From: a bacterium
GTDB taxonomy: Bacteria; RBG-13-61-14; DATKZS01
Assembly: GCA_963674965.2 (NCBI GenBank)
Contig: CAXXFL010000003.1
Span: forward strand, 492,837-556,836
Reading direction: 5' to 3'
DNA length: 64,000 bases
Shown here: positions 1 to 64,000 of the stretch, piece after piece
Layout of the letters: each line of letters begins with the position of its first letter
Numbering within the stretch: position 1 is the stretch's first letter
Notes under the pieces: generated by a model
What the model saw: only the letters and a program-made list of their open reading frames with translations
Database searches by the model: none
Told to the model about the DNA's origin: nothing
Made by a program: the position numbers and the translations under genes

Positions 1-1
1 C

Positions 2-1006
2 GGGAGCGAGGTTATAAACGCCCGCGATCCTCTCGACCCATCCGACGACGCGTTCATCGACGGCGACGGCGACGGCATGCCCGACGGATGGGAATTGACC
101 TTCGCCTGCGTGATGGTTGACGGGGTGGACGACGCGGTGGACGCGGACGGCGACGGGCTGGACAATTACGATGAGTACATTGTTACCACTGATCCTTGTC
201 ATTGGGACTCGGACGGCGACGGCTTGCCGGACGGTTTCGAGGTTGACAACTCGGTAGGGCACGGGGATACGGGGCTGGACCCGCTGTCGGCGGGCGACGG
301 GCTGGGGGCGGACTTTGACGGGGACGGGATCGAGAACGCGCACGAGTACTATAATGGGACTGATATATGGGAGATGGACGTGACGGGCGGGGCGTCATGT
401 TTTAGCTGGGGCGACGCGGGGAATACCGTGTCGGCCGACGGATTGGTGTCTCCTCTTGACATGACGGCGCTGAAGAACCGGATCATCGGCAACGACGCGT
501 CCTACTTGGGAGTGTTGCCCCCCAACGGCGACAGCCAGCGCATGATGGGCGACCCGGCGGGAGTCTCGCCCCTGGACCTCTCCGTGATACAGGCCATAAT
601 CAGCGGAAACGACACGGCCTCGAACCCCACCATCCCCACCGACCTGGTGGTGGACGGCGCCACTTCTCGAAGCGTGGCCGAGGGCGCGACCACGCGGGTG
701 ACCGTGAGCGTTATCAACTCCTCGGCCATCGGCTACTCGTCCTCCTTCGGCGTGGTCTTCGAGATCGACCCGAGATCGACCGGCGCGGCCACCCTCCTCG
801 GCGGCGAGGGCCCGAGCGGGACGGGACGCTATGACGTCTCCGGCGCCATGGACGCGGGCGGCCTCGCGTCCATCGTCGTCCGCGTCGATGCCCCCGGCAC
901 GATCTATATAAACGCGACTATCCCACCCTGCGGAGACCAGTCGGGCAAGGGTCGCTACTGTCCGGAAATCGAAAAAGCGCCGGCGGTGACCATAGTGGGT
1001 TATTAA
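2..1006 (+). CDS. C-terminal part of a secreted/surface Ca-binding protein (DxDGDG thrombospondin type 3-like repeats, dockerin-like duplicated motif, Ig-like C-terminus); 5'-truncated by the window edge
   Basis: Frame is open from position 2 (GSEVINARDPLDPSDDAFIDGDGDGMPDGWE). Repeated D-x-D-G-D-G-[LIM]-x-[DN] motifs. Paired DGLVSPLDMTALKNRIIG / PAGVSPLDLSVIQAIISG segments. Confidence 0.7.
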   Translation, partial: GSEVINARDPLDPSDDAFIDGDGDGMPDGWELTFACVMVDGVDDAVDADGDGLDNYDEYIVTTDPCHWDSDGDGLPDGFEVDNSVGHGDTGLDPLSAGDGLGADFDGDGIENAHEYYNGTDIWEMDVTGGASCFSWGDAGNTVSADGLVSPLDMTALKNRIIGNDASYLGVLPPNGDSQRMMGDPAGVSPLDLSVIQAIISGNDTASNPTIPTDLVVDGATSRSVAEGATTRVTVSVINSSAIGYSSSFGVVFEIDPRSTGAATLLGGEGPSGTGRYDVSGAMDAGGLASIVVRVDAPGTIYINATIPPCGDQSGKGRYCPEIEKAPAVTIVGY

Positions 1007-1050
1007 CGGGGCAAGGGGGAAATAGTACGTCCATTTGCTTTGTGGACATC

Positions 1051-1095
1051 CAGCCCGCGGCTTCGCCGCCCACGCAATATGCGTGGGGGACCCTG
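1051..1095. repeat. REP-like palindromic repeat, single arm (family also at 29114, 38623, 39701, 40921, 52483, 52744, 54220)
   Basis: CAGCCCGCGGCTTCGCCGCCCACGCAATATGCGTGGGGGACCCTG. The first 30 nt recur exactly at about 41060 and nearly so at about 52884. Confidence 0.8.
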
Positions 1096-1109
1096 CAATA
1101 AAACCATGG

Positions 1110-1135
1110 ATGGCGCGGATAGCTATCCGCGCCAT
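1110..1135. repeat. perfect 26-bp palindrome between convergent genes (REP-like or bidirectional terminator)
   Basis: ATGGCGCGGATAG|CTATCCGCGCCAT. Confidence 0.7.
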
Positions 1136-1174
1136 AACCCGCCTTCCTCGGGGAAAGCCGTCCGGCGATGAATT

Positions 1175-2404
1175 CTACTCGTAGACTTTTTCCGACTCGA
1201 GGTGGGCGTTGAGCGCGTCGGCCTCCATGTCCCTTTTGTCCTTCATGAGCTCGCCCAGTTCCTGGTAGTACTCGTGCTGGATGAGGAGGCTCATGATCTC
1301 CGAGGTCCCGGTCCATATGAAGCTGAGCCTGATGTCCCGAAGCGCCCGCTCGATGGGATACACGTCGGTGTAGCCGATGCCGCCCATCATCTGCATGGCG
1401 TTGTTCACGACCTCCCAGGCCGTCTCGGTGCAGAACTTCTTGGCCTCGCTGACCATCCGGCGGTGGGGCTTGCCCTGGTCCACCGTCCTGGCCGCGGCGA
1501 AGGCTATGCCCCTGGCCGCGTCGAGCTTGGTGATCGAGTCGGCGAGCATGAAGCTCACGGCCTGGAACTTGCGGATGGGCTTGCCGAAGGCCTTGCGCTT
1601 CATGGTGTAATTGGCGGCCACGTCCAGTGCGGCCTGGGCCCCGCCGATGGCCCCGCCGGCCGAGGTCATGCGCTCGGGGATCATCATCTGGTTGAACACC
1701 AGCGCCCCGCCGTTCTCGGGACCGACCATGTTCTCGCCCGGCACCCGAATCTCGTGGAAGCCTATCCGGCCAGTGCCGCCGCCGCGCGTTCCCATCAGCC
1801 CGAATATATGCTCGACCTCGACGCCCCGTTCCCTCTCGACGATGAAAACCGAGAGGGACGCGTGGGGCGGGGCCTCGGGGGCCGTCTTGGCGTAGACCAG
1901 GAAAAAGTCCGCGCCCTCGGCGCCCACGATAAAGCGCTTGGCCCCCGTCAGTATCCAGTCGTTTCCGTCCTTCTTGGCCACGGTGGTGGCGCCGAAGAAG
2001 TCCGACCCGCCGCGGGGCTCGGTCAGGGCCTCAGCCGACACCATCTCGCCCTTCAGCATGGGCACGAGGAACTTTTGCTTTTGTTCCTCCGTCCCGAAGT
2101 TGGTAAGGGCCTCGCCCACGATCGAGGGCATCGAGTACTGGCAGCCCAGGACCATGCCGAGGGGACCGATCTCCTGGAGAGCCGCCATCTCGGCGGTCCA
2201 GCCCATGCCCTTGCCCCCGTATTCCTTTGGAAAGCGAAGGCCGTAAAGCCCGGCGTCGGCCACCTTCTTATGGAAGCCGTAAGGAAAGACGACCTTCTCC
2301 TGGTCCATGTCCTTCAAAAGCTGAGGGTCGATCTCGTCCTTGACGAACTTTCTCGCCCTGTCCCTGACCTCCCTCTCCTCCGCCGTCAATAATACGTCCA
2401 ACAT
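1175..2404 (-). CDS. acyl-CoA dehydrogenase family protein
   Basis: ALTEPRGGSD, GAKRFI, RKAFGKPI, MQMMGGIGY and WTGTSEI motifs; 409 aa. Confidence 0.93.
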   Translation of the reverse strand: MLDVLLTAEEREVRDRARKFVKDEIDPQLLKDMDQEKVVFPYGFHKKVADAGLYGLRFPKEYGGKGMGWTAEMAALQEIGPLGMVLGCQYSMPSIVGEALTNFGTEEQKQKFLVPMLKGEMVSAEALTEPRGGSDFFGATTVAKKDGNDWILTGAKRFIVGAEGADFFLVYAKTAPEAPPHASLSVFIVERERGVEVEHIFGLMGTRGGGTGRIGFHEIRVPGENMVGPENGGALVFNQMMIPERMTSAGGAIGGAQAALDVAANYTMKRKAFGKPIRKFQAVSFMLADSITKLDAARGIAFAAARTVDQGKPHRRMVSEAKKFCTETAWEVVNNAMQMMGGIGYTDVYPIERALRDIRLSFIWTGTSEIMSLLIQHEYYQELGELMKDKRDMEADALNAHLESEKVYE

Positions 2405-2417
2405 CAGTCATTCCTCC

Positions 2418-3254
2418 CTATTTTTTTTCAGAGCCGATTTCCATGGCCCTTCTTCTCAGGGCCTCGAGTTCATCCTCGGCGAGCGAGAACTTGCCCAGCT
2501 CGCCCTCGCTCCTGTCCTTGCCGTGCCAGTCGGACCCGCCCGAGACTAAAAGCCCCCTCGAGTCCGCGAACCATCTCAGCCAGGACCGCATGTCCTCATC
2601 CAGCTTGGGATGCACCACCTCGACCGCGTCCAGGCCCATGCGCGCCACGCCCTCCACGTGCTCGCGCTGCGGCCCTCCCACCAGGGGGTGGGCCAGCGCC
2701 GCCAGGCCGCCGGCCGAGTGGATCACCTCGATGGCCTCGGCGGGATCGAACTTGAGGCGGGGAACGTAGGCGGGCCCGTCCTTGCCGATGTACTTCTGGA
2801 AGGCCTCCTTGTAGGTCTTCACCACCCCCGCCTCGATCAGGGCCTTGGCCACGTGCGGACGGCCCACGCCGCCCTTGCCCTTGGCCGCCAGGACGTCTTC
2901 CATGGAAATCCCGAGCCCCAGGGCCTTAAGCTTCTCGACCATCCTCTCGCCCCTTTTATGCCTCTCCTCCATCACCCGCTCCGTGACCCTATCAAGGGCG
3001 GGATGGTCAGGATCGATCCACAGCCCGACCAGGTGGACCTCGACCGACTTGAAGCGGCTCGATATCTCGACGCCGGGCACTATATCGAGGCCCAGCCTCT
3101 CGCCCTCGATCACGGCTTCTTTCACCCCCGCGGCGGTCTCGTGGTCGGTAATCGCCAGGATCGTGACTCCCGCGTCCCGAGCGGCCTGGACCAGTTCCGC
3201 GGGCGACTGTTTCCCGTCCGAGTAGTGGGTGTGGGAATGAAGGTCGCTGATCAT
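2418..3254 (-). CDS. PHP-domain phosphoesterase (TrpH/YciV-like)
   Basis: DLHSHTHYSDG, AITDH, GVEIS, GRPH, LAHP and GGSDWHG motifs. Confidence 0.92.
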   Translation of the reverse strand: MISDLHSHTHYSDGKQSPAELVQAARDAGVTILAITDHETAAGVKEAVIEGERLGLDIVPGVEISSRFKSVEVHLVGLWIDPDHPALDRVTERVMEERHKRGERMVEKLKALGLGISMEDVLAAKGKGGVGRPHVAKALIEAGVVKTYKEAFQKYIGKDGPAYVPRLKFDPAEAIEVIHSAGGLAALAHPLVGGPQREHVEGVARMGLDAVEVVHPKLDEDMRSWLRWFADSRGLLVSGGSDWHGKDRSEGELGKFSLAEDELEALRRRAMEIGSEKK

Positions 3255-3263
3255 GGGCCCGGC

Positions 3264-4349
3264 CTAGCCCGCCACCTCGAGCATTCTTCGAAGGGCCAGG
3301 GCCGCGTTCTCCTTTACCTCGTCCGTCACCGTCACCCGGTTGACCCGGTTGTCAGGACCCGCCGCCAGGGAGTCCATTACCCAGGCCATGTTCCTCAGGT
3401 TGATCTTGTACATGTTCGGGCACATCGAGCGGGCGAGGGGCACGACCTTCTTGTCGCCCTCGTAAAGCCTCGTCAGGCGGTCCACCAGGTGGACCTCCGT
3501 GCCCACCACCGCCGTGGAGCCGGAGGGAAGGCCGGCCACGTAGTTTATTATGCCCTCGGTGCTGCCCGAGGCGTCGGCCGCGTCAACCACCGGTTTGGGG
3601 CACTCGGGATGCACGATGACCTTGCAGCCGGGAAGCTCGTTCCTCTTCTTCCCGATCATCTCGGCGGTGAAATTGGTATGGACGTGGCAATATCCCTTCC
3701 AGACGATGACCGACGCCTCCCGGACCTTCTCGGCCGCGAGACCGCCGCCGGGCAGGGCCGGGTCCCACACGGCCGCCGGGCCCAGGCCCAGCTTGCTCGC
3801 CGAGTTGGTCCCCAAATGCTCGTCGGGCATGAAGAAGATTTTGCTCTTTTCCTTCAAGGCCCAGGAAAAGATCTTCTCCGCGTTCGAGCTGGTACAGGTC
3901 GCGCCGCCCCTGGCCCCGCAAAAGGCCTTAACCGCTCCCGTCGAGTTGACGTAGGTTATGGGCGCCACCTCATTGACCTCGACCGTCTCGGCCAGTTCCT
4001 TCCACGCTCTCTCGACCTCGGCGATGGGCGCCATGTCGGCCATGGGACAGCCGGCCTCGAGCGCCGGCGAGAAGACCGCCTGGTCCAGCCGCGCCAGGAT
4101 GGCCGCGCTCTCCGCCATGAAATGGACCCCGCAGAAGACGATGTACCGCGCCGTCTCGTCCTCGGCCGCGTCCTTGGACAGCTTGAAGGAGTCGCCGCTC
4201 TTGTCGCCCAGATCGACTATCTCCTGTCTCTGGTAGTGGTGGGTCAGGACCAAAAGGTCCCGGCCCAGGTCGGCCTTGATCCTTTTAATCCGGGAGGCCA
4301 GTTCCTCTTCCGGTTCTTCCAGGTATTTGTCGGGCATTACTTCCTTCAT
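3264..4349 (-). CDS. nadA: quinolinate synthase
   Basis: HHYQ, GDSFKLS, VFCGVHFMAE, AGCPMADM, YVNS, CTSSNA, CHVH, HPEC and CPNM motifs. ATG at 4349 preferred over TTG at 4397. Confidence 0.95.
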   Translation of the reverse strand: MKEVMPDKYLEEPEEELASRIKRIKADLGRDLLVLTHHYQRQEIVDLGDKSGDSFKLSKDAAEDETARYIVFCGVHFMAESAAILARLDQAVFSPALEAGCPMADMAPIAEVERAWKELAETVEVNEVAPITYVNSTGAVKAFCGARGGATCTSSNAEKIFSWALKEKSKIFFMPDEHLGTNSASKLGLGPAAVWDPALPGGGLAAEKVREASVIVWKGYCHVHTNFTAEMIGKKRNELPGCKVIVHPECPKPVVDAADASGSTEGIINYVAGLPSGSTAVVGTEVHLVDRLTRLYEGDKKVVPLARSMCPNMYKINLRNMAWVMDSLAAGPDNRVNRVTVTDEVKENAALALRRMLEVAG

Positions 4350-4541
4350 GATACAACTCCAATCGGGTGGGAACGGAATTTTTTGGGGATGGAACAAAGC
4401 GGCGAAGTCCGCCGCCTCGCGCCAGGATTGAAACCGCTCCTGACCTATTTATAACACAAGCGGGGGACCGGATAAATCGGCCCGCCTTTGCTCGCCCCCC
4501 GCTCCTTTAATCCTTGGCCTCGCGTGTTATATAATGGGCGC

Positions 4542-5477
4542 ATGAATTCGGGAGAAGCGATCAGCCCGCTCGAGCGGCTCAGGTGTCTCATCGCTGGGCT
4601 GGAGGGGACCAGTCCGGAGTTCTGGACCAAGGTCGCGGCCACGGTCCTGGTCGTCCTTTCCCTGGCCCTCGTTCATCGTCTGATCGTGCATCTGGTCTTT
4701 AAGAGGACCGAGAACGTAAGGGCCCGCTATCGGTGGCAGAAGTCCTCGGGCTACATCATCGTCGTGGCCGGGCTGGCGCTGGCCGGGGCCGTCTGGTTCG
4801 CCGAGCTTAGGGCCATCGGCACTTTCCTGGGCCTGGTCTCGGCGGGCATGGCCATCGCCCTCCGCGACCTGGTGGCCAACTTCGCGGGCTGGACCTTCAT
4901 CCTCTGGCGCCGGCCCTTCGAGCTGGGAGACAGGGTCGAGATAGCCGGCGTCTCGGGAGACGTTATCGACATCAGGCTTTTCGAGTTTACCCTGATGGAG
5001 ATCGGCAACTGGGTGGCGGCCGACCAGAGCACGGGCCGGGTGTACCATATTCCGAACGGGAAGGTGCTGGGGGAGCCGCTGGCCAATTACACCAAGGGCT
5101 TCAGGTTCCTGTGGAACGAGCTTAAGGTGAGGGTCACCTTCGAGAGCGACTGGGAGAGGGCCAAGGTCCTGCTCCAGGAGATCGCGGAGAAGCACGCTCA
5201 CGGGATGACGGACGAGGCGGAAAAGATCATCAAGGAAAGCGCCAGACAATACCTTATCATCTACAGCAAGCTCACGCCCATCGTTTACACCAGGGTCACG
5301 GACTGGGGCGTTCTTTTGACCGTGAGATACCTTTGCCTTCCCCGCCGGCGGCGCGACACGGAGCAGGCGATCTGGGAGGACGCGCTCCGCGCCTTCAAGG
5401 CGGCCGAGAACATCGAGTTCGCTTATCCCACGGGAAGAATAGTGAGCCAGGGGGCCGAGCTTTGCGGCGAGGAATGA
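4542..5477 (+). CDS. mscS: small-conductance mechanosensitive channel, MscS family
   Basis: Three TM segments, then ALRDLVANF, PFELGDRV..GDV.DI and IPNG. ATG at 4542 lies 6 nt after TATAAT. Confidence 0.88.
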   Translation: MNSGEAISPLERLRCLIAGLEGTSPEFWTKVAATVLVVLSLALVHRLIVHLVFKRTENVRARYRWQKSSGYIIVVAGLALAGAVWFAELRAIGTFLGLVSAGMAIALRDLVANFAGWTFILWRRPFELGDRVEIAGVSGDVIDIRLFEFTLMEIGNWVAADQSTGRVYHIPNGKVLGEPLANYTKGFRFLWNELKVRVTFESDWERAKVLLQEIAEKHAHGMTDEAEKIIKESARQYLIIYSKLTPIVYTRVTDWGVLLTVRYLCLPRRRRDTEQAIWEDALRAFKAAENIEFAYPTGRIVSQGAELCGEE

Positions 5478-5522
5478 CGAGTCGGGAACTGCCCGGGCCG
5501 ACGGGCGTGCAGAGGCGCTCCA

Positions 5523-7265
5523 TTGGCTGACCGGAAAGCCGGCCTTCCCTGGGACGCCCGGCCCGGGGCCTGGACGGCCGGGGCGCTGGCGCTGGCCCTG
5601 GTTTTGGGGACCGCGGCCCACGTCCTTTCCTGGGCCATGCTCGACCCGGCCTTCCACGAGGACTTCATCCGCTACTTCTACATGGCCGAGAGTTTCCTCG
5701 ATCTCGACTGGGACCACGCCCTCCAGTACCATTACCCGCCGCTGTTCTCGATCTACCTGGCCGCCTTCGCGCTCTTCGCGGAAAACTCCGACCAGGCCGA
5801 GACGGCCGGGCGGCTGGCCTGCCTGGTCCTGGCCCTTCTCGCCGCCTTCCCCGTGTATTTTTTGTCCCTCAAGGTCTACAATCGGACCGTCGCGATCATG
5901 GCGGCCGTCATGGTCACGATAAAATTTTCCCAGCCCTTTTACTCGCCCCTCCAGTGCGACGCCGAGGCGCTCCTTATCCTGCTCGTCTACGCGGCCCTCA
6001 TCGTCGGGCTTTACGCCCTCGAGCGCGAGAGCCCGCTCCTTTCAGCGGCCGCGGGGGCCCTTTTCGGCCTGGCCACCCTGGCCAAGATGGAGGGGCAGGC
6101 CTTTTCTTTTTTCTGGTTTTTTCTGCTGCTGGTCCACCTTGTCTGGAAGAAGGTCGCCTGGAGGAAGTCCCTGGCCATGGCGGCCGTCTGGTGGGTCTTT
6201 TACGTCGGAGTGCAGACGCCCTACTTGGGGGCTTATTACCGGGACACGGGAGTGGTGAGCCTCAATCCCAAGATAGGCATACTCTATTTCAGCCATAACG
6301 CCAGGGACTGGTACAAGGACGCTTACGGCCTGAGAAAGGACGACAAGGGTCTTTATACCAATTTCCAGAGGGTGGTAGCGGAGGGTGACCACAACCCGGC
6401 CCGGGTGAGCGCCGGCGGGTACTTCCTCGACAATATTGGCAACATGATCCGGATGTACGTCTCGCGGGTGGGGGAGACTTTTAAAGACGTCGTGCCCGAG
6501 TACCTGAAGGCGCTCATGCCGGCGGGGGCCTTACTGGGAGGTCTCGTGGCGCTGGCCGGCTTTTTCAGGCGGGACTGGACGAGGGACCAGGCCCGACGCG
6601 AGGCCTACCTTGTCAGCTTTGGTCTCATGACCCTTTTCAGCGTTCCTCTTTTCAATCCCTGGTCGCGCTACTTCGCCCCCATGATACCCATCTGGGTCAT
6701 GCTTTTCGCCCGGGGCCTCGAGCGGCTCTCCCTCTTGGGCGGGGTCATTCTCGATAAAAAGCTCTCGCCCACTTCCGCGGGGAGGGCGCGGCTGGCCCTT
6801 GTGGCCGGGCTTTTGTTTCTATCCGTCCTGCCCGATTTCATTTTGCCCTTTAAGATGGAGCCCGACCGGAGGTACCGGGAGATCGCGGAGGACAGGAAGG
6901 TAGTGGCCCGCTGGCTGGGCCGCCATCTTACGCCCGGAAAAAAGATCATGAGCCGGTGGTCGGTGGCCCCCTTTTGGTACTTGATAGGCGGCCACCCGGA
7001 GATGGACGTGTTCGTTCCGGCCAACGACCTGGCCGGCGTGGTGGCCTACGCCCGGCAGGAGGACGTCCAGTTCCTGATAATCGAGGGCGGGGATTTCCTG
7101 GCCCGGAACCCGGACCTGGTCCCTCTTTTCAGCTCGAGCTTCAAAAGCCCGGACCTGGTCATGGCGGACGTAATAAAGGGACCCAACAAAAAGGACTACG
7201 TCATTTACCTGGTGCGTCCCGGCCCCTACGAGGACTACGAGCCTCCTCCCCTGACGCCTTTTTAG
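5523..7265 (+). CDS. GT-C-fold (ArnT/PMT-like, family 39-like) membrane glycosyltransferase
   Basis: Acidic first loop (HEDFIRYF), HYPPLF, many TM helices, GLATLAKMEG, RYFAP and a soluble C-terminal domain. Start codon uncertain (TTG). Confidence 0.75.
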   Translation: MADRKAGLPWDARPGAWTAGALALALVLGTAAHVLSWAMLDPAFHEDFIRYFYMAESFLDLDWDHALQYHYPPLFSIYLAAFALFAENSDQAETAGRLACLVLALLAAFPVYFLSLKVYNRTVAIMAAVMVTIKFSQPFYSPLQCDAEALLILLVYAALIVGLYALERESPLLSAAAGALFGLATLAKMEGQAFSFFWFFLLLVHLVWKKVAWRKSLAMAAVWWVFYVGVQTPYLGAYYRDTGVVSLNPKIGILYFSHNARDWYKDAYGLRKDDKGLYTNFQRVVAEGDHNPARVSAGGYFLDNIGNMIRMYVSRVGETFKDVVPEYLKALMPAGALLGGLVALAGFFRRDWTRDQARREAYLVSFGLMTLFSVPLFNPWSRYFAPMIPIWVMLFARGLERLSLLGGVILDKKLSPTSAGRARLALVAGLLFLSVLPDFILPFKMEPDRRYREIAEDRKVVARWLGRHLTPGKKIMSRWSVAPFWYLIGGHPEMDVFVPANDLAGVVAYARQEDVQFLIIEGGDFLARNPDLVPLFSSSFKSPDLVMADVIKGPNKKDYVIYLVRPGPYEDYEPPPLTPF

Positions 7266-7271
7266 CTTCCC

Positions 7272-10200
7272 TTAGGCGTCCTCCTCGTCCACGGAGCACT
7301 CGTAAACCTGGGCCGTGGTCGACTGGAGACGGTCGGAAAGCACCTGGGTAATGTTGTAGAAGACCTGGGTGGATATCCGGGGATAACGCCTCTGCAGGCG
7401 GTGGAGCGTCTGCTCGTCCAAAACGAAAAGCTTGACCCTGCCCTCGGCCCGGGCCGAGGCCGAGCGAGTGGTGTGGCGCAATAGGGCCATCTCGCCAAAG
7501 GCGTCGCCCGGCTGGATGGTGAAAAGGGTCACCTCGTTCTCGCCCTCGCCCTTGACGATCTTGACGTAGCCCTTGAGCACGATGAACATCTCATTACCCA
7601 TCTCGCCCTCGCGTATGATGAGATCCCCGTCCTCGTACTGGTCCGTGTGTCCCATCAGCACGGCGACCTTGGCCTGGTGGTTGGACAGGCCGTGGAAGAT
7701 TTTGATGTAATGGGCGGGGTTGTCGCCGATCTCGAGGTCCAGAAGGTCCCACAGCGTTATAATGGGAACGCTTATCATCAAGGTGGGCAGGATGACCAGG
7801 TTCGAGGAAAGGGCGATGAGCATCATGACCGCCGTGAGAATTCCGAACTGGCGGATGGGCACGAAGTCCGAGGCCAGGAGAATGATAAAGCCGAAGAAGA
7901 GGGCCACCGAGGTGAAGATCATGGGCTTGCCCATTTGCTTTAAGGAGTTGATCATGGCCTCGGTCTGGTCCCGCGTCTTTTGCAGCTCCATGTTGTAGCG
8001 GTTGACGTACTGGATGGTGTCGTCCACCCCGATGCCCAGGGCGATGGCCGCGATCAGGCTGGTCGAGAAGTTGAGGGTAATCCCCGAGTATCCCATGATC
8101 CCGAAGAGCATGAAGATGGGAAAGAGGTTGGGCAGCATGGCCATAAGACCGATTTTGGGCGAGAGGAAAAGAAGGCTCATGATGACGAAGATGGCGATCA
8201 GGGCCGTGCCCAGGCCGCTGATCTGTCCCCTTGAGACGGCGTCGGCGCTCCTGTTCATGAGGTGGATGGTGCCGGTCACGTGAACGGTAACGTGAGGCCA
8301 GGGGAACTCATCCTCGCTGGGGGCGGGAAGGCCCAAGAGATCGCCATCTTCCCCGGCCCCGACCGAGGCCGTGCCCCCCGCCGCCGGAGTCGAGTCCGGC
8401 CCGGCCGCGTCCTCGTCCTTTTTCTCGTCCTTGCCGTCGCCCCAGTCCACGGCTTCCTCGGGGCCCGAGTCCTCGTCCCCCCAGGCGACCTCGTCCTCCT
8501 CCGGCGCCTTGGAGTCTCCGTCCCAGTTCACCACGTCCTCGTCCGCGTCGTCCCAGGCGACCAGCTCCTCGCCCTCGGCCGCCCGCACCGGGGCGGGGGA
8601 CTGACTCTTGACCGGCGTCGAGCGAATGGTCCTTTTCGGCTGGGCGAAAATCTCCTTGGCCTTTTGCTCGATCCTGGAGATGGCCTTGTTGGTCTCGGTG
8701 CTGCCCACCAGCCGGCTCCGGATCAAAACGTTCGCCGCCGAGTAATCGGTGGTTATGTAGGGCGCGAAGTCCTGGGGCGAGCCCGAGGTCGAGTAGAGGA
8801 ACAGTATCTGGCTGACCTCGAGGGGCGTGTCCGGAATGGCGTAATAGGCGGGGTCGTTCTGATGGAAGGCCTGGGAAAGGAGCTTGACGTAGTCGGCCAT
8901 GCTCAAGGTCGCGTCTATTCCCTCGACCTCGGTCTCGGCCCATTTCTGCAGTTCCTCGATCCTCTTGAGCATGGCCGGGTGCTTGAAGACCTCGGCCCGG
9001 TCCGCCTCGAGCACGATGTTGAATGGCGCGGCCCCCGCCAGGTGGTCCGCCTGGGCGTACACCGACACCATGACGGGGTCGTCCTTGGCGAAAAAGGACA
9101 GGAAGTCCGTGTCGATCTTAACGCTGTATATCCCGTACAGGGACAAAAGGACCAGGACGGTCACCCCGGCGAAGACCCCGGTTTTATGACGCACGTTGAA
9201 CTGGGCCAGGCGGTCCAGTATTATCTCGATGGTCTTAGAGCCCGGACCCTCCCCCATCTTGGCCGCCTTCCTGGGCTTCTTCATCAGCATGAGGGAGCTG
9301 GGGATCACGAACAGGGCCACGATGACCGAGAATATTATTCCCACCGTCGCGGCGAAGCCCAGGTCCTGGATGGCCGGTATCCTGTTGAGGATCAGGGAGG
9401 CGAAGCCGACCATGGTGGTGAAGCCGCAGACCACCACCGGCAGGGCTATGTTCTTCAGGCTGGCCCTCACTATCTCGGGCACGGAAAGCTCCTCCTCCAC
9501 CTCCGCGTTGTAGTCGCTCATCATGTGGATCGAGTAGGAACTGGAAAGCGCCAGCATCAGCGGCGGCAATATGATGGAAACCAGAGTGATGGGAATATTG
9601 GCCGCCTCCATGAAGCCCACCGCCCAAAGGGTGGTCATGACGATGGCCACAAGGGGAAGAAGAACGCCCCGGACCTGCCGGTAGCTTATGACCAGGGTGG
9701 TCACGATAAGAAGGAAGGTCATGGGAAGAAGCTTCTTGAGGTCCTTGACCATCCGCTTCTCGATCTCGACCCGCGTCTCCGGCACCCCCGCCAGATGAAG
9801 GCCGTCCCCCCTCGGGACCTCGAGCTTCTCCTTGGCCACCACCGACTTGATGGCCGTCATGACCTCCTTGTAGCGCCACCTCTGGCCCGTGAAGTCCTCG
9901 ATAAAGATAAGGACCGCCGCGGCCCTCTCGTCACCGGAAACGAGGTTGCCAAGGTAAAGGGGGTTCCGTTTGATCTCCGACTTCAACTCGGACCACTCCG
10001 AGTCCGAGCGGGGAATACGAGGGATGAGGCGCTTGACCTCGATCGACTTCTGGTATTTGCCCGTCACCGGGTCTCGAGGAGCACGGATGGAGGGAACGTT
10101 GGTCAGGCTCACCGTCGAGACCACGCCGTCGACCCTGGCCACGTCCCGCGTCAGGGAATCGATTATCTCGAGCCTCTTCTCCGTGAAGACCGACTCGCCC

Positions 10201-10424
10201 GGGCCCGTTACCAGGGCCAGGACCACGACCTGGTCGTTGCCGAAAAGTTCCTTGGCCTTCTCGAAGTAGGCCTTGTCGGGGTCGCCCTTGATAAAGAACT
10301 CGTCCGTCGAGGAGGAAAACTTGAGCCCGGGTATTTCATAGGCGAAATAAACGCTGATTATCAGACTCGATATCAGCACCAGCACGGGGTGTTCCGTAAC
10401 CAGTCTTTCGTAACGTTTAAACAT
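7272..10424 (-). CDS. MMPL/RND-family transporter with C-terminal cyclic-nucleotide-binding domain
   Basis: Two RND halves (TTMVGFASL; ALGIGVDDTI; FVPIRQFG). C-terminal IIREGE.G.EMFIV..G.V and FGEMALL...RSASA. Confidence 0.9.
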   Translation of the reverse strand: MFKRYERLVTEHPVLVLISSLIISVYFAYEIPGLKFSSSTDEFFIKGDPDKAYFEKAKELFGNDQVVVLALVTGPGESVFTEKRLEIIDSLTRDVARVDGVVSTVSLTNVPSIRAPRDPVTGKYQKSIEVKRLIPRIPRSDSEWSELKSEIKRNPLYLGNLVSGDERAAAVLIFIEDFTGQRWRYKEVMTAIKSVVAKEKLEVPRGDGLHLAGVPETRVEIEKRMVKDLKKLLPMTFLLIVTTLVISYRQVRGVLLPLVAIVMTTLWAVGFMEAANIPITLVSIILPPLMLALSSSYSIHMMSDYNAEVEEELSVPEIVRASLKNIALPVVVCGFTTMVGFASLILNRIPAIQDLGFAATVGIIFSVIVALFVIPSSLMLMKKPRKAAKMGEGPGSKTIEIILDRLAQFNVRHKTGVFAGVTVLVLLSLYGIYSVKIDTDFLSFFAKDDPVMVSVYAQADHLAGAAPFNIVLEADRAEVFKHPAMLKRIEELQKWAETEVEGIDATLSMADYVKLLSQAFHQNDPAYYAIPDTPLEVSQILFLYSTSGSPQDFAPYITTDYSAANVLIRSRLVGSTETNKAISRIEQKAKEIFAQPKRTIRSTPVKSQSPAPVRAAEGEELVAWDDADEDVVNWDGDSKAPEEDEVAWGDEDSGPEEAVDWGDGKDEKKDEDAAGPDSTPAAGGTASVGAGEDGDLLGLPAPSEDEFPWPHVTVHVTGTIHLMNRSADAVSRGQISGLGTALIAIFVIMSLLFLSPKIGLMAMLPNLFPIFMLFGIMGYSGITLNFSTSLIAAIALGIGVDDTIQYVNRYNMELQKTRDQTEAMINSLKQMGKPMIFTSVALFFGFIILLASDFVPIRQFGILTAVMMLIALSSNLVILPTLMISVPIITLWDLLDLEIGDNPAHYIKIFHGLSNHQAKVAVLMGHTDQYEDGDLIIREGEMGNEMFIVLKGYVKIVKGEGENEVTLFTIQPGDAFGEMALLRHTTRSASARAEGRVKLFVLDEQTLHRLQRRYPRISTQVFYNITQVLSDRLQSTTAQVYECSVDEEDA

Positions 10425-10638
10425 TTATGCCCACTTCATGCAAGGCGCTTTTTCGCGTTTGCGCTCCGGAGTATTGTTTCGCGCGGCTTTTTCAGCCCCT
10501 CTTCCCAACTCGCGTCCGGCCTCTTGGACCTCCCGTACTTTCGCGTTTAATCTCTATCACTTCGGCGTCGCGAAGGCAAGTCCCGGGTGGCCAATGGCCG
10601 GTATCCCGCGAAAAATTGCCCGCCCTCGCCCCCCCGGA

Positions 10639-10668
10639 TTGACGCGGACTTGCCTTAGTCCTTATAAT
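10639..10668 (+). promoter_or_regulatory. sigma70-type promoter
   Basis: TTGACG-18 nt-TATAAT, ending 11 nt before the ATG at 10680. Confidence 0.6.
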
Positions 10669-10679
10669 GGCGTCCTAAC

Positions 10680-13355
10680 ATGGGGAAAAAATCAGACGCC
10701 TCGGACAAAAAGAGGAAAAAAGACGAGAAGTCCTCCGGCCTTAAATCCAAGCCGGACGGCCCGGATACCGCCCTGGCGGGCGACAAGGAAAAAACAGACG
10801 CCGCGCCGGATGAAAGGGGCTTCCTCTCGAGGCATTGGGACGTCTGGCTCCTTTTTATACTCCTCGTGGTCGGGCTGTTTTTCAGACTGTCGGTCACCCT
10901 TTGGGAGCCCATGATATTTCCCGACTCGACCCAGTACGCGAGCCTGGCCAGGGAAATAAGGAGCGGCGAGTTTTTCTCCTCCTCCTACAGGATCGAGGAG
11001 GGATTTCACAAGTCCCGGAGGCTTCCACCCTTGTACCCCGCGCTCCTGGCCCCCTTCGCCTCGGCCGGAACGGATATTGACCACGTGGGCATAGCCCTGT
11101 CCATCGCCATGAGCCTGGCGGCCATGGTCATACTCTATCTGGCCGGCGTCATGTTGTACGGAAAAAAATCGGCCCTCGCCGCCGCCGGCGTCGCCTCCTT
11201 TCACACCTTCACCATATGGTATGCATGGCCCATGCTCACGGAGGCGACCTTTACCGCGCTCTACATGGGCGTCATCCTGGCCTCGGTTTACGCCCTCAAA
11301 AAGCCCTCCCTCACGGCCTTCGTCCTCTGCGGGGTAATGGGGGCGCTTTGCTACATGACCAGGGACGTGGGAGTCTCCGCGGCCTTCGTCGCCGCGGGAG
11401 GGGCCGCCTTCAAGCTGGGCTTTATCGACCGGATCGGATGGAAAAAGACGACCCTTTTCACGGCGGCCGTGATTTTGGCCTTCCTGGCGGCGGCCTCACC
11501 CTACCTCATCCACATACGGGCGAGGACCGGCTCATGGGGACTGACCGTGCAAATGGAGGACACCAGCGTCACCGAGCAGATGCAGCTTTTCGGCGGCGAC
11601 CGCTTCGACCGCGACCGGCTCAAGGGCAAGGAAAAACAGACCAAGCTCATCGGCGGCAGGGAAGCCAGGGGGGGGCTCGACCTCGTCTTCCTGGCGCCGG
11701 GCCTTATGAAAAAGCTCGTCCTCAACATGATCAATTACGGGTCCGAGCTCCTCTATAAATGGGACCCCACGGTCACGGGATTCATGGCCGTGTCCATTAT
11801 CGCGACCCTGGCCGCGTTCAAAAGAAAAAAAGACTACGCCGAGCTTATGCTCGGGTTATGGACCTTCGTCTGGATACTCCAGCTCTGGGCCCTTTACGCC
11901 CTTATCACTCCCTACATGGTGGACGACAGGTACATGTATCCCCTTATGGCGCCGGCTATCTTGATGGCCGGCCACGGAGCGGCCGCGGGGGCCGAGTGGA
12001 TGATCGAGACCCTGTCGGGGGAAAGGCCGGCCCGTCCCGAGTTCTGGAGACGAGTCGTTCCTCTCCTCGCCCTGGCCGCCGTCTTCTCGGCCCTGATGGG
12101 AGGCATGACCGAGCCGGACTCGGTCAAGCGCTTCGCCATGTTAACCTCAAGAAGCCCCGAGTACGCCTATTACTTCACCATGATCGGGGCAACGTCGCTT
12201 TTCTGTCTGGCCGCGGCCGGGCTGGCGCGCTTTTTTCCCGACTCCTGGTATAGGAACGAGAGGTTCTATATCCTCGCGCCCGCGCTTCTCGCGGCGGGGC
12301 TGATACTTTTGGTTTTTCCGGACGTCACCTCCAACTTTAACGAGTCCATATTGGCCCGTCCCGTGGGCGGCAAAAAAATGGAGGCCCTGGTCCTGGGCCG
12401 GGTCCTTTTCAGGAAAGACCTTTACAAGTACGCGCCCGCGCTTTTTTGCCTCGGTCTTTTCGTGACCTCCATCTTGCGCTGGTCCCTTAAGGGAGGCAAG
12501 GCCGATCCACGGACGGCCTCGGCGTCATTCATCGCCGTTTTCGTCTTAAGCGTCTTCCTGGCCCACCTGCCCGATTATATGGACCTTAAAGACCGCATGG
12601 ACCCCCACTCCCTGGCCAATAAATATTCCGCGGGCCACAAGGAGGCGGCCAACGAGATGAAGAGTCTGGGGATAGTGCCGCCCGGCAAGATCATATGCTC
12701 GAGAAAGACCTTCATGGCCTATTACCTTGAGGGAACGTGGTACATGGACCACGAGAAAAAAGAGCCCATCCCCAAGACCATGGACGAGGTCAAGGAACTG
12801 GTGAAGTCCGGCAAGATAGACTACCTGGTGGCGGACAGCTTCACGCTTAAGAGCGTGCGTCCCGCCATTGTCCGGCTGGCTTACGGGCTCGATCGTATCC
12901 CCGGCGCCAGGGTGGTTTACAGCCGTTTTTTCCCGAACTACCAGCGGGTCATCACCGTCTACGAGGTGGGGAGCGAGGAAAGCCTCGCCGTCCCCTACGG
13001 CCGAAGCAAAAGAGAGCGCCTGGACGCCGCGAGAAGCCTCATGCAAAAGGGATACTACCACTTCGCCCTCAAAGAGATAAACGCCGCCCTGGCCGAGGAC
13101 GAAAACGACCGGGAGGCCCTTTTACTGGCCGGCCAGATATTCGCGTCCTATTACGCGACCCTGCTGGGATCCAGGCTGCCCACCATGGCCCTGGACCCCG
13201 AGGTCCTGCCCACCCTGGTGAGCGTCTCCCAGAAGTACGCGGAGGTGGCCCCGGACGATCCTCAGTCCGCGGAAAAGGCGGCCCACTTCAGGAGAATGTT
13301 CGAGGCGGAAAAAAATGAAATTATGGAAAAGGCGCGATCGAGAAACGGAAGGTAA
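10680..13355 (+). CDS. GT-C-fold membrane glycosyltransferase with C-terminal TPR-like helices
   Basis: PDSTQY, PPLYP, LTEATF, TRDVG and DRYMYP motifs; many TM helices; helical C-terminus (ARSLMQKGYYHFALKEINAAL...EALLLAGQIF). Confidence 0.75.
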   Translation: MGKKSDASDKKRKKDEKSSGLKSKPDGPDTALAGDKEKTDAAPDERGFLSRHWDVWLLFILLVVGLFFRLSVTLWEPMIFPDSTQYASLAREIRSGEFFSSSYRIEEGFHKSRRLPPLYPALLAPFASAGTDIDHVGIALSIAMSLAAMVILYLAGVMLYGKKSALAAAGVASFHTFTIWYAWPMLTEATFTALYMGVILASVYALKKPSLTAFVLCGVMGALCYMTRDVGVSAAFVAAGGAAFKLGFIDRIGWKKTTLFTAAVILAFLAAASPYLIHIRARTGSWGLTVQMEDTSVTEQMQLFGGDRFDRDRLKGKEKQTKLIGGREARGGLDLVFLAPGLMKKLVLNMINYGSELLYKWDPTVTGFMAVSIIATLAAFKRKKDYAELMLGLWTFVWILQLWALYALITPYMVDDRYMYPLMAPAILMAGHGAAAGAEWMIETLSGERPARPEFWRRVVPLLALAAVFSALMGGMTEPDSVKRFAMLTSRSPEYAYYFTMIGATSLFCLAAAGLARFFPDSWYRNERFYILAPALLAAGLILLVFPDVTSNFNESILARPVGGKKMEALVLGRVLFRKDLYKYAPALFCLGLFVTSILRWSLKGGKADPRTASASFIAVFVLSVFLAHLPDYMDLKDRMDPHSLANKYSAGHKEAANEMKSLGIVPPGKIICSRKTFMAYYLEGTWYMDHEKKEPIPKTMDEVKELVKSGKIDYLVADSFTLKSVRPAIVRLAYGLDRIPGARVVYSRFFPNYQRVITVYEVGSEESLAVPYGRSKRERLDAARSLMQKGYYHFALKEINAALAEDENDREALLLAGQIFASYYATLLGSRLPTMALDPEVLPTLVSVSQKYAEVAPDDPQSAEKAAHFRRMFEAEKNEIMEKARSRNGR

Positions 13356-13427
13356 AGGACGGCCCCGCCATGACGGCGGAGCGGGGTACGTGGAAATAAT
13401 AATCGCGACCGGGAAGGAGAGGGAACA

Positions 13428-15074
13428 ATGAGATCGATACTGAAGACGATGGCGTTGGCGGCGGCCCTGGCCGCTTTGGGGCTCGGCTGGAGCGCGGCCC
13501 GGGCGGGCCTTTGCGAGGACCCGGTGGACACGGACCAGGGGGCCTTCATGGGGGCCGAGGACATCGAGACGGCGACCTGCTCGTGGAAGGGCGTTCCCTA
13601 CGCCGCGCCGCCGGTGGGCGAGTTGCGCTTCCGGGCGCCCAGGCTCCCGGAGAAGCGGGAGGGCGTGACGCCGGCCATTTCCTTCGGTCCCCGCTGCATG
13701 CAGACCGGGACCATGGAGGCGGTCAACGCCGACCCCTCCGGCAAGATGAGCGAGGACTGCCTGTATCTTAACGTCTGGCGTCCGGCCAAGTCGGGTCAGT
13801 TCCCGGTGATGGTCTGGATTCACGGCGGCGGCTACACCGGCGGAACCGGCAACACCCCCATGTACTGGGGCGACAGGATGGCCGAGGCGGGCGACGTGGT
13901 GGTGGTGACCATCAACTACCGCCTTAACGTCTTCGGCTTCATGGCCCATCCCGGGTTCAGGGAGGAGGACCCCAACGGGGCCGCGGGAGGATACGGCTCC
14001 CTCGACCAGGTGGCCGCCATCGACTGGGTCCACCGCAACATAGAAGGGTTCGGGGGCGACCCCGGTAACGTGACCATATTCGGCGAAAGCGCCGGGGGAT
14101 GGAGCGTCTGCACCATGCTGGCCACGCCCCTCAACCAGGGAAGGATACACAAGGCCATCCTGCACAGCGGCGGATGCGAGGCCAGCGCCTCACTCGAGAA
14201 GGGATACGACCAGGCCAGGAAAATCGCGGAAAAAGTGAGATGCGATTTCAACGACCTCGATTGCCTCCGCGAAGTCCCCGCCAAAAGACTGCTTCGCGCC
14301 ACGGGCAACACCATTACCGACGGCTTCGCGTGGGTACCCCATCACGACGGGTACCTGCTTACGGCCGCCCCCATCGACATGATTAAGGAGGGGGACTATA
14401 ACCGCGTGCCCTTTATCGCCGGATACAACCATGACGAGGTCTCCAGGCTCCTCAAGCTCATCCCCAATTTCCAGTACGCCAGGGCCAAAAATTATCCCGG
14501 CCAGATGGCGAAGTTCCTGGGCATGGACGAACAAGAAAAACGGGAACTCGATTCACTCTATCCCCTGTCCGACTACTCGGGCAGGCCGGTCAAGGCCTTC
14601 GGCGCCATGGGCACCGAGGGCATCCTCGGCTGCCCCACCTACAACGGGCTGGCCGCCGCCGCCGAGCATCAGCCCGAAACCTACCTTTACCGGTTCGACT
14701 TCGACGACATGAAACTGGGAAGGGGCATCGGCGCGGTGCACGCCATGGAGATTCCCTTCGTGTTCGACTCCCTGGACAGGGAACCCATAAGCCTTCTTTA
14801 CGATAAGAACCGCCTCGAGATAGCCGAGCCCCTCTCGAGGGACATGCAGAGCTACTGGCTTAATTTCGCCAAGACCGGCGACCCCAACGGCAAGGACGTG
14901 AGGGGCAAGGACCTGCCCCAGTGGCCGCGCTTCACCAACGACGACCCCAGCCTGATGGTCTTCGACGTTTACGTCCGGGCGGAGGACGCCAAAATGAAGG
15001 AGCGCTGCGATTTCTGGCTCGAGTACGGAAAGAAATACGGCGCCATCGCCCAGACCATGGGCAACGTGGATTGA
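13428..15074 (+). CDS. secreted type-B carboxylesterase/lipase
   Basis: Signal peptide; GVPYAAPPVGELRF, SEDCLYLNVW, WIHGGG, FGESAGG (nucleophile) and AVHAMEI (His). Confidence 0.95.
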   Translation: MRSILKTMALAAALAALGLGWSAARAGLCEDPVDTDQGAFMGAEDIETATCSWKGVPYAAPPVGELRFRAPRLPEKREGVTPAISFGPRCMQTGTMEAVNADPSGKMSEDCLYLNVWRPAKSGQFPVMVWIHGGGYTGGTGNTPMYWGDRMAEAGDVVVVTINYRLNVFGFMAHPGFREEDPNGAAGGYGSLDQVAAIDWVHRNIEGFGGDPGNVTIFGESAGGWSVCTMLATPLNQGRIHKAILHSGGCEASASLEKGYDQARKIAEKVRCDFNDLDCLREVPAKRLLRATGNTITDGFAWVPHHDGYLLTAAPIDMIKEGDYNRVPFIAGYNHDEVSRLLKLIPNFQYARAKNYPGQMAKFLGMDEQEKRELDSLYPLSDYSGRPVKAFGAMGTEGILGCPTYNGLAAAAEHQPETYLYRFDFDDMKLGRGIGAVHAMEIPFVFDSLDREPISLLYDKNRLEIAEPLSRDMQSYWLNFAKTGDPNGKDVRGKDLPQWPRFTNDDPSLMVFDVYVRAEDAKMKERCDFWLEYGKKYGAIAQTMGNVD

Positions 15075-15132
15075 TCGGGCCTATTCCCCTGAGCCGGGGC
15101 CCGGACCACGCCGGGCCTTGGGCCGGGGGACC

Positions 15133-18100
15133 TTATCGGCGCGGGGCCGCGTCGGGCCGCCAGGTGATGAGGTCGAAGCCCTCGAGGACCAGGCCCGTCT
15201 CGTTTTCCGCCTCGGCTAAAAGGTCCTCGCCGTCCTTCTCGAGGATACCCTCTTCCACCGTCCAGATCACCACCTTTTTGTCCGAGCCCGCCGAGGCTAT
15301 CCTGGCGCCGTCCGGAGAATAGACCGCTCGCCGGACGGGCCAGTCGTGACCGCGCATGGTGAGAAGACACTTGCCGCCGGAGATGGACCATATCTTGACC
15401 GCGTTGTCGTTCCCGCCCGAGACGACGTACTTGCCCGACGGTGAGGCAAGGGCCGAGTTCACCACCCCCTCGTGGCCGATGAGGGTCTTGAGAGATTTGC
15501 CCGTCTTCGCGGACCAAAGCTTGATGAACGAGTCCTCCCCCGCCGAGATCACCGTCCCCGAGTCGGGAGTAAAGCAAACGCACCTCACCGCGTCCAAGTG
15601 GCCCTCCAGGGTCATAAGCTCCTCGCCCGTGGCCGGGTCCCAAAGCTTCACCGTCTTGTCCTCGCTCCCCGAGGCCGCCATCGAGCCGTCGGGGGCAAAG
15701 GCCGCGGAGGTCACGGCCCCCTCGTGGCCGTAAAAGGTGGTCTCGCTGAAAACGTCGTCGGTGGGCCAGGTCATCAGGGTCCGGTCCGCCCCGCCGGAAA
15801 GGATGAGCCTTGCGTCCGGGGAAAAAACGGCCGAGAAGACCGAGTCCAGGTGGTCCCGGTAAGTGGTCAAGTTAACCAGGGTCTTGGCGTCCCACAGCTT
15901 GATCAGGTTGTCGTTGCCGGCCGATAAAAGGAACTTGCCGTTCCTCGAGAAGTCCACCGCCTTGACCGTGGCCTGGTGCCCGGTCAGGGTTGCCTTGAGC
16001 TCGCCTTGCCTCGACCACAGCTTGACCAGCATGTCCTCACCCGCCGTGGCCAGGGTCTCGCCGTCCGGAGAAAAAGCCGCCGCCTGGACCTCGCCTTTGT
16101 GGGCCTCGATCACCAGGGGAGAAGGGCCGTCCATCATCTCCCAGGCCGTGGCCGCCCCGTCCCAGCCCGCCGCCGCCGCCAGCCGCGAATCGGAGGAGAA
16201 GACCACTTTGGCCACCTCGTCCGAGTGGGCGGTGAAGACGCGAAGAAGCTCGCCCGTCTCGGCCAGCCACAGCCGCATGGTACGGTCGGCCCCGCTGGAA
16301 AGGACCAGGCGCCCATCGGGGGAGAAGACCGCCGAGTTAACCGGGCCCTCGTGCCCCTCGAGGCTCCGGACCAGCTCGCCCGAGGAGGCGTCGAAAATCC
16401 TGATCGCGCCGTCGGCGCATCCCGTGATGGCCAGCTTCCCGTCGCCCGAGAAACCCACCGAGTAAACCGAGTCCTCATGGCCCCCGAGCTTCAGGAGTTC
16501 CTTTTTGCGCGAGACCGACCAGACCCGGGCCGTCTTGTCCACGCCGCCGGAGACGACCTTGCCGCCGTCGGGTGAGGCCGCCACCGCCAGGACCATGTCC
16601 GAGTGTCCCGCCAGGAGGGCCGTTTCCCGGCCGGACTCGGCCGACCAGAGGCGGACCGTCTTGTCCTCTCCCCCCGAGACCAGGGTCTTCCCGCCGGGCA
16701 GAAAAGCCGCCGACCTCACCTGGCCCTCGTGCCCGGCCAGGACGCGAAGCGCCCCGGCCCCGCCGGAGGGGCTCCAGATAACTATCAGCCCGTCGCTTCC
16801 CGCCGTGAGCATGAGAGAGCCGTCGGACGAGAAATCGACCGCCGTGATCGTTCCCTCGTGTCCATGGAAGACCCTCTCGCCTCCAGCCGTCTCGACCGCG
16901 TAATCGAAGCCCGGAGCGTTTCCCTTTGGCGGCAGGGTCCCGATCTTTTTCGCGGGCGGGATTTTACCGGCCTGGCTCCCCTTGTCCTTTTGCATGGGGC
17001 ACAGCCGGACCTCGCCCAGAACGCAACTCAAGTCGCCCTCGGCGCATCCGGCGTGGGCCAGGAAATCCGCCCCGGGCGAGAAGGCGACGTCCTCGATCCT
17101 GTGCCCCGACCCGGCGAAGGTCCTTTTTAAAATGGGCCTTACCTTGGAGACGGCCTCGCGGAAAAGACCGTCCCTGACCGGGGCCTCCGAGCCCATCTCC
17201 AGGGCCTTGGCGTAATACAGCCTCGCCTCCCCGAGCCGCGTCTCGTTCTCCGCCCGGACGCCGTACTGGTAATAGGCCTCGGCCAGGTTGCGCTCGGCCT
17301 CCTTTTTCCTCTCCTCGGCCAGGTCCCTTTGCTCCTTGGCGATGGACTCGTTTTTCTCCGCCGCCAGCCGCATTCGGACCGCCAGGTTGCGCTGCTCCCG
17401 TATGGAAAAGTAGGACCAGGTGGCCACGATGAAGAGCACGACGAGGGCCGCCGCGGCCGTGGACATGACCGGCCAGCGCCTCTTGACCCACCTCTTTACC
17501 ATCTCGCCCATCGAGTACTCGTAGGCCGACACGAGTCCACCGGCCATGAACCTGGTCACGTCCTCGGCCAGTTCCTCGGCGCTTTGATACCTCTGGCCCG
17601 CGTCCTTTTCCAGGCACTTCTCGCAGATGGCCGCCAGCTCGGGAGGGGCCAGGGGCTCCCTTTCCCGGACCGGCTTCACCGGCTCGCTTATGACCTTGCC
17701 CATCACCTCGTAGGGCGTGAAGCCGCCGAACGGAGGCTTGCCCGTGAGTATCTCGTACAGGACCGCGCCCAGGCTCCAGACGTCGCTTCGCTCGTCCACC
17801 TTGTCTATAAGACCGTCGGCCTGCTCGGGACTCATGTAGGCGGGAGTCCCGAGCGGACTGCCCGCGATGGTCTCGCCCGCGCCCGCCTGCTTGATCAACT
17901 CGATGCCGCGCTCGAGGTCCTCGGCCCGCTCGTCCGCCTGGCCCTTGACCTTGGCCAGGCCCCAGTCGAGCACGACCGTCTCTCCGAACTCGCCCACCAT
18001 AACGTTCTGCGGCTTAAGGTCGCGGTGGATAACGCTCTTGGAATGGGCGTAGGCCATGGCCTGGCAAAGGTGCTGGAAATGGCTGAGAAGCATGAGGCGG

Positions 18101-18960
18101 TCCTTGACCTCGCCGCTCTCCCGAATCCTGTCCGTAAGCGTCTTGCCCTTCACCAGCTTCATGGTGTAATAAACCGAACCGTCCGACCGCTGGCCCATCT
18201 CATAGACGGGCACGATGCTGGGATGCTCGAGTTGGCCGGTTATGCGGGCCTCCCTGATGAAACGGACCATGGCCTTTTCCGCCGCCCGGGCGCTGGCCCC
18301 CGTCCCCGTGCCGAGTCTCGTCCCCGTCTTGCCCAGAAGCTCCTTGAGCGCCACGTCGCGCCCGATGTGCTCGTCAAAGGCGAGTAGGACCCGGCCTATT
18401 CCGCCCCGCCCGTATTCCTCCTTGACCGTATAGCGGCCGGGCTGCTCGATGGTCACCTTGCCGATGATGGCGAGGTAATCTCCCATCTGGGCTTGCTGGG
18501 TCGGCGCGTGGTGAGTCTTGACCTCCTGAGGCTCGGCCCGCCGCTCCGGGGCTTGCCTCGTCCGGCCGACGGTCTCGGCCGCGTCCCGGTCCTCTGGACC
18601 AGGAGGGGCCGCCTGAGCGCCGGGCCAGGACAAGGACGTTGAAGATCCCTCGCCGGGGTCGTACCCGCCAAAGGACTCGAGGATCGAGTCCGACCCGCCG
18701 AAGGACGCGAGAGTGGCCATGACGTCGCCTCCCCTTTCGGCTATCTCGGCGTCAACCACGGGGTTGATGATGGCCCGGACCTCCTCCGATATCACCCCCT
18801 TCTCGACCAGCTTGAGGCTTAAGTCGTAGGCTCCATCGGGGTCAAGCTCCCGAGTGGCCCTGGCCAGGGCCTCGTCCGTTACGAAGTTCAGACGGACGGA
18901 GATGATGGCGAAAAGAAGGTTTCGCTCACGGGGGGTATGCTCTTTCTTCTCATCGTTCAT
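15133..18960 (-). CDS. Hanks-type Ser/Thr protein kinase with TM helix and about 14 WD40 repeats
   Basis: GRGGIGRV, VALK, HRDLKPQN, LDWGLAK, GTPAYMSPEQ and DVWSLG motifs; hydrophobic helix; 14 GH...W-type repeats; GGAG before the ATG at 18960. Confidence 0.93.
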   Translation of the reverse strand: MNDEKKEHTPRERNLLFAIISVRLNFVTDEALARATRELDPDGAYDLSLKLVEKGVISEEVRAIINPVVDAEIAERGGDVMATLASFGGSDSILESFGGYDPGEGSSTSLSWPGAQAAPPGPEDRDAAETVGRTRQAPERRAEPQEVKTHHAPTQQAQMGDYLAIIGKVTIEQPGRYTVKEEYGRGGIGRVLLAFDEHIGRDVALKELLGKTGTRLGTGTGASARAAEKAMVRFIREARITGQLEHPSIVPVYEMGQRSDGSVYYTMKLVKGKTLTDRIRESGEVKDRLMLLSHFQHLCQAMAYAHSKSVIHRDLKPQNVMVGEFGETVVLDWGLAKVKGQADERAEDLERGIELIKQAGAGETIAGSPLGTPAYMSPEQADGLIDKVDERSDVWSLGAVLYEILTGKPPFGGFTPYEVMGKVISEPVKPVREREPLAPPELAAICEKCLEKDAGQRYQSAEELAEDVTRFMAGGLVSAYEYSMGEMVKRWVKRRWPVMSTAAAALVVLFIVATWSYFSIREQRNLAVRMRLAAEKNESIAKEQRDLAEERKKEAERNLAEAYYQYGVRAENETRLGEARLYYAKALEMGSEAPVRDGLFREAVSKVRPILKRTFAGSGHRIEDVAFSPGADFLAHAGCAEGDLSCVLGEVRLCPMQKDKGSQAGKIPPAKKIGTLPPKGNAPGFDYAVETAGGERVFHGHEGTITAVDFSSDGSLMLTAGSDGLIVIWSPSGGAGALRVLAGHEGQVRSAAFLPGGKTLVSGGEDKTVRLWSAESGRETALLAGHSDMVLAVAASPDGGKVVSGGVDKTARVWSVSRKKELLKLGGHEDSVYSVGFSGDGKLAITGCADGAIRIFDASSGELVRSLEGHEGPVNSAVFSPDGRLVLSSGADRTMRLWLAETGELLRVFTAHSDEVAKVVFSSDSRLAAAAGWDGAATAWEMMDGPSPLVIEAHKGEVQAAAFSPDGETLATAGEDMLVKLWSRQGELKATLTGHQATVKAVDFSRNGKFLLSAGNDNLIKLWDAKTLVNLTTYRDHLDSVFSAVFSPDARLILSGGADRTLMTWPTDDVFSETTFYGHEGAVTSAAFAPDGSMAASGSEDKTVKLWDPATGEELMTLEGHLDAVRCVCFTPDSGTVISAGEDSFIKLWSAKTGKSLKTLIGHEGVVNSALASPSGKYVVSGGNDNAVKIWSISGGKCLLTMRGHDWPVRRAVYSPDGARIASAGSDKKVVIWTVEEGILEKDGEDLLAEAENETGLVLEGFDLITWRPDAAPRR

Positions 18961-19169
18961 GGGCGACTCCAATTGGCGGATTCTATTGTCCGGCGCCGGG
19001 CGAACTAGTCCCCCCGGCCGCCGGGACGCGCCTACTCATAAATGGACGAATAATAATGGTTTTGCTTCCCGTTCATGGCGCGCCAAAAAAAACTTTTCCC
19101 GACTCTTAAGGAATTTGGATGAGTCATTTTACACGGGCGGACTTAAGTTTGGAAGCGGGAGGAATCAAA

Positions 19170-20237
19170 TTACAGGCCGCAGGTCTCGAGGCTCCTTTTT
19201 AGACGACGCCTCAATTTGCGCGGCCCCGCGATCAAGGCGCCGAGAAGACCCCACCAGAGACCCGCGAGGTTGACGGCCACGTGAACCGCGTAAGCCGGGA
19301 CCAGTACGGCCCCGGCCGTCAGGCGCCCGGCAAGCGAGACTTCGCCGTCAGGGCCGTCCCCCCTTCTTAGGGTCTCCAGCGCGGCCAGGCCGAGGAGCGG
19401 GACAAGGCACGCGGCCGCCAACCCAACGATCCCGGCCGTCCCGAGGCGCGCTCCGATATGCGCGGCCAGGGCCACCGCCGGCAAGGGAGCGGCGAGGGCC
19501 AGGAGGAACCCCGCGTTGCCCGCGTACATTCGAGGATGGACCACGAAGAGCTTGGCGCTTTGTTTCCTGAGATTGAACCGCTGGGCGAAGTAGGCCGGGC
19601 CAAAGGGACGCCGCTTATGGAATACCATGAGTCCGGGATCGAACGTGAACCTGGCGCCGAGTTTTTTGGCCATAAAGATATACTCCGAGTCCTCGCCCCC
19701 GTAGCCCAGCGCCTCGTTAAGGCCGCCCACCCGGTCGAACCAGTCGCGCCGGGCGATGAAGTTGACCAGATGGACCTCGCCTATCCGGGCCTCGAGGAGG
19801 GACCCTCCGCCCCGGTAGGCCCGGCTGCCGCCGCCAATCAGCCTCGAGCAAAGCAGCATGTCCGTGAGGCGCTCGAGAAAGGGAGAGCCGGGGGGAATGA
19901 GGTTGGGCCCGCCCACCCCCGCGAAAATCCCGTTCCTCTCGAGATAGGAGACGCCGCGTACCAGCCAGCCGGGAGGCGCGTGGGCGTCGTCGTCAATAAA
20001 GGCCAGGTACTCGCCCTTCGCCCGGGTGGCCGCCAGGTTCCTCCTGAAAGCGGGGTTTCTGTCCTCGACGACCAGCGGCCTCAAAAGCGGCGAGCCGGGC
20101 AGGTGGGCGGCTTGTTCCTCGTCGCCCACCACGGCGATTATCTCGAGATCGACTCCCTCCTGGGCCAGAAGGGATGAAAGGCAGGGCTCGAGCTCGCCCC
20201 GGTCGAAAATGACGATAATCGAGGCGACGGGGCTCAA
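19170..20237 (-). CDS. GT2 glycosyltransferase with C-terminal TM helices
   Basis: RN...AKGEYLAFIDDD, GGLNE and GEDSE motifs. TTG start overlaps the upstream TGA. Confidence 0.88.
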   Translation of the reverse strand: MSPVASIIVIFDRGELEPCLSSLLAQEGVDLEIIAVVGDEEQAAHLPGSPLLRPLVVEDRNPAFRRNLAATRAKGEYLAFIDDDAHAPPGWLVRGVSYLERNGIFAGVGGPNLIPPGSPFLERLTDMLLCSRLIGGGSRAYRGGGSLLEARIGEVHLVNFIARRDWFDRVGGLNEALGYGGEDSEYIFMAKKLGARFTFDPGLMVFHKRRPFGPAYFAQRFNLRKQSAKLFVVHPRMYAGNAGFLLALAAPLPAVALAAHIGARLGTAGIVGLAAACLVPLLGLAALETLRRGDGPDGEVSLAGRLTAGAVLVPAYAVHVAVNLAGLWWGLLGALIAGPRKLRRRLKRSLETCGL

Positions 20238-21655
20238 CGCGGGTCCCCCTTCATGAAGAGCACTCGAGCGCCCATGGCCGCGCCCTTTATCAGGCCGGAA
20301 AGACTCTGGACCCTTCTCAGCCGGCGAGCGATGACCTTGGGCCGGCGGTAGAACTTCCTGTACATGGCCGCCAGCCCGGCCAGTATCTCGTCCTTATTAA
20401 GCTCCTCCTCCCAGACCGGCGGGGTGAAGTCCGGGGAGGGCGACGAGGCGAACTCGGACCAGTAGTCGCGCCCGATGACGCCCATCTCGAGTCCGGTCCG
20501 GTAGATGGGGGTCCCGGGGAAGGGAATGAGGACGCTGAAGTGTACGTAGTCCGGGTCAAGCTCGATGGCCAGCTCGAGGGAGTGCTCCATGGTGGCCGCC
20601 GTCTCGCCCGGCAACCCGGCCATGAAATAGGCCAGGGTCTCGAGGCCCGCTTCCCTGGCCGCCTTGAAGGCCTCTCGCGCCTGGCCGATGGTGATGCCCT
20701 TTTGCAGGGACTCGAGGATTTTCGGGTCCCCGCTTTCGACGCCGAAATGGACGCGCCTGAGACCGGCGCGGGCCGCGAGCTTATAGTCCTCCGGGCCCAG
20801 GTCGCTTACCCGGGCCCTTATGTCCCAGGCCACGTCGATTTTTCTCTCGAGCAAAAGCTCGGCGATCTCCCGCGCCCTTTTAGGGCTGGCCGTGAAGGTG
20901 TCGTCGTAAAACACGATCTCCTTTATGCCCATCTCCGCCGCGGCTTCCATCTCCTCGGCCACGTTGGCCGCGCTCCGGGCGCGGAAGCGCTTGCCCAGGT
21001 GGGGCCGGTCGCAAAAGGCGCAGCGGTGAGGACATCCCCTGCTGCTCATCATGGTGGTAATGGGACGAAGGCCCGAGAGCACGGAATGGTAGATCGAGAG
21101 GCGGGACAGGTCCCGGGCCGGGAACTCGAGTTTGTCCAGGTCCTCGATAAAGGGAGCCACCTCGGGGCTACCGGCCCGGCCGTCCTTCCAGCGAAGGCCG
21201 GGGGGAACGGGAGCGGCCGGGTCGTTCCAGCCGGAGACCAGGGCCCGAAGGCTCTCTTCACCCTCTCCCCGCAGGGCCCCGTCAAAGGGACCGAGATCGA
21301 GGGTCTCCTTTTGGAAGAGATGCGGGTGTGGACCTCCGGCGATGATCCTGGTCCCGGGCCGGGCCGCCTTGACGGCCATGGCCACGTCCATGGCGTCCAG
21401 CAGGGTGAAGGTCAGGACCGTCAGGCCCACCAGGTCGTGGCCGCCCTCGATCACCCGAAGGGCCACGTCATCCGCCGACATCCCCTCCGCGTGGGCGTCG
21501 ATCACCGAGACCTCGACCCCGGGAAGGTCCCGGATGGAGGCCGCCAGATAGAGAACGCCCAGGGGAGGAAAGCTTCCCCGCGACCGCTCGACCTCGGGCG
21601 GAAGTATGCTCCGCACCGGGCGCCGGGAAGGAGGGTTGACCAGGAGGACCTTCAA
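20234..21655 (-). CDS. cobalamin-binding radical SAM protein
   Basis: N-terminal B12 domain (KVLLVNPP, PPLGVLYLA, GGPHP, GEGE); SRGCPHRCAFC (CxxxCxxC); FGVESG; PFPGTP. Confidence 0.93.
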   Translation of the reverse strand: MKVLLVNPPSRRPVRSILPPEVERSRGSFPPLGVLYLAASIRDLPGVEVSVIDAHAEGMSADDVALRVIEGGHDLVGLTVLTFTLLDAMDVAMAVKAARPGTRIIAGGPHPHLFQKETLDLGPFDGALRGEGEESLRALVSGWNDPAAPVPPGLRWKDGRAGSPEVAPFIEDLDKLEFPARDLSRLSIYHSVLSGLRPITTMMSSRGCPHRCAFCDRPHLGKRFRARSAANVAEEMEAAAEMGIKEIVFYDDTFTASPKRAREIAELLLERKIDVAWDIRARVSDLGPEDYKLAARAGLRRVHFGVESGDPKILESLQKGITIGQAREAFKAAREAGLETLAYFMAGLPGETAATMEHSLELAIELDPDYVHFSVLIPFPGTPIYRTGLEMGVIGRDYWSEFASSPSPDFTPPVWEEELNKDEILAGLAAMYRKFYRRPKVIARRLRRVQSLSGLIKGAAMGARVLFMKGDPR

Positions 21656-22542
21656 GAGCGCCTCTTCGCGATCAGGTCAGCCAACAGTCCAAGCACGAAA
21701 ACCTGCACCGCCGTCAGCAGGATGACCACGGTGGTCACGTCCATGAACTTGCCCAGGGCGATGGACGAAAGCCCCACCGCCAAGGCCGATATGGCCAGCG
21801 CTATGGACAAGGGCAAAAAAACCCTGAGAGGGTTGAAGTATAAAAACGTCCGGAGGATCAGGATCAAAAGGCCCATGGTGTCCTTAAAAGGATTGAACTT
21901 GGACGAGCCCTTGCGAGCGAAGTAATCGATGGGAATGAACTTGATCGAGCGTCCCTCCGAGAGAAGGATGAGCGTGATGGTGCTGGTAAAGGAAAGGCCG
22001 TCGGGCAGGAGATGAAAGTAGCGCCTTACCTCGTCCCTTCTCATGAGACGCAGGCCCGAGTTAAGGTCCGGCACGTCCACGTCGGCCAGCGACTTGAGCA
22101 GCCGGATGATAAGCCGCTTCACCTGCGTCCGGGCCATGGGCTCCTCTAGCACTCCCCCCACCCTGGCGCCGACCACCATGTCGCTCCCGGCGGACTCGGC
22201 CACCAACTCGTCGAAACGGTCCGCCGGATAGGTGCCGTCGCCGTCGATGATGGCCACCAGTTCGCCCCGCGCCGCCGCGATCCCGGACTTTAGCGCCGCG
22301 CCGTAGCCCTTGTTGGTCTCGTGACGCTCGAGCCGTATAAGTCCATCCCGGGCCTTCTCGGACAGAAGCCTCGAGCACCCGTCATCGCTTCCGTCGTCCA
22401 CCACGACAATCTCGTGGGCCGCCTCGATTTTGGAGTTGGCGATCGAGTCGAGGACCGCGCATACTCCCTCCCGCTCGTTGTAAACGGGAATGACGATCGA
22501 CAAAAGAGGCTTGTCCGCGTTAGCGTCGGCTTGTTTGGTCAT
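21652..22542 (-). CDS. GT2, polyprenol-phosphate glycosyltransferase (DPM-synthase-like)
   Basis: SIVIPVYNE, VVDDGS, NKGYGAALK, DGDGTY and DLNSGLR motifs; two C-terminal TM helices. Confidence 0.88.
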   Translation of the reverse strand: MTKQADANADKPLLSIVIPVYNEREGVCAVLDSIANSKIEAAHEIVVVDDGSDDGCSRLLSEKARDGLIRLERHETNKGYGAALKSGIAAARGELVAIIDGDGTYPADRFDELVAESAGSDMVVGARVGGVLEEPMARTQVKRLIIRLLKSLADVDVPDLNSGLRLMRRDEVRRYFHLLPDGLSFTSTITLILLSEGRSIKFIPIDYFARKGSSKFNPFKDTMGLLILILRTFLYFNPLRVFLPLSIALAISALAVGLSSIALGKFMDVTTVVILLTAVQVFVLGLLADLIAKRRS

Positions 22543-22579
22543 GTCGGTTTCCTCGAGGGCGCCGGACTCGCGGGACCGG

Positions 22580-24481
22580 TCATCGCCCGTAAAAATATGG
22601 TTCCAGCCAGTAGGCGTCGTCGAAATTCAGATTGCCCCTCGGCCCCGGGTCGGTCCTGAATACCAGCATGGACGACCCTTCCAGGGAGACGGCCGTTTTT
22701 CGGACCGCCGCGGCGCCCCCCTCGGGAACGAACCGGGCATAGAGGAGCGAGGTTTTCCCGGGGCCGCCCTCAATATCATATACCGCGAAGGCGGTGAAGT
22801 TAACCCCGTCCGACTCGGCGAAGGGATGGGAGTGAACGATGGCCGGCTTAAACGACGCGAGATCGAATCCATTGGGAACGCGGGCCTGGGCCCATGCCCC
22901 TCCCTCTCGCGGGTGAAGTCCGACGGCGTGGACCGGCTCGACGCATTTTCCCGAGGCCGGGTCCTCGATCCACGAGGGCTTGCCGCTCTCGAGGCCGGCG
23001 GAGACCAGGCACGCCCTTTTACGCCCGGGCAGGATAAACGCGAGGCCCGGACCCGCGCTCGAGGACTCGGGAAGGACCATGATCCGGCCCCGGTCCTCGA
23101 CAAGACCATCCCTCACGTACACGCGCTCGCCGCCGAACTCGGCGGCGAGCCGATAGCCCGGACGTTCGCGTCCCAGGTCCTTAAGGCCCAGCACCTCCTC
23201 GTGCCTTAAGTCCAGGTGAATGAGGTCGGGGTCGTGGGACTCGAGCCACCGCGCCGAGGCCACCGACATGGGAAACAGGGTCTCGACGCCGCCGTAGAAT
23301 TTATACGCTCCCACCGCCGCGCTGGAGAAGGCCGTTTTAATCCGGCCCTTGCCGAAATCCATCCGGGCCAAGGTGAAATAAGCCGGGTTGCGATGTCCGG
23401 CGGCGAGATAGTTTTGCGGGAGCAGCATAAGGAATAGCCCGATCAAAGCCAGGTGAAAGGCGCCGGCCCTCCTTAGCCCGATATGGACGGCCAGGCAAAG
23501 GAAAGGGGCAAGGTAGAGAAGATAAACGTAATGACGCGAAACCAGGCCGGGAGCGCTCGCCAGAAGGACCAGGAAGAAAAGGCCGAAAAAGGCCGCCGCC
23601 TTGGCCGCGGGGTCCCCCCACAAGCCCTTCTTCCCGCGGACGGCCGAGACTATCGAACCGGCCGCGGCGAGGGTCGCGGCCAGGGCGGCGATGGTTCCCG
23701 CCGTTCCCATCACCTCGAGGAAATGGAAACCAAGAGACGCGTAAGTCAGGGCACGAAAGAGCGCGAAGGGGTTGGCCCGCTCCGGAGCGTGAGAGAAAAA
23801 GGCGGCCTCCCCCGCCGCGCCGTATTGGTAGGCTTGAAGGGCGAGGAAACAAAACGTCTCCCACCCGAAAAGGACAAGCAGCCGCTTTCGGGTCTCTTTG
23901 TCGCGCCAATAAAGGACCGCAAGGGAGGGGACGGCCAGGTAAACCGGCCAGTCCACCAGCGTCCCGGCGGTGACGACCGGAATCAGCGTCTTAAGCCCCG
24001 CCCCCTCCGCCATGACCAGATACGCGATGAGGGAGACCATGAAAATCGAGAGGGGCTCGTAATTCGTGGTCGTGCAGAGAATGAAGGGAAGGGGAAGAAA
24101 AAAAGCGGCCGCGAAAACGACCCAGGCCCGCTTTTCATCCGGGCCGAGAAAATTCCTCCAGAGCGCGGCCGCGCCGAAATAAAGAAGAAGGGAAAAAAGC
24201 CTGGTCACCGGCTCGTGGACGCCGAATATTTTATAGAGCGCGGCGTAGACAATATGGAGGAGGGGAGGATGGGCGGTATGATAAAAATTTTGCCCGTCCA
24301 TATAGGCGAGGACGGGCAGGAAGCGGTCAGCCATGAAGCCCCGCTCGAGGTGGGTAAGGGCTATGGCCTCCTGGAAGGCCGTCTCGAAGGGAAGGATGAA
24401 CGGGCCCATCAAAGCTTCTCCCCTCCAGGCCGCGTAGGCGGCCAGGACAAAGACGGCTATGGCCCATTCACTCCTCTTCAT
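22580..24481 (-). CDS. GT-C-like membrane protein with C-terminal beta-sandwich (carbohydrate-binding-like) domain
   Basis: YHTAHPPL and RLFSLL motifs, many TM helices, C-terminal SDGVNF...FRTDPGPRGN..FD.AYW..P. ATG at 24481 overlaps the end of the epimerase gene. Confidence 0.68.
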   Translation of the reverse strand: MKRSEWAIAVFVLAAYAAWRGEALMGPFILPFETAFQEAIALTHLERGFMADRFLPVLAYMDGQNFYHTAHPPLLHIVYAALYKIFGVHEPVTRLFSLLLYFGAAALWRNFLGPDEKRAWVVFAAAFFLPLPFILCTTTNYEPLSIFMVSLIAYLVMAEGAGLKTLIPVVTAGTLVDWPVYLAVPSLAVLYWRDKETRKRLLVLFGWETFCFLALQAYQYGAAGEAAFFSHAPERANPFALFRALTYASLGFHFLEVMGTAGTIAALAATLAAAGSIVSAVRGKKGLWGDPAAKAAAFFGLFFLVLLASAPGLVSRHYVYLLYLAPFLCLAVHIGLRRAGAFHLALIGLFLMLLPQNYLAAGHRNPAYFTLARMDFGKGRIKTAFSSAAVGAYKFYGGVETLFPMSVASARWLESHDPDLIHLDLRHEEVLGLKDLGRERPGYRLAAEFGGERVYVRDGLVEDRGRIMVLPESSSAGPGLAFILPGRKRACLVSAGLESGKPSWIEDPASGKCVEPVHAVGLHPREGGAWAQARVPNGFDLASFKPAIVHSHPFAESDGVNFTAFAVYDIEGGPGKTSLLYARFVPEGGAAAVRKTAVSLEGSSMLVFRTDPGPRGNLNFDDAYWLEPYFYGR

Positions 24482-25376
24482 GGTCCTTGAAATATTTCCA
24501 GGTCCTTTGAAGGCCTTGCGCGAGTCCAACGGACGGCTCGAAGCCGGAGAGCTTTTTCAGGAGACTCACGTCGAGCACTATCGAGTCCACGTCACCGGGC
24601 CGGATGGGCTCCCGTTCGGTTTCGATCCTCTTGCCCGTGACCTTCTCGACTGCCCGGACAAGGTCTAAAAGGGAAGTCCCCGCGCCGGAGCCGACGTTCA
24701 CGGTCGCGTTCCTGGCTCCGCTTTCCACCAGCGCCGCGGCCGCCTCGGAGGCGTCGTCGATAAAGATATAGTCCCGGACCGTGTTCCCGTAGGCGGTAAA
24801 GGACCCGCCGTAAAGCGCGCGTTTCATCAGGGCGGGAATCGCGCCGTGCCGGTTGGTTATTTCCTGACCCGGCCCGTAAGGGTTGGAGGGGCGGAGGATC
24901 AGGTGGTCGAGTCCTTTTCTCGTTTTCGCCAGTCTGGTGAACTGCTCCATGGCCGCCTTGCAGGCCCCGTATCCCGAGACGGGACGCTCGGGCCTTTTCT
25001 CGGACGCCGGGGCTTGGCCCGTGCTCCCGTAAATCTGTCCGCCCGTCGAGTAGTAGACGATCGTCTCCGCGCCGGCCTCGGCGATGAGGTCGATGAAACG
25101 GACGTAGGGGACCAGGTTCTTCTCGAGCTCACCGGCCGGGTCGAGCATGGACTCGCCCGGAATCGAGGAATGGACAAGGTGGAACACCGCGTCGCCGCGC
25201 TCGATGGGGCCGGAGGCCAGGACGGGATCGAAGACGTCGGCCTCGATCCACTCGACGCCCTCCTCGCGGGGGGGCGACGCGTCCATCGAGACCACCCGCC
25301 ATCCCCGTTTGATAAGCGACCTGGAAAGGCCCGACCCGAGAAAACCCGAGCCGCCCATGAGAACCGCCCGCTTCAC
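24468..25376 (-). CDS. NAD-dependent epimerase/dehydratase (extended SDR)
   Basis: GGSGFLG, YGACK (YxxxK), NPYGP and RDYIFIDD motifs. Confidence 0.92.
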   Translation of the reverse strand: MKRAVLMGGSGFLGSGLSRSLIKRGWRVVSMDASPPREEGVEWIEADVFDPVLASGPIERGDAVFHLVHSSIPGESMLDPAGELEKNLVPYVRFIDLIAEAGAETIVYYSTGGQIYGSTGQAPASEKRPERPVSGYGACKAAMEQFTRLAKTRKGLDHLILRPSNPYGPGQEITNRHGAIPALMKRALYGGSFTAYGNTVRDYIFIDDASEAAAALVESGARNATVNVGSGAGTSLLDLVRAVEKVTGKRIETEREPIRPGDVDSIVLDVSLLKKLSGFEPSVGLAQGLQRTWKYFKDHEEE

Positions 25377-25404
25377 GCGCGCTCTCCTATCAGTCCTGAA
25401 ACTA

Positions 25405-26724
25405 TCATTTGGTCTCTCCGTAAAGCTTGAGTAACCGGTACGCCTGGTCGGCCACGTCGATGACGGCCCCTTTTTCCCTGGCGCGGGCCAGGACCTCCGA
25501 CGGGGACCCCGCTCCCGTTTTCCGGTCCTCCTTCAACTGGGCGATGGCCCGGATCAGGGCGCGACGCAAATCCGAGGCCGAGCCCGGAGCGAAGAAAAAG
25601 GCCCTTTCAAGCGCCTCCTTGGCGAAGACCATGCCCGGCTGGTCGGCCAGCGCCAGGTAAGTCCCGGTGGCGATCCCGTACTTGACGATGAGCGGACAGT
25701 TCTCGTCCCAGGTGGAGGGCACGACGAGAACGTCGATTTCCTCGAGGACCAGGTTCATGTCCTTGAAGGGAAACGTGCCCTTATACTCGACGTAGTCGGG
25801 AAGGGGAAGCGACTGGTAATACTCCCTCGCTCCCGGGTCGTCGAGGGAGCCGTAAACCAGAAGACGGTGCTTTAAAGGAACGTCCTTGGCGGCGTGGGCC
25901 AGGAGCTCGAGGCCCTTGTGGGGAAGAAGTTGCCCGATAAAGGCCAACCGCGGCCGCTCGGACTTGCTTTTTACGTGGCCGGAAAAACGGGAGAGGTCCA
26001 CGCCATAGTCCATTACCTTCTCGTTACCGCCCTTCATCCCCGCCAGGTGGTATCGGGCCAGGGCGTTGCCGTTAGGATATATCACGGCGTCGGCGCCCTT
26101 GAAAGCGTCCCTTGCCGCCTCCAGGCGCCGGCGAAGAAGCTTGAGCCGGGGACCGGGCCTCGCGGGAACGAGCCTTGTTGGAAAACGCTCGCGCAGTATC
26201 TTGTCCAGCCATGGCCACTTCACGAAGGCCGTCGAGTCGAACAGGCAGGGAACGCACCTAATAGCTTCCCTTGGCCCGGGGCACTTGTTCCCTTGTCCAT
26301 CCAGGCTCTGGCCCCGGGGACAAAAGCCCGAGAAGTCGGTGACCGTGATAAAGGTCTTTGCCCCCAGTTCCCCGGCCGCGGCGGGAAGGGTCAAGGACAA
26401 GCCGCCGGTGAAGTACAGGAAATGTACCACGTCGGGCTTGAAACGGGCCATGACCTCGCGAAACTTTTCCTCCTGCGGCGGGTTGAAGAAGTAGGTTTCC
26501 GGGTCGGCGGGGTCCACCTTGTCCCTAACCCTGTTCACCTTGAGTCCGTCGAACTCGACGCTCTCGAGGGCGGCAAAATCCGCTTTTCGGTCGTCTCTTA
26601 AATAGAAAATCTCGGTTTCGGCCGACCTCGAGACGGCCGAGGCCAGTTCCATGGCGTAAACCTCGGTGCCCCGCCAGTGGAAAGGGGGGAAAGAATGCGC
26701 GACGTATAGTATTTTCATTTTCAA
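25405..26724 (-). CDS. GT4 (GT-B fold) glycosyltransferase
   Basis: KILYVAHSFPP...GTE, FKPDVVH, a Cys-rich insert (CPRG..C...C..C), FIGQL.PHKG and VPSTWDENCPL. Confidence 0.88.
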   Translation of the reverse strand: MKMKILYVAHSFPPFHWRGTEVYAMELASAVSRSAETEIFYLRDDRKADFAALESVEFDGLKVNRVRDKVDPADPETYFFNPPQEEKFREVMARFKPDVVHFLYFTGGLSLTLPAAAGELGAKTFITVTDFSGFCPRGQSLDGQGNKCPGPREAIRCVPCLFDSTAFVKWPWLDKILRERFPTRLVPARPGPRLKLLRRRLEAARDAFKGADAVIYPNGNALARYHLAGMKGGNEKVMDYGVDLSRFSGHVKSKSERPRLAFIGQLLPHKGLELLAHAAKDVPLKHRLLVYGSLDDPGAREYYQSLPLPDYVEYKGTFPFKDMNLVLEEIDVLVVPSTWDENCPLIVKYGIATGTYLALADQPGMVFAKEALERAFFFAPGSASDLRRALIRAIAQLKEDRKTGAGSPSEVLARAREKGAVIDVADQAYRLLKLYGETK

Positions 26725-26797
26725 AGCCGCCCGCTTAGCCGCGCCTCGGATGGCCGTCCGGGGCTCTCCGAAAGCCGGGCAAGGCTGGGCGTGATAT

Positions 26798-26827
26798 ATT
26801 CTAGTTGCGCTCCCCTTACCGTGTCAA
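26798..26827 (-). promoter_or_regulatory. sigma70-type promoter for the glycosylation operon
   Basis: Minus strand TTGACA-18 nt-TAGAAT. Confidence 0.6.
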
Positions 26828-26843
26828 TCGGGACAGCCGGGTC

Positions 26844-26872
26844 TTGACTGTGGAGGGGACGCCGACTATATT
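26844..26872 (+). promoter_or_regulatory. divergent sigma70-type promoter for the TPR-cNMP gene
   Basis: TTGACT-17 nt-TATATT. Confidence 0.55.
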
Positions 26873-26967
26873 GCCAAAGTGAAGGCGGGACCGGTCCGAG
26901 CCGCCGGATTTTGCATTTTTTCTCGAACCGGCGGGGCCGGCGCCGGCAAGCATCTGAGGAGTCTGAA

Positions 26968-28380
26968 ATGGACGTACCCAATATCGAGATTAACGACAAG
27001 CAATACATGACCACCAATCAGGTGGTGCGCGGGGTGATCGAGCGGCTCGAGGCCGACAATACGGAGGACGCGGCCCACCTTTACAGCCACTGCCAGGAGG
27101 ACGTGGGTTTCATCCTCATGGCCCGGGCGCCCAAGGACCGGCCCATCCAGGCCCGCCTGGCCAAGATGTTCTACAAGGCCAAGGACTTCGAGAAGGCGGC
27201 CCTCGTGCTCGAGGCCAACAAGGAATATAAAAGGGCCGCCGAGCTTTACGAGCGCACGGACCAGTACGAGCACGCGGCCGAGATGTGGATGGGGGTGAAC
27301 GACGAGGATCGGGCCGCCCGCAACTACGAGAAGAACGGCTCCTGGCAGACGGCGGGCGAGCTTTACGTGAAGCTTAAAAACTTCGACCGGGCCGCCTATT
27401 GCTTCGAGAAGTCCCTTGACCACATCCAGGCGGCCAGGTACTACTACCAGATCAAGAAGTTCCAGAAGTCCATGGAAATCCTTCAGAAGGTGCGGGAGGA
27501 GGAGGAGGGTTTCCTCGAGGCGGCGGTGATGATCGGAAACATCCTGGCCATGAACGGCTACCTGGACATGGCCGCGGCCAAGTACCGCAACGTTACCAAG
27601 ACGGTCGAGATATCCCCCGGCACCCTGAGCGTCTACTACAACCTGGCCCAGCTTCTCGAGCGGAAGGGGGACGTTTTCGAGGCCACAAGCGTTTACGAGC
27701 AAGTTGTCTCCGTCGATATGAACTACCGCGACGCCGGGGCCCGGATCAAGGCGCTTAAAGGCAAAATCGCGGAGTCGGGGGCCAGGCCCGAGGACGTTCA
27801 GGTCGAGCTCGAGGAGATCGTCGAGGACCTCCAGGAGATCGAGGAGGACGAGATCACCCTGGTCCCGGGCGGCCAGTCCCTGATGGACTCGCCCAAGGCC
27901 CAGATCGTCAGCGTCATGGACGGCTTCGAGTTCCTAAAGAACACCTCCCTTTTCGACCGGCTCTCCCTTACCGAGATGAAAAGGATGTGGAACATATGCG
28001 AGACGGTCGATTTCCAGCCGGCCGAGATGATCATCGAGCAGGACCAGCCGGGCCAGGCCCTTTTCATCATCAAGAAGGGAGGGGTGGTGGTGCAACGGGT
28101 CAACCCCGGCTCGGTGACCGACCTGGTTTCCCTGCCCGCCGGCTCCCACGTGGGCGAGATGGCGCTGGTGGACGACGAGTCGCCCACCTCGGCCCGGGTC
28201 GTGGCCGGCGGCGACGGGGCCCAGGCCTTCAAGATCACGAGGGAGAAGTTCGAGGAACTGCTCGCCAGCGACGACAAGATAGCCATCAAGGTCTACCGGG
28301 TCTTCATCCGCACCCTTTGCGACCGGCTGCGCAAGACCACCGAGGACCTCTCATGCGCCCGGGCCATCCTGGAAAAGTGA
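26968..28380 (+). CDS. TPR/alpha-solenoid repeat protein with C-terminal cNMP-binding-like domain
   Basis: GAGGAG RBS before the ATG at 26968; repeats AA..[YF]E...; VYYNLAQLLE; IIEQDQPG.ALFII..G; VGEMALVD..PTSA. Confidence 0.82.
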   Translation: MDVPNIEINDKQYMTTNQVVRGVIERLEADNTEDAAHLYSHCQEDVGFILMARAPKDRPIQARLAKMFYKAKDFEKAALVLEANKEYKRAAELYERTDQYEHAAEMWMGVNDEDRAARNYEKNGSWQTAGELYVKLKNFDRAAYCFEKSLDHIQAARYYYQIKKFQKSMEILQKVREEEEGFLEAAVMIGNILAMNGYLDMAAAKYRNVTKTVEISPGTLSVYYNLAQLLERKGDVFEATSVYEQVVSVDMNYRDAGARIKALKGKIAESGARPEDVQVELEEIVEDLQEIEEDEITLVPGGQSLMDSPKAQIVSVMDGFEFLKNTSLFDRLSLTEMKRMWNICETVDFQPAEMIIEQDQPGQALFIIKKGGVVVQRVNPGSVTDLVSLPAGSHVGEMALVDDESPTSARVVAGGDGAQAFKITREKFEELLASDDKIAIKVYRVFIRTLCDRLRKTTEDLSCARAILEK

Positions 28381-28417
28381 CGGGCGCCGAGGCCGAACCT
28401 GGGCTATACTCGGTCCC

Positions 28418-28621
28418 ATGAACATGAAATGGACGGGATGGAGATGGATAGCCGGCGCGGCCGGCTTCGGACTGGGCTGGGCCTACGGGACCTTTATCGG
28501 CTGCCATGGCGGGTGAGGACTCCTCTCCAGCCCGCCGTTGGCGGGCGCGATCTTCGCCCTCATGAGCTACAGCCTGGCCGAGCTTCTAAGGGGCGATCCC
28601 CAGGCCCCGGGAAACGAGTAA
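28418..28621 (+). CDS. putative 67-aa membrane selenoprotein, DUF6132-like, with C-H-G-G-U motif (in-frame TGA at 28514-28516)
   Basis: MNMKWTGWRWIAGAAGFGLGWAYGTFIGCHGG-U-GLLSSPPLAGAIFALMSYSLAELLRGDPQAPGNE*. 29 of 34 codons after the TGA end in G/C. A hairpin follows the TGA. Confidence 0.72.
28530..28546 (+). promoter_or_regulatory. candidate bacterial SECIS element
   Basis: GCCCGCC-GTT-GGCGGGC: perfect 7-bp stem, loop begins GU, 20 nt after the TGA. Confidence 0.68.
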
Positions 28622-28820
28622 CGCATAGAAAAAGCCATTGGTTAGGCCGGAGATCACATGTTAACGGCGATGGGTTACCCGTTAAGGATATATATATATT
28701 GAACGGGTTAACGAGAGCCTTGACGCCTCTATCGGGCGCGAATTATACCTTGGAGAAACACGGCCTGACGTTATTTGTGTATGCACGCTGATCCCATGCC
28801 ACATTTGAGAAGGAGGATTG

Positions 28821-29057
28821 ATGAGAAATAATTAATTCGAAACGTCTCCGATTCAATTGATAGTAGTCGGTTCTCTGTTAATTCTTTTTGCAATATTATT
28901 AATTCTAATAAAAGGATATTCATTGTCCACTCTAATCCATATAGGGCATATAATCCTAGGGGTATATCTGATAATAATCTCTATATTAATGTATGGAAAG
29001 AAATATCGAGAAGCGAGTGACCAGAAGATTTTTCTAAACCGGAGGATGACAGTTTAA
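28821..29057 (+). pseudogene. AT-rich small membrane protein gene with an in-frame TAA at codon 5 (or a 66-aa CDS starting at TTG 28857)
   Basis: AGGAGG RBS then ATG AGA AAT AAT TAA. The same frame continues into two hydrophobic helices. Confidence 0.45.
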
Positions 29058-29113
29058 AAGGGTAACCCATGGCTCGCCTATGTGGGCGACTCTGCGATCA
29101 TTCTTGGCTGGCT

Positions 29114-29264
29114 GGGTCGCCCATGCATCATGCATGGGCGGCGTAAGCCGCGGGCTGATTTCCTCCCGCTATCGGACCCCTCCAATCGCCGGCCGGGACC
29201 AGCCGGAAAACGCCTCCAAGCGCCCGTAGCCCCGCAGACTGAAGCCCGTTCGCTCCGCTCACCC
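29114..29264. repeat. REP/REPIN-like element, about 150 bp; inverted copy of 52507-52656
   Basis: GGGTCGCCCATGCATCATGCATGGGCGGCGTAAGCCGCGGGCTGATTT...GACTGAAGCCCGTTCGCTCCGCTCACCC aligns end to end with the reverse complement of 52507-52656. Confidence 0.88.
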
Positions 29265-29273
29265 GCGGAAACG

Positions 29274-29313
29274 AAAAGGGCCGGGACCGCTTGGAAAGGC
29301 GCGGTCCCGGCCC
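29274..29313 (-). terminator. intrinsic terminator of the MaoC-like gene
   Basis: 13-bp stem GGGCCGGGACCGC/GCGGTCCCGGCCC followed by TTTT on the minus strand. Confidence 0.75.
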
Positions 29314-29331
29314 GATCGATCGGCCGTTGTA

Positions 29332-30165
29332 TCAGACCTCGAACTTGGCGGCCGCGTTCATGATCACGGCCTTGCCGTCCTGGGTGTCGGCGGCGATGAT
29401 GCACTTGCCGTCGCCGTCGTTCCAAATCTTGGTAACGACCTTGTCGCCGGGCATGACCGGACTGCGGAAACGGACCTCGTACTCCATGAGCTTGGACGGG
29501 TCGCCGCCGCAGCACTTGTTGATGACGGCCCGGCCCACGAAGCCGAAGGTGCAAAGGCCGTGGAGGATGGGCTTTTCGAACCCGGCCATCTTGGCGAAGT
29601 TGGGGTCGACGTGGAGGGGGTTGATGTCGCCCGACAGCCTGTAGATCAGGTTCTGGATGGGCATGGTCTGGTCCTCGACGGTTATGTCGGGGGCACGGTC
29701 CGGGGCCTCGTTGCCCGCCGAGGGGCCCTTGTCCCCGCCGAAGCCGCCCGCGCCGCGCACGAACACGCCGAAGTAGTTGTCGAAGAGCGGCTCGCCGCTT
29801 TCCTTGATCTTGGTGGTGGTCTTGATGTAATAAAGGGCGCCCTTGCCCTTGTCGAACAGGTCGGTAATCTGGCCCTCAGTCACCGTCTCGGCCCTGACCG
29901 GAAGGGGACGCTTGTGGATGACTATCTTCTGCTCGCCGTGAAGTATCATCATCGGGTTGGCCCCGGTAAGGGGAATACTGCCGGCCAGGGCGGGGAAAGG
30001 CGGCACCACCGCGAAGGTCGGTATGACCTTGAGTTGTCCCTCGTACACGAAAGGCAGCTCGTAGGCCCCGATGCCAATGTTGTAGAGCACGATGTCCTTC
30101 CAGGTCCAGTTAAAATCCACCGGCGGCAGAGACTTGCCGGCGCAATCCGTTTTAATACCTCCCAT
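29332..30165 (-). CDS. MaoC-family (R)-specific enoyl-CoA hydratase 2, double hot-dog fold
   Basis: LHGEQ, DKGKGA and the hydratase-2 motif YRLSGDINPLHVDP..A..AGF..PILHGLCTFG; GGAG RBS. Confidence 0.93.
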   Translation of the reverse strand: MGGIKTDCAGKSLPPVDFNWTWKDIVLYNIGIGAYELPFVYEGQLKVIPTFAVVPPFPALAGSIPLTGANPMMILHGEQKIVIHKRPLPVRAETVTEGQITDLFDKGKGALYYIKTTTKIKESGEPLFDNYFGVFVRGAGGFGGDKGPSAGNEAPDRAPDITVEDQTMPIQNLIYRLSGDINPLHVDPNFAKMAGFEKPILHGLCTFGFVGRAVINKCCGGDPSKLMEYEVRFRSPVMPGDKVVTKIWNDGDGKCIIAADTQDGKAVIMNAAAKFEV

Positions 30166-30317
30166 TAGACTCCTCCTTGCAAAAGAACTTGAATTTCACG
30201 CCCTGGGTGGGCGGCTTGGAAAACCACAGTCGAATAACACCCGTTATATTAACAACGACTCGAGGATAATTGCAAGCTTAAACTTATCGAGCCGGCCTAT
30301 AATCTTAAAAACGCGGA

Positions 30318-30358
30318 CAAAAACAAGCCCCGGCCGGGAACTCATATCCCGCCGGGGC
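30318..30358 (-). terminator. probable intrinsic terminator after the ModE-like gene
   Basis: GCCCCGGC(C)GGGA...TCCCGCCGGGGC stem with a T-rich run on the minus strand. Confidence 0.55.
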
Positions 30359-30384
30359 CTTATGCTTTATTTTCTCGGTCGGGT

Positions 30385-30771
30385 TCAATCCCGATCGCTC
30401 TCCATGTAATCGCGGCTGAACTTGGCGAAGGTTTCCCGGGCCTCGCTTTCCATGCGGTCGTTAAGCTCGCGGAAACGTTCTATCAGCGTCTCGGCCAGGG
30501 GCGTTAGCACCGTGCCTCCTCCCTTGGCGCCTCCCGGGCTTTTGACCAGGAGCTTTTTTCCCAGGCGCTTTTCCATGGACTTGAGACGGCCCCACAGGGC
30601 CCGGTAGCTCATATTGAGTTCCTTGGCCGCCTGGTTGATCGAGCCGCTCCGTTTTATGGCCTCGAGCATGGCCACCCGGCCCATGCCGATGACCAGCTCG
30701 CCCTCCTCGTTCTCGATCCAGACCTTGAGCCGGACCGAGAAGCTTCCATTATTCTTGCCGCCGGGGCACAT
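30385..30771 (-). CDS. ModE-family winged-helix regulator (DNA-binding domain only, no TOBE domains)
   Basis: KVWIE...IGMGR..MLEAI...GSINQAAKELNMSYRALWG.L..ME...GG..GGGT.LT. Confidence 0.88.
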   Translation of the reverse strand: MCPGGKNNGSFSVRLKVWIENEEGELVIGMGRVAMLEAIKRSGSINQAAKELNMSYRALWGRLKSMEKRLGKKLLVKSPGGAKGGGTVLTPLAETLIERFRELNDRMESEARETFAKFSRDYMESDRD

Positions 30772-30837
30772 GCTTTCCTTGTCCGCCCGATTATCGGACG
30801 GCTACGGGCGGCAAGGCTCCCGCGACGCTCACGATTT

Positions 30838-33534
30838 TTACGCCTTGGCGATCTTAACCGCGCAGGCCTTGTACTCGGCCGTCTTCGAGACCGGGTCGAA
30901 GGCGGGGTTGGTCAGCCAGTTGGCGTTGCCCTCCCGGAAGTGGAAGTCCATCCATACCATGCCCTCCGGCATTTCCTTGCCGATCCTCGCCTTGACCTTT
31001 ACCTCGCCGCGGCGGGAGGCCACCTTTATACGGTCGCCGTCCTTGATGCCGTAGCGCTCGGCGTCGGCCCCTGAAATGTCGGCCACGCTCTCGCCCAGCA
31101 GCACGTTCATGCCGTCGCAGCGTCCCGTCTGGGTCCGGGTATGGTAATGGTACAATCTCCGCCCCGTGCTGAGAACGAGGGGGTATTCATCGTCCGGGAC
31201 CTCGGCCGGCGGCGTCCAGTCGATGGCGTGGAACTGGCCCAGGCCACAGGAGAACTGTCCGTCCTTGTGCAGGAAGCAGGTGCCGGGATGGTCCTCGTCC
31301 GGGCAGGGCCACTGGAGACCGTCGTTCTCGATGCGGGCGTACTTGATGCCCTTGTAGGCGGGCGCCAGCTCGGAGACCTCGTTGTCCCAGATTTCACGGG
31401 CGCTTTTGGATTCCCACTCGTGCCCGAGCCGCTTGGCGATCTCGCGGAAAATCCACCAGTTGGGCTTGGCCTGGCCGGGGGGGACCGAGGCGGTCCTTAC
31501 CCGGTTGACCCGGCGCTCGCTGTTGGTGAAAGTCCCGTCGTTCTCGCTCCAGGCCGCCGCCGGCAGGACCACGTCGGCGAAGCGGGTGGTCTCGGTGGGA
31601 AAGATGTCCTGGCAGACCAGGAACTCGGCCGACTCGAGGCAGTGCTCGACGTGGCGGATGTCCGGCTCCGAGTTGGCCGGGTTCTCGCCGAAGATGTAGA
31701 AGGCCTTGACGCTCCCGTCGATCAGGCCGTCGAACATGTCGGGCATCATGATGCCGTTCTTGTCGGACATGCCCTCGACGCCCCAGGCCTTCTCGAACTT
31801 CTCGCGGGCCGCGGCGTCGATCACCTTCTGGTAGCCGTGGTACACGTTGGGCAGGGCCCCCATGTCGCAGGCTCCCTGCACGTTGTTCTGTCCCCGCAGG
31901 GGGTTGACGCCTCCGCTCTCGACGCCCATGTTGCCAAGGAGCATCTGGAGGTTGGCCGTGCTCATGACGTTGTTCACGCCGCAGGTGTGCTCGGTGATGC
32001 CCAGGGTATAGCAAAGCATCACTGGCTTCACGCTGGCCAGCTTCCTGGCCACCTCGCGTATCTTATCGGGGGCTATGCCGCTTATGTCGGCCACGCGCTC
32101 GGGCGGATACTCGGCCACCTTTTTCTTCAAGTCCTCGAAGCCCACGGTGCAGGAATTGACGAATTCCTTGTCGTAGAGGTCCTCCTCGATGAGGACGTTC
32201 ATGATGCCGTTGAGGAAGGCAACGTCGCATCCCACTTTAATTTGAAGATGCATGCAGGCGTGTTCCGTGAGCTTGTGCGCGCGCGGATCGGCCACTATAA
32301 GCTGGGCGCCGTTCTTGACGGCGTTCTTGACGAAGGTCGCGGCCACTGGATGGGCCTCACACATATTGGAGCCGATGACGAAGAACATCTTGGCCTTGGG
32401 GAACTCGCGGAAAGAGTTGGTCATCGCGCCGGAACCGAAGCTATTCACCAGACCGGTGACGGTGGGAGCGTGTCATGTTCGTGCGCAGTGGTCAATGTTG
32501 TTGGTCTTGAATACCCCCCTGAACAGCTTCTGCATGTTATAGGAGTCCTCGTTGATGCTGCGGGCGCAGCTCACGCCGGCCACCGAGTCGGGGCCGTGCT
32601 TCTCGATGATCTCCTTAAACCTCGAGGCCACCAGGTCCAGGGCCTCGTCCCAGGAGGCCTCCCGGAACTCGCCGTTCTCCTTGATAAGGGGAGTGGTCAA
32701 GCGCTCGCCCGAGTAAATGAAGTCGAAGCCGAAGCGGCCCTTTACGCAGAGCCGGCCCTGGTTGGGCTCGGCGTTCTCCACCGCCGTGACCTTCACGACC
32801 TTGCCGCGGTTGACGTGCAGCCAAAGCTGGCAGCCCACGCCGCAATAAGGGCAGGTGGTCCTTATTTTCTGGAGGTCGAAGACGCGTCCCTTGCCCTTGG
32901 ACTTCTTCTCGGTCAGGGCGCCCGTGGGACAGGCCTGGACGCACTGGCCGCAGAACACGCAGTCGGACTCGGGATGGAGCATGGGCCGGTCGTTCATGGT
33001 CACGATCTTGGCCTCGAAGCCCCGGTTGCCGAAGCTGATGGCCCCGTTGACCTGGACCTCGTTGCAGGCCTGAACGCAACGGCCGCAGAGCACGCACTTC
33101 CTGGGGTCGCGGATGATGAAGGGGTTGTCCTCGTCGATGGGAAGCGGCTCGGCGTCGTGTTTGATCCTGACCGTTTCCACGCCGTACTCGTAGGCCAGCT
33201 TCTGGAGGTCGCAGTCGCCGTTGGCCTCGCACAGCATGCAGTCGTGCTCGCCGAAGGCGATCAGAAGCTCGAGGTTCATGCGCCGGACCTTGTGCACCTT
33301 CTCCGTGTCCGTCTCGACCGACATGCCGTCCGTGGCCGGGGTGGTGCAAGCGGGAAGGAGGTTCCTGGCCCCCTCGACCTCGACCATGCACATGCGGCAA
33401 GACCCCGTCGGGCTCACCCCCCGCATGTAACAAAGCGTGGGTATGCGGACCCCGTTTCGAGAGGCGACCTCCAAAATGGTGTCGCCCTCCTGGAAATCGT
33501 ACTCCACTCCGTTCAATTTGATTTTTTTACTCAT
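30838..33534 (-). CDS. fdhF: selenocysteine-containing formate dehydrogenase catalytic subunit (Mo/W-bisPGD) with NuoG-like Fe-S N-terminus, 898 aa
   Basis: ORFs 32473-33534 and 30838-32448 are in frame and joined by NNIDHCART-U(TGA 32473-32475)-HAPTVTGL..SFGSGAMTNS. Also 2Fe-2S, HxCxxC, 2x4Fe-4S, TTCPYCGVGC, PLRGQNNVQG and EYKACAV motifs. Confidence 0.95.
32445..32459 (-). promoter_or_regulatory. SECIS element of the fdh mRNA
   Basis: Minus strand TCACC-GGTCT-GGTGA hairpin with the loop 18 nt after TGA, the same register and GGUCU core as E. coli fdhF. Confidence 0.88.
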
Positions 33535-33612
33535 GGCAACTCCTGAATAAATTCTTCAGCTCCAACTCGAGCCGCGCGAGTCCCGCGCGGCTAAAACGCG
33601 GCCGTCCGCGTT

Positions 33613-34218
33613 TCACTCCTTGTAATAAGCCTCGCCCTGGCAGTGCAGACAGGAACCTCCGTGCTTGGACGGATATGGCTCGCCGCAACCCGGACAAATG
33701 GCCACCGCCCCGAGCTTGTGCTTGGTCAAAAACTCGGGGGCCACCTTAACGCGTCTCGTCTTGAAAAGGGCCTGGCCCGCCTTCCTGATCTCGCCGTAAA
33801 GGGCCCGGTCGTCCTGCTCCTTTTTCGGTTTGAGCTTGAAAAACCAGGTCTTCACCGCCGGATAATCCTCGAGCCGAGAGGGATCGAGGCTGACCCGGAC
33901 GCCGGCCCCGCTCGCCTTGTCGTAAAGGGTAAGGGCGAAGCGGCCCGAGTCCATGACCCTAAGCCAGCCGTTACCGAGCGAGCAAAGCGTAAGAAGCTGG
34001 ACCGCGTCGGGAAGACAAGACCTCGTCTCGCAAACGGCGTCGAACAGAACGCCCTCCCCCAGGCTCGAGCGGGCCAACTCGACCATGGGGCCGCCTATCA
34101 TGAGGCCCGGCGCGGGAAAGCCGTGGAAGTCCCGCACCAACTCCATGTATTCCTCATAAGTAAAGGCCCGGCCCTTGTGGTCCCGGCACCAGAAATCGTC
34201 CCTTTTATCGTCCGTCAT
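33613..34218 (-). CDS. FmdE-family protein (formylmethanofuran dehydrogenase subunit E-like) with C-terminal Zn finger
   Basis: FHGFPAPG..IG, CETRSCLPDAVQLLT.CS.GNG and a C-terminal CPGCGE...CLHC. Confidence 0.88.
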   Translation of the reverse strand: MTDDKRDDFWCRDHKGRAFTYEEYMELVRDFHGFPAPGLMIGGPMVELARSSLGEGVLFDAVCETRSCLPDAVQLLTLCSLGNGWLRVMDSGRFALTLYDKASGAGVRVSLDPSRLEDYPAVKTWFFKLKPKKEQDDRALYGEIRKAGQALFKTRRVKVAPEFLTKHKLGAVAICPGCGEPYPSKHGGSCLHCQGEAYYKE

Positions 34219-34460
34219 TCAGTACTTCGCTTCCCGAAAAATTTTCAAAAGTTCCGCGACCGGCCGCGAAAGGTCCCGCCCGCCGGCGAAAATTATCCCG
34301 GATTTAATTTTCCCTTTTAAATCCGGCTAACTGTCCGTCTCCCGCGCCCCTTTCAGGGCCGCGAGACAAAAGACATAAAGATGTTAGCATCCATGGGATA
34401 AAAGGTCAAACAATAAAGCCCCTTGCGTGGGCCTGGTTTGCCTCCCCCCGAGCCTTGCCC

Positions 34461-34498
34461 GTAGGGTGCATGATTTTGTTTTAAAAACAAAATCATGC
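34461..34498. repeat. GTAG-footed REP-like palindrome
   Basis: GTAG-GGT-GCATGATTTTGTTTT-A-AAAACAAAATCATGC (perfect 15-bp arms). Confidence 0.65.
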
Positions 34499-34887
34499 GG
34501 GATTTCATCGGCGACAATCAGGCGGGAGAAAATAATTGTCCAATGTTAACGCCGGATTTTGCATGAATTTGGTCGAGTACTTGCCTTGTCAGGGGGTTGG
34601 ACCACCGCGTTGGAAATTGAATGATCCAGTGTATCGAGTCGGGAGATGGCGTTGCATTATGACTCACATAAGGTATACTTTGACGTGGAATCCGGTTTGC
34701 CCAAGCGCGCGCGGGGGGGACTTCTTTCAAGATATCACTTTCAAAAAGACGCGAGCCTGGCCGACGGTTTTTACCGTTATTAGCGATATGGGGTAATACA
34801 CGACTCACAAGGGGCCAAGGCGCCCATTAACGTTTTTTTGAGATTACGGCCGCGCGCGGGAACGATGACAAAATCCAGATAAGCGAG

Positions 34888-36114
34888 ATGACCATGGAAA
34901 GCCCCAATAAGATCCGGCGAAGCAAGGCGCCCAAGACCCGCGGCAAAATAATTAAAAAAATACTTTTCACGTTCTGCGCCCTTTTCCTGTTCCTTGCCGT
35001 TCTTGATTTTAGCTGCTGGATATATCTTCGCCGGAACTGGTATTTCAAGATTTTTCGGCCCGATAATGAGTTGATCTATTCCTTACGTCCCGGCGGAAGT
35101 TACTCAAGCCCGATTGGAGGAATGACTCCCGGCCACTGGAAACCGGAAGCCCCCAGGGTCACCGTCAAAGTAAACCAGGACGGGTATCGTGGAAAGCCCG
35201 TTCCTCTCGCCAAGCAACCCGGTGAATTCCGCGTTATCTGCATGGGTGACTCGATCACCATGGGCCTGGACGTGGAAGAGGATAAAACCTATTGTGCCCT
35301 GCTCCAGAAAATGCTTTCCGAAAAAATGCCGGGACGCAAGGTTACCACCATAAACGGAGGCGTTATCAGCTATACCTCCAGGCAGGGTATTTACCTGTTT
35401 ATAAAAAAGTTCCTGGCCTATAAGCCGGACATGGTCATATGGGCCTACGGGTTCAACGACCAGAGTCCCCTCATTGGACATAAAATACGGGACGTGGACC
35501 TTATTCCCATCGCTCCCGGGGCCGAGGCGCCAATTGGGGGCCTGAAAAAGAACGCGATCATGTTCATCATCCACAGGCCAACCCTATGGATGGCGACGCG
35601 CGTGATCGGGAGAGTGATATTGCAGGCAAGGGCCGCTAAATTCATGGAGCGACTGGGACAGATAGATAAAAGCAAGCTGCCCGCCCCCAAGTCTACCGAG
35701 AAATCATTCGAAAACTCCAAGACGCCGCCCGGGGATTTCAGAATACAACTGCTCTATATTAACGACCTGGCCCGTGAAAACAACTTCCGCATGGTCGTGC
35801 TCCACACCTTCGGAACAAGCGACGTCTATGGCCGGATATCCGAGCGGTTCGCCCGTGAAAACGATGTCCCCTATATAGATTTCGCCCAGATTTTCATGTC
35901 AAAAAGCATCCTCGCCGGCCAGGGGAAATTCGCCGATCAAGAACCCTATAAATCGATGCTCGAACGATACGAACCCTTCATGAACCCCGGCATGCTTGAA
36001 AAATGGCCCCTCCACTACCTGACGACCGATAACCTCCATCCAAACGACTTAGGTCACCACCTGATCGCCACCGAACTGACCAAGACCATATTGGAGCAAA
36101 CGCCAAGACGATAG
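34888..36114 (+). CDS. membrane-anchored SGNH/GDSL hydrolase
   Basis: N-terminal TM helix; VNQDGYRG, MGDSIT (block I), GFND (block III) and DNLHPN..GH (block V). Confidence 0.88.
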   Translation: MTMESPNKIRRSKAPKTRGKIIKKILFTFCALFLFLAVLDFSCWIYLRRNWYFKIFRPDNELIYSLRPGGSYSSPIGGMTPGHWKPEAPRVTVKVNQDGYRGKPVPLAKQPGEFRVICMGDSITMGLDVEEDKTYCALLQKMLSEKMPGRKVTTINGGVISYTSRQGIYLFIKKFLAYKPDMVIWAYGFNDQSPLIGHKIRDVDLIPIAPGAEAPIGGLKKNAIMFIIHRPTLWMATRVIGRVILQARAAKFMERLGQIDKSKLPAPKSTEKSFENSKTPPGDFRIQLLYINDLARENNFRMVVLHTFGTSDVYGRISERFARENDVPYIDFAQIFMSKSILAGQGKFADQEPYKSMLERYEPFMNPGMLEKWPLHYLTTDNLHPNDLGHHLIATELTKTILEQTPRR

Positions 36115-36149
36115 GAGAAGCCATAATCGACTGGGCTTATTTTTATCAC

Positions 36150-36447
36150 TGAGGTGGAGAACCGGATCAAGGAAGGCAAGAACGCGCTCGATTGGGACAA
36201 GACCGGCCGTCACGGTTCCGACGCCAACCTTGCCCGTTTGAAGATGGGCGTGGCGGCCTGCAACCTTGTGCAACTGATCCGGGGGTGGGGGGGCTTTCGG
36301 CGAGGAGGTCCGCCACTCGATGGAGTGGCTAATCCTTCGTCTAATCAAGGTGGGGTAAGGACGTCGTATCATGCCCGGCGGTGGCGCTCGCGTCACTTCG
36401 GCCTTTCCGCCGGCACATCACCGCCGGGCGGTTTTCGGTTATGGTCA
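36150..36447 (+). pseudogene. degraded 3' fragment of an IS1380-family transposase
   Basis: VENRIKEGKNALDWDKT...ANLARLKMGV.A.NL. Shifted frames then give EEVRHSMEWLILRLIKVG, RTSYHARRW and SAFPPAHHRRAVFG. Confidence 0.7.
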
Positions 36448-36482
36448 TACCGTTCGTGATCGCTATGGGGAAATTATTTAAA

Positions 36483-36512
36483 TTGACAGCGGGGATTGCG
36501 GGGTGGTATGTT
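36483..36512 (+). promoter_or_regulatory. sigma70-type promoter with extended -10
   Basis: TTGACA-18 nt-TATGTT with TG immediately upstream (TGn). Confidence 0.5.
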
Positions 36513-36599
36513 CAAACGGCGTTTTAAGGGAATCAACGCCGCCGTTTTTGTCCGCCAGTTGATCGAGCAAACGTCCGGAAGACGAGGTCGGCGGGCGAG

Positions 36600-38156
36600 A
36601 TGGCGGCTTACCGCGTAATCTCAGACAATTTGACCGGGACGGAAACCATCGTGGACTCCGATACGATTAAAGATAAAGAGGGCCCGCGGCTTCGGTGGGC
36701 GGCGCTTTTGGTTCCGGCGGTGGTCGGGACCGCGGCCAACCTCTGGCACGGGGCCTTCATCATAGACGACACCTACATCGGACTCCGTTATATCGAGAAC
36801 CTGGTCCGGGGCCGGGGGTTCGTGTTCAACCAGGGGGAGGCGGTGCTTTCGATTTCCAGCCCGCTTTACTGCCTCCTTTTGGCGCTCTTGCGCTGGACGG
36901 GCCTGGACCTCGAGTGGAGCGCGGTGTTCTTAAACGTGGTCTTTGTGGCGGTGATGCTGGTCCTGGTCGGGCTGATCGCGCTCCGGAGCCTAAAACCGCC
37001 GCTTACTCTGGCGCTGGGCCTTTTGATCGGTCTTTTTCCGTTGACGTGGTTCACGGCCAATTCCGGGATGGAGACCGGGATGAGCATGGTCGCGGTTTAC
37101 GGGACGTTCCTGGCCCTTTTCACCGGCCATTGGTTCTGGGCCGGCGTCGCGGCTAGCGTGGCGGTGCAGGTCCGGCCGGACGGGGTCCTGCTGATCGGGC
37201 TGGCCGCGGCGTACGTCGCGCTCAAGGACCGACGCAAGCTGTGGCAATTCCTGCTCCCGCTCGCGGTCCTGGCCCTGCCCTGGCTGATCTACGCTACGGC
37301 GACCTACGGCTCCCCCATCCCGACCTCGATCATGGCCAAGCGCGCCAACCACGCCACCGCCGCCCCGGTAATTATAAAACGAATCGGCGGACTTCTCCTG
37401 CTGATCTTCCCGATCTCGATTTTCTCCCTGGTCGGGATGATCCGGGCGGCTCGGGAGCGGTCCGAGCTTCTCTTGATCGCGGCCTGGATGGCGCTGTACA
37501 TGGCGGGGCTGGTCGCGGCCGGGATTGACCTTCTCCAGTTCATCTGGTATTTCAGCCCGCTGGCGCCGGGCATGGCGCTCATGGCGGCGTACGGGATTGA
37601 CGGGCTTGCCGAAAAATGGGCGGCGCGGCGGCCGGCGACCGACCAAAGGCGCCGGACCGCGGGCCGGGCGGCGCTGATATATTTTATCGCGTTGGCGGCC
37701 GTCTTCGGTGCCTTGACCGTTCCGCTAAAACATTTCCTCGTCCTGACCGGCCATGACCGGGTCGTGAAATACCTCATGATCGGAAAGTGGATCAACGACC
37801 ACGCCCGGCCGGACGACGTGGTGATGGTGGCCGAGTGCGGGGCCTTGGGCTATATGCTGATGGATCATTACGTCCTTGACCAGTCCGGGCTCAACAACCC
37901 GGAGGTCTATGAAGTCTGCCGGCCCGGGCCCGCGCCCGGACCCAAGGCCCCCCCGGATTTCCGGCCCCGATTTCTCACCAGGGAATGCGAGCTCGCGCTC
38001 ATCAGGGAACGGCGGCCCGATTACATCATGACCTTTGAAATGTTCATGCACGTCGGCGAGCTGGCCCAGGACCCCTGGTTCCGAAATTCCTACCGCCGCG
38101 TTGATCTCGGCGACGATAAGCTCAACTCCTATATCCTACTGGAGAAGGTACGATGA
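36600..38156 (+). CDS. GT-C-fold membrane glycosyltransferase-like protein
   Basis: DDTYI..RY..N...G.G.VFN.GE.V...SSPL, SGMET, RPDG and a C-terminal G..GY...LD..GL domain. Confidence 0.75.
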   Translation: MAAYRVISDNLTGTETIVDSDTIKDKEGPRLRWAALLVPAVVGTAANLWHGAFIIDDTYIGLRYIENLVRGRGFVFNQGEAVLSISSPLYCLLLALLRWTGLDLEWSAVFLNVVFVAVMLVLVGLIALRSLKPPLTLALGLLIGLFPLTWFTANSGMETGMSMVAVYGTFLALFTGHWFWAGVAASVAVQVRPDGVLLIGLAAAYVALKDRRKLWQFLLPLAVLALPWLIYATATYGSPIPTSIMAKRANHATAAPVIIKRIGGLLLLIFPISIFSLVGMIRAARERSELLLIAAWMALYMAGLVAAGIDLLQFIWYFSPLAPGMALMAAYGIDGLAEKWAARRPATDQRRRTAGRAALIYFIALAAVFGALTVPLKHFLVLTGHDRVVKYLMIGKWINDHARPDDVVMVAECGALGYMLMDHYVLDQSGLNNPEVYEVCRPGPAPGPKAPPDFRPRFLTRECELALIRERRPDYIMTFEMFMHVGELAQDPWFRNSYRRVDLGDDKLNSYILLEKVR

Positions 38157-38431
38157 GGCTTGAGGCGCTAGGCGCGTGAGTGGGGGCGCCCGCGTAAAAA
38201 AACTTGTCCGAGAACAATTCTTGAAAATCAAATCCAGCCGGTAACGTAACCGCGCAAACCGAGGTCCGGACCCGATGAATGGAGATAAGATCGCCAAAAA
38301 CTCAAAAAAGTCCTTGGACTGACGATATCATGCTCCAGGAGGTGGATGAACTCTTCGACATTGTCGACCCGATGGAAGATGACGGCGACGACTCCCGATC
38401 TCCCCGCCATACCCGCCACGCCGTCATTCTT

Positions 38432-38539
38432 CGCGCCGCGCCTTCGGCGCTTGGGTCCTTTCTTAACCTCATTCCCAGGGTTCCGGACGCTCCCGCGTCC
38501 TCCACTCCTGGGCTGTAGACCTTCGCCCCGTTCGGGGCT
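38432..38539. repeat. multi-hairpin REP-like intergenic element (second family)
   Basis: Nested stems GCGCC-TTC-GGCGC, CCCAGG...CCTGGG enclosing GGACGC/GCGTCC, and GCCCC-GTTC-GGGGC. Confidence 0.5.
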
Positions 38540-38559
38540 TTGCGGGAGCGACAAGTATA

Positions 38560-38795
38560 GGTGCTTTGGCTGGGCGGCGCGGGCCGCGAATAAGACACGG
38601 CCGCGAGGAGAGGCGTGGCGGCGGGGTGGCCCATCGCAATATTGTCTTCAATATTGCGTTGGCGGCGAAGCCGCAGGCTGATCGCCTCTGACGCCAATCG
38701 TATTGAAAGGCCTTTTTCAAGTGGAGAAGCTAAAAACAATCCGCGCGTAATTTAGGAAATAGCAATACTCAGCCAGCGGCTACGCCGGGTCACCC
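38560..38795. repeat. composite REP/REPIN-like element; inverted copies of 52658-52717 and 52744-52938
   Basis: 38560-38619 matches the reverse complement of 52658-52717. 38623-38795 (GGGGTGGCCCATCGCAATATTGTCTTCAATA...) matches the reverse complement of 52744-52938. Confidence 0.85.
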
Positions 38796-38800
38796 TCCTG

Positions 38801-39661
38801 TCATCCTTGCATGCTATATAATGTCTTGAACTCTTCTGAAATATTTTCCAATTCTTCCGAATATCCTGTTTGAAAAACCCTGTCAAACACTTCAATGACA
38901 ATAATGATGTATGAAGTGGCTAGGTGAATGGCCATTTCGAATTTCTTCTCATCCTCTGTATTTGGTTCGATGACAATCTTTAATCCTTCCTTATCGCCCT
39001 CCTTAATGTAACTATTCCCCGTATTAACTGTTGCATGTGTAAACTGGCACAAATGGGAGTATATAAGATGATAGGCGTTTTCATACCCGACTTCCCTTGC
39101 CATTTCAAATATCTTCACTGGACTCCATGCTGACTTGACGGGATAGTTATCTTTAACTCTCTTATATTCTGCCTCTTGCCAATCGAGTATCAATTGTTTT
39201 TCTGAATCCCCATAGCTATTCACATCCATGCCGTATATCTTATTGTACGCCTGGCGCAGACGGTTCTTGTGTACGAAATAGTACTCTACAAACAACTTTA
39301 TTCTGCCGCTAACGTCTTTATCTATATACTCTAATGTAATATAACTTTCCAGGAGAGACCTGATAAGGCAATATGAATCTTCGAGAAATCCCTTCTCCAA
39401 TAAATTTTGGGTTGCCAAACTTGTCTTTAAAGCCTTCCATGTAAGATGGGCGGTTGTTCCCTTCCAAAGTAATATTTCCTCAGCTTCCTCCTGGTCTTTA
39501 TCGTCAGCTTCAAGAGTCTGGATGGAAGAGGCGATTTCACAGGACTTTGCCCAAACGCGTTCATTGAAATCAAAATACTTCTTAAGGCCAGGGAATGTCT
39601 TTCTGGCAGAGAAGTTTTTTAATCCTCCCCAATGTTCGCAAAAGTTATTCGATTTTTTCAC
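38801..39661 (-). CDS. DUF5677-like all-helical protein, AT-rich
   Basis: RSLLE..I.L.YI and MAREVG...Y..IYSHLCQFTH patterns; GTG start with GGAG RBS; base composition differs from the flanks. Confidence 0.65.
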   Translation of the reverse strand: MKKSNNFCEHWGGLKNFSARKTFPGLKKYFDFNERVWAKSCEIASSIQTLEADDKDQEEAEEILLWKGTTAHLTWKALKTSLATQNLLEKGFLEDSYCLIRSLLESYITLEYIDKDVSGRIKLFVEYYFVHKNRLRQAYNKIYGMDVNSYGDSEKQLILDWQEAEYKRVKDNYPVKSAWSPVKIFEMAREVGYENAYHLIYSHLCQFTHATVNTGNSYIKEGDKEGLKIVIEPNTEDEKKFEMAIHLATSYIIIVIEVFDRVFQTGYSEELENISEEFKTLYSMQG

Positions 39662-39700
39662 TTAGATATTTCTCCATAATATTCGGTTGCCATTTTACTT

Positions 39701-39896
39701 GCGCGGCGACCCATTTTCATAAAATGCATGGGTGGCGCGTCGTTATCTGAGCATTGCATATTTAAAATCAAGCGTGGATTGTTTTTCACTTCTCTACGTA
39801 AAAGAGGGGCTATCATTACGATTGTCGTTATAGGCGATTGGATCGCAACTTGCCGCCTATACGATATTGAAGACAATATCGCGTGATGGTCCCCGC
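39701..39896. repeat. degenerate copy of the about 195-bp REPIN-like element
   Basis: ATAAAATGCATGGGTGGCG ... ATATTGAAGACAATATCGCG, collinear with 52744-52938. Confidence 0.75.
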
Positions 39897-39916
39897 ACTC
39901 AATGTGGAATATCTGT

Positions 39917-40561
39917 CTATTTTTGATCTTCAGCTTTCGCTTTCTCAGCTTCAGCTTTTGCCTTATCAGCTTCAGCTTTTGCCTTATCAGCTTCCGCTTC
40001 CGCGATTTTTACTGCGGCCTTAGTTTCGGCGACTATCCTAGCTTGTTCAAGAGCCACTTCAATGAGTTCTGCCATCTGGTCGTCTTTGATATTTTGATTT
40101 GCGCCGATCATACAGAGGTTGAACATGGCCACACTAAGATAAGCCGCCGCTTCATCTTTCTCGGAAATCTTTGTTACGTTTTCTATTAATTTTCCTTTCG
40201 TGGATGCGTCCAAGCCATCAATATCGTTAATTGCTTTAATTGTCGCGCTGGAATCGAACTCAGAATCAATAGTTTTAAATACGTCGGCGCCGTATATGCA
40301 TGCCTTGCCGGCCGAGTAATTAACGATATAAGCAGTCACAGAATCTCCATTGGCGGCATTAATTTGCGAATTGTTCGTGGGATAGATATAAGCGGCTGAA
40401 GTGTCGGGGTTCCAAACGTAAATTTTGTCCACTGGTTCTTTATCGCTTCCCGTTAATTTGACGTAACTTATTTGAGGTTTAGGTGCTCCAGTTACAAACT
40501 CTCTCCAACTACATCCAGCCAGCATGGATAAAAAAGGAAGAAGAATGAATAATCTGTACAT
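39917..40561 (-). CDS. AT-rich lipoprotein with C-terminal AEADKAK coiled-coil repeats
   Basis: AGGAG RBS, MYRLFILLPFLSMLAG-C lipobox, and a C-terminal AEADKAK-AEADKAK-AEAEKAK. Confidence 0.78.
   Translation of the reverse strand: MYRLFILLPFLSMLAGCSWREFVTGAPKPQISYVKLTGSDKEPVDKIYVWNPDTSAAYIYPTNNSQINAANGDSVTAYIVNYSAGKACIYGADVFKTIDSEFDSSATIKAINDIDGLDASTKGKLIENVTKISEKDEAAAYLSVAMFNLCMIGANQNIKDDQMAELIEVALEQARIVAETKAAVKIAEAEADKAKAEADKAKAEAEKAKAEDQK
39945..39994. repeat. 21-bp coding tandem repeat
   Basis: TCAGCTTCAGCTTTTGCCTTA x2 plus a partial third copy. Confidence 0.85.
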
Positions 40562-40920
40562 ATCGTGCTCCTCTCTCGTCATGTTTGATTTCACTGATGA
40601 AAACCATAGCGCCAAAGTTCCAAATTAAGTATTATAATGTATTTTATATTCAACACAATACATTGAAAGAAAAGGGTATATCCCTAAAAACGATGCAATT
40701 AAAGATGAACCTGATTGAGGCCGCTGCAAAAATATTAAAATAGGAAATATTTAGAATTTACGAGAAAGTAGTTACTAGAGTTTTCGGCATCCCGTCTGGA
40801 TGCATATCCGCATAATTATAGCAAAAAGCCAATTTGCAACGTACTTTAATTATACCATATATATTTATACCAAATTAATTAAATGCTGTCAAGCAAAAAG
40901 TGAATGACAGGCATTAGTAG

Positions 40921-41117
40921 CGAGGCGGCATGCATCTTTATAAAATGCATGGATGACTTAGCTGCGAGCAGAGCATTGCTTTTTTCAAAGGCAAGCGGGC
41001 AATTTTTTTACCTTCCATTTGAACGGCGCGTTTTCATAACTATCGGCGCTGGAGGCGTTCAGCCCGCGGCTTCGCCGCCCACGCAATATTGAGGACAATA
41101 TCGCGATGGGCCACCCC
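40921..41117. repeat. copy of the about 195-bp REPIN-like element
   Basis: TATAAAATGCATGG ... CAGCCCGCGGCTTCGCCGCCCACGCAATATTGAGGACAATATCGCGATGGGCCACCCC. Confidence 0.85.
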
Positions 41118-41322
41118 GAGGAGAACGGTGGAAAGACGGGGTAGCGAGAGAGGCGCGGCCCTCGACCCATCCCGCTTTGCGGGACCCGCGCGGTTTCTAC
41201 GAAACCGGGCGGGTCACCCCCCTTCCTTTCATCCTGGCCCTTTTCGTTCTATAGTCTGAGTATCCTGACGCTCGCGGCGTTTTCACTCGCCGCGTCCGCG
41301 ATCCCTCTTCCTGGAGGCTATT

Positions 41323-42666
41323 ATGAAAATGACCTTTGTCTGGCGCTCGGTTTTCCCGGTTATCCTGGCCCTTGTCTTTACGGGCTGCACGATCAACGTG
41401 GGTCTCAAGAAGAAGCCGCTCGATTTTCAGCCCTCCTCGGCGGCCCCGGAGCGGACCCCGATTTACGAGAGCGGCGGCTATATTATCGCCCGGGCCTCGA
41501 TGCACAACCACACGGTATTCAGCGACGGCTGCCGGGCGCCGGAGGACCTTCTGGCCATGGCCAAGGACCAGGGCATGGCCATCCTGGCTTACACCGACCA
41601 CCGGGAGGACAAGATATGCCTGGGCAAAAAGGGCCTGGTCTGCGGCAAGGTCGGCGGGGTCGAGGCCGCGGGTTACGACGTTTACTACGACAAGCTGCGC
41701 GAGATGCAGGCCAAGGGCAGGGACGAGGGAATTATCGTTCTCAAGGGGATCGAGGTCATTCCCCATTTCTGGAATTACGGCAAGGCCCCGAACCTGGTGC
41801 TGGACGGGCTTCAGCATCACTTCACGGTCTACGGTATCGAGGACCCGGAGATTTTCGAGAACATGCCCGTCCGCCGTCAGATGACGCTCGATCCCGAGCC
41901 CATTCCGGGGGCCACTCCCTGGCAGGAGTTCGTGGATTATATCGTCGATAACGGCGGCATAGTTCACGCGGTTCACGTCGAGGCGGGGGAGGACCGCTGG
42001 ATAGGGCCGGCCCACGGCTTTTGCCCCCCTCCCATCGAGAACCTGCACCGGCTGAAAAGGCTGACCGGCTTCTCGGTGCTGCCCGAGGCCTGGCACGAGA
42101 AGACCGGCGGCCCGGGCGGCTATTGGGACACGACCCTCATCGAGTACATGGCCGGCGTCCGGGAGAGGCCCATGTGGGCCATGGCCGACGCGGACTACCA
42201 TTGCGATGGCAGCCTGGCCATCTCGACCACGTTGATGTACATGCGCGAGCTCACGGAGGACGAGGTCTACAACTGCCTGCGGGAGGGAAGGATGGTGGCC
42301 CTGGCCGGCGACGCCTTCCAGGACTCGTACGTTTCCGAGTGGTCCGTTTCCGGCCCGGGCGGCCCGAGGTCACCCCTCATGTCGGGCGAGGAGATCAAGC
42401 TGAAAGGGACGCCTCAAGTCCGGTTCTCCCTCGATCGGCCGGTCGAGGGATGCGTGACCCGGCTGATACGAAACGGCGTGGTGGTCGAGGAGACCGAGGG
42501 CGCCGAGCTGACCTTTGCGGACGCCGAGCTGGCCGCCGTTCCCATGCCCGCCTTTTACCGGGTCCAGGTGGTGGGACCGGTGGCGGACAGGGGCTACTAT
42601 GAGGGCGACACCATCAACGCGAGCCTTCTTTTCACCAACCCCATATTCGTCCGCTTCGAAAGGTAA
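41323..42666 (+). CDS. PHP-fold (CehA/McbA-like) metallohydrolase lipoprotein, paralogue 1
   Basis: Lipobox VFTG-C; HNHTVFSDG, YTDH, GIEV, HAVHVE, DADYH, REGR, FYRV and NPIFV motifs. Confidence 0.78.
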   Translation: MKMTFVWRSVFPVILALVFTGCTINVGLKKKPLDFQPSSAAPERTPIYESGGYIIARASMHNHTVFSDGCRAPEDLLAMAKDQGMAILAYTDHREDKICLGKKGLVCGKVGGVEAAGYDVYYDKLREMQAKGRDEGIIVLKGIEVIPHFWNYGKAPNLVLDGLQHHFTVYGIEDPEIFENMPVRRQMTLDPEPIPGATPWQEFVDYIVDNGGIVHAVHVEAGEDRWIGPAHGFCPPPIENLHRLKRLTGFSVLPEAWHEKTGGPGGYWDTTLIEYMAGVRERPMWAMADADYHCDGSLAISTTLMYMRELTEDEVYNCLREGRMVALAGDAFQDSYVSEWSVSGPGGPRSPLMSGEEIKLKGTPQVRFSLDRPVEGCVTRLIRNGVVVEETEGAELTFADAELAAVPMPAFYRVQVVGPVADRGYYEGDTINASLLFTNPIFVRFER

Positions 42667-42678
42667 GGGGGGATTGAG

Positions 42679-44034
42679 ATGAAGACGGCGGGAAGTCTTG
42701 GTTTTAGAGGGGCCGCGATGGCGGCGCTTTGGATTCTGGCGGCGGGCTGCAACCTCGGGGTCTTCAACAAGGACCCGGTCCCGCTCGGTCCTCCCCCGTC
42801 CGAGCCCGAGAGGACGCCGATCTACGAGGACGCGAGCTATATCATCGCCCGGGCGTCCCTTCACAACCACACCACCTTCAGCGACGGCTGCCGCGCGCCG
42901 GAGGACCTGCTCGAGCTGGCCGAGCGCCAGGGCATGGCCATCCTTTCCTACACGGACCACCGGGAGGGGACCTTTTGCATGGGCTCGGGCTCGAGGTTTT
43001 GCGTAAAGGCCGGCGGGGTCGAGGACGTGGGATACGACGTTTACTACGAGCGTCTTCGGGAGATACAGGGCATGGCCCTTGACCGGGGCATGATCGTGAC
43101 CAAGGGGGTCGAGGTTTCTCCTCCCTGGATGTACAACCGGGGCAAGGCGCCCGGCTTCATGCTGGAGGGGCAGAACCGGCACTTCACCGTCTACAACGTG
43201 GAGGACCCGGAGATACTGGCCAACATGCCCGTGAGGAACCAGCTCACCTTCAAGCCCGAGCCCATGAGCGACGTATGGGGACCGCTCCAGGAGTTCGTGG
43301 ATTACCTGGACGAGAGGGACGCCATAGTTCACGCGGTCCACGTCGAGTCCGACCAGGACGACTGGTACGGCCCGGTGCACCTGATTACCCAGGCCCCCGT
43401 TTACAGCGCCATGCTCGAGCGCGTCACCTGTTTCTCGGTGCTGCCCGAGGCCTGGGAATACGTGGGCCGGCCGGGCGGCATATGGGACTCGGTCCTGCTC
43501 GAGTACCAGGCCGGAACGCGGGACCGCCCCCTTTGGGCCGCGGCCGACGCGGACTACCACGGACCGAGGAGTAGCCTGGCCCGGGCGACAACCTTGTTCT
43601 ACATGAAGGAGTTCACCGAGGCGGAAGTCTACAACTGCATGAGGGAAGGACGCATGGCGGCCCTCTCAGGCGACGCCTTCCAGGACGTCTACGTTTCCAG
43701 GTGGAACGTCTCGGACGGCGGGGTCCCGGCGGACGATGTCATGCTGGGACGTAGTCTGACCTTGAGCCGGGCGCCCAGAATCAGGTTCTCCCTGAACAAG
43801 CCAGTGGACGGGTGCGTGACCCTACTTGTAAGGAATGGTGTCGTCATTTCCGAGACCCCCGGCGTGGAGATTGATTACGTGGACGAGGAACGGGGATCGA
43901 GCCGGGAGCCGGCCTATTACCGCGTCGAGGTGCGAGGGCCCGCGGCCGGCCGGGAGTACTACGAGGGAGACACCATACCCGAGAGCGAGCTTTTCGTGAA
44001 CCCCATCTTCGTCAAGTTCGGTCCAAGACCGTAA
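42679..44034 (+). CDS. PHP-fold metallohydrolase lipoprotein, paralogue 2
   Basis: Lipobox LAAG-C; same motif set as 41323-42666. Confidence 0.78.
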   Translation: MKTAGSLGFRGAAMAALWILAAGCNLGVFNKDPVPLGPPPSEPERTPIYEDASYIIARASLHNHTTFSDGCRAPEDLLELAERQGMAILSYTDHREGTFCMGSGSRFCVKAGGVEDVGYDVYYERLREIQGMALDRGMIVTKGVEVSPPWMYNRGKAPGFMLEGQNRHFTVYNVEDPEILANMPVRNQLTFKPEPMSDVWGPLQEFVDYLDERDAIVHAVHVESDQDDWYGPVHLITQAPVYSAMLERVTCFSVLPEAWEYVGRPGGIWDSVLLEYQAGTRDRPLWAAADADYHGPRSSLARATTLFYMKEFTEAEVYNCMREGRMAALSGDAFQDVYVSRWNVSDGGVPADDVMLGRSLTLSRAPRIRFSLNKPVDGCVTLLVRNGVVISETPGVEIDYVDEERGSSREPAYYRVEVRGPAAGREYYEGDTIPESELFVNPIFVKFGPRP

Positions 44035-44044
44035 GGGAAGAAAA

Positions 44045-45382
44045 ATGTCGAGACCGGCCCGCTCGTCTATTGTCCTTGGTTTGCTCGCGGCCGCCATTTT
44101 GGCGTTTATGGCCGGCTCGTGCGTGGTCCCATATCCCGACCCCAAGAGGATCGAGCTTGAGGCGGCGGCGGGCGGGCCCGAGCGGACGCCCGTTTACCGG
44201 CATGGCGGCTATATCGTGGCCCGGGCGTCCCTTCACAACCACACGACCTTGAGCGACGGCTGCCGTAGCCCGGAGGACCTGCTCGATCTGGCCCAGGCCC
44301 AGGGAATGGCCATCCTGGCCTACACCGACCACCGGGAGGGAAAAATCTGCGTGGGCAAGGCCGTCTGCCTCCAGATCGGTGGGGTGGAGAAGATCGGTTA
44401 CGACGCGTATTACAAGCGGCTCCGTTCCATACAGTCCCAAGCCGCCGAGCGGGACATGATCGTCCTGAAGGGGGTCGAGGTCTCTCCTCCCTGGCTATAC
44501 AACTACGGCAGGTTCCCGAATATCGTGGTGGGCGGGCAGCATCGGCATTTCACGGTCTACGATATCGAGGACCCGTCGATCCTGGCGGACATGCCGGCCC
44601 GCCGGGAGGTCAAGATCACACCCGAGCCGTATCCGGGGGACGCGCCGTACCAGGATTTCGTGGATTACATAGTCGAGGCCGGCGGTATCGTTCACGCGGT
44701 CCACGTCGAGTCCGGCCGCGACCAGTGGATAGCCACGGCGCATTTCGTGACGGCCGCACCCGTGTATGACCTTCATCTCGATCGCGTCACGGGCTTCTCG
44801 GTCCTGCCCTCGGCCTGGCGCGAGAGGACGGGAGGCCCGGGCGGGCTGTGGGACTCGACCCTTCTCGAGTACCAGGCGGGCATGAGGGACGCCCCTCTTT
44901 GGGCCTCGGCGGACGCGGATTACCACGGACCCTCCGGCAGCCTGGCCAACGCCACCACCCTTTTCTACATGAGGGAGTTCACCGAGAGCGAGGTTTACCG
45001 CTGCATGAGGGAGGGCCGCATGGTCGCGCTGCAAGGAGAGGCCTTCCAGGACGTCTTCGTTTCCAAGTGGTCGGTAAGCGGGGAAGGTGGTCCCGACGAG
45101 GCGGTGATGAGCGGACGCTCGATCATTATCACCGGGACGCCCCGGATAGATTTTTCCCTCAACGTCGAGGTTGGCGGCGTGAAGGCCCGTCTTATTCGTA
45201 ACGGCGTGGCAATCCGAGAGTTCGAGGGAGTCGGTTTTTCCTATCTTGACGAGGAGGCGGGCGAGTCGGCCGAGCCGGCCTATTACCGGGTCGAGCTGGT
45301 TGGGCCACGGGCAAAAAGCACGGCCACCATGGCGGAAAGCGAGCTTTTCGTGAACCCCATCTTCATAAGATTCGAGCGTTGA
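44045..45382 (+). CDS. PHP-fold metallohydrolase lipoprotein, paralogue 3
   Basis: Probable lipobox MAGS-C; same motif set. Confidence 0.78.
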   Translation: MSRPARSSIVLGLLAAAILAFMAGSCVVPYPDPKRIELEAAAGGPERTPVYRHGGYIVARASLHNHTTLSDGCRSPEDLLDLAQAQGMAILAYTDHREGKICVGKAVCLQIGGVEKIGYDAYYKRLRSIQSQAAERDMIVLKGVEVSPPWLYNYGRFPNIVVGGQHRHFTVYDIEDPSILADMPARREVKITPEPYPGDAPYQDFVDYIVEAGGIVHAVHVESGRDQWIATAHFVTAAPVYDLHLDRVTGFSVLPSAWRERTGGPGGLWDSTLLEYQAGMRDAPLWASADADYHGPSGSLANATTLFYMREFTESEVYRCMREGRMVALQGEAFQDVFVSKWSVSGEGGPDEAVMSGRSIIITGTPRIDFSLNVEVGGVKARLIRNGVAIREFEGVGFSYLDEEAGESAEPAYYRVELVGPRAKSTATMAESELFVNPIFIRFER

Positions 45383-45400
45383 GGCTCGGGCGGTTTGGCG

Positions 45401-47968
45401 TTATTCGGGCTGGTTAAGGACGTCCCTTACGATCCTTAGCAGCTCGATCCGTCCGAAGGGTTTCTTGAGGGACCCCCTCGCCCTGGGGGGGGCCACCTCG
45501 GCCACGGGCCCGTCCGAGATATAACCGCTGGCAAAGACGATCCGGGCCGCCGGGTCGATCTTCCAAAGTTCCTCCGCGCAGAGCTTGCCGTCCATGCCCG
45601 GCATGATGTAATCGAGGACGACCAGGTCCACGGGTTTTTCCCAGGCCTTGTAAATCTCGAGGGCGGTCTGGCCGTCGGGCGCGGTGAGCACCTCGTATCC
45701 GGCGGAGGAAAGCATCCTTCGCGCTATGTCCCGTATATTTTCCTCGTCGTCCACGATAAGGACCGTTTCCTTTCCTCCCTCGGCCCCGTCCTCGCGGAAA
45801 AGGGCCGAGTCGGGCACCTCCCCCAGCGCCTGGATCACGGGAAAGTAAACCTGGAAGGTCGTTCCAATATCGGGTTCGCTTCGGCAGGTAACGTGGCCGC
45901 CGTGGTTCTTCACGATGCCGAAGACCAACGACAGGCCCAGGCCCGTTCCCTTGCCCGGGGCCTTGGTGGTGAAGAAGGGCTCGAAGATATGCTCGAGCGT
46001 CTCAGCCTCCATGCCCGTTCCGTTGTCGGACACGGTAAGGGCCACGTGTTCTCCCACCCCGGCGTCCACGTGCCTGGCCGCGTACTCGGGCCCGAGGGTC
46101 ACGTTCTCGGTCGAGACGGTGATGACTCCGCCTCGAGGCAGGGCGTCCTTGGCGTTGACCGTGAGGTTCATGAGGACCTGCTCGATCTGGGCGGGATCGG
46201 CGTTAACGGTCTTGAGGCTCCGGGCCAGGTTGGACTGGAGCTCGATGGACTTGGGCATGGTCCGAGCCAGCAGCTTCAGGACCTGCTTGGCCGAGTGGTT
46301 TAGGTCGATGGGCCTGAACTTGCTCTCGACCCGCCTGGAGAAGGTCAAAAGGGACCGGGTCAAATCCTCGCCCCTTTTGGCGGCCCTGATTATCTCCATG
46401 GCCTCCCGGTGGCTGGGGCAGGTCTTGTCCAGGTCCATCAGAATAAGGTCGGCGTAGCCATGGATGGCCTGGAGAAGGTTGTTGAAGTCATGGGCCACGC
46501 CCCCCGCCAGGGTGCCAACCGCCTCCATCTTCTGGGAATGCCTGAGCCGGGTCTCCATGCTCTTCTGCTCGGTAAGGTCGATAAGGGAGGCGAAAAGAAA
46601 CCGCGGCCCTCCCCTTTCGTCGGGAATGGCGGCGGCGTTGAACAGGCAGGGAACGGCCGGTCCCGAAAAGGTCCTGGTCGATATTTCCCTGGCCTTGACG
46701 GCCCCCGATACTTTGAGACCGATCATGAGTTTCGAGAAACTCTCCGAGTCTTCCCCCGCGTCGAGCAGGCCGACGCTCTCGCCCTCGAGCTCGCCCGGCT
46801 CGTACCCGTGCATGGAGGAAAAGGCCTCGTTCACGTAGAGGATTTTTCCCGCCAGGTCCGTTATCACGTTGCCGTACCCGGCCGCGTCGGAGATGATCTT
46901 GAATTTGCGGTGCTCGTCCTCGGCCCTTTCGCGCTCGCCGATCTCGAGCCTTAGCTTCTCGTTGACCCTGGTCAACTCCTCGGTCCTGGTCTTGACCAGT
47001 TCCTCCAGGTGGGCTTTGTATTTTTCCACCTCCTCCTGGGCCTTTTGCCGCTCGCTTACGTCGCGGGAGATGCCGAAAAGCACGGTCTCGCCGTCCCACT
47101 TGCCCCTGGTCACGATCGTCTCGACGGGAATAAGGTCGCCGCTTTTGGTCATGAGGGGTATGGAGCAAAGGCTGGTCTTGCCCTCGAGCATGTCCGCCAC
47201 GACGGCTGCGGCCTCTTGTCTTCTCTCGGGAGGATGCAGGTCGAGGACGTGCATCTTTCCAAGCTCGCTCTCGGAGTATCCGAGGCGGCGGGCCACGGTC
47301 GAGTTGAAATGAATTACTTTTCCGCCCGAGTCGAGGACGGTGATTAGATCGTCGAGGGCGTTGAAAAGCGACTCGAGGTTTTTTCGCTCTTCCCGGGCCC
47401 GCCGCTCCGCCCGGACCCTGGCCACCATTCCGCCGATCTGGCCGGCCACGGACTCGATAATGTGTCGGGCGTGCTGGGGAATTTCTCCCCTTCCCTTGGA
47501 GGCCAGATTGAGAGCGGCCACCACGCGGCCCTCGAAGAGTATGGGAATAACGGCGAGACCCAGAAGGCCCTCCTCTATACGAACGCCCGTTTTATTCTCG
47601 GCCACATCATTGTAAACGCCGTAAACGGGCTTTCCTTCCCGGACCAGGCGCGCCTGGTAAGAGTCTTTGGCGAAATGCTTTCCTTCCTCGATGAAGGCGC
47701 CGGACAACCCGGCGTGGGAGACAAGGTCGAGTTCCCCCGTGGACTCGTGAACGATATATACGCCGCCGCAGTCGATTCCCTCTATCTTCAGGATCGCCGC
47801 CAGGAGACGGTCGAAATATTCCCTGAAGCCCCGGCTCTCTCCCAGCACCCGGCAAATGTCCCGTTGAATCTCGACCAGGCGCTCGAGTTCCTTCAGGCGG
47901 GACGGTTCATCCCCTATATAAAAGTCCTCGGTTTTTTCCGGCCCGGCGCCATCGTATTTTTCGTCCAT
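45401..47968 (-). CDS. cytoplasmic hybrid sensor histidine kinase (GAF-PAS-PAS-HisKA-HATPase-REC)
   Basis: [60 protein letters not shown] and [10 protein letters not shown] motifs. Confidence 0.95.
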
Positions 47969-48144
47969 ATCGATACTTATCTCATATCAGGTTTCCAAAT
48001 TCCACCCGGCCGCAGATAAGTTAAGCGGGAAGTCATGGCGGGGTCGTCGTCAAAAGAAGCCTATCGGTAAAATGTAGCCGATTTTCGGAAGGGTTGCAGG
48101 AAAAAATAATGGCCGGGAATATGTCATGCGCGCCTCGGTTGGAT

Positions 48145-48948
48145 CTACGGCTTTGTTCCAACCACGGTCCAGCTATAGCCGTGCCTGTGGCGGGCGACCA
48201 CCTCGGTGAAACCTCCGTCGCGCAAAAGGTCCAGGGCCTCCTGCTCGGCGTAGTACTTGGCCCAGGCGGGGTTAAGCTGATCGTAGATAACGAGTCTTCT
48301 TACGTCGGCGTCAACTCGGCCCAGCACGTTTCGGGCGTATTCCCGCATTGGCAGCGGCAGATAATAGCACGCTCTGATATATAGCCGGAGGGGCACGTCC
48401 AGTATCCTGGCGAGGGTCTCGAGCAAGGCGTGGGGAAGACGCGGAGTCAGGAGACGCAATATGCCGGTGACGAGCATATAGGTCCGGTTCCCTTCCTTGC
48501 CGTAAAGCCATATGGCCATCTTGCCGCCAGGCTTCAGGGCCTCGAAGGCCGCCTTGACCGCGGGAAGTGGATCGGGAATATGATGAAGAACTCCCACCGA
48601 GAACACGTAATCCAGGTCCCCGGAGGGGGGAAGCTCGTCGCCTCGGACGTTAAGAAAGGTGACCCTCTCCTTGTCTTTTTCCAGGTTTTTCTTCAGCACT
48701 GAAAAGGCCGCGGAAGGCTCGACGGCGATGACGCTCTTAGCCCCGGCCTCGAGCAGCATGGACACGATACGGCCGGTGCCGCTTCCAATGTCCGCCGCTT
48801 TCGCGCCTTTTATTTCCTCCAGAAGAAGGGGAGGAGAAAAGAGGTCCCGGAACAACTCCAGCGATGCGTAATAGCCTTCATTGTCCTGGTACGCGAGCCA
48901 TTGCTCCCCAAAATCATTTATCGTTTTATCGCGCAGCGATTCACTCAT
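48145..48948 (-). CDS. class I SAM-dependent methyltransferase
   Basis: DIGSGTGR, AVEPS, GVLHH and LKPGG motifs. Confidence 0.9.
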   Translation of the reverse strand: MSESLRDKTINDFGEQWLAYQDNEGYYASLELFRDLFSPPLLLEEIKGAKAADIGSGTGRIVSMLLEAGAKSVIAVEPSAAFSVLKKNLEKDKERVTFLNVRGDELPPSGDLDYVFSVGVLHHIPDPLPAVKAAFEALKPGGKMAIWLYGKEGNRTYMLVTGILRLLTPRLPHALLETLARILDVPLRLYIRACYYLPLPMREYARNVLGRVDADVRRLVIYDQLNPAWAKYYAEQEALDLLRDGGFTEVVARHRHGYSWTVVGTKP

Positions 48949-49022
48949 AACGAATTTAATCTCTTCAACTTACCCGCCGGCCAGTCATGGCCCATACCAT
49001 TTCCCGGGCGATGAGGGTTTGC

Positions 49023-49589
49023 CTATTCCCATATGATCTCCGGGCATCCCTCGCCGCTTTTGCCCTCCTCGGCGGCCCAGGCGCAGTCGGAGCAGGTCTG
49101 GAAGTCCCCGCTGAAAATCTCCCCGTCCACGCGGACGTACACCTTGTCGATCTTATAGAAAAGATCGGAGAGGTTCTTGCAAACCACCAGGGCCATGGCG
49201 TCCAGCTTCTCCTCGGCCGACTCGTCCTCGTGGCCGGATTGGTACTGGACCAGCACGTCAGCCACGCCGTTGCCGTTCGCGTCCTTGATGATACAGCCGC
49301 AATCGTAGCCCTCGGCTCGGAGAAGACCCTTAATCATGTCGGCGTCGAGTTCCATGTCCTTCTCGGCCGAGCCGGCGGACATGGCCACTTCCTCCTCGTC
49401 GTCGTAAGATTCCAGCGGCGACCTGGTCGCGCCGCCCGAGTAACCGCCTCCGCCGCTTCCCAGGGCGACCGAGCCCGAGCTATCCTCGGCGTATTCCTCC
49501 TCCGCGGGGGACGCGGCCTTTTTGGATGCGCAACCGAAAACGGAAAGGGAAAGCGCGAGAATTCCCACTAGAACGAAAAAACCTTTCAT
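49023..49589 (-). CDS. acidic, Cys-containing lipoprotein of unknown function
   Basis: GGAGG RBS; lipobox SVFG-C; CGC and CSDC motifs; upstream TTGACA-17-TACCTT. Confidence 0.72.
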   Translation of the reverse strand: MKGFFVLVGILALSLSVFGCASKKAASPAEEEYAEDSSGSVALGSGGGGYSGGATRSPLESYDDEEEVAMSAGSAEKDMELDADMIKGLLRAEGYDCGCIIKDANGNGVADVLVQYQSGHEDESAEEKLDAMALVVCKNLSDLFYKIDKVYVRVDGEIFSGDFQTCSDCAWAAEEGKSGEGCPEIIWE

Positions 49590-49721
49590 GGATTACCTCC
49601 TTGCCCGGACCATGACAAAGGTATCCAAGAGCGGAAGGATTGTCAATTCTCCTCAAGGCGCCAAGAGAAAAAGTCCGGCGGACGGGTAAATGGCCCGCCC
49701 GCCGGAGAACGGCGAGATATA

Positions 49722-50486
49722 TCACCTGCCGTTGGGATTATGTCCGAAATGCACCTGCATGTTGACCGCCACGCCGCCGTCGGGATCGCCGTTGGTCAGG
49801 TGGTAGCCGGCCGGCGTGCGCATGGCGTTCTCGTCGATGTCCATGGCCATGAACATGTAGCCCACGTCGAACTTGAACCACACCCAGTCAGCCGGTCCCG
49901 TCCAGAAGCCCAGGTAAGGATAGGCCATGAAAAAGGGAGTGCTCTCGCTCACCGTGCGGCCGATATCGGCGCCGCCGGCCTGGACCTCAAGGGCGCCCCA
50001 TCCAAACTGGCTGCCAAGGGCAAGGCCAACGTTGGGCGAAAGGTCGGGGTTCCACTCGGCGAAGAACCCGCCCGCGCCCATCTCCAACTTCGAGAAACGG
50101 CCCTCGGCGCTCTTCTCCTGGGAATGGCCCCAACCGAAGCCGCCGAAGCGAAGCTCGTCGATTATCGCTCCTCCCATGCCCCCGAAGAGAACAATGTTCT
50201 GATCGAAACCGCCCATGCCCCGGCCGCGGGTCATGGGGTCGAAGGCCTCCCAGTCGATGGTGATCGCAGTAAAGGTCGGACCGCCGAAACCGCCCGAACC
50301 CCCGAAGCCGCCGAAATTAAGGTCGCCGTCGCCCATGTCCAGCCTCGAGAAATGGCCGCCTCCATCCCCCACGATGGCCGGGTCCAGCTTGGAATCCAAG
50401 GCCACTCCCGCGCTCGCGGGCGCGCTGAAAAGGACCGTCGCCACCAGCAATAAACTCCCCAATCCCAAAACAATCTTCCTTTCCAT
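49722..50486 (-). CDS. probable outer-membrane beta-barrel protein
   Basis: Signal peptide ending ASA; Gly/aromatic alternating strands; terminal VNMQVHFG; GGAGG RBS. Confidence 0.65.
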   Translation of the reverse strand: MERKIVLGLGSLLLVATVLFSAPASAGVALDSKLDPAIVGDGGGHFSRLDMGDGDLNFGGFGGSGGFGGPTFTAITIDWEAFDPMTRGRGMGGFDQNIVLFGGMGGAIIDELRFGGFGWGHSQEKSAEGRFSKLEMGAGGFFAEWNPDLSPNVGLALGSQFGWGALEVQAGGADIGRTVSESTPFFMAYPYLGFWTGPADWVWFKFDVGYMFMAMDIDENAMRTPAGYHLTNGDPDGGVAVNMQVHFGHNPNGR

Positions 50487-51177
50487 TTTTCATCCTCCCT
50501 TTCCAATAAGCTTTTTCTTTTCACCTACCGGACTTTTCCGCAACTAAATTTTTTCCCCGCTTCTTCAGCCCCGGAAAAACACGCGTCTCGCGGCGCCCAT
50601 GTTACTCCAATTCAACGCGGCGAGCCGGAATGTGGCTGAAAAGCCGCATCCCCCATCGAGGCTTTCCGGGAAAGCTTCCTTTAAATTGGCAACTATTACG
50701 CCCATTTGTTCCACCTTTCATCGGGCCGCGTCTTCCCGCCATATTATAGACGCGTCCTTTAACTTTGTCATATTAAGCAACGGCGGCGCCAAAGAGACCG
50801 ATTTTTTATGGGCCGCCGGTCCGGAAGATAAATGGGGTTTTTTTCCGTCTACGCCGATTGTCACGCCGGACATCCTTTAACCACTCCTTTTTTCACCCTC
50901 AATTCGAGGTCCTTGTCTACGGAAAAACGTCAGAATAATATTTCTATAATCTCAATAGTTAAGCGAATATGCAAGCCGCCGTGAACGCCCCTATCCCCTC
51001 TTTTTTCCGGGGTCTTATTATTTTACTCACTTTGCTTCTGGCCGCGACAATATTAGGGGGCGTTAATTATTATTGCCATGGACAATTATTTGTTATATGC
51101 TGTTCTGACCGAAAGGTAAAAAAGCAACCTTTGGCGGCGCTGGCCGCAATAAAGAATGACGCCGAGCGAGGAGAGAC

Positions 51178-52332
51178 ATGAGAAAATTTACCTACCACAA
51201 CCCGGGAAAGATGCTCTTCGGAGAGGGGGCCATAAAGAGGACGGCCAAGGAAGCGGCGGCCCTGGGCGGCTCGAGGGCGCTCCTGATAACGGACGAGGCC
51301 CTGGCCGAAAGCCCCATGGTCGAGGCGGTGAAGGCGGCCCTGGGCGACCTTCTGGCGGCGACCTTTTCCGGCGTCATTCCCGACACCGGCCTCGAGGTCA
51401 TCGAGGAGGCGGCCCGGCTCGGTTTCGAAAAGGAGGTTGACCTGGTGGTGTCGGTGGGCGGCGGAAGCTCGATCGACACGGCCAAGTCCGCGGCGGCCAT
51501 GCTGGGGGCCGGCCCGGAGGGCGGCTCGATCAGGGACATGGTGGGCTACGGCAAGCTTCCGCGCGCTCCCCTCCCCCATATCGCCATCCCCACCACGGCG
51601 GGCACCGGATCGGAGTGCACATCCATGGCCCTGGTCAAGGACAGGCAAAAGCACGAGAAGCTCCTGGTCATGGACCCCCGCCTTATTCCCGCGGTCGCCA
51701 TACTCGATCCGGCCTTGACCGTGTCCCTGCCCAAGGGGCTTACCGCCTCGACCGGCATGGACGCCATGACCCACGCGGCCGAGGCCATAATGTCCAGGAA
51801 CGCCATTCCCCCGACCGACGCCCTGGCGGTCCACGCCATCTCCGTGATAGCCGAGTATCTTCCCCGGGCGGTGGACAAGGGCGACGACCTCGAGGCGAGG
51901 TCCATGACGCTCATCGCCGCGGCCGAGGCGGGACAGGCCTTCACCAACGCCTACGTCGGAGTGGTCCACGCCATGGCCCACGCCCTGGGCGGGATCGCCG
52001 GCGTGCCCCACGGCCTGGCCAACGGCATACTCCTGCCCGCGGGAATGGAATACAACGCCCTGGCCGTGCCCGAGCGGGTGGCCCTTATCGGCAAGGCCAT
52101 GGGCATGGAGCTTTCGGGCGACCCGAAAAAGGACGCCATGTCGGCGGCCAAGGCCATGAGGGAGTTCGCCCGGAGCGTGGGCATCCCGGACCGCCTGAAG
52201 CACGCGGGAGTCGAGCCGTCCTGCCTGGCCGACGCGGCCATCCTGGCCATGGCCGACTCGTCCATGCTCAGCAACCCCAGGAAACCCGAGGAGCCAGGCG
52301 AGATCGAGGAGCTTCTTAAAAATTGCCTGTAA
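51178..52332 (+). CDS. iron-containing alcohol dehydrogenase
   Basis: GGGSSIDTAK, IPTTAGTGSE, GMDAMTHA.E, VHAMAH and PHGLAN motifs. Confidence 0.95.
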   Translation: MRKFTYHNPGKMLFGEGAIKRTAKEAAALGGSRALLITDEALAESPMVEAVKAALGDLLAATFSGVIPDTGLEVIEEAARLGFEKEVDLVVSVGGGSSIDTAKSAAAMLGAGPEGGSIRDMVGYGKLPRAPLPHIAIPTTAGTGSECTSMALVKDRQKHEKLLVMDPRLIPAVAILDPALTVSLPKGLTASTGMDAMTHAAEAIMSRNAIPPTDALAVHAISVIAEYLPRAVDKGDDLEARSMTLIAAAEAGQAFTNAYVGVVHAMAHALGGIAGVPHGLANGILLPAGMEYNALAVPERVALIGKAMGMELSGDPKKDAMSAAKAMREFARSVGIPDRLKHAGVEPSCLADAAILAMADSSMLSNPRKPEEPGEIEELLKNCL

Positions 52333-52363
52333 CTCGATCCAATGGCCGCCGCGAAAAAAACCA

Positions 52364-52938
52364 GGGTATCCCATAGCTCGCTATATGGGCGAGCATAGCG
52401 AGAAGGTCAAGATAAGTATGTCCCTGGAATTCTGGGCGACCCGGAGAAGAGGATGCTGGAAGTTATGCAGTGACCTTCAAGCCAGGGTCGCCCACGCATA
52501 TTGCGTGGGTGAGCGAAGCGAACGGGCTTCAGTCTTCGTGGCCGAGGGCGCTTGGAGGCGTTTTCCGGCGAGTTCCGGCCGGCGTGGGATGGTCCCGATA
52601 GCGGGAGAAAATCAGCCCGCGGCTTACGCCGCCCATGCATGATGCATGGGCGACCCTGCCGCGCCTCGACTCGCGGCGGTGTCTTCTTCGCGGCCCCCGC
52701 CGCCCTGCCAAAGTACCCATCCGGCTCCGCCGGCCCTGGACGCGGGGTGGCCCATCTATAAAAATGCATGGGTGGCGTAGCCGCGGGCTCAGTATTATAT
52801 TATTCGAAGGCGGGCGCGCGATAATTTTAAACCTCTCCATTTGGTCGAGACTTTTTTATTATAATCGGCGTTGGAGGCGCTTGGCCCGCGGCTTCGCCGC
52901 CCACGCATTATTGAAGACAATATCGCGATGGGCCATCC
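52364..52938. repeat. cluster of four REP/REPIN-like modules (52364-52401, 52483-52658, 52658-52717, 52744-52938)
   Basis: Each module has a counterpart elsewhere (29060-29098, 29114-29264, 38560-38619, and 38623/39701/40921). 52483-52658 has perfect 12-bp terminal inverted repeats CAGGGTCGCCCA. Confidence 0.88.
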
Positions 52939-53040
52939 AGCGACGGCCCGGCAAAAAGATTTCCGGGTTAGCCTTAGAACAAATGAGCCGCTCATTCGAT
53001 CGGCCGATCTTCCGGGCCTTTATGCCCGAATGGAGGGACC

Positions 53041-54189
53041 ATGACTTTGGACGCGCGCGTTGACAAGCTCTTCAGCGAGGAGGAGCGGATACTCAGGCGG
53101 TCGGTCAGCCGCTTCATCGAGAAGGAATACCTGCCCATCATCGGCGACTGCTACGAGGAGGGGCGCTTCCCCACCGAGCTGATCAAAAGCGTCGCGGAAC
53201 TGGGCGTACTGGGCATGAAGATCGAGGGCTACGGCTGCGCCGGCATGAGCAACGTCTGCTACGGCGTGGCCAACGAGGAGCTCGAGGCGGGCGACACGGG
53301 CCTTCGGTCCTTCGTCAGCGTCCAGTCTTCGCTGGTCATGCATCCGATTTTCGAGTTCGGGAGCGACGAGCAAAAGGAGAGGTGGCTCCCGGCCATGGCC
53401 AGGGGAGAGGCCATCGGCTGCTTCGGACTGACCGAGCCCCACGGCGGCTCCGACCCCGCCTCGAACAAGACCCACGCCAAAAGGGACGGCGGCGACTGGA
53501 TTCTTAACGGGTCCAAGATGTGGATCACCAACGGGACCCTGGCCGACGTGGCCCTGGTCTGGGCCCGGACCGACGAGGGCGCCCGGGCCTTCCTGGTCGA
53601 AAAAGGCGCGCCCGGCTTCGAGTCCCGCGACATAAAAAGGAAGATCAGCATGAGGGCGTCCATCACCTCGGAGCTTTCCTTCCAGGACGTCCGCGTGCCC
53701 GACGAAAACCGGCTGCCGGGAGTGACCGGTCTCAAGCAGGCCCTAATGTGCCTCAACGAGGCCCGCTACGGCATCGCCTGGGGCGCCATGGGAGCGGCTC
53801 GCGCCTGCTACGAGTGCGCCCTGGACTTCGCCCGGGACCGGGTCCTTTTCGGCCGGAGCCTCTCGAGCCGGCAGTTCACGCAGGGCAAGCTGTCCAAGAT
53901 GGCGGCCGAGCTGACCAAGAGCCGGCTCCTGGCCCTCCACGTGGGCCGCATGAAGGACGAGGGGGACTGGGACCATGCCATGATCAGCATGCTGAAGATG
54001 AACAACGTGGCCGAGGCCCTGAAAATCGCGCGCGAGGCCAGGTCCATCCTCGGCGCCTACGGCATCAGCCTCGAGTACCCCGTCATCCGGCACATGAACA
54101 ACCTGGAGAGCGTCTACACCTACGAGGGCGCCCACGAGGTCCACCTCATGATACTGGGACTGGCCATCACGGGGGAGAACGCGTTCTAA
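53041..54189 (+). CDS. acyl-CoA dehydrogenase, glutaryl-CoA dehydrogenase-like
   Basis: RSFVSVQSSLVM, CFGLTEPHGGSDP, LNEARYGIAWG and RHMNNLESVYTYEG.H..H..ILG..ITG..AF. Confidence 0.88.
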   Translation: MTLDARVDKLFSEEERILRRSVSRFIEKEYLPIIGDCYEEGRFPTELIKSVAELGVLGMKIEGYGCAGMSNVCYGVANEELEAGDTGLRSFVSVQSSLVMHPIFEFGSDEQKERWLPAMARGEAIGCFGLTEPHGGSDPASNKTHAKRDGGDWILNGSKMWITNGTLADVALVWARTDEGARAFLVEKGAPGFESRDIKRKISMRASITSELSFQDVRVPDENRLPGVTGLKQALMCLNEARYGIAWGAMGAARACYECALDFARDRVLFGRSLSSRQFTQGKLSKMAAELTKSRLLALHVGRMKDEGDWDHAMISMLKMNNVAEALKIAREARSILGAYGISLEYPVIRHMNNLESVYTYEGAHEVHLMILGLAITGENAF

Positions 54190-54219
54190 CGCGGGACCCG
54201 GGCGCGGCGGATAGTACTC

Positions 54220-54266
54220 CAGGGTCGCCCATGCATGATGCATGGGCGGCGTAGCCGCGGGCTGAG
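54220..54266. repeat. REP-like single arm
   Basis: CAGGGTCGCCCATGCATGATGCATGGGCGGCGTAGCCGCGGGCTGAG. Confidence 0.85.
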
Positions 54267-54481
54267 TACTTGCCATATACCAACCTCCTCCCGCCCCTCT
54301 CCCCATCATGGAAACACGAGGCATGGCGCATGTTCCGCCGCGACAAACACGTTTTCAAATTTCGCCACCGCGGGCGGCCAAGGCGCGTCGTTTTTATTGC
54401 CGGCCGCTCTCACGCGTGTTATATTTATAATGATTAATGCCGTAGTGGAAATCGAGTATTCGCCCGGACGCGGAATTACGA

Positions 54482-55915
54482 ATGAAGCCGCGCGGGCCAG
54501 GGACCGTAACCAAAAGGCCGGGAACCATGGATAAAGAAAACGGGACTCGAGATGAGGCAATAAACCTGATGGAAGCCTCCAAAGGTCGGATTGTCGGTTA
54601 TGCGGCGGCCATCCTGAGCATAGCCTTATTAACCAGCATTCCTTTAGGGCTTTCCCATGTAAAATATTTGTTCGCGCCCTGGGGCCGGTATCAAGAAAGC
54701 ATCGCCTACGCGGACACCGAATCGGGCTGTAAACGTGAAATCAAGCCGTTATTGAAGCTGGCCTTGATTAGCGAAAAACACAAGCTGAATTCCGACGCGA
54801 TCATTTCTCATAACCGCGAATATATTGCCTCGACTTATTGTTCCTCGTACAAAGGCAAGGGATGGTGCGGGGACTCCTCAATTATACTCAGGTCCTTTGA
54901 AACGGGAGAATCGATTTGGGAGGCGTCCAGCCCCGGAGATAATGTCTCCGAAACGCGCGGACAAGATAATCGCGTTGGCGTGATAAAAAGCATCAGATTT
55001 TCTCCCGACGACGAATATATCCTTTCCTGTGGAGAGAAATTGCAGCTTTGGGACGCGAGGACGGGCCATCGCGAGAAGCTTTACTCCGATATTAATGGCC
55101 GCGTGAATGACGCGATCTTCTCGCCGGACGGAAGATATCTGGTTCTTAATACTCAACTTAAAGAGGCAGATGAAAGTCACCGTCGTCAGGGTCCGGTTAT
55201 ACGGATATCCGCGGAAACCGGCGAGCGTCTGGTCACGCTTGCCATTAGTGAAAAAGTTATAGTCTCTTCAGTCGCCTATTCTCGTGATGGGAAGTATATT
55301 CTCTCCAGGAGTGGGGTGGATTGTGAATTGACTGAGAAACTTGCCGAAGTATGCTCCAAGCGTTACGTCGATATTTGGAGCGCAAAAAGCGGAAATCTTC
55401 TTTATCGTTTTTCTTTTACTTTAGGCAAACTTGAACTGGAAGTCCCTGTCCCCGGCGGCCGCCCGATTTCTTATAAATATTTCCAAGGGATTTTTTTTAA
55501 CGAACATGCCTTCGAAAGCATGCTCTGGTCCACCCTTACCGGTCAAAAGGTCATATCTCTGAAGGAGGGGGCTATATTCGGCGGCCCTCCCGCCGTATGC
55601 TCCTTTTCTTCTCATGGAGAATATATCGCGTGTCGCGAGGGAACGGACTTAATTATCATCTCATCAAGGGATGGGGAAAAAATCCTGACCATAAACGATA
55701 AAAAGGGAGTATGGCTCGGAGATTACGGAAGATTCTCCTCGGATGGGGAATACTGGATTACGGGAAGATGCGTATCCACGTCGGGAAGGTCATGGTGGAA
55801 AAAGCAGCGCGATATTCTCTACAACGTGGCCATTCAGTCAAAGGGCTGCGTCAAAAACGAGACCCGCGTCTGGTCGATCTGTCCCGGAGAAAAGAATCAC
55901 ACGGCCATGGATTGA
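54482..55915 (+). CDS. membrane-anchored WD40/beta-propeller protein, lower GC than the flanks
   Basis: N-terminal hydrophobic helix; FSPDDEYILS..LWDARTG, FSPDGRYL, YSRDGKYI and FSSDGEY repeats. Start uncertain. Confidence 0.72.
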   Translation: MKPRGPGTVTKRPGTMDKENGTRDEAINLMEASKGRIVGYAAAILSIALLTSIPLGLSHVKYLFAPWGRYQESIAYADTESGCKREIKPLLKLALISEKHKLNSDAIISHNREYIASTYCSSYKGKGWCGDSSIILRSFETGESIWEASSPGDNVSETRGQDNRVGVIKSIRFSPDDEYILSCGEKLQLWDARTGHREKLYSDINGRVNDAIFSPDGRYLVLNTQLKEADESHRRQGPVIRISAETGERLVTLAISEKVIVSSVAYSRDGKYILSRSGVDCELTEKLAEVCSKRYVDIWSAKSGNLLYRFSFTLGKLELEVPVPGGRPISYKYFQGIFFNEHAFESMLWSTLTGQKVISLKEGAIFGGPPAVCSFSSHGEYIACREGTDLIIISSRDGEKILTINDKKGVWLGDYGRFSSDGEYWITGRCVSTSGRSWWKKQRDILYNVAIQSKGCVKNETRVWSICPGEKNHTAMD

Positions 55916-56239
55916 AAAGGGGAAGCAAGTTAAGGAACCCTTATCCTTTGGCGGGAATAATTTTCTGCAAAAATAACTTTCCCGCGTGACGCCTTCCGTT
56001 GTCAAGTCATATTATACGATATAGTGATGAATTTATTGCCGCGCCTTGATCGCTTGGTAAAATCGCCGCCTCGCCATGTCTGGCAAAAAAGCCGAAATCA
56101 TGATATATACATCCTGGTTTACGCTTCAACGGGGGAAGCGTCATGGGGTCGCTTGTGCAAGTGGGAAGTCTTAAATCCTGAGTTGAATCGCGCCCGAGTC
56201 ACCGGCGCGGGGCGCTCCAAGTGGGAGGATAGGCGAATT

Positions 56240-59200
56240 ATGACCGATAAATTCCTTATTGGCGTGGATTTGGGCAAGACCACGGCCTCCTTTGCGGTTG
56301 GGGTGAGGGGGCCGGACGGCTTAACGCGCCTGGTCGAGTCGAGGAGCGTCAGGCACCTTGGCCGGGTGGCGGAGAGTTTCAAGGATTTCTATCTCGAGTT
56401 GGGCGCGGGCTCGATAGAAGGCGTGGCCGTGACGGGCCTCTACTCGAGACGGGTGGGTTCGCCGGCGGTTTCTGGTCTTCCCGAGGAGATAGCCCAGGAG
56501 CGAGCGACGGCGGCCTTTTATCCCGAGGGCCCCGTCAATATCGTCCGGCTGGGGGGCAGGGGCTACTCGATCCTCACCCGCGACGAAAAGGGAAGCTTCA
56601 ATTACGTCGAGAACGACAGGTGCTCGGCGGGCACGGGCGAGACCATCGAGAAAATTTGCGGCCGCCTCGGGCTCTCCCTCCAGGAGGCCATGGACATGGC
56701 CGGGCGCGCCACGCGAAGCATCCCCATCACCGCCCGCTGCTCCGTCTTCGCCAAGAGCGAGATGACCCACTTCGCCAACCAGGGCGAGCCGCACGAGGAG
56801 CTTTTGAAAGGCTATTTCGAGTCGGTGGCGAGAAACGTTTACGGCCTTTACGACAAGTACCGGGTGGACGGCCCGACCGCTCTGATAGGTAACGGCGCCC
56901 TTATCGGCCCGGTGGCGAAAAGCTTCATGGAAAAGGACGGAGGCCGCGTCGAGGTCTGCTCCCAGGCGGGGGAGTACGAGGCCCTGGGCGCGCTTTATTA
57001 CGCCGCGGACCGGGGCTGGGACGAGGGCCTCGAGTGGCCGGCCGACCCGTCAATAATGATCGCGGCGAGGGAGCGCCGGGTGAAGGGCCTCGAGCCGGCC
57101 TCGAAAATGGGCGGCAAGGTGGTGAAGCTCGAGGAGCGGGCCGTCTCGGCCGGACCCTCGGTCCCGGCCATACTGGGCATCGACCTGGGCTCGACCGGCT
57201 CGAAGGCCGCGCTTCTGGACGCCGAGTCGGGCGAGGTGATGGCGGATTTCTACCGCCGGACCGACGGCAACCCCGTCGAGGCGGCCAAGGCCCTGGCCGG
57301 CGAGGTTTTGGAAGCGGCGGCGGGCCAGGTTATCGCCATCGGGTTGACCGGCTCGGGCCGCGACGCGGCGGCCACGGCGGTAAGGGCGGCTTTTCCCGGC
57401 GCGGGGGACCGGATTTTCGTTCAGAACGAGATCGTGGCCCACGCCGCGGCGGCGATCGCCCTCGATCCCGATAAAGGCCGTTCCCTTTCCATAGTCGAGA
57501 TAGGCGGACAGGACGCGAAGTTCATCAACGTGAAGAACGGCCGCGTGCTCGAGTCCGACATGAACCGGGCCTGCTCGGCGGGCACGGGCTCTTTCCTCGA
57601 GGAGCAGGGAATATTTTACGACGTGGCGGACGTCGCCAGGTTCGGGGAGATGGCCGCGACCTCGGAGAGGCCTCCCGACCTGGGACAGATGTGCACCGTC
57701 TTCGTGGCCGACCTGGCCGCGGTGGCCCTGGCGGAGGGATACACGGTGGCCGACCTCTTCGCCGGTTTCCAGTACTCGGTCATCACCAATTACAAGAACC
57801 GGGTCATGGGCAACCGCCAGTTTATGGACAGGATTTTCTTCCAGGGCAAACCCGCCACCAGCCCGTCCCTGGCCAGGACCCTGGCGGCCGTCACCGGCAG
57901 GGAGGTATACGTTCCGCCCAACCCCGGGGCCATGGGCGCCATAGGCGTCGCCATGCTGGCCCGAGAGTCGATCGCCGACGCCCGGGATCTCGAGCCTCTG
58001 GACCTTCGCGTCCTCACCAGCGTCAATATCAAGTCGCGCAAGACCTTCCGCTGCAACGACCCCAAATGCAAGAACATGTGCCGGATCGAGAGGGCCGAGG
58101 TCGAGGTCATGGGCAAGACCGCGAGGATCGTGAGCGGCGGCTCCTGTCCCAAGTACGAGTCGGTCTCGGCGGGCCCGCGCAAGCTTCCGAGCGTGGCGCC
58201 GAGTCCCTACCGGGAGCGCCAGGACCTTTTGGCCTCGTGTCTTCCCGAGGTCGAGAAACGAGCGGGACGGCCCACGGTGGGACTGCCGCGCGGCCATTAC
58301 CTGATCGATTACCTTCCCTTCTTCTACGCCTTCTTCGCCGGGCTGGGCGTGAACGTCGAGATATTGGACTCCGACCATGAGACCTTCGAGAGGGGGAACC
58401 GCCGCTGCTCGGCCGGCAACACCTGCACCCCGGTCAAGATCATGCACGGGCTGGCCCGGGCGGACCTCGATTTCCTTTTCATGCCCAAGTTCGTCGAGTT
58501 GCCCCGCCCGGTAAGAAAGTCCGGGGCCTGCACCTGTCCCATGGTCCAGGCCACCCCCGAGCTGGTGGAAAAGGCCCTCGAGGCCGAGGGAGCCAGGACG
58601 AAAATTCTGCGGCCTCATTTCTACCTGGGTGATTACGGCCTTTCGTCGCCGGGGTTTTTAAACGAGTTGAGAAAATGCCGGTCGGCCGTCCTGGGCGCCT
58701 TCAAGGACTCGGAGAACTCGCTGTTGGCCTTCGCCTCGGCGTACCGCGAGGCCCTCTCCATGCAGGAGGAGTACGAGGGCGGGCTTATGGAGATAGGCCG
58801 GCGGGCGCTTGCCTTCGCCCGCGAGGAAGGATACCCCGCGGTGCTGATAGCGGGAAGCTCGCACGTCATCCATGAGCCGATCATGAACGCGGGCATCCAC
58901 GAGCTGGTCACGGCCAACGGGGCCCTGGCCATACCGCTGGACTGCTTTCCCGTGGACGACGACGTCCCTCCCCTCGAGCGCGTCTATTGGGGCACGTCCA
59001 ACCGGATACTGCGGGCGTCGATCCAGGCTGCGAGGGAAGCCCTGGTCTTTCCGCTTATGATCGTGAGTTACGGCTGCGGCCCGAGTTCTTTCGTCGAGCA
59101 CCTCTTCAACCACCTGCTGGAGGATTATCCTCACACGGTCCTGGAAAGCGACGGACACGGTGGCAAGGCCGGTTACGTCACCAGGGTCCAGGCCTTCCTT

Positions 59201-60631
59201 TATTCCGCCCGAAGCTACGAGCCGGGAAAGGGAGGCGAAGGAAAAGAGGCGGGCAAGGACGACGACGGATACCTGGCCAGGATACAATTCCTTTTGGGAG
59301 CGGCGAGGAGCTATAAAAAGGGCCTGGCCGACTCGATCCCGGAAAGAAAAATTGCGCTTTACGATAAAAAGCCGATAGACGTGGCGGAGATCAAGGAAAA
59401 GTTCCGAGTGGTGATCAGCGCCTGCGACAGGGTCGGCGGCGAGCAGAGCAGGCAAGTGCTGCTGGGAGGAGGATACGACGCGGACTACGGGCTCACCGGA
59501 GCGCCGGGGGCCTTCGAGCTGGCCCGCCAGGATTGCTCGGGCAAGGAGTGCCTGCCCTACCAGAGGATATGGTCCGCCTACAGGGGATACCTGGAAAAGA
59601 ACCCGCCCCGGCCGGGAGAGAAGATGGTCCTCCTTAACGTGTCCGGGGAAGGACCCTGCAGGAACGGAATGTTCACCCTGGCCAACCAGATCGCCCTGGA
59701 AAAACTCGGATGGGGAGACCGGATCGTTTCCACTACCAGCTCCTCCTTTAAGAACGACCCTTACATGGCCTACGCCAAGTGGTTCGCCATCGTGGGCACG
59801 GACCTCCTTAATCAACTCCGGCTTTTCTACCGGCCCGAGGAGAAAATAAAAGGAGACGCCGACGAAATCTACTATGACTATTGCCTCAAGATAAGCCGGT
59901 CTCTGGTGAAGTTCGGCCGAAGCGGCGGGCTGAGGGAGGTCCTCGCCAATATCCGGTCCATCGAGGAGGTGTTGGAGGACGGCGCCAGGGCCTTTAGCGA
60001 CATGGGCAAGGAAAAAGGAAAGTTCGAGGAGCTCCGGACCATCTACCTTTGCGGAGACGTTTTCCTGCTGGTCGACGAGGACGGGAATGACCAGGTGGCG
60101 AGGCGCTTTAACGACCTTGGCCTTCGGGTCCTGGCCCAGCCCTTCGGCGACATCATGGAACTGGTTATGTTTTACCGGACCCGGGAGTTCCTCGAGATGG
60201 AGACGCGCCCGGTCCTTAACTACATGGTGCGGGGCTTGATGGAATACGCCCGCGAGCGCTTGGTGGGCCGGGTAAGGCGTTATCACGACTGGATAAAGTG
60301 GGACGGCATCGAGACGATCGACGAGGCCTGTAAGGAGTTGCTTGACGGGTCCCCCTTTTGCGAGTCCATTACCGCCATCGGAAGCTCGCTTCTCGCCTGG
60401 CGCGACCGTCCCATTGACGGGCTGGCGGCGATCGGGCCGTGGGGATGCGGTCCGGCCCTCATTACCGAGGCCCAGCTTAGAAGAAAACTCCGGGCGCCGA
60501 TGCTGTTCCTCACGTACGACGGAGACCCCATCGACCAGAACAAGCTCGAGGGCTTCGCCTGGCGCCTCAAGAATTCTCCCAAAAGGCTCCTTCGCCGCGA
60601 GGACGGGGAAATACGGGAGGCGTGGAGATAG
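56240..60631 (+). CDS. CoA-substrate-specific enzyme activase fusion (two BadF/BcrAD-type ASKHA ATPase domains plus DUF2229/2-hydroxyacyl-CoA dehydratase-like domains)
   Basis: GVDLG / GIDLGSTGSK, NDRCSAGTG / NRACSAGTGSFLEEQ, RCSVFAKS / MCTVF, CTPVK.MHG, CTCP, YGCGP, ECLP, GPCR.G and PWGCGP motifs; GGAGG RBS before the ATG at 56240. Confidence 0.9.
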   Translation: MTDKFLIGVDLGKTTASFAVGVRGPDGLTRLVESRSVRHLGRVAESFKDFYLELGAGSIEGVAVTGLYSRRVGSPAVSGLPEEIAQERATAAFYPEGPVNIVRLGGRGYSILTRDEKGSFNYVENDRCSAGTGETIEKICGRLGLSLQEAMDMAGRATRSIPITARCSVFAKSEMTHFANQGEPHEELLKGYFESVARNVYGLYDKYRVDGPTALIGNGALIGPVAKSFMEKDGGRVEVCSQAGEYEALGALYYAADRGWDEGLEWPADPSIMIAARERRVKGLEPASKMGGKVVKLEERAVSAGPSVPAILGIDLGSTGSKAALLDAESGEVMADFYRRTDGNPVEAAKALAGEVLEAAAGQVIAIGLTGSGRDAAATAVRAAFPGAGDRIFVQNEIVAHAAAAIALDPDKGRSLSIVEIGGQDAKFINVKNGRVLESDMNRACSAGTGSFLEEQGIFYDVADVARFGEMAATSERPPDLGQMCTVFVADLAAVALAEGYTVADLFAGFQYSVITNYKNRVMGNRQFMDRIFFQGKPATSPSLARTLAAVTGREVYVPPNPGAMGAIGVAMLARESIADARDLEPLDLRVLTSVNIKSRKTFRCNDPKCKNMCRIERAEVEVMGKTARIVSGGSCPKYESVSAGPRKLPSVAPSPYRERQDLLASCLPEVEKRAGRPTVGLPRGHYLIDYLPFFYAFFAGLGVNVEILDSDHETFERGNRRCSAGNTCTPVKIMHGLARADLDFLFMPKFVELPRPVRKSGACTCPMVQATPELVEKALEAEGARTKILRPHFYLGDYGLSSPGFLNELRKCRSAVLGAFKDSENSLLAFASAYREALSMQEEYEGGLMEIGRRALAFAREEGYPAVLIAGSSHVIHEPIMNAGIHELVTANGALAIPLDCFPVDDDVPPLERVYWGTSNRILRASIQAAREALVFPLMIVSYGCGPSSFVEHLFNHLLEDYPHTVLESDGHGGKAGYVTRVQAFLYSARSYEPGKGGEGKEAGKDDDGYLARIQFLLGAARSYKKGLADSIPERKIALYDKKPIDVAEIKEKFRVVISACDRVGGEQSRQVLLGGGYDADYGLTGAPGAFELARQDCSGKECLPYQRIWSAYRGYLEKNPPRPGEKMVLLNVSGEGPCRNGMFTLANQIALEKLGWGDRIVSTTSSSFKNDPYMAYAKWFAIVGTDLLNQLRLFYRPEEKIKGDADEIYYDYCLKISRSLVKFGRSGGLREVLANIRSIEEVLEDGARAFSDMGKEKGKFEELRTIYLCGDVFLLVDEDGNDQVARRFNDLGLRVLAQPFGDIMELVMFYRTREFLEMETRPVLNYMVRGLMEYARERLVGRVRRYHDWIKWDGIETIDEACKELLDGSPFCESITAIGSSLLAWRDRPIDGLAAIGPWGCGPALITEAQLRRKLRAPMLFLTYDGDPIDQNKLEGFAWRLKNSPKRLLRREDGEIREAWR

Positions 60632-60637
60632 GGGTTT

Positions 60638-60756
60638 GGACTGTAATGTGGAAGTTGAATGATTACGGGCCAGGAGGCGGGAGCTGGTCGTGGGGGGGGG
60701 GGCGGATTTTCTGGCGGTTTTCAATTTAAAAGGCGCTGGTAAGGATGGATGGTGGG
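60638..60756 (+). repeat. left copy of a degenerate direct repeat flanking the CGGC gene
   Basis: GGACTGTAATGTGGAAGTTGAATGAT...GTCGTGGG...GCGCTGGTAAGGATGGATGGTGGG. Confidence 0.7.
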
Positions 60757-60914
60757 GTATGGTAGGCAAGCTGTGAATTTCATAATGCTTCGGGAAGAGA
60801 ATCCAGTCTGTGTTAAAATGAAACATGAAAACAAGTAACCGTGAGGTTCAGAGTTTTACAGTCAAAGATGGACCTCGCCAGGATAAGGCTTCTGGAAATC
60901 CAGGGGGAGGACAA

Positions 60915-61358
60915 ATGAAAAGAATCGGTGTCATCATCTGCGACCGCTATCGGAGCTGCGGCGGGGGCAAGTGTTTTCGGGCGCTTCGGGAGCGGCAAGG
61001 CGGGTTTTCGATTTATCCGGCGGACGAACCGGTTGAAATCGTCGGTTTTTCGAGTTGCGGCGGTTGTCCGGGCGGAAACATTGAATACGTGCCCGAGGAG
61101 ATGAAGAAAAACGGGGCCGAGGCCATTCATCTGGCTACCGGTTTTGTGGTCGGCTATCCCCCTTGCCCGTACATCCGGGACTTCAAGGTTTTCATCGAGA
61201 CAAAGTTCGGGATTTCGGTGGTGGTCGGGACCCATCCGGTTCCCATGAAATATTTACAAGCCCACCAAAGCCTGCCCTTCTGGGAGCAGTCCCGCATGGC
61301 GGAGATCGCCGGGCCGCTTCTCTCCGAGGCCCCGGAAATCATGGAAGCTTATAACTGA
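60915..61358 (+). CDS. CGGC-domain putative Fe-S/metal-binding protein
   Basis: GGAGG RBS; IGVIIC....CGGGKC, CGGCPG, IHLATG, CP and VVGTH motifs. Confidence 0.9.
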   Translation: MKRIGVIICDRYRSCGGGKCFRALRERQGGFSIYPADEPVEIVGFSSCGGCPGGNIEYVPEEMKKNGAEAIHLATGFVVGYPPCPYIRDFKVFIETKFGISVVVGTHPVPMKYLQAHQSLPFWEQSRMAEIAGPLLSEAPEIMEAYN

Positions 61359-61375
61359 AAAAAGTCCGCCAAAGG

Positions 61376-61480
61376 GGACTGCAATGTGGAAACTGAATGA
61401 TAAATAGCTATCAGGCCGGTGCGAGTCGTGGGAGTTATTGGTTTTTAGAGGAAAAAGCACTGGTAAGGATGGTTGATGGG
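61376..61480 (+). repeat. right copy of the degenerate direct repeat
   Basis: GGACTGCAATGTGGAAACTGAATGAT...GTCGTGGG...GCACTGGTAAGGATGGTTGATGGG (first block 23/26 identical to the left copy). Confidence 0.7.
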
Positions 61481-61952
61481 CTCCGGAGACTTCCCCTCTC
61501 CCGATTTACTCAGGTGGTATGCTTGCTAGAGCATAGAGATGTAACGCCAGGTCTTGAATGATCCACACGGTCTTTGAATGATCACGCCTCGAATCTTGGG
61601 TGATTTTTGGCTATTCCGATCCACCTGCGAGATGGGACAATGTATGCTGGGCATAGGTTTGAAATGCAGTGCCAATGGGGTGAACGGCGGAAAGAATCCG
61701 AGGCGGGAAAGACCTATCAGGACAAGCCCGACCATAAAAACACCCTCAAACCCTGAACCATCCTTCCACCTCTCGCCAAATCTCCTGCCCCCTCTGCTGT
61801 GATCAAGTCCGGGTCCATACCCTTGGCCAAGGGTAAGTTTCATCTTAACTCCCAAGAGCCTCTTAATACACCCCAACCGCACCGGTTTCTTCCTGATACG
61901 GTAGAAAATCGGTAGAATGGCCGTTGAGTGAACGACCCCGACACCTCTTTGC

Positions 61953-62006
61953 TCAGACGTTGCCACTGAGGAAGTCAATAAGCCACACACCCGGAGTCGC
62001 CGCTGC
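61953..62006 (-). pseudogene. displaced 3' end of the trypsin-like protease gene
   Basis: Reads AAATPGVWLIDFLSGNV* and continues ...NEGLGY in frame once the IS is removed. Confidence 0.75.
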
Positions 62007-62074
62007 CCTCTGTGCCAACGTAGATGAGACACTTCCCCTATGTTAAATTACTGTAGGGCGGGGGAGGTATTAGG

Positions 62075-62614
62075 ATGTATAGAGAGATGGATGAAGACAG
62101 GAAGAAGGCAGGGATTGTTGGGGAGACGGAGGGAGCCCGTAGGGCGACCGGAGTCTCCCCAACCGGGACGGCCGAGCCGGAGGACACTCCTGCCAAGCGG
62201 CCCGAGCGGGTGGGGGCGCCGATCATTCTTCCCGAGCCGGAGGTCCCGGAAAAGCCCGCCCGGCGGCGCTTCACCGCGGCTTACAAGCTCGCAATCCTCG
62301 GGAAGGCCGACGCCTGCTCGGGGCATGGCGAGGTCGGCGCCCTGCTGCGCCGGGAGGGCCTTTATTCGTCGCACCTGACGGCCTGGCGCAAGCAGCGGGA
62401 CGAGGGGGCCTTGAAAGCGCTTTCGCCCGTAAAGCGGGGCCGCAAGCCCAAGGCCAAAAACCCGCTGGCCGATGAAGTGGCCCGCCTCGAGCGCGAGAAC
62501 CGGAAGCTCCAAAAGCGGCTCGAACAGGCCGAGATGATAATCGACTTCCAAAAAAAAGTTGCCGATCTGCTGGGGATACCCCTGGCCAAGCCGCCCGGCG
62601 AAGAGAGCGAATGA
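62075..62614 (+). CDS. IS3-family transposase OrfA (HTH and coiled coil)
   Basis: RRRFTAAYKLAIL, GALLRREGLYSSHL..WR and LEQAE.IIDFQKK motifs; A8 run at 62550-62557. Confidence 0.88.
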   Translation: MYREMDEDRKKAGIVGETEGARRATGVSPTGTAEPEDTPAKRPERVGAPIILPEPEVPEKPARRRFTAAYKLAILGKADACSGHGEVGALLRREGLYSSHLTAWRKQRDEGALKALSPVKRGRKPKAKNPLADEVARLERENRKLQKRLEQAEMIIDFQKKVADLLGIPLAKPPGEESE

Positions 62615-63627
62615 TGGAATCGGCAAGCACGGCCGCTCCCCGGGTCGGCGCCAAGGCCGCCTGCGAGGCCCTGGGCCTGTCGCGAGCAACGTTTAATCGT
62701 CGCGCTAAAATTCCCTTCGGGCCTCCGCCGCCGAGGCGCGCGGCCAAGCCGGCAAGGTCGTTGAGCGAGGACGAGCGGCGCCGGGTGCTGGACGAACTCC
62801 ACTCCGAGCGCTTTGCCGACAAGGCCCCCCGCGAGGTCTGGGCAACGCTCCTGGACGAGGGGACATGGCTGTGCTCGGTCCGCACCATGTACCGCGTCCT
62901 CGACTCGGAAAAGGAAGTCCGGGAGCGGCGCAACCAACTCCGGCGTCCCCGATACAAAAAACCCGAGTTGCTGGCCGAGGCCCCCAACCAGGTCTGGTCC
63001 TGGGACGTCACCAAACTCAAGGGACCGGCCAAATGGACCTGCTACCAACTCTACGTGATCATGGACATCTTCAGCCGCTGCGTGGTGGGATGGATGATCG
63101 CCGGACGCGAAAGCGCGGAGCTGGCCCGCCGCCTGATCGGGGACAGCATCCGAAAACAGGGGATCGAGCCGGGACAACTCACCATCCACGCCGACCGGGG
63201 GAGTTCGATGAAATCAAAGCCGGTGGCCTTCTTGATGGCCGACCTGGGCGTGACCAAGAGCCACTCGCGGCCCCACGTGTCCGACGACAACCCCTACTCG
63301 GAAAGCCAGTTCAAGACCATGAAGTACCGGCCCGAGTTCCCGAGCCGGTTCGGCTCCATCGAGGACGCCAGGGCCTTTTGCGTGAAGTTTTTCGATTGGT
63401 ACAACCGCGAGCATCGGCACACCGGGATCGGCCTGATGACGCCCGAGATGGTCCATTACGGAATGGCGAGCGAGATCGTGGCCGCCAGGCAAAAAACGCT
63501 CGACCACGCCTATGAAAAAAAACCGGAGCGCTTCGTGAAAAGACCGCCGACGGCGCCGGAGTTGCCCGGCAAAGCGTGGATCAACCCACCGGCGAAACCG
63601 GAGGAAATAAACAGTTTGCCACACTAA
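62611..63627 (+). CDS. IS3-family transposase OrfB (DDE integrase core)
   Basis: PNQVWSWDVT, HADRGS, NPYSESQFKTMKY and WYN..HRH motifs; -1 frame relative to orfA. Confidence 0.93.
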   Translation: MMESASTAAPRVGAKAACEALGLSRATFNRRAKIPFGPPPPRRAAKPARSLSEDERRRVLDELHSERFADKAPREVWATLLDEGTWLCSVRTMYRVLDSEKEVRERRNQLRRPRYKKPELLAEAPNQVWSWDVTKLKGPAKWTCYQLYVIMDIFSRCVVGWMIAGRESAELARRLIGDSIRKQGIEPGQLTIHADRGSSMKSKPVAFLMADLGVTKSHSRPHVSDDNPYSESQFKTMKYRPEFPSRFGSIEDARAFCVKFFDWYNREHRHTGIGLMTPEMVHYGMASEIVAARQKTLDHAYEKKPERFVKRPPTAPELPGKAWINPPAKPEEINSLPH

Positions 63628-63664
63628 ATTCAGGAAAGGCGTGTCTCATTTTGCTTGACACATT

Positions 63665-64000
63665 CCGCTGCATAACCTAATCCTTCATTTAGGTTTTGTT
63701 CTCCTTCAGGGAGTTGTTTGAAAAGATTCTCGGAGACAACGCCGATAACTTGACCTCTGCGATTAACTACTGGTCCTCCACTGTATCCGCCTCGAAGCAA
63801 ACAAGAGATAATAATTGCCTGTAGGTCACAGCAGAGCAATGTGATTGTGGAACTCACTTCTCCACGGTTGACCATCAAATAGGCAGCATCCGAAAGCGGT
63901 ACAGGCGGATACCCGAACACGACCACTTCATCAAGTAGATCGTAATGCTGGCTAACCCTGAAATATCTAGGTGTATTGGGGAGTTTGCCGAGGTCAACAT
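63665..64000 (-). pseudogene. trypsin-like (S1) serine protease interrupted by the IS; 5' part lies beyond the window
   Basis: Frame open to the window edge; VVVFGYP and GGYSGGPVVN..GQVIGVV (catalytic Ser motif); AT-rich. Confidence 0.8.

Follow-up and report, generated by a model that had tools for sequence, protein, structure and literature searches.

The prokaryotic selenoproteome was compiled in a 2026 review, whose Table 1 lists 119 families or subfamilies (PMC13188914). Among these are membrane selenoproteins which, like the probable product of the small gene described here, carry selenocysteine (Sec) in place of Cys within a Cys-containing motif and were predicted from Sec/Cys pairs. 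Neither DUF6132, nor PF19628, nor a C-x3-U motif appears among the 119 families of that table. Deep-Sep names nine new selenoprotein families, none of which, in the available part of the paper, is a membrane mini-protein (PMC12013277). The one supplementary file of BSepDB available to us contains none of the terms 'DUF6132', 'PF19628' and 'membrane' (PMC13326102). Our search of the literature found no relevant mention of DUF6132 and none of PF19628. A preliminary description of the present locus knew of no account of DUF6132-like proteins as selenoproteins, and this agrees with the sources consulted: no paper or catalogue found in them names a DUF6132-type family as a selenoprotein, and a groundwater-MAG survey cited in PMC13188914 may list such a family.

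Here we analysed a stretch of 64,000 nucleotides (the window) from the bacterial genome G000. At positions 28418..28621 of its plus strand lies what is, on sequence evidence, very probably a real selenoprotein gene that is unannotated, belongs to a divergent branch of DUF6132 and has a SECIS of its own. The frame had been described as split by a TGA into 32 and 34 codons, and was confirmed at 28418-28621 (+). It consists of an ATG at 28418, 31 sense codons, an in-frame TGA at codon 33 (28514..28516), 34 sense codons and a TAA at 28619-28621, giving 67 codons plus TAA when the TGA is read as Sec. At this place the ORF list for the window gives just a 32-codon stub, 28418..28516. Translation could alternatively begin at a second ATG, located at 28424. 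Third-position G/C is found in 25 of the 32 codons before the TGA and in 29 of the 34 codons after it, a recount that agrees with the host-like codon bias claimed earlier for the part past the TGA. A scan of the plus strand revealed no promoter-like site upstream of the small gene and no terminator after it. By eye, a candidate element is the hexamer TATACT, which ends 9 nt upstream of the ATG.

The read-through product begins with a basic, Trp-rich N-terminus and a hydrophobic stretch. The motif G28-C29-H-G-G-U33 comes next, and a turn of Ser and Pro leads from it into another hydrophobic stretch, after which the protein ends in a short polar tail. Both hydrophobic stretches and the C-H-G-G-U motif of the preliminary description are thus seen in the 67-residue translation. 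AlphaFold2, run with an 81-row alignment, predicted helix 1 at residues 4-27 (28427..28498), which holds G16-x3-G20 and Tyr23, and helix 2 at residues 39-57 (28532..28588), with the C-x3-U turn between them. The confidence of this model is moderate (mean pLDDT 67.7, pTM 0.35). Helix 2 is encoded wholly after the TGA, in a segment that overlaps a putative RNA hairpin, and aligns with helix 2 of the Cys-containing relatives.

To find further copies of the gene, proteins of 61 genomes were searched with stop read-through counted. Homologues with a single in-frame TGA were found in all four other genomes of the same family (4/4) and in G007, a genome of the same order as G000; G003 has two tandem copies of the TGA gene. 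Profile A1, built from these homologues and searched over 13 genomes of the phylum, gave eight TGA-bearing loci in seven genomes, including G011, which belongs to another family of the same class. Beyond the motif, which is G-C-x3-TGA at these loci or T-C-x4-TGA in G011, the frame encodes another hydrophobic helix before it reaches a true stop. A weak second match in G011 lies on C11 (E 0.006) and has no stop. We then scanned metagenomes with the DNA pattern GGN TGY N9 TGA N12 AAY CCN TGG NTN NCN GG, written from the Sec genes of the genomes. The scan yielded 28 matches in 26 loci, comprising 22 family genes and 6 chance matches without protein context, and tandem pairs of Sec genes were present at two metagenome loci. 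A related-locus search with a four-row alignment yielded nothing beyond the four MAG contigs already known; of its two peptide patterns, one closes with Cys and cannot match a TGA.

The non-redundant set of Sec-form genes therefore numbers 26, with eight from seven phylum genomes and 18 from metagenomes, and the codon is TGA in 26 of 26. The occurrence of TGA plus hairpin in other genomes had been named beforehand as a test, and the combination was found in these 26 non-redundant genes; an open, conserved frame accompanies the TGA in other genomes. After the TGA, about 25-47 codons are open in the family genes. Pairwise differences beyond the hairpin peak at codon position 3 (0.637 vs 0.570 and 0.438 at the other positions), and the same holds upstream of the TGA. 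We regard it as a practically negligible possibility that an error of sequencing or assembly created the TGA, or that it marks a decaying pseudogene: such a reading has a single in-frame stop codon and nothing more in its favour, and the same TGA recurs in 26 non-redundant sequences from separate assemblies. Furthermore, two Logan contigs, from two runs of one sample that is possibly the source of this DNA, match 28350-28700 with 0 differences. The letters of the TGA are identical in both, and the Sec reading withstood this check for an assembly error.

Profile A1 was also searched against 1.84 billion representative proteins and gave 339 matches at E<=1e-3. The best 150 of the 339 are mostly of 52-108 aa and carry GC-x3-C or GC-x2-G-x-C, then ITSNPW; one of them, P0002, is a long repetitive protein. 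These 150 include no full-length Sec form and six stubs, of which P0023, P0040, P0120 and P0144 stop before the U column and P0052 and P0092 begin after it. The six stubs are miscalled halves of Sec forms. Given the split halves and the lack of any full-length Sec form among the best 150 of the 339 matches, we conclude that gene callers split Sec genes.

The separate calling of the halves would also fit a TGA that is a true stop. In that case the gene would encode a 32-residue single-helix peptide, and what follows would be a second, independent mini-ORF or else a regulatory or terminator-like element that is not translated. TGA is indeed an ordinary stop in the window, where it terminates 15 of the 42 ORFs of >=300 aa. 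We nevertheless regard a true stop as highly unlikely. Translated, the downstream part lines up position by position with helix 2 of the Cys forms, the frame remains open in the family genes, and position-3 variation is highest beyond the hairpin. The downstream part has neither a T-run nor a terminator call. Finally, the position of the TGA coincides exactly with that of an invariant Cys, and no genome of the phylum has the gene without selB, as described below.

The Cys column is defined by alignment A4, whose 81 rows are the seven Sec forms of A1 and 74 Cys forms; P0002, the six stubs and 69 further matches, including P0128 and P0149, were omitted from it. The only invariant columns of A4 are Cys29, the first residue of C-x3-U (codon TGC, 28502..28504), and the U column, which is Cys in all 74 Cys-form rows. 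By eye, at least two of the best 150 profile matches, P0128 and P0149, both outside A4, each lack one of the two Cys. Within A4, the claim that the TGA falls on the second conserved Cys is borne out, and the UGA forms a Sec/Cys pair with the relatives. Further conserved positions in A4 are G16, G20, Y23 and G28. The closeness of the two forms is illustrated by the Cys form P0003 and the Sec form L073, which share 74% identity over 47 aa with Cys opposite U.

Scanning the window protein with Pfam and NCBIfam gave nothing, even at E<=10. The NCBIfam and Pfam models named in PMC13188914 did not match it either; in this respect it has no sequence relation to the known membrane selenoproteins. Of 14 Cys forms scanned, 11 match PF19628 (DUF6132) at E<=0.01, and 8 of the 11 exceed the 23.2-bit cut-off; P0003 and P0004, the two closest Cys forms among the best 150 of the 339, have no PF19628 match. 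Comparing the Sec profile by hhalign with nine Cys forms matched by Pfam, of which P0010 falls 0.2 bits short of the cut-off and the other eight exceed it, gave 99.2% probability and an E value of 7.6e-20. The match covers 56 columns and sets U against the second Cys. The homology spans residues 4-59 of the window protein. A search of 301 genomes with PF19628 found matches in 14 of them, at 15 places, two of which carry one TGA. One of these is in G011 (21.6 bits, below the cut-off) and the other in G267, of an unrelated lineage (26.9 bits, above it). G000 and the four other genomes of its family gave no match in this search.

The DUF6132 motif given in the preliminary description is right for the Cys relatives, but the Pfam model does not match the window protein. 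The latter is homologous to DUF6132 by profile comparison and does not reach the gathering score of 23.2 bits. Since it falls short of the Pfam model, we place it in a divergent branch; the window gene is a putative Sec-bearing branch of the DUF6132 superfamily and not a member by Pfam's own threshold. It resembles the DUF6132 Cys forms in size (about 55-108 aa in the latter) and two-helix layout. In this common plan, helix 1 contains G-x3-G and a Tyr, the turn bears G-C-x(3,4)-C, and helix 2 is rich in Gly. In contrast to them, it has Sec for the second Cys and SSPP for [ST]NPW. The [ST]NPW motif after the turn is thus SPP in the window protein, with the helices and G-C-x3-U present. NPW was counted as retained in 24 of the remaining 25 Sec forms, with the variants NLW in G007 and GPW (PW alone) in G011. 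After NPW, the Sec forms continue with [VF][TAS]G, which encodes the 3' arm of the hairpin, whereas the Cys forms mostly have [ILM]S[TG], by eye.

A perfect 7-bp stem with a GUU loop had been described 20 nt downstream of the TGA, and we found it at 28530..28546 of the plus strand. The stem pairs 28530-28536 with 28540-28546 around the loop 28537-28539 (GCCCGCC-GUU-GGCGGGC), and the loop starts 20 nt after the UGA. On folding the region, the hairpin forms as proposed, but the stability of the single sequence lies within that of shuffled ones: z is -0.99 for the 67-nt fold, and an equal or better fold was obtained with 32 of 200 shuffles. The hairpin taken alone is therefore not significant, which is a further point for a true stop. 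Its significance comes only from comparative data.

For this comparison we used A3, a gap-free 60-nt alignment of 26 sequences starting at the TGA, on which RNAalifold predicted one helix pairing columns 18-23 with 27-32. This helix together with pair 17-33 is paired in 93.4% of 182 cells, a value to be read with the fact that, in the 18 metagenome sequences, pairs 18-32 and 19-31 are imposed by the pattern used to fetch them, as is one side of each of the remaining four, and that kin are not independent. Its six core pairs are formed in 154 of 156 cells, the mismatches being C.A in G001 and U.U in L075. All six pairs are formed in 17 of the 18 metagenome family genes, in 7 of the 8 genome genes, which were found by protein search, and in 0 of the 6 chance matches, which have 3-5 pairs by eye. 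Changes on both sides occur in four pairs. In the window gene, UA is changed to CG and GC to CG, turning the peptide NPWVTG into SPPLAG, and in G007 CG is changed to UA. None of 500 shuffles reached the observed pairing, the double-change counts or the covariation score. When the 3' arm was shifted by 1-3 columns, 19-56% remained paired, compared with the observed 93.4%. The first loop base, G24, is invariant, and U26 is present in 25 of 26 sequences.

Codon choice within the stem is similarly restricted. Synonymous sites there are nearly fixed, with Pro CCG in 25 of 25 cases, Val GTC in 12 of 13 and Thr ACG in 18 of 19, where only the compensated G007 departs. Elsewhere in the gene Thr is ACC in 22 of 25, and the third positions of Gly and Ala outside the stem have an entropy of 1.3-1.8 bits. 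Eleven Cys-form DUF6132 genes, unlike the Sec forms, are without the hairpin: at the equivalent place they form 1-4 of the six pairs. The script behind this comparison passed over L084, L085 and L093 and produced one spurious line (L094 position 2723). The same script gives 6/6 for the Sec form of G011. Rfam models SECIS_1 to SECIS_5 found no match in the small gene (28514-28560) at E<=10, and a stem-loop just 3' of the UGA with a G opening the apical loop is present. bSECISearch reportedly takes a stem-loop 16-37 nt from the UGA as its criterion.

The window also contains an fdhA gene, about 4 kb from the small gene, whose Sec codon, within C-A-R-T-U-H, occupies 32473-32475 of the minus strand. 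The loop of its hairpin, GGUCU, starts 18 nt after the UGA; the distance of 18 nt given earlier for this element is correct and compares with 20 nt in the small gene. The fdhA element gave the sole Rfam hit, a sub-threshold match to SECIS_3 with 29.9 bits against a gathering score of 63. As in the SECIS elements of the fdhF/fdhA type, which lie within the ORF, the small gene combines an in-frame UGA with a stem-loop whose G-first loop lies about 20 nt on (18 in fdhA). It differs from that type in its shorter stem of 6-7 bp, its 3-nt loop (GUU or GGU), its lack of a bulged U and the lack of an Rfam match. The classical fdhF element is larger than a stem of 6-7 bp and a 3-nt loop without bulged U.

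Genome G000 has the complete Sec machinery that was to be expected from the Sec reading. On contig C4, selA (558 bits), selB (378 bits) and the gene for tRNA-Sec (69.5 bits) lie side by side, and selD was found with 361 bits and an in-frame TGA of its own; all four are over the curated cut-offs. Over the phylum, selB is above its cut-off in 8 of 13 genomes, including all seven that carry the TGA gene (7/7), and none of the five genomes without selB above the cut-off has a family match (0/5), a co-occurrence that involves non-independent kin and is a matter of consistency, not a statistical test. G012 has selB and no match. In the unrelated lineage, G267 also has selB. None of the tests that had been named as able to refute the claimed Sec reading of the TGA did so, and we consider this reading supported.

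Structure-stimulated read-through of stop codons exists in bacteria, and this background counts for another explanation, in which a near-cognate tRNA inserts, for example, Trp or Cys at the UGA and the hairpin merely slows termination. We judge such an insertion exceedingly improbable all the same, given the strict co-occurrence with selB in the phylum, the replacement of a Cys as in a classical Sec/Cys pair, and a hairpin whose position and invariant loop G match those of the fdhA element (20 vs 18 nt).

These data enable us to propose a model for the expression of the gene. The UGA at codon 33 is very probably decoded as Sec in a 67-residue membrane protein of two helices with a short turn between them. 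The hairpin 16-32 nt downstream, with its invariant loop-opening G, would act as a bacterial SECIS and recruit SelB and Sec-tRNA(Sec), as in fdhA 4 kb away. Without selenium or SelB, translation would be expected to stop after 32 residues. In the complete protein, Sec would replace the second of the two invariant DUF6132 cysteines and form C-x3-U at the end of helix 1. At the hairpin turn, the Cys/Sec pair may cycle between a selenenylsulfide and the reduced thiol and selenol. By eye, most Cys forms among the best 150 of the 339 matches are rich in Lys/Arg at both ends. Applying the positive-inside rule to the two-helix topology, both ends would be cytoplasmic and the Cys/Sec turn would lie at the outer face.

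The neighbourhood of the gene was inspected for hints of function. Directly upstream in the window, 37 bases before the small gene and on the same strand, lies a gene with TPR repeats and a cyclic-nucleotide-binding domain (26911..28380, +). The promoter scan found no promoter-like site between the two genes, and they may be co-transcribed. Downstream come a 0.7-kb gap and, on the opposite strand, a MaoC-type dehydratase, a small HTH protein, fdhA and an FmdE-like gene. G002 (L005) and L063 likewise have the TPR/cNMP-binding gene next to the mini-gene, upstream of it and on its strand; at L076 (=G003) an epimerase gene lies between it and the mini-gene, and at L068 TPR repeats only are found. 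A convergent gene for a CysG/Met8-like siroheme synthase lies downstream in G001, G002, G003, L063, L068 and L082, and is absent in G000. The recurrence of both neighbours may be plain synteny among kin and suggests no function.

Thioredoxin recurs near other members. In the subgroup with the motif GCHSTU, a thioredoxin gene lies directly upstream on the same strand at all four loci with enough upstream DNA (L064, L069, L077 and L083). In G267, a C-x4-U form of DUF6132 continues at its C-terminus into a domain of the thioredoxin fold (PF00085, 29.3 bits), and this fusion gene sits between rubrerythrin and peroxiredoxin-type genes. For the Cys forms we inspected 13 loci in a domain-wide sample, and thioredoxin is directly upstream at 3 of the 13 (L086, L089 and L090). 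At L095 a thioredoxin-like gene lies beside genes for rubrerythrin, desulfoferrodoxin and AhpC, and L097, from the same genus, has the same ORF layout. Pyridine-nucleotide disulfide oxidoreductases resembling thioredoxin reductase are encoded near L084, L085 and L089. A rhodanese gene is directly upstream at L088. The window itself has no thioredoxin neighbour, the neighbours of the small gene being those for the TPR/cNMP-binding protein and the MaoC-type dehydratase.

Because of the thioredoxin neighbours in relatives and the one thioredoxin fusion, the best-supported reading of the function is a thioredoxin-linked membrane redox centre made of Cys and Sec, a reading we put forward tentatively. 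Its redox partner would be the thioredoxin system. If the turn is periplasmic, a cytoplasmic thioredoxin could not reach it directly, a point that speaks against the link. With the same decoding as Sec, the pair might instead bind or pass on a metal, metalloid, sulfur or selenium, in the manner of MerT or of a persulfide carrier. Several neighbours would suit such a role, namely rhodanese and DUF302 beside L088, an ArsR-type regulator beside L089, and a gene of the metallo-beta-lactamase fold or SAM methyltransferases (L084; TehB-like in G007, L006). Moreover, Table 1 of PMC13188914 includes membrane selenoproteins for metals, such as a putative mercuric transport protein with C/SxxU. We regard this role as a serious and only slightly less likely alternative; against it, neighbours and fusions of the thioredoxin fold are the commonest association seen, there is no homology to MerT or to metal-binding families, and nothing in the window points to metals.

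Returning to the thioredoxin-linked redox centre, an extended and improbable version of it can be imagined, in which Sec-DUF6132 proteins would be minimal redox relays of two helices. Cytoplasmic thioredoxin would maintain the C-x3-U, located at the outer tip of the hairpin, in its reduced state, and reducing power or a chalcogen atom would be handed on by it, either through the membrane or along it. Such a protein would be a mini-CcdA of 60 residues, perhaps an oligomer packed through GxxxG. As a side effect under this same version, the SECIS hairpin would dictate the NPW-[VF]-[TA]-G of the Sec forms, and in the present genome the RNA constraint would have overridden the motif, giving SPPLAG with a fully compensated stem.

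If confirmed, the gene would add one family to the bacterial selenoproteome, and a family that gene callers systematically miss, its Sec forms being represented by stubs only among the best 150 of the 339 profile matches. The Sec/Cys replacement would mark the second cysteine of DUF6132 as its reactive residue, a first mechanistic handle on a widespread uncharacterised family, and thioredoxin is the partner pointed to. In addition, RNA signal and protein motif share the same 17 bases, and this genome may be viewed as a natural experiment in which the RNA requirement won. As a putative thiol relay, the protein is reminiscent of the CcdA/DsbD-type membrane relays, which we take to be a functional comparison. 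It has no homology to them, and its two helices stand against six or more in CcdA/DsbD. What the two would have in common is a Cys pair in the membrane, here Cys/Sec, with a thioredoxin gene adjoining in relatives.

Sec machinery is encoded in G000, the genome that carries the window (loci L043, L029, L035 and L044). A single contig holds selA, selB and tRNA-Sec head to tail (C4:210035-213487), and selD lies elsewhere (C1:1052858-1053775). The latter gene has an in-frame TGA of its own in the context S-G-U-A-A-K, which marks SelD itself as a predicted selenoprotein in G000. Within the window, an in-frame TGA also splits the gene for a formate dehydrogenase alpha subunit (30838-33534, minus strand), which belongs to the molybdopterin oxidoreductases and carries Fe4S4 and ferredoxin domains. 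Its Sec codon is located at 32473-32475 (minus strand) in the context C-A-R-T-U-H, and its hairpin reads UCACC-GGUCU-GGUGA; the Rfam SECIS_3 match on this hairpin (32420-32478) is sub-threshold, at 29.9 bits versus 63. The genes on either side of it, both on the minus strand, encode an FmdE-like protein (33613-34218) and, at 30385-30771, a small HTH protein.

Inspection of 28394-28417, before the ATG of the small DUF6132-like gene, revealed no Shine–Dalgarno-like sequence in G000. Before this ATG stands a hexamer, TATACT, that ends at a distance of 9 nt. Comparison with the upstream regions of homologues (loci L002 and L004) revealed, at comparable places and in extended −10 style, TGCTATCCT in the G003b homologue and TGCTATTAT in that of G004. 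These sequences may point to a dedicated promoter and to a leader that is short or missing altogether. A consensus promoter scan called no promoter just upstream of the small gene in G000.

The 0.7-kb non-coding gap 3' of the small gene contains a 27-nt imperfect palindrome (28666-28719; 70% complementary), which includes GGTTACCCGTTAA and ACGGGTTAAC, with a (TA)6 run at its centre. It may represent a regulator-binding site or a hairpin. Unlike G000, six relatives (L003, L005, L063, L068, L076 and L082) possess a convergent CysG/Met8-like gene, encoding NAD_binding_7 and sirohaem synthase dimerisation domains, directly 3' of the Sec-form gene.

Sec-form paralogues occur as tandem pairs in L076 (G003 contig C73; 1965-2372) and L070 (667-944), spaced by about 200–300 bases, each copy having its own TGA and hairpin. 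In the unrelated lineage G267, of which the genome contains selB, a C-x4-TGA DUF6132 domain shares one reading frame with a fused thioredoxin-fold domain (L093, G267:C5, about 1132-1674, minus strand), the latter matching PF00085 at 29.3 bits. By eye, the thioredoxin-fold domain has no CxxC motif. This fusion gene lies between two others, which encode a rubrerythrin and a Redoxin/AhpC-type protein.
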